Below are positions 1 to 33,936 of a stretch of DNA of 33,936 nt, in pieces (the stretch's first letter is position 1; the number at the start of each line of letters is the position of its first letter). Made by a program: the position numbers and the translations under genes. The stretch lies in IMG/VR virus record IMGVR_UViG_3300014885_000008, positions 1 to 33,936 of that record; one strand, given 5' to 3'. The notes beneath the pieces were generated by a model. It did not search any database. It had not been told where the DNA came from and was given only the letters and a program-made list of their open reading frames with translations. Source of the stretch: a virus. Taxonomy: Duplodnaviria; Caudoviricetes.

Positions 1-84
1 CGAGCCGCTAAGATTTGCGGCGTCCTGATCCGTTGATCCGCTGTTGGTTGCGCTGCCCGTGGTCTGAATGTATAGGGTACCCAT
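1..84 (-). CDS. Partial CDS (5' end), probable tail-associated protein
   Basis: ATG at 84 overlaps the TAA of the upstream gene (TAATG); reads MGTLYIQTTGSATNSGSTDQDAANLSGS off the window edge. Confidence 0.6.
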   Translation of the reverse strand, partial: MGTLYIQTTGSATNSGSTDQDAANLSGS

Positions 85-710
85 TACGTCCTCACATAAT
101 CCAGCATCAACGCGATTCGCGTAATGGTGGTCACGCTGTCGATGTTAAAACGAAGAGTGTCCCCTGCCGTGATCGTAACCGTCCAGCCCGTTAACGTTCC
201 ATCCTCGGACTTGGTAGCCGTGGTGATCGTGGGAGGGGCCGCCGCCGTAATTGAGTCTGCGTCGGTCGGCGGGTAGTTGGCGTAGGTGTCCTTCCACACG
301 TCAATGACGATAGAGCCGGACTGATCCGCAAGCAACGTGGCTTTGGTGATTGTTGCGCCGATAGGTATGCGCAGGTCGCCCTTGATACCCGTAGTGAGAA
401 CCGACCCGCCCCCATCAATAATCACACAGATGGTGCCAGTCTTTAGCGCCGTGGCTGATTTAGCCGGGGTGACTACGCCGTTGTCGATTGTCCAAGTTAG
501 GCCGCTAGCGCTAACGGTAATGTCGCCCTTGTCGCCGTCACTGGGCTCAGCGACGCCATCGCCATCGGTATAATCTTGCCAAGCCGCACCGTTGCTGCGC
601 TCGGTGACAAATTCATCGGTTACATAGTACAGGGTACCAATGACAACCGCCGTTGCGGCTGGTTGTGCGGCGCGAGTACCACGTTGGATCGCTTCAGCAA
701 AAAAACTCAT
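84..710 (-). CDS. Tail-associated structural protein (beta-rich C-terminal domain)
   Basis: Start reassigned to ATG 710 (ATGA overlap with upstream stop); T/G/S-rich, with a C-terminal IDGGGS...SGSIVIDVWK...AGDTLRFN domain of a kind common in environmental phage tail proteins. Confidence 0.65.
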   Translation of the reverse strand: MSFFAEAIQRGTRAAQPAATAVVIGTLYYVTDEFVTERSNGAAWQDYTDGDGVAEPSDGDKGDITVSASGLTWTIDNGVVTPAKSATALKTGTICVIIDGGGSVLTTGIKGDLRIPIGATITKATLLADQSGSIVIDVWKDTYANYPPTDADSITAAAPPTITTATKSEDGTLTGWTVTITAGDTLRFNIDSVTTITRIALMLDYVRT

Positions 711-1363
711 GAGCAGATTGCTCCTCCGCAAAGTTCGGTCATTATCACGTCACCATTGGAGTCCCACATTAGCTCCGGCGTAACCGGGTCGCCATTGGAA
801 AGCACACTCCAAGCACTTCCGCCGCTGGCACTAGCCGGCGCCCAAGCTGGCAAACCCGCGGTCACAGTGAGCACGTCGCCCTCGGAGCCGACTCCAAGTC
901 TAGCTATCACGCCTGCTAACCGAACAAAAAGATCACCATTGGTAGTTAATATTGAGCGCAGCACATACTGCGTGTGATCGTCATCAGCAAGGCCATCTAG
1001 GGCCAATCCGTGATCTAGCTTTCCAGCTTCCGCCCCTGTGGTTTGGTGGTTGTGGTCCGCAGACTCCAGCCGATACTGAGGATGATCGTCGTCCCCCAAG
1101 CCTGTCAAGGCCCCGTGATCTCGGGTCCCCAAGTCGGCTAAAGAACAAGCCGCAAGGTCAGCGCAACTAAAAGCGTCTGGAATTGCGGTCAGGCAAATTT
1201 CAACCTGCTGGTCGTTCATGTAGCAGAGTGTCGATACTCCACCAACATCTTTTGCATACACCTTTAGTGTATCTGGAAACACAGGAGGAAAGTCGGCCGG
1301 ATCACTCTCCTCAAAATTAAAATATCCCTGCCAAAGCCAACGTTCCGCGGATCTTTCAATCAT
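707..1363 (-). CDS. Tail fibre-like protein with DHGxLxGLxDDDHxQY repeats
   Basis: Two copies of the motif (DHGALTGLGDDDHPQY, DHGLALDGLADDDHTQY) plus GDL...RLGVGSEGDVLTV fibre-shaft motif; tail-module position. Confidence 0.6.
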   Translation of the reverse strand: MIERSAERWLWQGYFNFEESDPADFPPVFPDTLKVYAKDVGGVSTLCYMNDQQVEICLTAIPDAFSCADLAACSLADLGTRDHGALTGLGDDDHPQYRLESADHNHQTTGAEAGKLDHGLALDGLADDDHTQYVLRSILTTNGDLFVRLAGVIARLGVGSEGDVLTVTAGLPAWAPASASGGSAWSVLSNGDPVTPELMWDSNGDVIMTELCGGAICS

Positions 1364-1784
1364 GCAATTTAGCCTCTAGCTGCTTCAGCACTTCATCGCC
1401 GGAAGCTTTGAAGCTCAGCGCCCATAAATCCCGAATGATTGTCATGGCCTCAAGTTGACCGTGCTTGGCTTTGAGCTTCGCATAGGCGTTAGTGATAAGC
1501 CGGCGAGCCTCGCAGGAGGAACACCCCTGCTTGCCCATCACCTTCGCAAACGGCTTCGCCAACTGCTTCAGTATGTCCCCAAAGCCGACCCCTAGCTCCG
1601 CACTCAACTCCTGTTGTAGGCTCTGAGCAACGGGCTTGACTAGGTGCCCACAGTTATATGATCGACCAACTATCTTCTCCCCCGGCCCGAGCCGAAAGGT
1701 TGCGCCGAAATCTTTGGTGTAGAAGGTCCCGTCCGGCTTGCTGATCTTAGCACAACTAGATATCCCTCGAACGCTCACGGGCAA
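1356..1784 (-). CDS. Hypothetical protein with G-GD...CxxC-x-x-R...N helical motif
   Basis: GVGFGDILKQLAKPFAKVMGKQGCSSCEARRLITN; overlaps both neighbours, consistent with translational coupling. Confidence 0.7.
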   Translation of the reverse strand: MPVSVRGISSCAKISKPDGTFYTKDFGATFRLGPGEKIVGRSYNCGHLVKPVAQSLQQELSAELGVGFGDILKQLAKPFAKVMGKQGCSSCEARRLITNAYAKLKAKHGQLEAMTIIRDLWALSFKASGDEVLKQLEAKLHD

Positions 1785-3304
1785 CCTCCATCAATGTCAA
1801 GTGTGACCCCTGTTACTACGGTTTGGTCGGCAGTGCTAAAATTTACAACAAAAGAATGGCTAAGCCCTAGATCGGGAGTATCCGCGTCTATTAACCTAAC
1901 CGTACTCGTAGAGCTTGCGCTCGCGCCGAACCCAATGATAGAAGTTAAACCATTGTTCGCCATCCAGTGTGGGTTCAAAATCTTGGTGGCAAAACAACTC
2001 GTAGTATAGTTGATAGGGCCGCAACCCTCCCCGTTCATTCGAAAAGTAGAGGTGCAATTGCAAGGAAAAGGAGGGTCTGGGTTTGGATCGCCCTCGCAAC
2101 AATTCGGCCCCAAAAAACTAACGCATTCCAATTTTATGTTAGGAAAAAGATCAACGTAGTCTGTTACCAATCCGCCCGCACAATTCCGAAGCGTATTGTG
2201 TTGTCGTATTTTAATTTCATGGGCCACGCCTGCCAATTGTGAACTGCAAAATCCAGCGACAACAACAAGGTCGTACCCGATCTCAATATATCCGGCGCCT
2301 GAAAGACAGCCGGCTTCAGTAACAAAAGCTGTGGTGTTCTTGCCACTTAATGCTGAAAGCTGCGCGTTAGTATTACCAACGTCCATTATGGCCGTAACGC
2401 CAACTGCATCCGTGAGGGTCACTATGCCATCGACGATGCCCCAAGTATAAGGGCCTATGCCTTGGCAAGCTTTCAGCTTAACAGTCTGGTTGTCCGGGCA
2501 ACTCAGCGTGCAACTTTCTGAGCAACACTGTATGTTAAGACTAGAACTGGAAGTACAAACACAAGAGCTTGACGCCAACTCCACGTCGCCGTAGCCATTA
2601 AAGCTCTCGCCGGTCGTCTTGGCCGTCTTACCATCGGGGCCGCCCACGATAGGCGCCTGAAAACATTCATCCCCCGAATAAAAACACGCTCCCACGGGCC
2701 AGCCGCAAATACCAAACGTCTCTCCCGGTGGAATGATAAAATCAACAGGGGGACACCCGTCGCACCCCATCACGGTGATGGAATTAATATCTTCGTGCAT
2801 TATGACACGGAATGTATTACACGCTCCACAATCCAACACCAAAGCCCCGTCCACGGAGCACGTTGGACAGGGGGTATCGTCTTCATCCAGATTCAGGGCC
2901 GCGATGCTTGTATGCTCCTGGGTTGCCGCCTGCTGATTTTGCAGGAAGCCCATATCCCCGACTACGGCGCCTACTTCCGGCGCCCGAGGCAGCAAGATCG
3001 GAATATGACGCGAGACGCCCTGATTAGACGCGAGGTATGTAACCACGGTGACTATATCCGAGAATGTTGCGCCACCATCTTGAGTTAATTTATACCAATA
3101 TTTTGTCCCGTCATCCAACAAGGTGTCTTCATACTCGAAAATATCCGAAGACATGGGTCCGGCTACGAGAGAATAGGAAACGCCGTCAATGGACCGATAG
3201 ACACTCACGTCCACTTGCACGGCCCCGATCTTCTCCCACCTAAGCGTAGTGGTTTTTATGTTGTTAGCTTCGACGCGAACATTGGAGAAATCGGCATCAG
3301 GCAC
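1775..3304 (-). CDS. Cysteine-rich virion/tail protein with N-terminal FN3-like domain
   Basis: N-terminus has an FN3-like pattern (LRW...VYRS...YEDT.L..GTKYWYKL); 27 Cys counted, all after about residue 145. Confidence 0.7.
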   Translation of the reverse strand: MPDADFSNVRVEANNIKTTTLRWEKIGAVQVDVSVYRSIDGVSYSLVAGPMSSDIFEYEDTLLDDGTKYWYKLTQDGGATFSDIVTVVTYLASNQGVSRHIPILLPRAPEVGAVVGDMGFLQNQQAATQEHTSIAALNLDEDDTPCPTCSVDGALVLDCGACNTFRVIMHEDINSITVMGCDGCPPVDFIIPPGETFGICGWPVGACFYSGDECFQAPIVGGPDGKTAKTTGESFNGYGDVELASSSCVCTSSSSLNIQCCSESCTLSCPDNQTVKLKACQGIGPYTWGIVDGIVTLTDAVGVTAIMDVGNTNAQLSALSGKNTTAFVTEAGCLSGAGYIEIGYDLVVVAGFCSSQLAGVAHEIKIRQHNTLRNCAGGLVTDYVDLFPNIKLECVSFLGPNCCEGDPNPDPPFPCNCTSTFRMNGEGCGPINYTTSCFATKILNPHWMANNGLTSIIGFGASASSTSTVRLIDADTPDLGLSHSFVVNFSTADQTVVTGVTLDIDGGCP

Positions 3305-4659
3305 TAGATCACCTTATCACTTTGTTGAAACTCTGCCGTGTCAGTGTTCTCTGAAACGGGTTCCCACTTGAAGGCGGCAGACCGGATCTCGGCCACTCTG
3401 CCGGCTCGGTCATGGTACAAACGTATCTTCAGATTAAAAGTGGTCCCCTCGCACGGCTGAGCGGGCTCATAAGAAACAGACACGGTGTCCTGCCCCAAGT
3501 GGCCCTTTAAATCAAAACTTTGTTCGTACAACCACTCCTCGCGGTCGTCGATAGCTATCGAAATTCGAGCACGGGTATGCGGCACCCTGGTAAAACGCAA
3601 CTCGACCCGGTGTAGAATTTTTTGAATGTTCTGGTCGAAATCTTGCCAATCACTCGTAATGTACCTAGTGATAGGCGTACCCGCATCGTCGATAGCATCC
3701 GGGTCGTTTATTTCGTACACCAAGTTATCAAGGCAAGCCCCGAATGATCGGGTGGCCTGGGTCGGCTCAAACTTAATGCTGATAGCATCAAGCCATTCGT
3801 GTGCCCTGTAGGTTCTGTGGGCAAACTCTCCCGTGCGAAAATTATAGGCGATACGAGCACTCGCGTGGTCATCGCCCGGCACTCGATAGAAAAGATAGTA
3901 TGTGTCGTTGTCGCTATCCACCGCGGACGTACAGCGGTCAGCATAGAGCGGGTCCATGGTTTTTTGGAGCTTGTCGATCACCTTCGGAGGCAGCGCCTTC
4001 ACCACACCCATGTCTATCTGATAAAGCTGATAGTCGGTGGCGAGCATCACATGCCCCTTGTTACCCACCATCTGAAGCGATAGGGGCGCAAGTATCCCCT
4101 CGTCGAAGGCAAGCATTTCCTGCTGGAATCTCACCTTGCCACCAACGAAACGAACGGCCGCCACGCCATCCGCCTTATACACCATTTGAAGCGGCCCCTG
4201 GGCAAGTGCGGACAGCACCTCTCCAGGCGTCTCATCCAAATTTATTTCGAACCCGTTACAGCTACTCCAATCGGTGTCATAGCTAAGAGAAAACAAACCC
4301 TGTCGTGGAAATGTCCCTTCGCTTGTGATTACGTTCCACAAAAACAAATGCTTCATGTAATCGCAAACGGCAACGGCCTTCGGAGGTGTTCCGCCCAAGG
4401 CAACGGTGGTGCCGCTCCCTGTGTACTTCCGGGGCAGGTCATGCTGTTCATTTGTGAATATGGTCACGCCTTTGTGTGAGGCCCATTGCGCCCGCGTAGT
4501 AGCATCCCCGGTTAAAGCTATCCCGGTTATCCCGGTCCACTGGTTTGTCAGATGGTTGTAGCTGTAGACTTGGGTAGCCGTCATCGCGAGTAATTGCTCA
4601 CTGTAATTATGCCCAGTGTACTCGAAAAGTCGAATAACGGGACCTGCAAAACTAGCCAT
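3304..4659 (-). CDS. Tail nozzle / head-to-tail stabilisation protein (P22 gp10 / T7 gp12-like beta-propeller), main fragment
   Basis: Size, beta-rich repeats, TSDWQDF...KILHRVEL C-terminal pattern and position after the adaptor gene. Confidence 0.65.
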   Translation of the reverse strand: MASFAGPVIRLFEYTGHNYSEQLLAMTATQVYSYNHLTNQWTGITGIALTGDATTRAQWASHKGVTIFTNEQHDLPRKYTGSGTTVALGGTPPKAVAVCDYMKHLFLWNVITSEGTFPRQGLFSLSYDTDWSSCNGFEINLDETPGEVLSALAQGPLQMVYKADGVAAVRFVGGKVRFQQEMLAFDEGILAPLSLQMVGNKGHVMLATDYQLYQIDMGVVKALPPKVIDKLQKTMDPLYADRCTSAVDSDNDTYYLFYRVPGDDHASARIAYNFRTGEFAHRTYRAHEWLDAISIKFEPTQATRSFGACLDNLVYEINDPDAIDDAGTPITRYITSDWQDFDQNIQKILHRVELRFTRVPHTRARISIAIDDREEWLYEQSFDLKGHLGQDTVSVSYEPAQPCEGTTFNLKIRLYHDRAGRVAEIRSAAFKWEPVSENTDTAEFQQSDKVI

Positions 4660-4847
4660 TATCCGAATCCTCCTTCGGCGCCATCATCAAAACCAGAAAG
4701 GTCGGCTAGGGGCGTGATTCCTCGGCACCCAATGACCCGGCCCCTTCGCACTTCCACACCATCAAGGTCGGTGGTGAGTTTGGAGTCGCCATCGTCCGTC
4801 AACGATTCATCGAGCCCGCCGAAACTAGAAATCCTAAAAGTTTCCAT
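4659..4847 (-). CDS. Small ORF resembling the N-terminal segment of nozzle proteins
   Basis: FGGLD...GVEVRRGRVIGCRG; TAATG-coupled to both neighbours. Confidence 0.55.
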   Translation of the reverse strand: METFRISSFGGLDESLTDDGDSKLTTDLDGVEVRRGRVIGCRGITPLADLSGFDDGAEGGFG

Positions 4848-5188
4848 TATAGGTAGAGGCCCCGGCTGCGACAGCGGACAACAAGAAATTTGTCAAACTC
4901 CTCATCACTCTGCTCGGTGCGAGCTTTATAGGTGACAAGGTAATCTTGGCCGTTCACGAGATTTTTGATCTTTGCATCCACCCTGGTGCCGGTGATCGCA
5001 ACTTCGCTCACTATGTCGTTCTTGACGACCCCATCTTGATTCACGGCCGTGACTGAGGTGCCCCCGGCTGCAACAGCTTTTATGCTATCACCCTCGGGGA
5101 TCTCGTCCTCAAAACTAAATCCCACCACTTCCCCTCTAAGGCTAGGAGAGAGATACAGCAGATCATCATGCGTCAGGAGTGAAGCCAT
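4847..5188 (-). CDS. Small beta-sandwich tail/fibre adaptor-like protein
   Basis: P...E.VGFSF...EGDSI...GQDYLVT...T pattern; GAGGTG RBS; tail-module position. Confidence 0.5.
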   Translation of the reverse strand: MASLLTHDDLLYLSPSLRGEVVGFSFEDEIPEGDSIKAVAAGGTSVTAVNQDGVVKNDIVSEVAITGTRVDAKIKNLVNGQDYLVTYKARTEQSDEEFDKFLVVRCRSRGLYL

Positions 5189-5198
5189 TTAATCACCT

Positions 5199-6062
5199 CT
5201 AAAAGAAAGAGCCCTTGTTGTGGTGGTCAGTAACCGTTACTTTCTTGCTTGGGTGAAGCAAGCCGAGTTCTTGTGTCACTCGGTACTCAAGAAACTTTCG
5301 TTCCTCCAACGGCAACCTATAATCAGGCGCAAGGTCATACGCCAACTTGTAGATCAAGTAGTTTTCCCATCCAGCCGGCATGTCCGGGTTATCGCCCGGC
5401 AGATCAAAATCGAATAGAGGCCGCTCGTACACGTAGTACAAAAGCTCCCCATTGACATACTCCGTGCCTGTTACCCACGCGGCCCCGGCGCTGCCTTCAA
5501 GTTGCCAGTAGAGCCCGTAGCCTTCGCCCGTAATTGGGCGATTAACCGCCGCCGCTGTGTGTTTTTGGATGCACGTATAATTGAGGCCATCCGTTCCGAG
5601 AACTTCACTTCCCGCGGTGACGGTGAGCGGTACCGGGTTAACATAGAGAACCTGTTCCTCCAAGTCGATATCGTTTTTGAAATAGGCTTGTTTAACCGAA
5701 CCCTCTTCAACCTTGTTTGTTAACTGATTCCATTGCACGTGGGTTATGAGGTGGATCGGACAATCCCGGCCGTCTATACCTCGATACACCATGGATTTTA
5801 TGTTGAGGGTGTTGTGGGCCAATCCATACTGATACACCCCTGGCGTCAAGATGAGGGCCGTTTCTTGCAATGCCCATAGATGATCGACCCGCGAATCACC
5901 ACGAGCACTTTCTGATCGGATGATTTTGTTCAGCGATTTGATCGCGTCGTCAATTTGAATAAGTGAATAGCCGCCCTTGCGGCTCTTTGTCACTTTTTTC
6001 AAAGCGGCTGCGATAATCTCATCGCGCCGAAATCCAGAATTAAAAGTGGTTCCTGTAGCCAT
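5199..6062 (-). CDS. Tail adaptor / head-tail connector (P22 gp4 / T7 gp11-like) with inserted CBM5/12-like segment
   Basis: RDEIIAAALKK...LN N-terminus, D.P..W...L.Y.LA..LAP.Y C-terminus; internal V.GTDGLNYTCIQKHT...P.TG....YW segment. Confidence 0.7.
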   Translation of the reverse strand: MATGTTFNSGFRRDEIIAAALKKVTKSRKGGYSLIQIDDAIKSLNKIIRSESARGDSRVDHLWALQETALILTPGVYQYGLAHNTLNIKSMVYRGIDGRDCPIHLITHVQWNQLTNKVEEGSVKQAYFKNDIDLEEQVLYVNPVPLTVTAGSEVLGTDGLNYTCIQKHTAAAVNRPITGEGYGLYWQLEGSAGAAWVTGTEYVNGELLYYVYERPLFDFDLPGDNPDMPAGWENYLIYKLAYDLAPDYRLPLEERKFLEYRVTQELGLLHPSKKVTVTDHHNKGSFF

Positions 6063-6064
6063 GT

Positions 6065-6430
6065 TTACTCATACACGATCGTTAGAATGACTTCGGAAGT
6101 AGGCGCAGTAACGCCGGCCAACACGCCTGTGGTTGTGGCTGCCACACTGAGGGCCGTGCCGAAAGCCAAGCCTTCGGGAAATACAATGGTGCGTTTAACT
6201 GAGGCCGGGATCTTCAGAACATAATCCGGGGACGTGGTGCCCAAGGTTACAGAACCAGAAGCTACGTCCCACAACTTCAAATACGTGACGGCCGCATTGG
6301 CCGTGTTATCCACAATTATATGGTGCAGTGTGCCGGCCGAAGCTTTCACCCCGGTGACAGAATCCACGTCCGAGTTGATGTACTTCGTGAGCCCCGCGGG
6401 GTTATCTATGACAACTTGAGTTACGGCCAT
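6065..6430 (-). CDS. Virion structural protein (small jelly-roll-like)
   Basis: VKASAGTLH.I.V.N...YLKLWD...P.GLAFGTALSVA pattern; GGAGG RBS. Confidence 0.6.
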   Translation of the reverse strand: MAVTQVVIDNPAGLTKYINSDVDSVTGVKASAGTLHHIIVDNTANAAVTYLKLWDVASGSVTLGTTSPDYVLKIPASVKRTIVFPEGLAFGTALSVAATTTGVLAGVTAPTSEVILTIVYE

Positions 6431-6431
6431 G

Positions 6432-6668
6432 CTACCTCCGTGCGGGCGGGATGATTACCGGCTGCCCTGTAACCGGATCTATGCCACCAAATCTAGGTAG
6501 CGGGTCACTTTGTCGCGGAGCCATGGGCTGAGGGGATCTCCCCATGCTTAGCATCCGAAGAATGTCGTCCAAACTCGCTTGTCCTTTTTGCGCCATGAGG
6601 GGGATCAACGAAATTGGATTAAACCTCGTCATGCCTCGCGCAACTTCTTGGCCCATGTCATCTGCCAT
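6432..6668 (-). CDS. Hypothetical protein
   Basis: AGGAG RBS before ATG; fills the gap between endolysin and virion gene. Confidence 0.55.
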   Translation of the reverse strand: MADDMGQEVARGMTRFNPISLIPLMAQKGQASLDDILRMLSMGRSPQPMAPRQSDPLPRFGGIDPVTGQPVIIPPARR

Positions 6669-6688
6669 GATATATCTCCTGTACCCTT

Positions 6689-7132
6689 TTATTCGTTATT
6701 GTATATCGTCCCGACTAGAAGCATCGTGGCTACCCGCTTTGCTCTTGCCGGCGTGTCCTGGCGAGCCCACTTGCTGTCAAGCGCGTGGTCATGGGCTTCT
6801 TTCCATCGCATGTATCTGAGGGAGAGAAGCATATTCTTGAAACCAAGCAGCCCCGAGGTTCCGAGTTGAAAGGCCATCAACACCAGTGCAGCAAACCGCA
6901 CTTGATCCAATTCCTTCGACCACGGCAAAGCCCTTTCCACCTCGTCTATCTTTTCCTGCACGTCGATATCGAGTTGGAGTTCTATGACTTGGGGCGACAA
7001 CCCTGCGCCCTTACGCTTATCGACCAAGTGGCCGACCCCGATCGTCCAAAAGCCAAGATGGTCCTGATAGGCGTGGGCCACGGTGTTCTCTTCCACACGT
7101 AGAGTTTTTTTGAGATACTCTGTTAATCTCAT
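6689..7132 (-). CDS. Endolysin, T4-lysozyme-like (GH24)
   Basis: Start reassigned to ATG 7132 (AAGGA RBS); E...AYQDHLGFWTIGVGH catalytic region, MAFQLG..GL..F..ML, SKWARQ.TPARAKR. Confidence 0.92.
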   Translation of the reverse strand: MRLTEYLKKTLRVEENTVAHAYQDHLGFWTIGVGHLVDKRKGAGLSPQVIELQLDIDVQEKIDEVERALPWSKELDQVRFAALVLMAFQLGTSGLLGFKNMLLSLRYMRWKEAHDHALDSKWARQDTPARAKRVATMLLVGTIYNNE

Positions 7133-7149
7133 GGCTTCCTTTTTAGAGC

Positions 7150-7219
7150 GGCAGGAAGAGGGATTCGAACCCTCATCTACCCGATGGGCGGGCGTTCTAC
7201 CAATTTGAATTATTCCCGC
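7150..7219 (-). tRNA. tRNA-like gene with truncated anticodon arm (isotype not assignable)
   Basis: Acceptor GCGGGAA/TTCCTGC, T8A9, D arm ATTC-AAATTGGTA-GAAC, T arm GAGGG-TTCGAAT-CCCTC; anticodon arm only CCCG-CCCAT-CGGG; no encoded CCA. Confidence 0.8.
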
Positions 7220-7220
7220 C

Positions 7221-7263
7221 ATAAAATAAAAAGGGCCGCCGCAGCGCTGCCGCAGACGGCCCC
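7221..7263 (-). terminator. Intrinsic terminator-like hairpin
   Basis: Minus strand GGGCCGTC...GGCGGCCC followed by TTTTTATTTT; the G-U pair works only on the minus strand. Confidence 0.65.
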
Positions 7264-7267
7264 TGAG

Positions 7268-7340
7268 TGGGCGGTGTTCACCCTAGAGCCGTGTTCACCA
7301 ATCGGTGAACATGACAAAAGGGTGAACCCCGTTTATTTTT
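7268..7340 (+). other. Long nested hairpin followed by T-run, oriented antisense to the late operon
   Basis: 7268-7284 pairs with 7319-7335 using three G-U pairs on the plus strand; inner GTGTTCACC-AATC-GGTGAACAT hairpin. Confidence 0.55.
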
Positions 7341-7370
7341 CCGATAGCTTAACAACCCCAGGTTGTTAAA

Positions 7371-8144
7371 CTAGGCCAACTTCGTGTAGAACAGGTGGCC
7401 CAAGCCTTTGAAGGTATCGCTTCCTGACGGGGTATAAACCAAGGACTTGATGGTGCCGTCCGTGGCATAATTCCGCTTTGCCCAACCACCAACGGTAGCC
7501 ACCGCATCAGCGCCGGCAATCGCCTGCGCCAAGTAGGCACCATAACCCGCCGTCTCGACGAGGTAGTCGATGTTTGTTCCGCCAGTAACCACGGGGTACA
7601 GGGTCGGGAAACCCAAGTTCGCCACGGTGACTAGCTTTGCGAGGCCGTCCTCGTCGCCGCTTTCAACAGCGTTGATAAATCCGATATCCACGGTTTCGCC
7701 GGCATCAACCGCCAACACTTGAACCGCAACGTCCGTTATCAACATGCCAATTGGAATGTCGAAACCCGTATCGACCACCGTCCCGCCAGCTAGGAAAAGC
7801 ATCGGGAAAGTGAATACCTGAAAACGTTGCTCGGGGTAAATGTCCAAACGATGCACCGAGCTATTGATACCTTTGGCGTAGATCGCAGAGCCATCGGCCA
7901 TCAACACAGACACGTCCACCGCGGTAACTGTTTTGGCAGTATAAAACACCAAGTTGCCGCTAGACAAAGTTACCGGCTGAGTGAGAGCAGTACCTTGTTG
8001 GTCAGCCTTTAGAGTAACCGGGTCCGATGACGTAACCAAGGTCTGAGCGGAGTTCAAGACCACCGCTTTGGCTGCACTGTCATTAACGAAAGCGCCGGTG
8101 CGTTTGTTCCAAATCTGAATAGCCCATTCTTTATATTGAGACAT
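7371..8144 (-). CDS. Virion structural protein (capsid-associated)
   Basis: Start reassigned to ATG 8144 (AAGGAGG RBS); beta-rich, two genes downstream of MCP. Confidence 0.65.
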   Translation of the reverse strand: MSQYKEWAIQIWNKRTGAFVNDSAAKAVVLNSAQTLVTSSDPVTLKADQQGTALTQPVTLSSGNLVFYTAKTVTAVDVSVLMADGSAIYAKGINSSVHRLDIYPEQRFQVFTFPMLFLAGGTVVDTGFDIPIGMLITDVAVQVLAVDAGETVDIGFINAVESGDEDGLAKLVTVANLGFPTLYPVVTGGTNIDYLVETAGYGAYLAQAIAGADAVATVGGWAKRNYATDGTIKSLVYTPSGSDTFKGLGHLFYTKLA

Positions 8145-8170
8145 GAATGTCCTCCTTCCTGTCTTGTTCA

Positions 8171-8262
8171 TTAACCGAGCGTGTCCACCAATGATGGACG
8201 CGCCGAGGTACAAAACCCTTACAGTTAGTGTAAGGTTTCTGCCCCCGGCGCCGCTCGTTTAA
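8171..8262 (-). other. Structured intergenic RNA element (three-way junction with ~22 bp imperfect stem)
   Basis: Closing stem TTAAACGAGCG/CGCTCGGTTAA, long stem CGCCGGGGGCAGAAACCTTACA/TGTAAGGGTTTTGTACCTCGGCG, small GTCCA/TGGAC hairpin; G-U pairs on the minus strand. Confidence 0.6.
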
Positions 8263-8592
8263 CTATGCCAATTTTGCTTTGCCCCAGACTAGAACGTCGA
8301 TGACGCAGGTATCTGAATCAAGGTCGAAGCTCCCGCCTTGGCCGATGGTAAGCACATTGCCATCTACGGCCGCGGTCAAACCCACGTTGGTCCTTACGGC
8401 CCCCGAAGATTGTGTCCGCACCGTCAGTCCGACAATGCCTTGGATTGATTTTAGCTGAGTGAAGGTGATGACCGCTTCGGTTTCTGTTGCCGCAACTACG
8501 ACCGTCGCCGCTGCAAGCAGCGAGAACGATCCGATTACAGGCAACAGGTCTGGGCGGCTCTCGCCATCAAAGCCCTGAATTGTTACGGCCAT
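8263..8592 (-). CDS. Probable capsid decoration / minor head protein
   Basis: 109 aa beta-rich ORF immediately after MCP. Confidence 0.55.
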   Translation of the reverse strand: MAVTIQGFDGESRPDLLPVIGSFSLLAAATVVVAATETEAVITFTQLKSIQGIVGLTVRTQSSGAVRTNVGLTAAVDGNVLTIGQGGSFDLDSDTCVIDVLVWGKAKLA

Positions 8593-8594
8593 AT

Positions 8595-9659
8595 CTATGC
8601 ATCCGCAACAGCCGAACTAAACACATGGACAATTCCGTTGTCCTCGGGAGTAGAGCGGTTGAAAACCAGCTTCGAGATTCCGCGGATTTCGCTGATCTCA
8701 TAAATGCGATCATGATGCACGTCTTCGTCATCTTCCGCAAACTTCGAGCGTTGAGCCCAACATACCGCGGCAGCTTGCGCGCCGAGGAAGAGGTTATGGG
8801 CAACGTCGATCGAGCTAGCCCCCGCACCCACTTCCAACGGTAGACGATCGTACTCATAAATGAGCACGCCATCATGACTGCCCTTGAAGGCAGACCCGGT
8901 GAAATAAGGGCTCGAAGACATGGCGCCGTCCGGCGTCAGGTTCAACTTTTTGTTCTGCCACGAAGCATCGTGATCCATCAAATCGCGGATCGCGTAAGTC
9001 TGCCCCATGAAAGTAAACCACTCTTCTTGATTCTTGCCGACTACGACACGAACCGGGCGGATCTTCGCGGAAGCATTGACCGGAATCAGCGCTTTGCGTT
9101 TCGCCTTCGAGATCATGGCCGTAGTGAGCAGGTCGGCCGTCGCGTCCACGTTAGCGAGAGCGGTAGCGTGGGTGGCGTTCCAATTGCTGTCCAAGGCGCC
9201 ATAGAGATAGCGACCTTGCACGCGGCCCGAAGCAACAGACACGAGAGCGTCCGTCACGTCATCGTCAAAATCGAAAGCAACCTCGTCTTCAAGGGCTTGC
9301 TTTGCTTGCACGAGAACGTCGAACTTCACGCGCTGATTGCTCAACGCCACGTTAACCATTTTCACCAACCGTCGATACATATCGACAACGATGTTCTGGT
9401 TGTAGAAGGTCAAGGTGCCTTCGTTGCCGGCGCCCTTTGCGGCACCATCAACGCGGCCACCAATCAAGCGACCACGCAGGCCGATGGTGATGCTATCACC
9501 AGCTTCCTTGGTTAGCGCTTCTTTGATTTGGATTATTGAATCTGAGCCCGTGGAGCTAAAAAGCTTCCAGCGAGTATGGCCCAGGTATTCTTTGAAAATC
9601 GAATTTTCCCACTGAGTAACGGTCAGGCCGTTAGAGTGGAGCACTTCAACATAAGACAC
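8595..9659 (-). CDS. Major capsid protein (N4-gp56 / DUF4043 type)
   Basis: L.KEAGDSITIGL...L.G..V.G....GNE..L.FY motif, LFLGAQA, GI.K..FN; GGAGG RBS with GTG start. Confidence 0.92.
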   Translation of the reverse strand: MSYVEVLHSNGLTVTQWENSIFKEYLGHTRWKLFSSTGSDSIIQIKEALTKEAGDSITIGLRGRLIGGRVDGAAKGAGNEGTLTFYNQNIVVDMYRRLVKMVNVALSNQRVKFDVLVQAKQALEDEVAFDFDDDVTDALVSVASGRVQGRYLYGALDSNWNATHATALANVDATADLLTTAMISKAKRKALIPVNASAKIRPVRVVVGKNQEEWFTFMGQTYAIRDLMDHDASWQNKKLNLTPDGAMSSSPYFTGSAFKGSHDGVLIYEYDRLPLEVGAGASSIDVAHNLFLGAQAAAVCWAQRSKFAEDDEDVHHDRIYEISEIRGISKLVFNRSTPEDNGIVHVFSSAVADA

Positions 9660-9675
9660 TTATAGAAACCTCCGG

Positions 9676-10626
9676 TTATTTGTGTGAGAAGATATCGTCA
9701 AGTGACGGCATTCTTTCTTCCTTGCTTTCATCGCCGCCCTTCTCCCCGCCCATGTTCGATAATGTGGTGGGGGTGTCCGCTTTCTTGCCTTTACCGACCC
9801 GGATCTCCTCAAGGATTTCTTTCCGCAAAGTTGCCCGTAAGTTCTTTTCGGCCGCCGCTGTTATGTTCTTTTCCCACTCTCCCGGCGTCACTCCAAACTT
9901 TTCTTGGAAGTGATATCGCTCCATGATGCTAAGCGCTTCATGAATAGGAGAATTGGAATTCCTAACCGCCATCTGAACAGCGTCGTTGTCGTTGAATAGT
10001 TGATGAAACTCATTGAGCGTCGTTGTTACTTTCGCTTCACCATGCTCTCGCACGGCGCTTTCTCGCGACGCGGCGATCTTTCCAATTAGCACCCCATGGG
10101 CCGCTACGGCCTCTGGTTTATAGGGGGCATTCTCGGACGCTTCGTCGTCATCGGTCCACGTGCCATCAACTTTTTTCTGTAGAACTTCCAACTGCCGCGC
10201 TTGCTGTTGCGCGATCTGTCGCAATTGGGTGTTTTGCTGATTTACATCTTGAGCCCATTTAGCCGTGTCCTCGAACCGCTTCTTGAAGGCTTCTTGGTCC
10301 TTCTTCTGCTCGTCCGTGACCACTGGCTCTTTGGGTTTTGCCTTGTCGGCTTCAGCTTTTTCGGCCGCTACCTTATCAGTGGCGACCTTCTCCTCCGCGG
10401 CTTTCGCGGCCTTCTCATCTTCGGAGGGTTCTGCAACCTTTTCGGACTCGTCGCTCGCCTTGGAAGGCGAGGAAGACTTTTCCTCGGGAGTAGCAGCCGG
10501 TTTCTCCTCTACTATGGGCGTTTCTTTTTCAGCAGCAGTGGAAGGGGCAGGAGACTGCTCCGCACCGCCGCTAAAAATACTATCCAAGCTCGGGGTACTA
10601 TCCGCAACAACTTTTTCGTCTGACAT
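9676..10626 (-). CDS. Capsid scaffolding protein
   Basis: Acidic low-complexity N-terminus, coiled coil, position between portal and MCP. Confidence 0.8.
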   Translation of the reverse strand: MSDEKVVADSTPSLDSIFSGGAEQSPAPSTAAEKETPIVEEKPAATPEEKSSSPSKASDESEKVAEPSEDEKAAKAAEEKVATDKVAAEKAEADKAKPKEPVVTDEQKKDQEAFKKRFEDTAKWAQDVNQQNTQLRQIAQQQARQLEVLQKKVDGTWTDDDEASENAPYKPEAVAAHGVLIGKIAASRESAVREHGEAKVTTTLNEFHQLFNDNDAVQMAVRNSNSPIHEALSIMERYHFQEKFGVTPGEWEKNITAAAEKNLRATLRKEILEEIRVGKGKKADTPTTLSNMGGEKGGDESKEERMPSLDDIFSHK

Positions 10627-10681
10627 TTTGTCCTTTCACTCTGGGGAAGAGTTCGCCCGAAGGCGAATCGCCCAAAGCGGT

Positions 10682-10879
10682 TTATTTTCGACCCATATCG
10701 AAATATTTTGTGTTTTTGACCTTCACAATTCGTTGCCGCTTGGCAGGATCGTCGATAACGTCCAGCGCAATGTTAACTTTTGTGTTTAGGCCGCGCTTTT
10801 TGAACTCGTCGGCCATGACTTGCGTCACAGTTTGTGAGTTTCTGAGTTTATCATGTCCAATTCGAAATTCCTTTGCCAC
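10682..10879 (-). CDS. Hypothetical protein
   Basis: GTG at 10879 overlaps upstream TAG (TAGTG); basic 65 aa product. Confidence 0.55.
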   Translation of the reverse strand: MAKEFRIGHDKLRNSQTVTQVMADEFKKRGLNTKVNIALDVIDDPAKRQRIVKVKNTKYFDMGRK

Positions 10880-11097
10880 TAAGCGCCTTCTTTCTGAATA
10901 CAAAACGGAGAAATCTTATAAGGCACGCCCATGGCATTCAGAAACTCCAACATTTCTTGTCGATCGGCAGAACATGCCTCCCGACTTTGAAAAGGACCGA
11001 CCGAGGTGTCCACTACGACGCCCGCGACCTGCCCATGGGGTATCTGGACATTGAAAAACCACCCGATAAAAAATAAACTCACTAGAAACTGTTTCAC
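10879..11097 (-). CDS. Hypothetical protein (possible signal peptide, GPF.S...C motif)
   Basis: GTGA overlap with portal stop; hydrophobic N-terminus. Confidence 0.55.
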   Translation of the reverse strand: MKQFLVSLFFIGWFFNVQIPHGQVAGVVVDTSVGPFQSREACSADRQEMLEFLNAMGVPYKISPFCIQKEGA

Positions 11098-13082
11098 GTT
11101 TGACCCTCCGTTCTTTTTACTTTACGATCGGCTTCCTTGGCGTCTGCATCCATGATTGCCTTGGACAATTCCACGGAGGCTTTTATTTCCCCGGACGCCG
11201 GGGTACCCGCAGCCTCCACTTGGGCCGCCAGTTCCTCGTTGCCCATGCTACGATAGAAGAAAGCACGCTCGATAGGAGGTAACTCGTTGATGTTTGCCTG
11301 CACGCTTATGCGTGGCTGCACAGGAGGCGGGCCGCTTTGTGCATCGAGGTCCGCGACAAGCTGGTCCTTGTCTCGAAGATCGCTAGTTTGAATAGCCTTC
11401 TTGACCCAATACGGCCCGAGGGGCAGCAAGTTCGGTAGGTATTGCATGAACAACGCCCACTGCTCTTGTTGAACGCTAGAAGTGTCCACGAAATCATCCG
11501 CGGTCACGTCATAATTCATCTGCTTCACCTTCGCCATCTTGTCGGCCGTGATCGTTACAGCGCGTTCCGCCTTATCCGGCGCGTCCGTGACCATAAAAAC
11601 TTTTTCTTGCGTGTAGTAATTCTGAACCAAGTCTAAAAGCACCCGGCCGAGTATCTTCCGGGTGCGTTTTAGGTTGTCGAAAAGAGCGGCAATGGGCTTG
11701 TTAGCCTCGCTAAACTTTTTTTGTAATCCCGAGCCGCTCCTTATCTCTCCAGTTTGCTGATATGCGTTAGGGTTAATGCCGGTGATGGCATAAAACATTC
11801 CGATGGCCCCTTGGTGCATCTGCTGTTGGCCCTGCGAAAGCTCCAAGTTGTTGCGCAGAATCATTTTTTCCTGCGCTAAGGCTCCGTCTTCAACAATAGC
11901 CACGCCGTCCGGCTTGGCAATTTCTTCTTGATAGAGGCCAACCTCTTTGATGGCCCCTCGTTCCGCGATCGTCTGGTTGCTGTTGAGTAGATGCAGAGCT
12001 TTAGAGTCGCGTTTGTTGATTGCATCCTGCACCGAAAGTGCCAATGTGATGAGCGAATAAGGAGCCCCGTTCTTTTTGCGATAAGCAAAATACGGAACCA
12101 AGCTAAAATACTTGCGGTTGGTTTCCTTGTTCTCAATTAACGTGCCGGCAGCATACAGCGCAAAACAAATCTTGGGTTTTATCCGGTCGATTTTCTCGTA
12201 AGCTATCTGCGCTGCGTCCAACTGCTTTTTAACGTCCGCATTCCACTGCGCCTCGGGAATGATATCCCCGGAGGCCGTCAAATAGATGCACTCCCGGTTG
12301 TATTTCTTATACTGAACCTCGACCAGTCGCACCCGGCGACGCTTCTGGTCAACGTAGTGGTCATTTCGAAACTGCTCTACCTCAGCAAGTTGACCACCCG
12401 CGATAGCTCCGATCGTGGCATTCGTGACCAGGGTGTTGATGGCCGCCTTAGCCTTGGGGTATTTCTGCTCGGCTTCGTCTGCGTCCATCCACTTTGCGCG
12501 GCAAACATATTTTGCGTCTTCGTTCCAGTCGTAGCGCTTGGCATCGGGATCTGGAAACACGGCGAGGCTATCCTCAGACCGCACCACAATTTCAGGCTGC
12601 GACATATCGTCGAAGGTGACGAAGGCATCAAGGACCCCGAAGCCGCCCGTGAATCCGTCGCGAGCCATATCGCGTTCTTCAAACTCAAGGTCGTTGGCTT
12701 GACGAATGTAGAGAAAAATATCGGACAGTAGTTGCGCCGACTCATCATCTGCTTGGGCATTGCGGCCTCGGAAGCCTATGCGCACCTTCTGATCTACGAG
12801 TTCGCCCACTAGCTTATTAACTGTGACTGCAACGAGGTTGTTGACGGAATCTGGTTGCTTGCGCTCCTTCAAAACTTCTAACTCTGCGTCCGTCCACTGC
12901 CGGCCCTCAGAATACTCATGGCACTTCACCATGTCCTTGCGGGCAGATATCCAAGTCGGATGATCCAAGGAGTACATGAACATGTCGTCAAGCTTTCGAA
13001 CCAGCTTGGCATTTTCGATTATCGTCGCGTCGGTTTCGTCTTCCGTTTTTTCGTTCTGATTGTCGCTAGTATAATCGGCCAT
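11094..13082 (-). CDS. Portal protein (P22 gp1-like)
   Basis: Y..G.QW...E...L..R..P...N motif, D....G.G, DPDA...D..DA.Y, QDAINKR.SK; follows TerL. Confidence 0.93.
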   Translation of the reverse strand: MADYTSDNQNEKTEDETDATIIENAKLVRKLDDMFMYSLDHPTWISARKDMVKCHEYSEGRQWTDAELEVLKERKQPDSVNNLVAVTVNKLVGELVDQKVRIGFRGRNAQADDESAQLLSDIFLYIRQANDLEFEERDMARDGFTGGFGVLDAFVTFDDMSQPEIVVRSEDSLAVFPDPDAKRYDWNEDAKYVCRAKWMDADEAEQKYPKAKAAINTLVTNATIGAIAGGQLAEVEQFRNDHYVDQKRRRVRLVEVQYKKYNRECIYLTASGDIIPEAQWNADVKKQLDAAQIAYEKIDRIKPKICFALYAAGTLIENKETNRKYFSLVPYFAYRKKNGAPYSLITLALSVQDAINKRDSKALHLLNSNQTIAERGAIKEVGLYQEEIAKPDGVAIVEDGALAQEKMILRNNLELSQGQQQMHQGAIGMFYAITGINPNAYQQTGEIRSGSGLQKKFSEANKPIAALFDNLKRTRKILGRVLLDLVQNYYTQEKVFMVTDAPDKAERAVTITADKMAKVKQMNYDVTADDFVDTSSVQQEQWALFMQYLPNLLPLGPYWVKKAIQTSDLRDKDQLVADLDAQSGPPPVQPRISVQANINELPPIERAFFYRSMGNEELAAQVEAAGTPASGEIKASVELSKAIMDADAKEADRKVKRTEGQT

Positions 13083-14584
13083 TAAGTTGTTCTCCAGGTC
13101 CCCTCGTGTCTGCTTTTCTTTTTAGCTCTCTTAGCTTTCGCAACCTGAATCTTCCGTAAAAGATCCGAGGAGTAAATGCGGGTCATCATCAAAGCGTCCG
13201 CCCGGTTGGGGCTATCCACCCCGCGGGCTTTCATTTCTTTTTTGGTTTCGACTTTGATCTTTCCCGCGATCTCTTCATACCTAGGCGAATTGAGATCGCC
13301 CATAAGTAAGGAGTCGTTAGGGATGCTAAGCTGCCCGGCCTCAAACGCTTCACGTAGCCGCCACCACAGTTCGTCCCGCATTCTGTAAAAGCGATGGGGA
13401 TTGTATGCGGTCTGCGCCACGTTGACTTCTATGATATCGCAAAATTCGGACGGGATCTGCTCCCGTAAGTTGCCAAGGATCGCCCAACCTACACCGATAT
13501 TATCGACCAAGCAAACCTTTGGTTCGCCGGTCATGATGCTGCTAACAGCCCAATCAGTAAGAACTCTGCTGTCCTCAAAATTGGACACCTGAAGCTCCCC
13601 AACTCTCGGCCCCGTGAGCGGCAGGATGACGTTATCATCGCCGCCAGCACCTACGTCCATGGAATAAAGCAACTGGTCGTCGGCAAGCGGTTCGAGTTCT
13701 CTGTCAACAGCGGACTCGATTGAATCCCATGGTATGATTAAATTTTCGCCCGCGGTCGGCGGCAATCCCTTGACGCGAATTCTAAATGTGTTGGAGTCCC
13801 GGCCGTATTTCTTTTCCAAACGCGCGATAGAATCCTTTGTAACCAAAGGGCTCTCTTCGGCGTCCCACCGATACTGTAACCATGCGTCACGATCTTTATG
13901 GTGTGTGTCGATTGCAAACCCCTTCGAGCGGGTGGGGTTAAAGAACAAAAGACACAGGTTGCACTTTCGTGTAAGCGTAGACTCCAGCGGCCGGAATACT
14001 GGATCGGGTATACCCGAAGCCTCGTCAGCAATGATGAGCAAAAAGTCTTCATGTAAACCTGCTAAGGTTTCTGACTGCTCGTCCGGTGAATTTTTTGTGT
14101 TCGCTGTACGAACGGCCGCAAACCAGTTCTTGCCTTCATACTCTGTCAAGAAAAACTTATCGGAGTTGTGAGTGAACCAGTCTTTAAGTTCACAGTTTAT
14201 GTGCCACTTTGCAAGTTCGGCCCACAACGTAATCCCCATCTGCTTTGCACTAGGGGACGTTACAACCACTTTGGGATTCGGGAAGCAGGTCATGAACCAA
14301 ATTATTATCCAAGCGGCACAAGCACCCTTACCTGTACCGACGCCTGCCATGACAGATAGCCCGAACATCGTGTTCAGCTTCAGTTCACGCGCTGAGATTG
14401 CCCCAAACGGTTTTGTGCCTTTGGTAGTCCAGATATGGCACTTCAACTTGGCCCACACCATTTCACAAACGCCGTTGAGGTAAGCGATTTGCTGATCGCT
14501 AGGGGTCACGTGAAAAATCTGGCGGACGAACAATGGAATATCCATCCGCCAAATTTTCACTTGTTCGATTTCTGATGGAGGCAT
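13082..14584 (-). CDS. terL: Terminase large subunit
   Basis: Walker A AGVGTGKG, Walker B LIIADEASG, NPTR, nuclease MDVG and SPNRADALM. Confidence 0.95.
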   Translation of the reverse strand: MPPSEIEQVKIWRMDIPLFVRQIFHVTPSDQQIAYLNGVCEMVWAKLKCHIWTTKGTKPFGAISARELKLNTMFGLSVMAGVGTGKGACAAWIIIWFMTCFPNPKVVVTSPSAKQMGITLWAELAKWHINCELKDWFTHNSDKFFLTEYEGKNWFAAVRTANTKNSPDEQSETLAGLHEDFLLIIADEASGIPDPVFRPLESTLTRKCNLCLLFFNPTRSKGFAIDTHHKDRDAWLQYRWDAEESPLVTKDSIARLEKKYGRDSNTFRIRVKGLPPTAGENLIIPWDSIESAVDRELEPLADDQLLYSMDVGAGGDDNVILPLTGPRVGELQVSNFEDSRVLTDWAVSSIMTGEPKVCLVDNIGVGWAILGNLREQIPSEFCDIIEVNVAQTAYNPHRFYRMRDELWWRLREAFEAGQLSIPNDSLLMGDLNSPRYEEIAGKIKVETKKEMKARGVDSPNRADALMMTRIYSSDLLRKIQVAKAKRAKKKSRHEGTWRTT

Positions 14585-14595
14585 GCGGCCCCTTT

Positions 14596-14913
14596 CTAGT
14601 TGCGCTTTGTTTCAGAATAATAAATGTAAAGCGTCCCGTCATCAATGGTCGGGACAATGAGCCCGTCCAACGGAACCTTGCTTGGAAACGTCGCGTGCGC
14701 AGCCCGAATTGTATTTGCCGCAGTGCCAGTGTCGCCAACGTTGTCGTGAAAAAACACAACTCCGTGTCGATTTTGCACAATCAGTTCATCACCCGTCGCA
14801 ACATCATCACTCGGAACCCATCGGATCGCCGTGACCCAAAGCAGCCGCGTAGTAAGTATGGTGGCAGCAGCCGTGTCAACTTTTATTGGGTTGCTAGTTA
14901 GGTCGTTAGCCAT
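14596..14913 (-). CDS. Hypothetical (probable virion) protein
   Basis: MANDLTSNPIKVDT... beta-rich; GGAG RBS. Confidence 0.6.
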   Translation of the reverse strand: MANDLTSNPIKVDTAAATILTTRLLWVTAIRWVPSDDVATGDELIVQNRHGVVFFHDNVGDTGTAANTIRAAHATFPSKVPLDGLIVPTIDDGTLYIYYSETKRN

Positions 14914-15121
14914 TCCGTTTCTCCTTGCCCTTGGGCAGAATCATGTTCAAGATATCGTCGTGGCGCCATGCGCCAATTTCAATTTTGTTTTTCTTCGGCA
15001 CCAAGAGCAAGATATGCTCAAGACCACAATCACAACACTTGATAGTCCAGACGGCCCGTCCCTTGTCCAACTTCAGAATAATTTTTTCTCCGGGCTTGAC
15101 CTTGTGGTATTGAGACTTCAT
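14906..15121 (-). CDS. Small Zn-ribbon-like protein
   Basis: CCDCGLEH motif; AAGGA RBS. Confidence 0.6.
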   Translation of the reverse strand: MKSQYHKVKPGEKIILKLDKGRAVWTIKCCDCGLEHILLLVPKKNKIEIGAWRHDDILNMILPKGKEKRNG

Positions 15122-15180
15122 GCTTTATCCTTCGCTAAGCGGGGCCGCGGGAATCCCCACGGCCGCCGCCCATTAGAAAT

Positions 15181-15372
15181 TTACGCAGCGGGGGTAGGAG
15201 CCGGCGTATTCGGCACCGCATAAATGGCTATCCAAGTAAGCAGCATCATGACGCCGTTAACTACACCGTCCACCGTTTCGTTGGGGATCTCGAACCCGAA
15301 GGCTTCTTTGCTAAAAATAGCAATGAGGCCGATCGCGGCCGCTATCGACTTTGCATAAGCATTCATTTTCAT
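15181..15372 (-). CDS. Putative holin (2 TM segments)
   Basis: Two hydrophobic helices, YAK...A N-terminus, YAVPN C-terminus, dual Met start MKM; AAGGAG RBS. Confidence 0.6.
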   Translation of the reverse strand: MKMNAYAKSIAAAIGLIAIFSKEAFGFEIPNETVDGVVNGVMMLLTWIAIYAVPNTPAPTPAA

Positions 15373-15379
15373 TTCTCCT

Positions 15380-15538
15380 TTAGGGAAGCACTACGCCGAC
15401 TTCAGCGAGTAGCTCGTCCGGGGTTTTCGCCTTCAGGTCGGCCAAGGTAATTTCGGTTTTGCCCGACATTTCCATGTACCAAATCACGGCGTCCTTAATA
15501 AACGGAACAACAATTCCGATGATTGCAGCAGCACCCAT
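15380..15538 (-). CDS. Small hypothetical protein (52 aa, not in ORF track)
   Basis: MGAAAIIGIVVPFIKDAVIWY...; AAGGAG RBS; fills the gap exactly. Confidence 0.6.
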   Translation of the reverse strand: MGAAAIIGIVVPFIKDAVIWYMEMSGKTEITLADLKAKTPDELLAEVGVVLP

Positions 15539-15539
15539 T

Positions 15540-15926
15540 TTAGTTCGCTCCTTGCGCCGAGAACACGGCGACCATGTTAACTAGAACGTCAAGCAACGCG
15601 CCGAGTTGTTCGATTCGCACGTCGCCTTCCTTAATGCCGGCAATGTCGTGGATTGTGGAAAGCTCAGTGTAGGCCGTATAAAACTTGTTCGCCTCATCCC
15701 GAAACCGTCGAATCTGGGTTTCAGAGATTTGCTTGGCAACATATAAGCGACCCGCGGTTTTTACGGACGCTTCATAAGTGTCTTTGAGGGTTTTTAGGCT
15801 GGCGCCCACGGGATCGCTCTGGAAAATTCCTTGGACGGCCGCGCAACCGGGCAGTGTAACTACTAAGCCCGTCACGGGCATGGCTAGCGTAGCCGCCAGC
15901 ACAACACTTCGAAATAGTTTCTTCAT
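15540..15926 (-). CDS. Putative lipoprotein (possible spanin-like lysis accessory)
   Basis: MKK + hydrophobic stretch + LPGC lipobox-like site; helical mature part; adjacent to holin-like gene. Confidence 0.55.
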   Translation of the reverse strand: MKKLFRSVVLAATLAMPVTGLVVTLPGCAAVQGIFQSDPVGASLKTLKDTYEASVKTAGRLYVAKQISETQIRRFRDEANKFYTAYTELSTIHDIAGIKEGDVRIEQLGALLDVLVNMVAVFSAQGAN

Positions 15927-16345
15927 TAATCCTCCAAATCTTTATTGGCCTCTTTGATGATGCGGGCCAACGTCGCAATGTTCTGGGTCGATTTTCCCTG
16001 AATCAGCCGGCGCTGTTGGAATGTCCGGTCCATCAGGGCGATGCTCTCGATCATATTTGCCTTCGGGGCAAGATCGTGTAGGCGCTGTCGGGCTTTCACA
16101 GTGAGTACCGCGAGGTCGTTGATCTCGCCTTCCATCACGCGATCTATGTCCGCTTGAATGTCCGGTTGATTGTAGGCGTCTTGATCCTTCAGATATTTTG
16201 CTACGGTGTGGTTGTCAATGCCGGTGCGCTTGGACACAGCATAATTACTGTTGCCCATGGCCTTCAGTGCGAGCACGTCCACGATTTCTTTTTTGTTCAG
16301 CTTCTTCCGGCTTCGACGGCCCCTTGTTACAGCGGGCTTCTTCAT
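15926..16345 (-). CDS. HTH protein, putative terminase small subunit
   Basis: Basic N-terminus, HTH (GNSNYAVSKRTGIDNHTVAKYL), helical C-terminus; first gene of the late arm. Confidence 0.6.
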   Translation of the reverse strand: MKKPAVTRGRRSRKKLNKKEIVDVLALKAMGNSNYAVSKRTGIDNHTVAKYLKDQDAYNQPDIQADIDRVMEGEINDLAVLTVKARQRLHDLAPKANMIESIALMDRTFQQRRLIQGKSTQNIATLARIIKEANKDLED

Positions 16346-16554
16346 CGCCCTACCTCAGACATTGGCGTCACCTCCTGCATACCTACCCTCAGTTGCCAAT
16401 GGTTTCTTAAAATGCCGACACCGCACTCGCGGCCGTAAGTGCGCGGCCCCACGAAGTTTCTTTTTATTTTTTATGTCTGTTAAACGGCAGATATATAGGT
16501 ATAAGCGTCTCAGTCCCCCGGTACCCCGTACCTACCCCGGCGCCATCGGAAACG

Positions 16555-16586
16555 AGGTCAAGGGCGAACAAGGTCAAGGCGCGAAC
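16555..16586. repeat. Imperfect tandem repeat AGGTCAAGG(C)GCGAAC x2
   Basis: AGGTCAAGGGCGAAC at 16555 and AGGTCAAGGCGCGAAC at 16571. Confidence 0.7.
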
Positions 16587-16824
16587 TAAATTTAATTGAA
16601 TCACCATACTATTCACTAGGTTATGATACGTGCATGGGTCCTTATACCTCGTATGGGATAGACCTATGCCGTGCGTTCAAGCTCCGATCGTAGCAGCGCA
16701 AGCGCTATCCTGCGCGATGGTACCGCGGCGCCGGCCTAGGGCTCATTGCCTTTTGTTACTCGGGGATTAGTCAAGGCGCTGCTACTCTAGCGTGTCATGT
16801 TGTCACATACAATATGGGACGGTA

Positions 16825-16853
16825 TTGACAAAGCTTGAACGAATCCTTAGTAT
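16825..16853 (+). promoter_or_regulatory. sigma70-type early promoter
   Basis: TTGACA-17 bp-TAGTAT. Confidence 0.8.
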
Positions 16854-16953
16854 AGAATTCAATGAATTCAAGCGCTGATACTTGGCATTGACATTGCTAC
16901 CTTGTAACAGTGCAAGCTCAGAATATTAACGCAGTAAATAGGAGGAAAAGAAA

Positions 16954-17103
16954 ATGGAATATACCATGATGACTGTATCGCCGATCGTTGCAATCTTTGC
17001 GGGTTTATGGTACGGGTTTGGCGCCGTGATTAGTTTCCGCGGGTTACGCGCGAAACCGATGACTGCAAGCCGTGCTCGCGAATTGACACGGAAGAGCTTA
17101 TAG
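16954..17103 (+). CDS. Small membrane protein (49 aa, not in ORF track)
   Basis: GGAGG RBS; MEYTMMTVSPIVAIFAGLWYGFGAVISFRG...; first ORF after promoter. Confidence 0.65.
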   Translation: MEYTMMTVSPIVAIFAGLWYGFGAVISFRGLRAKPMTASRARELTRKSL

Positions 17104-17117
17104 GATAAGGTGACAAC

Positions 17118-17525
17118 ATGAATCGAAAACAAAGCTTTGTACCTTGGAACGTTTTAATCTTATCAACGGGCGAAACGATAGAAAAGGAAACCACCATGCA
17201 CAAGCTTGAATTAGCAGACCTACACAACAGACGGGGGAATATTACCACCGTGTCGAATAGGGCGAAAGCCAATAACTACCCCTTGCTAACATGGCCAGAA
17301 GATAAAGAGCTTTTACGGGTTTCCGATCTTCCAACAATCAATGGAAACCCTAACGTTCCCCCGGCATGGGAGAGCTTTCGCTCAGAGTCTAGTTTTTTTG
17401 TTTCGAATGATTGTGATCTTCGAAACAAGATCCGAGTAGGTCGCGCCTACTATCGAAATACTTCAATACAGCATTTAGTAGGCTATTTGATCGTTGAAGG
17501 GCTTTTCACTCGGGGGGATAAGTAA
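17118..17525 (+). CDS. Hypothetical early protein
   Basis: ORF in early operon; alternative start at 17196 (AAGGA RBS). Confidence 0.55.
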   Translation: MNRKQSFVPWNVLILSTGETIEKETTMHKLELADLHNRRGNITTVSNRAKANNYPLLTWPEDKELLRVSDLPTINGNPNVPPAWESFRSESSFFVSNDCDLRNKIRVGRAYYRNTSIQHLVGYLIVEGLFTRGDK

Positions 17526-17526
17526 C

Positions 17527-17832
17527 ATGACAATGGAAGAACGTTTGAATGATGCAAGGGCAAAGCTTGCGCGTGCGGATGCACCTCGCATAGAAGCAAG
17601 CCGGCGCCTATCCCTAGTTGACCTAGACACTGGCGAAATTCACGCTATTGACTATCTGCAAACGATCGAAGCTTTGTTAATTGACGAACGATGCCGGGTT
17701 TTAATGGGGATTAAACCCGATAGCAAAGCACGATCGACTTGGAATAGGTCAATCCAAGCCATTGCCGATAGCTTTCCCGAGTACCAAGACAAAGCCCGTA
17801 TTTTGCAATTCTTACTTGAGGTAACAATATGA
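17527..17832 (+). CDS. Hypothetical early protein
   Basis: Start reassigned to ATG 17527; ATGA overlap with next gene. Confidence 0.6.
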   Translation: MTMEERLNDARAKLARADAPRIEASRRLSLVDLDTGEIHAIDYLQTIEALLIDERCRVLMGIKPDSKARSTWNRSIQAIADSFPEYQDKARILQFLLEVTI

Positions 17833-18014
17833 CCAAGGCAGATAAAAAACTGGTTTACGACCTAGGTCTGAAGGTTGAAAAGCTTGGCAGGGAATTGCTA
17901 GATATAGGCAGAACGCTATATAACATCAATCTTCGGGAGAATATCACAAAGGATATGGATAGACGGGAGAAACAGGCAAAAAATGAAAAAAACACTTTAC
18001 AGAATACACGTTGA
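17829..18014 (+). CDS. Hypothetical early coiled-coil protein
   Basis: GAGG RBS; coupled to upstream gene. Confidence 0.6.
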   Translation: MTKADKKLVYDLGLKVEKLGRELLDIGRTLYNINLRENITKDMDRREKQAKNEKNTLQNTR

Positions 18015-18261
18015 AAATGTTAAGAGTAAAGCTCGGGGAATTGAAAGCTTTGTCAATTCGCACCTATCCTGCTACTCTGTCATTCACGCAATTGGCGGAT
18101 GGAACAGCGTGCAAGAAGATTCACTAATAATCGAACATATCGGTGATGACACAAGCCGAGAAACCGTTGACAAGCTCGCGTTGCGTTTGCGTGTTTTCCT
18201 CGCGCAAGATTGTGTGATTGTAACAGAACAAACGATCGAATATCGCGAATTTACGAGGTAA
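17983..18261 (+). CDS. Putative SAM lyase (T3 gp0.3 SAMase-like, PII-like fold)
   Basis: G.W....E.S.IIE and LA.......QDCVIV match the G-x-aromatic...E and QDCVLV motifs recalled for T3 SAMase; early-operon position. Confidence 0.6.
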   Translation: MKKTLYRIHVENVKSKARGIESFVNSHLSCYSVIHAIGGWNSVQEDSLIIEHIGDDTSRETVDKLALRLRVFLAQDCVIVTEQTIEYREFTR

Positions 18262-18264
18262 ACC

Positions 18265-18942
18265 ACGCAAAAAAAACAACTAGAATTTACCACTATAATC
18301 AACGAAGCTTTCGCACAATATGAGCGAAAGATTGTCGCATTCATGGCGACTAATCGAGAAAAATATGAAGTTTTCGCCCGTGCTATTGCTCCTAACCTTG
18401 AATCCGATAGTGACATATATTCGCGCATTGCTTTCGCGATCTTATCGGCAAATTCCCCGTTTGATGATAGCGTCAAGGCGCTGGACGTCACGATCAAGCT
18501 ATACGAGAAGAGACAAGCCGTTAAGCCATCGGATATCATTTTTTATAAAATGGTACCTGCGAAAGCAAAATATTTAAACCGTCTAGGTCGCATGAATTTA
18601 CAAACTTTGCGGCGCCGGTATGGCGAAGACTGGCATGCATACCGATTGCGTTTAAGGTCTTCCGTTCTAGGGCTCGGCTTAGCAAAAGCAAGCTTTGCAG
18701 CGTGTCTATTATATCCGAGTACCGCAGACCTAGCTTGCGTTGACACTTGGATTCAAAAAGTCTTCCTAGGTCATACGGGTTTTAAAAATCTCGGGGTTTC
18801 TGATTATCTTCTAGTTGAATCGAAGATAAGGACCTATGCAAACTGTTTCAACGTCTCAACGTTCATTGCTCAATGGCTTATATGGGACCATGCGCGCGGC
18901 ACCTTTAATGCGCATGCAATTTTCCCCGGTACTCACAAGTAA
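18265..18942 (+). CDS. HhH DNA glycosylase/lyase (Ogg2-like); start probably ACG 18265, first ATG 18343
   Basis: FAILSAN, HhH VLGLGLAKASF with Lys, ACVDTW with Asp, Y...E and QWLIWD C-terminus. Confidence 0.75.
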   Translation, partial: TQKKQLEFTTIINEAFAQYERKIVAFMATNREKYEVFARAIAPNLESDSDIYSRIAFAILSANSPFDDSVKALDVTIKLYEKRQAVKPSDIIFYKMVPAKAKYLNRLGRMNLQTLRRRYGEDWHAYRLRLRSSVLGLGLAKASFAACLLYPSTADLACVDTWIQKVFLGHTGFKNLGVSDYLLVESKIRTYANCFNVSTFIAQWLIWDHARGTFNAHAIFPGTHK

Positions 18943-19025
18943 ACGCGGATTGAAGCTTTCGCCATCGGCTTAGGTCTAGTCGAATAACGGGCTCGGGTAA
19001 GCCGAGCTTTGAATTGAGGTATACC

Positions 19026-19133
19026 ATGCGACTTTTAATCGAAGCAATTTTAGAAGCTTTGACGGCATACAAGCTTGTCATCGAAAGAAACGATCGGCAC
19101 GGAAAAACCGAAATAAAACTACAGCGCAAGTAA
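19026..19133 (+). CDS. Small hypothetical protein (35 aa, not in ORF track)
   Basis: GAGGT RBS; MRLLIEAILEALTAYKLVIERNDRHGKTEIKLQRK. Confidence 0.55.
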   Translation: MRLLIEAILEALTAYKLVIERNDRHGKTEIKLQRK

Positions 19134-19208
19134 AGCGCTTAACGGTTTCTGTAGGGCTCTAATAAGCCGTGCTTTGATCTTAGATCTTAGCAGGGCTCGG
19201 GGGATTCT

Positions 19209-19424
19209 ATGCGACATAGCAACGCACGGCGCCGGCATAGGCGCTTGGGTCAATCTGATTTTAACATTGCGCGCAGGGCTTGCTTGAACGATATTAGAGA
19301 GCAAGGCGCAAAGCTCTCACATATTGCGCATGCATCGCGGTTTCCGCCTCCTAGGCCATGCACGGCAAACGATCTTACCTTTGAATCACGTTGCTTGAAT
19401 TGCGGATGGTGCGGCAGCGCTTGA
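19209..19424 (+). CDS. Hypothetical basic protein with C-terminal Cys cluster
   Basis: GGGGGA RBS; C...CLNCGWC. Confidence 0.5.
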   Translation: MRHSNARRRHRRLGQSDFNIARRACLNDIREQGAKLSHIAHASRFPPPRPCTANDLTFESRCLNCGWCGSA

Positions 19425-19449
19425 CAATGAATCAAATAATGATTATAGT
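19421..19449 (+). promoter_or_regulatory. sigma70-type promoter
   Basis: TTGACA-17 bp-TATAGT. Confidence 0.85.
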
Positions 19450-19497
19450 CAGTCAGTGAACGGGCGATACAATTTAACAGTCAAGGGGGATACTTTT

Positions 19498-20037
19498 ATG
19501 ATTGAAGTTTTAAAGGGCCACACAAGCCCTGAAACCGCCGTGGTAGTGGATGACTATCCTTACGGCTTTCGTCTTCGCTGTAAGATTCGCTACTGGTTAG
19601 AGTGTAATGAAAAACGGGGCTTTCGTTTTGTCAGTCAAACGACAAACCCTAAAAAAGGCTTCAATGGAATGTCAGGTCAACCATTTTGGAACAAGCCAAA
19701 GGCCAGCACCTATACCTTCGGACTCTGCGTCATGTTGCGCGATGACAGCAATGGGCACGTCACTTACTCGGGAATCCGTTTTGACAATTGCTCAGCGGCG
19801 GAGCTAGCGAGCTTCTTAGCTCGCCATCGTGACGCATTGCCAGCCATCGCGATCACCGCGGCGGAGCGTTACATTCGCGTGAAAACAGAATACGAGAAAC
19901 AAAAAGAGGCCGGCCTTGATTATCGCGTTGCAGCGCATGTTGCCGTGGTCAAAGAGGCCAAGGGCGAGCTAGTCAAGCAAGAAATTGACCCGACCTGCGT
20001 GTTGTGTGAATTCAACGAAGGTCCGCACGAACATTAA
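19498..20037 (+). CDS. Conserved-looking phage hypothetical protein
   Basis: Start reassigned to ATG 19498 (GGGGGA RBS); DYPYGFRLRC..RYWLE...QTTNPK...WNKPKASTY. Confidence 0.7.
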   Translation: MIEVLKGHTSPETAVVVDDYPYGFRLRCKIRYWLECNEKRGFRFVSQTTNPKKGFNGMSGQPFWNKPKASTYTFGLCVMLRDDSNGHVTYSGIRFDNCSAAELASFLARHRDALPAIAITAAERYIRVKTEYEKQKEAGLDYRVAAHVAVVKEAKGELVKQEIDPTCVLCEFNEGPHEH

Positions 20038-20050
20038 ACCGGGAGGTGTT

Positions 20051-20218
20051 ATGGAATCATCGGCAATCGAAGTGTTATTTATTTTGGCGGGCGAGCTACA
20101 ACAGCGGATATTTTATTCCGAGGTATCGGTGGAGGCCGACCACAACAGCGGAGAGCTATTCTTTAACGTAGGGGCTCAGCAATTCAAGGTGACAGTCAGT
20201 GCGGTCGAAAATGATTAG
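20051..20218 (+). CDS. Hypothetical protein
   Basis: GGAGG RBS before ATG 20051. Confidence 0.6.
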   Translation: MESSAIEVLFILAGELQQRIFYSEVSVEADHNSGELFFNVGAQQFKVTVSAVEND

Positions 20219-20459
20219 TTACCCGATCAACGCGGGCGATACTGTATCGCGGCTCAAGGTATTGATAATCGTACCTGTGGCATACTGGGCTCGGGCCGTG
20301 GTCAAGTGTCAGTGCGGGAAAATAAAACTGGTTCAAATCGCGCACCTGCTGCAAGGCCGGGTAAAGTCATGCGGGTGTCTGAGAAAGGAATATTATGGCC
20401 GAGGTAAACATAAACCCGTGCGTCAGGTGTCGCGAGTACGTCGCGCCGGGAAAAGCTAG
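20211..20459 (+). CDS. Stand-alone CxCG...SCGC Zn-binding module (as found N-terminal in HNH/AP2 homing endonucleases)
   Basis: KCQCGKIKLV....L..G.VKSCGCL; no nuclease domain follows. Confidence 0.6.
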   Translation: MISYPINAGDTVSRLKVLIIVPVAYWARAVVKCQCGKIKLVQIAHLLQGRVKSCGCLRKEYYGRGKHKPVRQVSRVRRAGKS

Positions 20460-20589
20460 TCACTGTCTCTGCGTGGAGCATGACCCAAAGGCCGGGTGGA
20501 TCTGGTGCTCGAAGGCATGCATGCTCTACAGTCACAAGGCGCCGAGGGCGGGGCAGCCAACAGCAGCCGGCAGCCCCAAGGAGAATTGA
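20395..20589 (+). CDS. Small Cys-rich hypothetical protein
   Basis: AAGGA RBS; CxxC...CS..C. Confidence 0.45.
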   Translation: MAEVNINPCVRCREYVAPGKASHCLCVEHDPKAGWIWCSKACMLYSHKAPRAGQPTAAGSPKEN

Positions 20590-20611
20590 TTGTGTTATAC
20601 TTCTTAGGTTA

Positions 20612-20800
20612 TATAATACTAGGGGCCGCTACCCTTGGGGCAGTTATAATACTTGGGGCCTTTATACTTGGGGCCGTATCCTAGGGGCCGTAAGGCCCCT
20701 AGGCAGCCTATGCGGGGGGAAGGATACTAGAACTAGGAGACATTAGATACAAGGGGCCGTATGATCTTCCTTCATTTCATTACGGAAGATCATCCCCTAG
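20612..20800. repeat. Array of (TATAAT)ACTWGGGGCC-like repeats with two perfect 10 bp hairpins
   Basis: Copies near 20612, 20630, 20645, 20662, 20677, 20747; CCTAGGGGCC-GTAA-GGCCCCTAGG at 20680-20703; ATGATCTTCC/GGAAGATCAT at 20761-20793. Confidence 0.85.
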
Positions 20801-20812
20801 GAGAAAGGAAAT

Positions 20813-21088
20813 ATGAAGATTGGCAATAAAGAAGTTTCGCAAAGTCAGTTGCGCGTCGCCGAGAAGAAGCGGCGGGCCTTGCTCCGCGCATTATCGCGCC
20901 TGCCAAGGTTACAAGGTGCGGCGCTCCGTCGCTGGCGCTCCGGCCGCCACGTCACACAAGCCGAGCTTGCAACGGCGCTAGGTGTATCGCGGCGCACGAT
21001 TTTGAGGTTTGAAGCGCAAGAACAGCTACCCGTGCTCATGGCGTTCTTTATCATCTACTCAGAAACAATTAAGGGAGGTTTGAAATGA
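20813..21088 (+). CDS. XRE-family HTH DNA-binding protein
   Basis: LRRWR....TQAELATALGVSRRTILRFE. Confidence 0.85.
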   Translation: MKIGNKEVSQSQLRVAEKKRRALLRALSRLPRLQGAALRRWRSGRHVTQAELATALGVSRRTILRFEAQEQLPVLMAFFIIYSETIKGGLK

Positions 21089-21375
21089 AACAGCGGCGTG
21101 TTCTTCCGTGGCACATTAAACCCGGTATGCGGGCGGCCTTTGGCGATCGTAATAGCGCGAGCTACAGCAATCGTTATCGGATTCTCACCGTGGTCAAAGT
21201 CAAGAAGGAACGAAGCGTGTTTACGTCCGGCTTTGTGTGGCGCGTGACGTTCGATAATGGCGAGGTGTGGCCGATGTTCGGCCAATCTGGGGGCCTCCAA
21301 GCGACGCGGATGAAATTGCTTGATGAGGAAAGAGACTGGCAACCTCCAAAAAATATAAGCAGGGAGAATCTATGA
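21085..21375 (+). CDS. Hypothetical protein
   Basis: GGAGG RBS, ATGA overlaps. Confidence 0.6.
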   Translation: MKQRRVLPWHIKPGMRAAFGDRNSASYSNRYRILTVVKVKKERSVFTSGFVWRVTFDNGEVWPMFGQSGGLQATRMKLLDEERDWQPPKNISRENL

Positions 21376-21590
21376 ACTGGGAAAAAGTCAGGCGTCATGT
21401 TGAAAACTACGGAAGTATGCTAGGCACTAAGGCGGCCCCGAGGGCCGCGGTAGAGGTGCAGCCGGCCCCGTGGGGGTGGGATCTTACGGCAGAAAGAACG
21501 ATCGACGGGCCAGCCGTTAAAAATTGGCCGCGGGATACGTGGTTCCAACAGCGTCGCAAGAAAGTCAGGGGTGATGACAATGGATATTAG
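21372..21590 (+). CDS. Hypothetical protein
   Basis: GGAG RBS, ATGA overlap. Confidence 0.55.
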   Translation: MNWEKVRRHVENYGSMLGTKAAPRAAVEVQPAPWGWDLTAERTIDGPAVKNWPRDTWFQQRRKKVRGDDNGY

Positions 21591-21960
21591 GGACGCGAGA
21601 CGAATAGCATCCGGCATTATAGCGCGAGGTGGTCAATTGACTTTACCTGTGGGTGTTGAGACAATGCCCGTGTCAGTGATGTTTTCGAATCGCATGGAGT
21701 TGCTAGCGCGTATCTCCGACGCAATCCAATATCCTCGCGACCCGGCGTGTCATGCCTGCAACGGATCGGGATGGGTCAATCAACACCCGTGGCGCGAGCT
21801 TCGACGCGGGGACACAATGGCAAAATGCAAAAGCTGCTGCTATCACGATCAAGGCGGCGCTCCATTAACTGAGGTGTTCGCGGGGTATCGGGAGGGGTTT
21901 GAAACAAGGGCGTGCTCAAGGTGCGGCGTGATCGTCGCGGAAAGGCAGATACTAGGATGA
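21571..21960 (+). CDS. Hypothetical Zn-finger protein
   Basis: CHACNGSG, CKSC, CSRCG motifs. Confidence 0.55.
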   Translation: MMTMDIRDARRIASGIIARGGQLTLPVGVETMPVSVMFSNRMELLARISDAIQYPRDPACHACNGSGWVNQHPWRELRRGDTMAKCKSCCYHDQGGAPLTEVFAGYREGFETRACSRCGVIVAERQILG

Positions 21961-22457
21961 GTCAACCATTAGGTATTCTTTGTTACTGTGGCAAGCCGAA
22001 CAACCTTACGGATTGCGTGTATCCGTCATGCGGGAAAACCAGTTTAAACCCGTTCGTGGACACACCGCGCGCCAAGGTTGACGTGTCGGCAGAGCGTTGC
22101 CGCAAGGTGCTCGCGGACGTGGTGGCAATCATAAACTGCGCCACGGACGAGGCCACGGATTCTATTAACGCAATGTATTTTCGTGATATCCTCGCCGCGC
22201 TCCGCGGCCCGGACGAAGCGGGGACGGCATCATTGAAAAATCAAACCACCGCGGTCATTCGACACAGGATCGGACTACGCTACGGGTCCGGGCTTGATAA
22301 TCGGCCCGGCTTTATGTTGTGCGTCAAGGAAAGATACAAGAAGACGATTGCAGCCGGCGACATTACACCCTTTCACTATCACTTTCTATCGCATGTGATG
22401 AGGGCCGCCATCGGAATCGAAAAGTTGGAGGTAAATAGTGAATCTGATCCTAGCTAG
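21957..22457 (+). CDS. Hypothetical protein
   Basis: Start reassigned to ATG 21957 (ATGA overlap); DILAALRGPD motif. Confidence 0.6.
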   Translation: MSQPLGILCYCGKPNNLTDCVYPSCGKTSLNPFVDTPRAKVDVSAERCRKVLADVVAIINCATDEATDSINAMYFRDILAALRGPDEAGTASLKNQTTAVIRHRIGLRYGSGLDNRPGFMLCVKERYKKTIAAGDITPFHYHFLSHVMRAAIGIEKLEVNSESDPS

Positions 22458-22740
22458 CCGGTTCCCGGCCTTCGTCACGGCATGCCGGATCTGCAAGCGG
22501 CGCCTGCAAAGCGATAGCGACGGTGGCGCGTGGGCAGAGTCCGATCAACCTAACTCGGGATGGATTTGTGGGAGGTGTCGTAATGTCCTTGAAAATGCAA
22601 AAAAAGAAGACGCGGCAAAATGTGCCGGCCCTAGATGTTCGCACCCTCGCGGCGTGCATAGCCTCGAAATGCCGTTCGAGTGTTACGGGGTCACGGAGGC
22701 CGGCGAGAGTTGCGAGTGTTCCGGCTTCCGATACGCCTAA
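22438..22740 (+). CDS. Cys/His-rich hypothetical protein
   Basis: GGAGG RBS; CxxC pairs and C.H....H......C.........C.C..F. Confidence 0.6.
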   Translation: MNLILASRFPAFVTACRICKRRLQSDSDGGAWAESDQPNSGWICGRCRNVLENAKKEDAAKCAGPRCSHPRGVHSLEMPFECYGVTEAGESCECSGFRYA

Positions 22741-22960
22741 CATAAATTTTGGGTGGGAGTCCTGCGACGTATTCGAGCGGGCCGTCCAACTCGTAGGCCA
22801 CCTCGCCGCCCTCATGGATTATTGCAACGGGCGGCTCGACAAGAACGTGTACGTGATCCACGAATACCGAGCGGCCCTTGCGCTCTTGGCCGAGATCACC
22901 GGCACTCGGGACCCGTTTCTTGTCAGTGTCAAGACACTGCGAAAGCTGGTGGAGAAATGA
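22583..22960 (+). CDS. Hypothetical protein (start uncertain, overlaps upstream gene)
   Basis: GGAGG 22571 before ATG 22583; this frame covers 22741-22956 with a helical product and ends in an ATGA overlap. Confidence 0.45.
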   Translation: MSLKMQKKKTRQNVPALDVRTLAACIASKCRSSVTGSRRPARVASVPASDTPNINFGWESCDVFERAVQLVGHLAALMDYCNGRLDKNVYVIHEYRAALALLAEITGTRDPFLVSVKTLRKLVEK

Positions 22961-23121
22961 ACAACGATCTTGAAAATCAGAAAGCCACGGCAATTCAACT
23001 TCTGTTGTCTTTCACGGTGATGGTTGATAATAAGGCGGACGTGATAAACAGAGTTCGCGAGATCACGAACGCGCGCAGCACCGTAGATATTGAAGAGATT
23101 ACAGGGAGGCCATTTAAATGA
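22957..23121 (+). CDS. Hypothetical protein
   Basis: ATGA overlaps at both ends; GGAG RBS. Confidence 0.55.
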   Translation: MNNDLENQKATAIQLLLSFTVMVDNKADVINRVREITNARSTVDIEEITGRPFK

Positions 23122-23894
23122 AAATTGCTGTAGCGTACGTACGACGAAGCAAAAAATCCGAGGCCGGCGTGGTGTCCCTGGACGCGCAGTGCGACGCGAT
23201 CTATGCCTACATAATGCGGAATGGCTGGAAGGTGGGCGGGATCATTCGCCACGATGGTATCAGCGGCACCAAGAGAGGAAGGTTTGATGAGATCCGAAAA
23301 ATGGTTGAAGATACTGGTGCAAGTGTTCTTGTGGTTTATAATCTTGATCGTCTTGCTCGGGACAGTGCGGGCCTTGTCGATTACCTTAGAGATTGCGCGA
23401 GAGGGGGAATCGAAGTCCATGAGTCCACCTCGGGACGACTCGATTTTAAACGATCACTTGGAAAACTTGTTGTGTCGGTGCGCGGTGCAATGGATCAATT
23501 TTACGCCGAGGTCATCGGAGAGAAAACCACTGATGCTTTGAAATTCCTGAAGGACGCAGGGCAGCAATACACGGGGATTCCACCACTCGGGTATCAATAC
23601 GTGGATGGAAAGATGGTGGCAGAACCCGAGGAGCAGCGAGCGTTGCAATTGATCGTTCACGCGAAGTCTCACGGGTTTGGCCGGCACCGGACCTTACGCC
23701 TGCTTCGAACCCACGGGTACACGGGCCGCGGAGGGCTATCCACGATCGACCGACTCTTGAGGCTTCCCACGGAGGCCCTAAAACAGGTCACGGACCCCGA
23801 AAATGCCCCCCAAAAAGATGAGGAAAATCAAGGGGTTTCGGAGGGCCAAAATGGCCGGATGGGCCAAGGGCCTCAACCAGGGGCCGCGCGTTGA
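23118..23894 (+). CDS. Serine recombinase (resolvase catalytic domain with short C-terminal domain)
   Basis: AYVRRS (catalytic Ser), SLDAQ, DGISG..R, VVYNLDRLARD, G..PLGY. Confidence 0.9.
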   Translation: MKIAVAYVRRSKKSEAGVVSLDAQCDAIYAYIMRNGWKVGGIIRHDGISGTKRGRFDEIRKMVEDTGASVLVVYNLDRLARDSAGLVDYLRDCARGGIEVHESTSGRLDFKRSLGKLVVSVRGAMDQFYAEVIGEKTTDALKFLKDAGQQYTGIPPLGYQYVDGKMVAEPEEQRALQLIVHAKSHGFGRHRTLRLLRTHGYTGRGGLSTIDRLLRLPTEALKQVTDPENAPQKDEENQGVSEGQNGRMGQGPQPGAAR

Positions 23895-23985
23895 TCCTGG
23901 GTCAAAAGAATCGTTTTGCCCGATTTGCGGAGAATAAGCTCCGCACATTACCAAAGCGTATATTCACAATTATACGCCTAACCGT

Positions 23986-24462
23986 ATGAAAGGATTGCAG
24001 AAATATATGTCAAAACCAACCAGCAGGGACGAAAAAGGGCGCTTTGCGGCCTCTTCAGATGAGGGGGTGCGTGATGACTACCCGATGAGAGCCACCAACC
24101 ACGTCACCGGGGCTCGGGAAGATGTGATCCTAATGGACCCTCATCACCTCGCGACTCACGAGGCGCTGACAATAGATTCAATGATTGAGTTGCGGACGGA
24201 TCTCCGTAGAGCCCTGTCACAATTTAACCGGGTTGAACAGCGTGTGATCCTGGCCGTGCTCGTTCAAGGTCAATCGGTCGAAACAGCAACAGCGCGACGG
24301 AAGAGAACAACGGCGTGGTGGTCTAACTGGCTCTATGGCGAAGCAATTCCAAAGCTCCGCGAGTCACTGGCCGACTATCAAGAAGTTTGCACCCGCGACA
24401 TTCGAAATGACAGCGGGAAAATTTACGGGGCGGAACTTTTCAAACAGGTGGTGTTGCAATGA
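23986..24462 (+). CDS. Sigma-70 region 4-like DNA-binding protein
   Basis: DLRRALSQF...EQRVI......GQSVETA...AIPKLRESL pattern. Confidence 0.55.
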   Translation: MKGLQKYMSKPTSRDEKGRFAASSDEGVRDDYPMRATNHVTGAREDVILMDPHHLATHEALTIDSMIELRTDLRRALSQFNRVEQRVILAVLVQGQSVETATARRKRTTAWWSNWLYGEAIPKLRESLADYQEVCTRDIRNDSGKIYGAELFKQVVLQ

Positions 24463-24857
24463 GAAAATTCACACAAACGTATGAAGCGATTGACGCGGCG
24501 TCGCTCATGACTGCCGATCGGGTAACGGCCCTCATCGACGAGGTTGAATGTGGCCGGCTAAAGTGGGCGGTTGCTGAGGTCCCGAATGTTATGCACGCAG
24601 GTAGCGTGGGCGTTCTGGTGCAGGCGGTTTTTACGGTGGCGGGTGTGGAGCACCGCGGACGCAAGTGGTATATCAGTCAGTACGCTTGCAATAGTGAGGT
24701 GGTGCAAACGCTTTTTAAAGCGGCACTCACGGTAGCGGAGCACGAACTGCGCGAGTCGTTTCTATACAAGGGCCGCGCGATTTACGGGCCGCATTTCGAC
24801 CTTGAAAAATTACACGCTCTTAGCGTTAGAGAAAATCTGGAGGTGCGCAATGGATAA
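24459..24857 (+). CDS. Conserved-looking phage hypothetical protein
   Basis: GRKWYIS...SEVVQT.FKA..T..EHE.RE.F.YKG.AIYGPHFD. Confidence 0.7.
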   Translation: MRKFTQTYEAIDAASLMTADRVTALIDEVECGRLKWAVAEVPNVMHAGSVGVLVQAVFTVAGVEHRGRKWYISQYACNSEVVQTLFKAALTVAEHELRESFLYKGRAIYGPHFDLEKLHALSVRENLEVRNG

Positions 24858-25029
24858 ATCCCTAAAGCTTATGGAACTACTTCGCCGGCTCCGCGATCCT
24901 CGCATGCCGCGGTTTGGTGGGCATGAATACAAAGGGCTTGGCGTCGGCATGGGCCGCTTCCTCCTGGGGCTCACGGCCTACGCGGAGCACCGGAATGGAA
25001 AAGTTTTGTTGAGCAACCGGGCGTTCTGA
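24850..25029 (+). CDS. Hypothetical protein
   Basis: GGAGG RBS before ATG 24850; TGATG coupling to primase. Confidence 0.5.
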   Translation: MDKSLKLMELLRRLRDPRMPRFGGHEYKGLGVGMGRFLLGLTAYAEHRNGKVLLSNRAF

Positions 25030-25676
25030 TGCAATACGCGCATGAACACAAGCCCCTTCAATTCAAGGAATACCAGGGGCCGCCTCCCGTGTTGCCGGCT
25101 TATTGCGCGCGACTGGGGGATCAAGCTCGCGATTATCTGGAGTCTCGCGACCTTGATCCTCTATTGGCGGGCCATAACGGGTGGTATCCGAGCGACATGG
25201 ACGTGCCGCGGATAGTCATTCCGTGTATGAACACGGCGGGAATATGCTACTGGCAAGCTCGCCGGATGGATGATAGTCAAGACCTTCGATATGACTCCCC
25301 AACCTATCCTCGGGGCGATAGCATTGTGGTGGTGTATCCCGAGGAGCGGCGCCCGTCCCCGAGGCTATTTATATTCGAGGGGCCGATGGATGCACTTGCG
25401 GCTGCTGCCTTTGGACACGCGGGCGTTGCTTTGATGGGCAATAACCCGGACCCCGAGGCGATCGACAACATTGTGCGCTGCTTCTCACGTACGCATGCGC
25501 CATTCGTTATCGTGCCGGACAACGACGATCTCGCGGCCGGCACACAACTACTAGGCAATTTTGCAACACGTGGCGTCGTTACAAAAGTGGCGCTGCTAAC
25601 AGGAGGAAAAGACCTATGCGACCTTTCGATACCTTCTCGGGACAAGTTTCTCCAGAGAGCACTGAAAGTAAAGTAG
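25029..25676 (+). CDS. DNA primase, TOPRIM domain (no N-terminal Zn finger)
   Basis: YLESR, RIVIP, YWQAR, FIFEGPMDALA, VALMG, PDNDD.AG, KDLCD. Confidence 0.88.
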   Translation: MQYAHEHKPLQFKEYQGPPPVLPAYCARLGDQARDYLESRDLDPLLAGHNGWYPSDMDVPRIVIPCMNTAGICYWQARRMDDSQDLRYDSPTYPRGDSIVVVYPEERRPSPRLFIFEGPMDALAAAAFGHAGVALMGNNPDPEAIDNIVRCFSRTHAPFVIVPDNDDLAAGTQLLGNFATRGVVTKVALLTGGKDLCDLSIPSRDKFLQRALKVK

Positions 25677-25912
25677 AGAAAACTGATTTTGTTCATCGCG
25701 TGCAATACGACACAGTGGTTGCGGTCAATCGCCGGCTACAATTGCACATTGAGTTTCTAACGGATCTCTTTGCGACCCGCGACGCTAACAACCGCCGTGA
25801 AATAGAGCGGCTCGAAGCTATCGCTGTGAACCAGGGCAACATGATTACGTGGTTCAAGGCTCAGTATATGGCGTCGGCAGTGGTGCCGGGGCCGGAAGGG
25901 ACAAATCAATGA
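25616..25912 (+). CDS. Hypothetical protein
   Basis: GGAGG RBS at 25602; 61 bp overlap with primase. Confidence 0.5.
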   Translation: MRPFDTFSGQVSPESTESKVEKTDFVHRVQYDTVVAVNRRLQLHIEFLTDLFATRDANNRREIERLEAIAVNQGNMITWFKAQYMASAVVPGPEGTNQ

Positions 25913-26601
25913 GAGCTACATGGCCTTGGGTTAATAGGGGCCGCTTAACTAGGGCGTTGGCGGAGGTGCAGGCGTGGCTCGACACCTCGGCGCAGAATGC
26001 TCGCAACACGGAATACTATAGGGGGCTGATTGGCGAAGCCGCGGAGCATCTGAAGCCGGAAATGTTTACCAGGGATGATAACACACACACCTCTATGCCC
26101 CTGGCTTGCTTGCTGCCCCAAGCAGTGAAGGGGCTGAAGACCCGAGCGATCGCGATGGAGCACCTAAACGAACAAAAGGAAAAAAAGATTTTCTATCTCC
26201 GCTCGCGCGTTGAGTATCTGGAAGGGCGGGCGGCCGAAAGAACCGCGGATTATAATAGACGGGCTGCCGTGTCGGATGATAGGATAAGGAAGCTCAAATC
26301 AACATGCGATTTTATCCAAGAGCGTCTTGTGGAGGTGGAGAGAGAAAATGAAAAACTCAAAGCCGCGCAAGACAAAGCCGGCGAAACCCAAAAAGCAGCC
26401 AAAGCCGAAAGCTCCGTCTTTGAAGAGTTTAAGCCTACTACCCGAGAAGCTGTCTATGGCCTCGGCCTCGCGCCCACTGTGCGTGAAGTGCGGCTTAATG
26501 ACGAAATGTGCGTCACCGTTCGTTATCCCGTGGGTACCGGAAAACTACACTGGGAAGTTATTGGTGGTCGGACCACCTCCAGTGGTGGATCGGGAAAGTG
26601 A
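25909..26601 (+). CDS. Coiled-coil hypothetical protein
   Basis: ATG 25909 in ATGA overlap; heptad-rich; C-terminus overlaps UDG-like ORF. Confidence 0.55.
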   Translation: MRATWPWVNRGRLTRALAEVQAWLDTSAQNARNTEYYRGLIGEAAEHLKPEMFTRDDNTHTSMPLACLLPQAVKGLKTRAIAMEHLNEQKEKKIFYLRSRVEYLEGRAAERTADYNRRAAVSDDRIRKLKSTCDFIQERLVEVERENEKLKAAQDKAGETQKAAKAESSVFEEFKPTTREAVYGLGLAPTVREVRLNDEMCVTVRYPVGTGKLHWEVIGGRTTSSGGSGK

Positions 26602-26887
26602 ACGGCCCTTTAAAACTAAGATTGGGCAATTCATTATCCGACTTGCGGGACGTTGCGGTTTTAGCGCTGACGATCTTGCTTTTGTTTCTAGCGTCCGATG
26701 TAGCACCGAGGCCCCGAGTGTGGATCAAATCCGATGTTGCCGGCCATTCCTCCTGCACGTCATCGAACGACTGAAGCCCAAAGGAATCTTGGGGCTTGGT
26801 AAATTTGCACTGAAGGCGTTGAGCAATTCGAATAATCAAAACATCACGAAGGCCCGCGGCAAGAACATGGAGGTGCCTGGAGTATGA
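26456..26887 (+). CDS. Uracil-DNA glycosylase family 4-like domain (SPO1 polymerase-associated type), C-terminally truncated; alternative start 26348
   Basis: CVKCGL, LLVVG.PP, RPF....G, VRC...P...QIRCCRPFL...I..LKPK.I..LG..A, ITKARGK; ends before motif B. Confidence 0.85.
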   Translation: MASASRPLCVKCGLMTKCASPFVIPWVPENYTGKLLVVGPPPVVDRESERPFKTKIGQFIIRLAGRCGFSADDLAFVSSVRCSTEAPSVDQIRCCRPFLLHVIERLKPKGILGLGKFALKALSNSNNQNITKARGKNMEVPGV

Positions 26888-27243
26888 TTAAGCCGGAACA
26901 AATCACGGATGCAATGGTGGACGCCGTGGAAAATAAACTAGGCATGGGTGCGGGCGGATGGGATTTTGTGGACCCGCATGAAGTGATTGCGGAGGCGGTT
27001 AATGTGGTGTTGTGGCACCTGGGGATCAAGGCGGATTTAGGGGGTAGGCAAATGAGTAACTGGCGTTCGTTGGGAAAGGATATCTGGCACCTTGAGGAAC
27101 GGGAGATCCGTACCACCACCGACTACCAAGAAATGTTCGAAGCGGGTTTCTATTTTGCCGACGAGACGCAAGACTTCAATGGCCCCTTTGACACCAAGGA
27201 GCAAGCAGAAACAGCGCTGCGTCAATACGCGGAGCACTTATGA
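26884..27243 (+). CDS. Hypothetical protein (insert ORF 1; may be two fused small genes, internal ATG 27052)
   Basis: ATGA overlap; second half has GFYFADET....GPF.T...AE.AL..Y. Confidence 0.65.
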   Translation: MIKPEQITDAMVDAVENKLGMGAGGWDFVDPHEVIAEAVNVVLWHLGIKADLGGRQMSNWRSLGKDIWHLEEREIRTTTDYQEMFEAGFYFADETQDFNGPFDTKEQAETALRQYAEHL

Positions 27244-27389
27244 AAAAATACCCCGATATCATTGTTCTCCCATTTGCCATAGTGGCGGCCGTCTTGTTTG
27301 TGGCGTTGTATTCGCTGGCCGCGGTAGCATCGCTGTTTGTGTGGGGGAAGTGGGAACAAGCCCTAACTTACATGCTTGATGGGAGGTAA
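27240..27389 (+). CDS. Small membrane protein (insert ORF 2, 49 aa, not in ORF track)
   Basis: ATGA overlap, GGAG RBS; IIVLPFAIVAAVLFVALYSLAAVASLFVW. Confidence 0.6.
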   Translation: MKKYPDIIVLPFAIVAAVLFVALYSLAAVASLFVWGKWEQALTYMLDGR

Positions 27390-27391
27390 CA

Positions 27392-27523
27392 GTGAGCGAC
27401 GACACAATCATACAAGGCGTGCTTCTTCTCGGGATACTTCTGGTGATCCTGATTCTCATCTGCCCCGAGCCTGCACCCAAGGAGGATGACGACGATGATG
27501 ACGACCCTTACGGATATCCTTAA
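27392..27523 (+). CDS. Small membrane protein with poly-Asp tail (insert ORF 3, 43 aa, not in ORF track)
   Basis: GGAGG RBS + GTG; MSDDTIIQGVLLLGILLVILILICPEPAPKEDDDDDDDPYGYP. Confidence 0.6.
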   Translation: MSDDTIIQGVLLLGILLVILILICPEPAPKEDDDDDDDPYGYP

Positions 27524-27671
27524 TCGCGGTAAGTATAGTCAGGCGGTCGAAATTTTACAGTGCGGGGAATGCCGGGTCTTAGTGGTGGGCGGCACCGGAT
27601 ATTGTGAACGTCATGATCCGCAACCGCGGCTGCCCCACGTGGAGCGCCACGAGAAAATGGTGATCGTGTGA
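27486..27671 (+). CDS. Small Zn-finger-like protein (insert ORF 4)
   Basis: AAGGAGG RBS; CGEC....YCERH; GTGA overlap with polymerase. Confidence 0.55.
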   Translation: MTTMMTTLTDILNRGKYSQAVEILQCGECRVLVVGGTGYCERHDPQPRLPHVERHEKMVIV

Positions 27672-29680
27672 AAACGTATGTGTCTTTCGACCCATCTGCA
27701 ATTTTCTACGGAGGCTTTGAGCTTGAAAAAAGAATCGAAGAGGATTTTAAAAGGTTCGCGCAAAAACAAATCCCATCCCCGCTGGACAAGCTGCCGAGTG
27801 GTGCCGACCGCTACTTTGGTTTCGATACGGAATACGATCCTAGTGGCAAACTGCTTACTGTTGGCGTTGCTGACAAATCACGATCGACGGCCCGTGAAAC
27901 ACAAACTAAAGATTGGAAAAAAGAAATTGCTCCTATCATTAGAAAAGCTCGGGTCCTATGCGGCCACTCTGTAGGAGGTGATCTTGATTACTTGGTACGA
28001 GCGGGCCTTGCTAAGGAAACTTGGCTTGCCGGAAAAGATATTCGTGACTCTCTGCTTCTTTGTCGAATGGTGGATGAGAATCGGGGGAAGGGTGGTTATG
28101 GACTCGAAGCCCTCTTCCTCAGCGATTTTAACTTTGACCCTTGGAAAGCAGATACCGAGGCTCTACTTAAAAAAACTGGAAATGCATCTGATTGGTCTGT
28201 CGAACAAAGGACCGATCGCTGTCGAATCGACGCCTGGGCGACGGCGGTTTTGGTGGCGCACCACGATAGAGATATAGATGAGGCTCTACAGACATTCACA
28301 AACCGCATTGCTATTTCATTGCATCGCATTGGCCTCGCCGGGGCCGCGATGGACCTCAAGGCATTTCACAAAGCCGGGAAAGCTTGGAAAGCAGAAGCGG
28401 AAGAACTTAGAACACGCTTGGTTAAGTTTGCTCATCGGAAAGGAATGTCCGCCTTTTCTCCAACGAATGATGACCACATACGAGAGCTTCTGTATAAGAA
28501 ACTCAAACTCCCGGTCCTCGAATACACGGCCAAAGATCACGAAGCAAAAGTAGATAAGGGCAACTTGAAAAAGTTGTTGAAGGAGTATGATGGGCACGAA
28601 ATTATTCAAACGCTTTTGGATTTTAACGGCGTTGATAAGTTGGCTTCGACTTGGTACGGAACAGATAAGGTTTCGAAGACTCGCAAGGCTAGTGTTCTGG
28701 AACTCATCAAGGCCATTCCTAACAATAAACTTAAAGGGCTTCTCCACTTCTGGATCATGGCTCTCCGTGCGAGAACTGGCCGCACCACCTCGGGTGGAAG
28801 TGAAGAAGGACAACCGGATTCTCGTAACTCACAAAATTGGAGCCCCAAGGCACGAGGGGCCATCGTATCTCGATGGGACAAACCCGGAAAGATAGCAGTA
28901 GCGGATCTCAGCCGTGTTGAAGTTGTTTTGATGGGCTGGCGTGCGAAGGATGAAAAGCTTCTCGACTACTTTCTCAATGGCGCCGGCTACCTCGGGGTGG
29001 CAAAAGAATTCTGGGGCCAAGACGTTAAGGATGGAACGCCACTCTACAAGGCCACGAAGTCGCTGGTGCTCGGACTCAACTACAACATGGGATTCTACAA
29101 GCTGGCCCTCGACCTGAAAGAGAAGGCGGGTTTTATGTTCTCGGAGGATTGGGACGAGCATGTTGAAGAAACGAAGAAAGCCCGCAAGCGATACCTCGGC
29201 ATGTTCCCCGGCTTACGCTCTTATATTCGTAACCGTATCGGGGAGGTTACTGAAACTCAGCAAGTTGTGTCACCAACCGGAAGAGTTAGGCACCTCCCGC
29301 ACCACGGGGAAGAAAGCGAGGGCTTCTGGCATATCAAAAACTCGGCCGTGAATTATCCCATTCAGTCGTTTGCCTTCGACGTTATCGGGTCCGGCATGAT
29401 AGATTATGAGGAGGCGATGCTGAAGGAGCACAAGCTCTCCTATAAGGAGTGGCACCTTGCCTTGCTTGAACACCCTTGGGACTTGCCGGCCTCTCCTGTT
29501 TTTAATTCTGTGCATGATGAATGCGACTTGGACCTGCATCCGAAGCACGGCAAGCGCGACTTAGAAATTCTGGTGGATTCAATGCGAAACTGTCGCTCGC
29601 TCAAAAAGCTTGTTCCTGAGTTTGATCTGAAGCTGAAGTGCGACGTACAAATTGTTTCAAATTGGGGACAGGCTAAATAA
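27668..29680 (+). CDS. polA: Family A DNA polymerase with 3'-5' exonuclease domain
   Basis: ExoI FDTE, RTGR..S, N.QN, motif A ADLSRVE, motif B TKSLVLGLNY, NYPIQS, motif C VHDE. Confidence 0.95.
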   Translation: MKTYVSFDPSAIFYGGFELEKRIEEDFKRFAQKQIPSPLDKLPSGADRYFGFDTEYDPSGKLLTVGVADKSRSTARETQTKDWKKEIAPIIRKARVLCGHSVGGDLDYLVRAGLAKETWLAGKDIRDSLLLCRMVDENRGKGGYGLEALFLSDFNFDPWKADTEALLKKTGNASDWSVEQRTDRCRIDAWATAVLVAHHDRDIDEALQTFTNRIAISLHRIGLAGAAMDLKAFHKAGKAWKAEAEELRTRLVKFAHRKGMSAFSPTNDDHIRELLYKKLKLPVLEYTAKDHEAKVDKGNLKKLLKEYDGHEIIQTLLDFNGVDKLASTWYGTDKVSKTRKASVLELIKAIPNNKLKGLLHFWIMALRARTGRTTSGGSEEGQPDSRNSQNWSPKARGAIVSRWDKPGKIAVADLSRVEVVLMGWRAKDEKLLDYFLNGAGYLGVAKEFWGQDVKDGTPLYKATKSLVLGLNYNMGFYKLALDLKEKAGFMFSEDWDEHVEETKKARKRYLGMFPGLRSYIRNRIGEVTETQQVVSPTGRVRHLPHHGEESEGFWHIKNSAVNYPIQSFAFDVIGSGMIDYEEAMLKEHKLSYKEWHLALLEHPWDLPASPVFNSVHDECDLDLHPKHGKRDLEILVDSMRNCRSLKKLVPEFDLKLKCDVQIVSNWGQAK

Positions 29681-29681
29681 C

Positions 29682-29936
29682 ATGGCCCGCTGCTTGAGGT
29701 GCAAAGCGGGCAACGAATGGATAGAAGGGAACGCAACCATGAGCAGCGAAGAAAAAAAGAATAAGGAGGCCGAGCAACTTGCAATTCACAAGAACACACT
29801 AAACGATATCCGGTACATCTTGCGGCGATACAAAAAGGATCATCCCGAGGAAGCATGGGAATGCATAGAGAAGCTCGCCAACAATCCCAGACTGCGACTG
29901 AAGGACATTACCATCACCCCGGCCTATTCCAAGTAA
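29682..29936 (+). CDS. Hypothetical protein
   Basis: ATG directly after polymerase stop; alternative start 29738. Confidence 0.5.
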   Translation: MARCLRCKAGNEWIEGNATMSSEEKKNKEAEQLAIHKNTLNDIRYILRRYKKDHPEEAWECIEKLANNPRLRLKDITITPAYSK

Positions 29937-30109
29937 CCGGGAGAAATTTTGTTGCCGGCATAATCACAAACCACAAAGGTTGGGTGATGGAGGCCGCGCC
30001 AATAATTCAGCGCGAGGTCCCGAGATTTTGTTCTTGGAGTAAAGTTGAAGAGGCCGTGCTTAAACACGGCTGGCTAATCGACCAATTAACACCAGAAGGA
30101 GAAAACGAT

Positions 30110-30589
30110 ATGGCACGTGGAAGAGGCGGATCACGCCCGACGCATTACATTGCGGTGACTGCACAGGTGGGCAAGGGTAAGTATGAGAAGGGGCCGTACA
30201 TCGGCATGTGGGAAGGCGAGGGCCGCAACGCCCCATTGTTCCGCGGCAACGCCAAGGGTAAATACCTTGACGAGCTTTATGACTTCATCAAGGAATACGG
30301 TGACGAGAGCATTGGGTTTGCCGTCTTCGAGAGCCGCGAGGACAGCCGGGGTGGCGGCAGGGGCCGCGATCGCGACGACCGCGATAACGATCGTGACAAT
30401 GATCGGGACAGCGACCGGGGCAGTCGTCGCAGCAGCCGCGATCGGGATGATGACGGGGATAGCGACAAACGCAGCAGCCGAAGCAGCCGCGACGATGACA
30501 AGGGCAGCCGGCGCAGCAGCAAGAAAGATGACGATGACAAGGGGAGTCGCCGTGGTGGGAAAGACAAGGGAAAGGACTGGTGGGATTAA
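30110..30589 (+). CDS. Putative ssDNA-binding protein with R/D/S low-complexity tail (frame open upstream to 29855)
   Basis: AAGGAG RBS; small beta-rich domain (IGMW..G...PLFRG), charged tail ending DWWD; replication-module position. Confidence 0.55.
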   Translation: MARGRGGSRPTHYIAVTAQVGKGKYEKGPYIGMWEGEGRNAPLFRGNAKGKYLDELYDFIKEYGDESIGFAVFESREDSRGGGRGRDRDDRDNDRDNDRDSDRGSRRSSRDRDDDGDSDKRSSRSSRDDDKGSRRSSKKDDDDKGSRRGGKDKGKDWWD

Positions 30590-30802
30590 GTGAACAAGGA
30601 ACTTGAAAACCGTTTCTCCTATCATGCTCCGACGCCGGAACAGCCGGCCAAGTATGAAGCCGTTAGGAGCATGGCGAAGCAGTTTGCATATTTCCTTCTC
30701 GAAGTGACGCCGTCGTCCCGAGAGCAGAGCACGGCCCTCACTAAGCTGGATGAGGTTGTGTTCTTTGCGAACGCCGCCATAGCGAGACGCAGTGAGAGCT
30801 AA
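30590..30802 (+). CDS. Acb2/Tad1-like helical-hairpin protein (candidate immune-signal sponge)
   Basis: F.YHAP...Q...Y..VR..AK..A......P.SREQSTALTKLDE..F.ANAAIAR. Confidence 0.7.
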   Translation: MNKELENRFSYHAPTPEQPAKYEAVRSMAKQFAYFLLEVTPSSREQSTALTKLDEVVFFANAAIARRSES

Positions 30803-30873
30803 GAAGTGGGCGCGGAGCAAGCGGCCCCGGTGTAAGCGCCGGGCCGCTATCCGCAAGCAGAAGAAAGGAATCA

Positions 30874-31596
30874 ATGAAAATCGAGCGGGACAAGAAGGGT
30901 GAAGTTGACGCCTTCAAGAAAATAAAGGCGTGGCTGCAAAAACGCCCCCGGTCGGATAAGGGGTGGCACGTTAGCGACCTGCTCTACATGCGCAAGACTT
31001 TCTGGCGCAAGGTAAAGCCCCTCCCCATGACCGATAAGGAAGCTTTGTTTTTTGTAGCCGGCCATGGACACCATCATATCATCGAAGCCCTGCTCGGCCC
31101 CAAGAAAACAGACGGCCGCACGGACGCAGGCGAATTTCAGAAACACGGCATCTTGTTTTCTCCCGACCTACGTTTCACTGACGGCCCCCTGGAAATAAAA
31201 ACCTCGCGGTCGAAATATATTAAGGCTGACCGTGAGAATCCAGCCGAAGTGTATGAAGGCTATCTGAAACAGCTAGGCAGTTACAATGCCTTGATGAATG
31301 CAAAGCATGGGAAGCTGTTGGTGCTGTTTCTGAATGCCATTATGGACGGGGAGAAGTGGAAAACAACGCCGCAACTCCGCCTATACAAGGTGGTGTTCGA
31401 GGCCGACGAGCGGAAGAAAATCGTCAAGTGGCTGCTCAAGAGGGCCAAGGACCTCGGGGCCGCTATCAAGAAAAAGAAGTGTGACGATCTTCCACTATGC
31501 CCCGAGTGGCTTTGCCGAGACTGCGCTTGGTTCAAGGGCTGCAAGCCGTGGCTCGTTGAGCCTAGGCGGAAAGGGTTGCAGGATGGCAAAAAGTAA
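30874..31596 (+). CDS. Cas4-like PD-(D/E)XK exonuclease
   Basis: HVSDL, G..HH, SPD, EIKT, QL..Y, C-terminal Cys cluster. Confidence 0.85.
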   Translation: MKIERDKKGEVDAFKKIKAWLQKRPRSDKGWHVSDLLYMRKTFWRKVKPLPMTDKEALFFVAGHGHHHIIEALLGPKKTDGRTDAGEFQKHGILFSPDLRFTDGPLEIKTSRSKYIKADRENPAEVYEGYLKQLGSYNALMNAKHGKLLVLFLNAIMDGEKWKTTPQLRLYKVVFEADERKKIVKWLLKRAKDLGAAIKKKKCDDLPLCPEWLCRDCAWFKGCKPWLVEPRRKGLQDGKK

Positions 31597-31768
31597 TTTC
31601 CCGAGCACCCTGTATGCTGTGCAGGACCGCGACGGGGACGCCACTTTCGAAGTTGCCTATCGAACGCTGGATGACATACCGGACGACGAACAGGGTAACA
31701 GAGTGGCTATCTATGAGCTTAAACGGGTTGGCACTTACTCTGTGACCAAAGTAATCGAAGACAAATAA
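31583..31768 (+). CDS. Hypothetical protein
   Basis: ATG 31583; FP.TLY...VAIYEL pattern. Confidence 0.6.
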   Translation: MAKSNFPSTLYAVQDRDGDATFEVAYRTLDDIPDDEQGNRVAIYELKRVGTYSVTKVIEDK

Positions 31769-31780
31769 CCGAAAGGGAAA

Positions 31781-31915
31781 ATGAAGATGCTAGGCCGCCC
31801 CGATGATATCTGGTTTCTGGTGGTGATTGTTTGGTTAGTCGGGGTTGGAAGCACGTTTGCTTTCTGCCTAGCTGCTTGGTTTTTAGTGCAGATAATTCGG
31901 CAGCTATTTCGGTAA
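31781..31915 (+). CDS. Small membrane protein (44 aa, not in ORF track)
   Basis: AAGGGA RBS; MKMLGRPDDIWFLVVIVWLVGVGSTFAFCLAAWFLVQIIRQLFR. Confidence 0.55.
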   Translation: MKMLGRPDDIWFLVVIVWLVGVGSTFAFCLAAWFLVQIIRQLFR

Positions 31916-31920
31916 ACCCC

Positions 31921-32204
31921 ATTCCGTGCTCCCCTGTGCGGGGAAGACAACTCATCGGGCCGTGCCTTGAGAAACGGCGCACAACGGTAGCCGGCCCGAC
32001 TTAACTCCCTTGCTGCTACGTTTTGTGAGTAACTGAGCCACAATAAGTAGCGTTGCCGTATGGCGGCGCGAAATTGGTTGGTGCGTGGAGCGGCTTCCAT
32101 TCATAGCGATGCGGGTGTTGACGGTCTTGAATAAAGACCCATGGAGCATCTTCGCTTGGGCACCCTAGTGGGTGTTAGGCCGCGGAAAGCAGCGGGCACG
32201 GAAT
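31921..32204 (+). ncRNA. Candidate large structured non-coding RNA (~285 nt), family not recognised
   Basis: Terminal stem ATTCCGTGCTC/GGGCACGGAAT closes the whole intergenic gap; at least six internal helices with plus-strand G-U pairs. Confidence 0.7.
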
Positions 32205-32224
32205 TTCTAACAGGAGGAACGTAA

Positions 32225-32470
32225 GTGGGAAAAGAATTTGTGAACATCAGGTCCGAGGCCCTCATCGAGCTTGAGCAAGATTATCGTGCTGAGCGAGTTC
32301 GGGAAGCCAAGATATTGATACACGAGAAAAGAAAACACCAAGCCGAAATTGAAAAGATCAACGCGCGGTTGTTGGAATTAGAAGAGGGAGCTATGCCGGC
32401 AGACCTGTCGCACAAAACGGAGGGTGATGCAATCCACATAACCCTAGGCCGGCAGTTTTTGAAAAAATGA
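32225..32470 (+). CDS. Hypothetical coiled-coil protein
   Basis: AGGAGG RBS + GTG; ATGA overlap with helicase. Confidence 0.65.
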   Translation: MGKEFVNIRSEALIELEQDYRAERVREAKILIHEKRKHQAEIEKINARLLELEEGAMPADLSHKTEGDAIHITLGRQFLKK

Positions 32471-33642
32471 AAATCACACTGGCCCCCGACTTAGAGCGGG
32501 CGCTGTTGCGGTCGATTGCCGAGGGCGTGCAGCCTCCATCCATCGTCCAACCGGACGAACTCAGCAAAAAGGCAAAAGCAATCCACGGCGCCCTAGTTTA
32601 TTTAATCAAGCGCGGGGCAAAACCCCCGCTGAAGCCGGCTTCAATAATGCTCGCGGCCAACAGCTTGTACGGCTTCCCCAAGTCTTCGGCCGAAGCATTC
32701 TTGCGGTCGTTTAAGGAGTTTCAAACAGGTGAAGAAATTGCTACGATCGTTCAAGCGGCACGGGAAAAATCTGCTCTGGCGAGTCTTATCAACGCGGCAG
32801 GAGAGCAACTCTCAACCGGAGTTCTTGATACCGGAGTTCTTGCGCGTGCCTTGGCAGAATCTTCCCCCAAGCACAACCGAGACGTTGTTAGTTTGGCAGA
32901 GCGGGTGGGGGACAAATTCACTTCGCCGCCGCATGGACTTGATCTCCTATCACTTCCTGAAATCACCAATGCTACAAATGGCCTGTCTGGAATATGGGTT
33001 ATCGGCGGCGAGCCTGGACTCGGAAAGTCTACGCTTGCTATGCAGATTGCTATCGACGCCGCGGCTCGCACCGCCGTTGACTATTACGATATCGACGGGA
33101 CAGGGGAAGCATATTTCATTGATCGCCTTAGACAAATCTTTGGTGGAAATATTAGTAAATTCCGAAAAGCGACGACCTCTTTTCGCTACCATGAAACCAT
33201 CGAAGACATTGACGCCCACACTCAGGTAAAGAAAAACCCCGGACTCCTCGTGATAGATAGCATTCAAACACTGCCCGTGTTGACGAAGTGGTCGAAGGAG
33301 TCCATGGACGATTGGCTGCGCCGATTCAAGGGGCTGATTCAGATCGGCTACACGCTGCTGCTAGTGTCGGAGAAAGCACGGTCCCAGTACGGCCAAGCGG
33401 AGCTAGGCGGCTACAAGGGGACAGGCGATATTGAATACTCTGGCACCCTTTGTGCTCACGTCCTCGCGGATGAGGACGATGACAGCGTGATTCGATTCAT
33501 CATCGTCAAGAACCGCCACGGCCCCATGAAGGGCCACGTGGTAAACCTGCTGCGTGACGATGAGAAAGTTTTCTGGTTCAAAGAGGAGAAGATCAAAACT
33601 TATGTTGACCGTAAGCAGAAACGAAAATCAAGTAGAGGTTAA
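32467..33642 (+). CDS. DnaB/RecA-superfamily replicative helicase
   Basis: Walker A GEPGLGKS, Walker B LLVIDSIQ, GTGDIEY, KNRHG. Confidence 0.88.
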   Translation: MKITLAPDLERALLRSIAEGVQPPSIVQPDELSKKAKAIHGALVYLIKRGAKPPLKPASIMLAANSLYGFPKSSAEAFLRSFKEFQTGEEIATIVQAAREKSALASLINAAGEQLSTGVLDTGVLARALAESSPKHNRDVVSLAERVGDKFTSPPHGLDLLSLPEITNATNGLSGIWVIGGEPGLGKSTLAMQIAIDAAARTAVDYYDIDGTGEAYFIDRLRQIFGGNISKFRKATTSFRYHETIEDIDAHTQVKKNPGLLVIDSIQTLPVLTKWSKESMDDWLRRFKGLIQIGYTLLLVSEKARSQYGQAELGGYKGTGDIEYSGTLCAHVLADEDDDSVIRFIIVKNRHGPMKGHVVNLLRDDEKVFWFKEEKIKTYVDRKQKRKSSRG

Positions 33643-33871
33643 AATATCCATACCCGTGCCTCTTACTAACGGTTACACGTACACCCTTAAATGGGCGGCC
33701 GTTGGCGGCGATGACCATGCCGGGTTTGTCGCGGGCAAGATGCAGGAGGCGATAGGCGACCACCTCATGAAGCAGCGGGAGATTTGGTATCTGAAGGGGT
33801 GGCACGATGCAAAATCCAAGAAGGTGCCTAAGCGCACTTGGTTTCCGAAGGTGTGGGAGTGGCTAAATTAG
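33602..33871 (+). CDS. Hypothetical protein
   Basis: ATG 33602; Y.KGWHDAK.K motif. Confidence 0.55.
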   Translation: MLTVSRNENQVEVKISIPVPLTNGYTYTLKWAAVGGDDHAGFVAGKMQEAIGDHLMKQREIWYLKGWHDAKSKKVPKRTWFPKVWEWLN

Positions 33872-33936
33872 TTCACGGTAAGAAGAAGGCCACGTCCCTC
33901 AAGGAATGGCTCATCTGGCAAATCCGACGACTGAGC
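33859..33936 (+). CDS. Partial CDS (5' end)
   Basis: GTG start, MAKLVHGKKKATSLKEWLIWQIRRLS, open to the window edge. Confidence 0.45.
   Translation, partial: MAKLVHGKKKATSLKEWLIWQIRRLS

Follow-up and report, generated by a model that had tools for sequence, protein, structure and literature searches.

The stretch of DNA described here (the window) is a contig of 33,936 nucleotides (33.9 kb) from an uncultured phage, with a completeness estimated at 71%, and the DNA runs richest in this phage come from freshwater sediment. Its right arm carries genes for a primase, PolA, an Acb2/Tad1 protein, a Cas4-like nuclease and a DnaB-like helicase. The nuclease gene (30874–31596, + strand; phrog_1706, E 6e-14) and the helicase gene (32467–33642, + strand; phrog_243, E 7e-7, with Pfam DnaB_C under the cut-off) are the left and right landmarks of a variable slot, which in the window holds a 61-aa ORF, a 44-aa hydrophobic ORF (31781–31915, + strand), a 284-nt structured RNA element (31921–32204, + strand) and an 81-aa ORF (32225–32470, + strand, or 32212–32470 with its RBS). 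An earlier sequence-only reading had placed the element between the nuclease and helicase genes, which is right for the interval, but its direct neighbours are the small ORFs at 31781–31915 and 32225–32470. The ends were accurately set: the element starts 5 nt past a stop codon ending at 31915, and it finishes just before an RBS, 7 nt from the AGGAGG at 32212.

The 81-aa ORF belongs to no family in Pfam or PHROG and matched itself only among 5.8 billion proteins, all Atlas leads being below 0.9; it does have a homologue in a related locus, L016, which is without the RNA (36% by tblastn; phmmer E 9e-11). A search of GTDB with the helicase returned cellular matches of 24–31% only, pinpointing no host, and tblastn of the same protein against phage records gave no match. 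The Acb2/Tad1 hairpin-domain gene of the operon (30590–30802, + strand; PF24729, E 1e-18) likely encodes a cyclic-nucleotide sponge; homologues occur in the loci L008/L025 and L032, and the gene is missing in most relatives.

A rare element in a variable slot

Relatives of the helicase were taken from IMG/VR and from JGI metagenomes, 80 of the 186 metagenome helicase loci being kept. Among 33 relative loci that span the nuclease–helicase interval, some of them redundant, the element is found in one, L031, and a profile search of 40 relative loci likewise matched there only. The element is absent from all five relatives compared as whole records (three of these records are complete), which hold a single chance 12-mer with one mismatch. 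Nothing was matched by blastn in 50,697 phage and 72,556 plasmid records, nor by the strict core pattern in GTDB genomes (0 matches), and six pattern scans of IMG/VR yielded 3, 1, 6, at least 119 (in 28 of 64 parts), 118 and 14 loci, none with the other core blocks. In many relatives the nuclease and helicase genes simply abut. L016 and L022 share the neighbours of the L031 copy (the upstream lipoprotein-like gene and the 81-aa ORF) without the RNA, and the upstream genes of the window are different; the RNA therefore assorts as a cassette. It is optional and rare, and is best read as accessory cargo in a slot of interchangeable accessory genes.

The same slot holds other structures. At the junction of the lipoprotein-like gene and the 81-aa ORF homologue, L016:2105–2170 and L022:4700–4765 form a GC-rich stem of about 62 nt with an inner hairpin (z -2.7), for which the L016 copy has no Rfam match. 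A different element of about 95 nt, also unmatched in Rfam, lies directly before the helicase RBS in L037 (730–830; z -2.8), with a 10-bp closing stem and a nested ACUCA/UGAGU; its 5′ part is faintly like the first conserved block described below, yet the profile does not score it. In L031, a 13-bp hairpin absent from the window (L031:1090–1121) fills the gap between RNA and RBS, and its 3′ arm repeats a 7-mer of the central conserved block (983–989), so that in principle the L031 core could invade this hairpin as an antiterminator.

Conserved blocks and pairing of the RNA

L031 is a related phage whose helicase is 64% identical to that of the window, and its homologue of the element is 197 nt long (L031:892–1088), in the same slot. 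The two copies share three collinear and near-invariant blocks, with identities of 19/20, 15/15 and 15/17, for which the chance expectations within the L031 interval are about 1e-7, 2e-6 and 1e-4. The DNA flanking the element is unrelated, and the upstream gene differs, a lipoprotein-like ORF standing there in place of the 44-aa ORF. The near-invariant core amounts to about 60 bases, around which peripheral stems have been exchanged or lost. No shared reading frame is open across both copies on the + strand.

The two ends of the element are joined by P1, an 11-bp helix between 31921–31931 and 32194–32204 (both + strand). Its sequence is almost fully re-written in L031, with both-side changes in 7 of the 8 compared pairs and all 8 still paired, and runs of 11 and 9 pairs starting from arbitrary anchors have chances of 1.5e-5 and 1.5e-4. 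These both-side changes support the end-to-end closing helix drawn in the sequence-only reading. A helix so re-written and yet paired is the strongest evidence for what appears to be selection on the RNA fold.

Inside P1 lies conserved block 1 (31931–31950, + strand; 19/20 identical), which includes UGUGY (31935–39) and GGGGA (31940–44). GGGGA probably pairs with UCCC(Y) at 32006–10 to form P2, a helix that is plausible only (shuffle p 0.14), and UGUGY may pair with GCACA at 31979–83; the alternative for this block is a local CCCC/GGGG hairpin. A second pseudoknot, resting on one wobble change, is plausible only. The first pseudoknot, previously proposed as possible, joins ACUCA (31950–31954, + strand) to UGAGU (32026–32030, + strand). 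It is kept in L031 as CCCC/GGGG, with two both-side changes, at the price of one broken pair out of five.

Between these strands are found variable domain A (31955–31999, + strand), an 8-bp stem with an inner hairpin that is replaced in L031 by a different two-hairpin domain, and the conserved central block (32004–32025, + strand; 15/15 and 6/7 identical). The latter provides the 5′ strand of P4, a long-range helix missed by the earlier reading, in which 32010–17 would pair with 32188–95, abutting or invading P1. In each copy P4 can reach 8 bp, of which one pair is changed on both sides and another on one side (a wobble), and it exceeds column shuffles (p 0.012; shorter form p 0.045); a 5-bp extension past an ACG bulge and an alternative 3-bp register are indistinguishable. 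Further downstream come the variable hairpin P5 (32037–32082, + strand), of which the GCCA/UGGU base is kept, and three predicted accessory stem-loops (32083–32177, + strand), which are missing from L031. The last conserved segment, the 3′ block (32178–32194, + strand; 15/17 identical), is made of the 3′ strand of a possible helix P6, a GRAA linker and the 3′ strand of P4. P6 can form 7 bp in both copies (32090–96 with 32177–83 in the window, 1022–28 with 1064–70 in L031), taking the first half of the block.

Over 42 modelled pairs in 8 helices, compared by coordinates since the MAFFT alignment is wrong at the 3′ ends, only 1 is broken and the other 41 are canonical in the window and L031 alike; 10 pairs differ on both sides and 4 on one side. 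Because the helices were chosen by eye, this tally makes the support look stronger than it is, and two distinct members plus one allele are too few for a statistical covariation test. The pairing of the core is ambiguous with two sequences, and it is best called probable, not settled, because ViennaRNA gives P2 and P4 pair probabilities of at most 0.06, because the constrained model costs 4 kcal/mol (window) or 11 kcal/mol (L031) before pseudoknots, because the L031 copy folds barely better than its shuffles (see below), and because L031 can form a perfect 10-bp helix that sequesters the 3′ block in competition with P4 (p 0.0013), with no window counterpart. Given this helix, the core may switch between pairings, or may be drawn wrongly. 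Three other pairings were rejected: AAGAC with GUUUU, whose strands are invariant and show no covariation (joint duplex p 0.74); block 1 with the 3′ block (p 0.69); and the central block with the RBS (p 0.28 and 0.40, no better than shuffles).

A strain allele brings a third sequence. One contig of run X4 covers the element and departs from the window by 15 substitutions and 7 indels. These 22 differences are confined to 31956–32076, and none of them touches P1, block 1, the invariant 15-mer, either pseudoknot strand or the 3′ block. At 31956 and 31960, C-G pairs of the 31955–99 stem have become U-G, and these two wobble-preserving changes support the stem as first drawn; one insertion extends a C run that would pair in P2. 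The single-base changes of this allele rest on one contig, at a depth of 2.9. In addition, 12 substitutions and 6 indels in 32035–76 make up 18 events that exchange the tip of P5 (32041–76). The swapped tip is real, since it is also present as loose contig ends in X3 and in the RNA run X11. Read by hand, the new tip re-forms a stem on the same GCCA/UGGU base. In a comparison covering 8 of the 12 runs (X1, X2, X6 and X7 aside), the two versions of 32035–76 co-circulate in sediment runs with near-identical flanks, which suggests recombination of a small RNA module.

The fold drawn in the sequence-only reading can now be set against these comparisons. All of its helices are formable, eight of them exactly where it had put them, and the GGTCTT/AAGACC helix folds at 32123–32139. 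P1, the 31955–99 stem and the pseudoknot carry over to the conserved fold. The rest does not: the GCTAC/GTAGC (32047–51) and TTGTG/CACAA helices are broken in the X4 allele, the GTTGCC hairpin is replaced there, and none of the three has a counterpart in L031. Neither the T-loop-like hairpin nor the three 3′ domains can be considered conserved features; they are peripheral, because L031 lacks them. With other pairings making up the conserved core, about half of that fold differs from the conserved one as modelled here.

Folding energy is weak to modest evidence for the element. The 284 nt give a z of -2.6 on the + strand (0 of 200 shuffles as low) and -2.5 on the - strand (2 of 200), falling to -2.0 and -1.1 once flanks are added; 2 of 59 ordinary right-arm tiles reach -2.5, and the L031 homologue has a z of only -0.3 (73 of 200 shuffles). 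It is the homologue and the strain allele that make the element more than chance. Elsewhere in the window, tiles 17285–17568 and 18989–19272 fold like the element (z -2.5 and -2.9, 25 shuffles), the second of them preceding a strong sigma-70-like site at 19421.

The similar z values on the two strands, the position among replication genes and the absence from most relatives could also be explained by a signal acting at the DNA level (an origin, or a hairpin in single-stranded DNA at which primase or helicase is loaded) or by a functionless mobile remnant. This is improbable in our view. The earlier argument that G-U pairs favour a plus-strand RNA holds: the 4 one-sided changes against L031 and the 2 in the allele are all compatible with G-U pairing on the + strand, and these 6 would be A-C on the - strand. 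Moreover, the long-range pairs covary, no iteron-like repeats are found, and the terminal repeats, in contrast to transposon ends, have not kept their sequence.

Comparison with known RNA families

Within the element, nothing in Rfam reaches the gathering score, and a search of 4227 families at E up to 10 produced one irrelevant match outside it; the L031 copy has three chance matches only at the same threshold. Together with the syntenic homologue and its compensatory changes, this bears out the description of an unrecognised structured RNA.

The first group of comparisons concerns the housekeeping RNAs. In bacterial RNase P RNA, P1 joins the ends, the 3′ strand of a long-range helix directly precedes the 3′ strand of P1, and the periphery is variable. 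The element shares the joined ends and the variable periphery, and a possible 8-bp P4 would abut the 3′ strand of P1 in both copies (p 0.012), with a low predicted probability. Its size, its paired ends, the RNase P-like position of P4, and a 3′ block superficially like helix 8 of SRP RNA would suit a strongly diverged housekeeping RNA (RNase P, SRP, tmRNA, 6S or raiA) acquired from a host. Such an origin is nevertheless very unlikely. Searches at E up to 10 with RF00010, RF00028, RF01854 and RF03072 give no candidates, the controls being positive (for RF00010 in 11 of 14 genomes), and the strict pattern, as noted, is absent from GTDB. Signature motifs are also absent: unlike RNase P RNA, the element has no CR-I (in both copies, neither strand has one even when 1 mismatch is allowed) and no CR-V on the + strand (two 1-mismatch matches only, on the window minus strand). 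For SRP, the helix 8 motif, which has an apical stem and a GNRA loop, is absent at up to 1 mismatch, and for tmRNA, which has a tRNA-like domain with a T-arm and a tag frame, ARAGORN finds 0 genes and there is no T-arm motif.

The second group is that of the ribozymes. Known ribozymes combine a small invariant core held by pseudoknots with large tolerated insertions, and the element shows this pattern. The order of its strands (pseudoknot 5′, domain, P4 5′, pseudoknot 3′, hairpin, P4 3′) loosely recalls P3/P7 of the group I core, and P4 would lie directly against P1, a further likeness to RNase P. A ribozyme belonging to a class not yet described, self-excising or processing the operon transcript, is conceivable, though we hold it to be quite unlikely. 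No Rfam ribozyme model scores, RF00028 included, and unlike a group I intron the element is intergenic and without exons, sitting in both copies between a stop codon and an RBS. Block 1 does contain a pentamer like the 5′ part of P7, with no exact 3′ partner motif, so that the motif pair of the guanosine site is absent. The RNA contigs run joint-free across 31967–32117 and 32035–32197, although contigs drop rare forms. Signatures of hammerhead, twister and D5 give nothing usable in either copy, and a loose descriptor of the HDV-like or theta nested double pseudoknot, P1-P2-P3-P1.1-P4 with a catalytic C in J4/2 (run without a positive control), has 0 matches in 4 of 4 strands, with no Rfam match either. 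Theta ribozymes are the subject of PMC10879173, as far as its available text shows.

The closest architectural likeness is to raiA motif RNA. According to the available text of PMC12968392, this RNA (RF03072) is 113–253 nt long, with ends paired by P1, a compact core of two pseudoknots and optional stems; it is chromosomal, occurs in more than 2,700 species, forms RNPs, is of unknown function, and has a conserved inner P1 sequence. The architecture of the element resembles this one: P1, one pseudoknot and the variable periphery are supported, the core is probably compact, and the second pseudoknot comes down to one wobble change. Unlike raiA, its P1 is re-written, and its known members belong to one narrow phage lineage. 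RF03072 gives it no score, with 0 candidates where the controls were seen in 7 of 14 genomes, none above the cut-off. It also differs from the ROOL and GOLLD RNAs, which form cages of 659 nt to more than 800 nt, often near tRNA islands: the element matches neither model, measures 197–284 nt against roughly 600 nt or more, and belongs to a replication operon. In build it recalls raiA and in way of life ROOL and GOLLD, the latter two as portrayed in the parts available of the source (10.1101/2024.12.08.627333), yet it belongs to none of these families.

The DNAVirus_X candidates, intergenic phage motifs defined by covariation (PMC10690425, in its accessible part), are comparable in setting. The core motifs do not occur in 3 of the 6 text supplements of that paper, and the element may be identical with one of the candidates. 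A literature search on titles and abstract openings brought up no description of the element, and the words “helicase” and “Cas4” are absent from the portion available of the Minerva preprint (10.64898/2026.09.22.753630). On the best reading, this would be an RNA of a family absent from Rfam, apparently undescribed and lineage-restricted, a new raiA-like orphan.

Transcription and proposed role

Three metatranscriptome runs contain contigs within the element, at 32035–32197, 31967–32117 and 32077–32195. Counted over the 2 kb by which the runs were found, all 3 RNA contigs fall within the element, compared with 2 of 18 DNA contigs (Fisher p 0.0075), with the provisos that the RNA contigs are read-length, strandless and of depth 2–4, that the runs were picked with this same stretch and that the libraries may contain DNA. 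Two of the RNA contigs stop near the predicted 3′ end (32195 and 32197), and the gap in RNA coverage at the first 46 bases carries no evidential weight. Run X10 has further contigs in the operon, at 30660–30810 and 33845–33936. These data are a weak hint of a stable transcript of the element. Because no sigma-70-type promoter or terminator was found in 31400–32500, excision from the operon transcript is plausible.

The reading we lean towards, with confidence somewhat short of even, is that of a stand-alone RNA trimmed from the replication-operon transcript and predicted to act in trans on a host protein. The RNA would be co-transcribed with the replication operon and then trimmed to P1, which would protect its ends from exonucleases. 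A compact core would be built from P4, P2 and one or two pseudoknots, its conserved surface would be seen by the partner, and the variable arms would be tolerated insertions. In the last and weakest step, the folded RNA might serve in trans as a decoy or scaffold, the partner being perhaps a host RNA-binding or anti-phage factor. The stable-RNA reading is drawn from the freely re-written end helix, the invariant core and the exchangeable arms, which fit raiA as far as PMC12968392 describes it in its available text. The counter-defence flavour comes from context only, that is, from the variable accessory slot and the Acb2/Tad1 gene in the operon. Several facts speak against a stand-alone RNA: both members lie directly upstream of the same ORF, the search described above found no promoter or terminator belonging to the element in the window, and nothing indicates a specific partner.

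The first of these facts leads to a serious rival, which we nonetheless consider rather unlikely: a cis-acting leader or processing signal, in which a two-state switch or RNase III-type cutting would control how strongly the 81-aa ORF and the helicase are expressed. In both members (2/2) the RBS of the 81-aa ORF follows 7–40 nt further on, other long stems occupy this spot in close relatives that lack the element (L016/L022 and L037), L031 adds its 13-bp hairpin, and mutually exclusive helices can form in both copies. In addition, RNase III processes the polycistronic transcripts of T7 (PMC6938266, available part). The competing helices, however, are not the same in the two copies, and pairing between the central block and the RBS region stays at shuffle level (p 0.28 and 0.40). 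Many relatives do without any element between abutting nuclease and helicase genes, and some 60 near-invariant bases would exceed what a cleavage stem needs.

If the stand-alone RNA is taken one step further, the element could be the first member of a new compact class of phage RNA, in which two pseudoknots would hold some 60 invariant bases together, working either as a self-releasing ribozyme or as a host-RNA mimic that neutralises an anti-phage protein alongside Acb2/Tad1. Such a bold version is speculative, and its chances are on the low side. We know of few phage RNAs of such size with a known job. If true, either outcome, a ribozyme of a new kind or a counter-defence decoy made of RNA only, would count as a real discovery, tempered by the rarity of the element (two members). 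The 284-nt form, the 197-nt form and the swapped-arm allele constitute a natural deletion series, pointing to a core of less than 100 nt, amenable to synthesis and direct testing.

Some minor features of the phage and its relatives may be mentioned. A serine recombinase gene (23118–23894, + strand), with a Resolvase N-terminal domain and a PHROG integrase assignment, lies in the middle of the early/replication arm. In L006 (166–857) and L009 (727–1454), the PolA match is broken by about 700 bases, possibly an intron, an intein or an endonuclease insertion. Finally, a tRNA-like gene at 7150–7219 (- strand) scores 42.5 bits with the Rfam tRNA model, yet ARAGORN makes no call. Its anticodon arm is odd, since it has either a 5-bp stem closed by a loop of only 5 nt or a 7-nt loop with CCA, the latter version having neither U33 nor purine 37, and the gene may be a pseudo-tRNA or a decoy.
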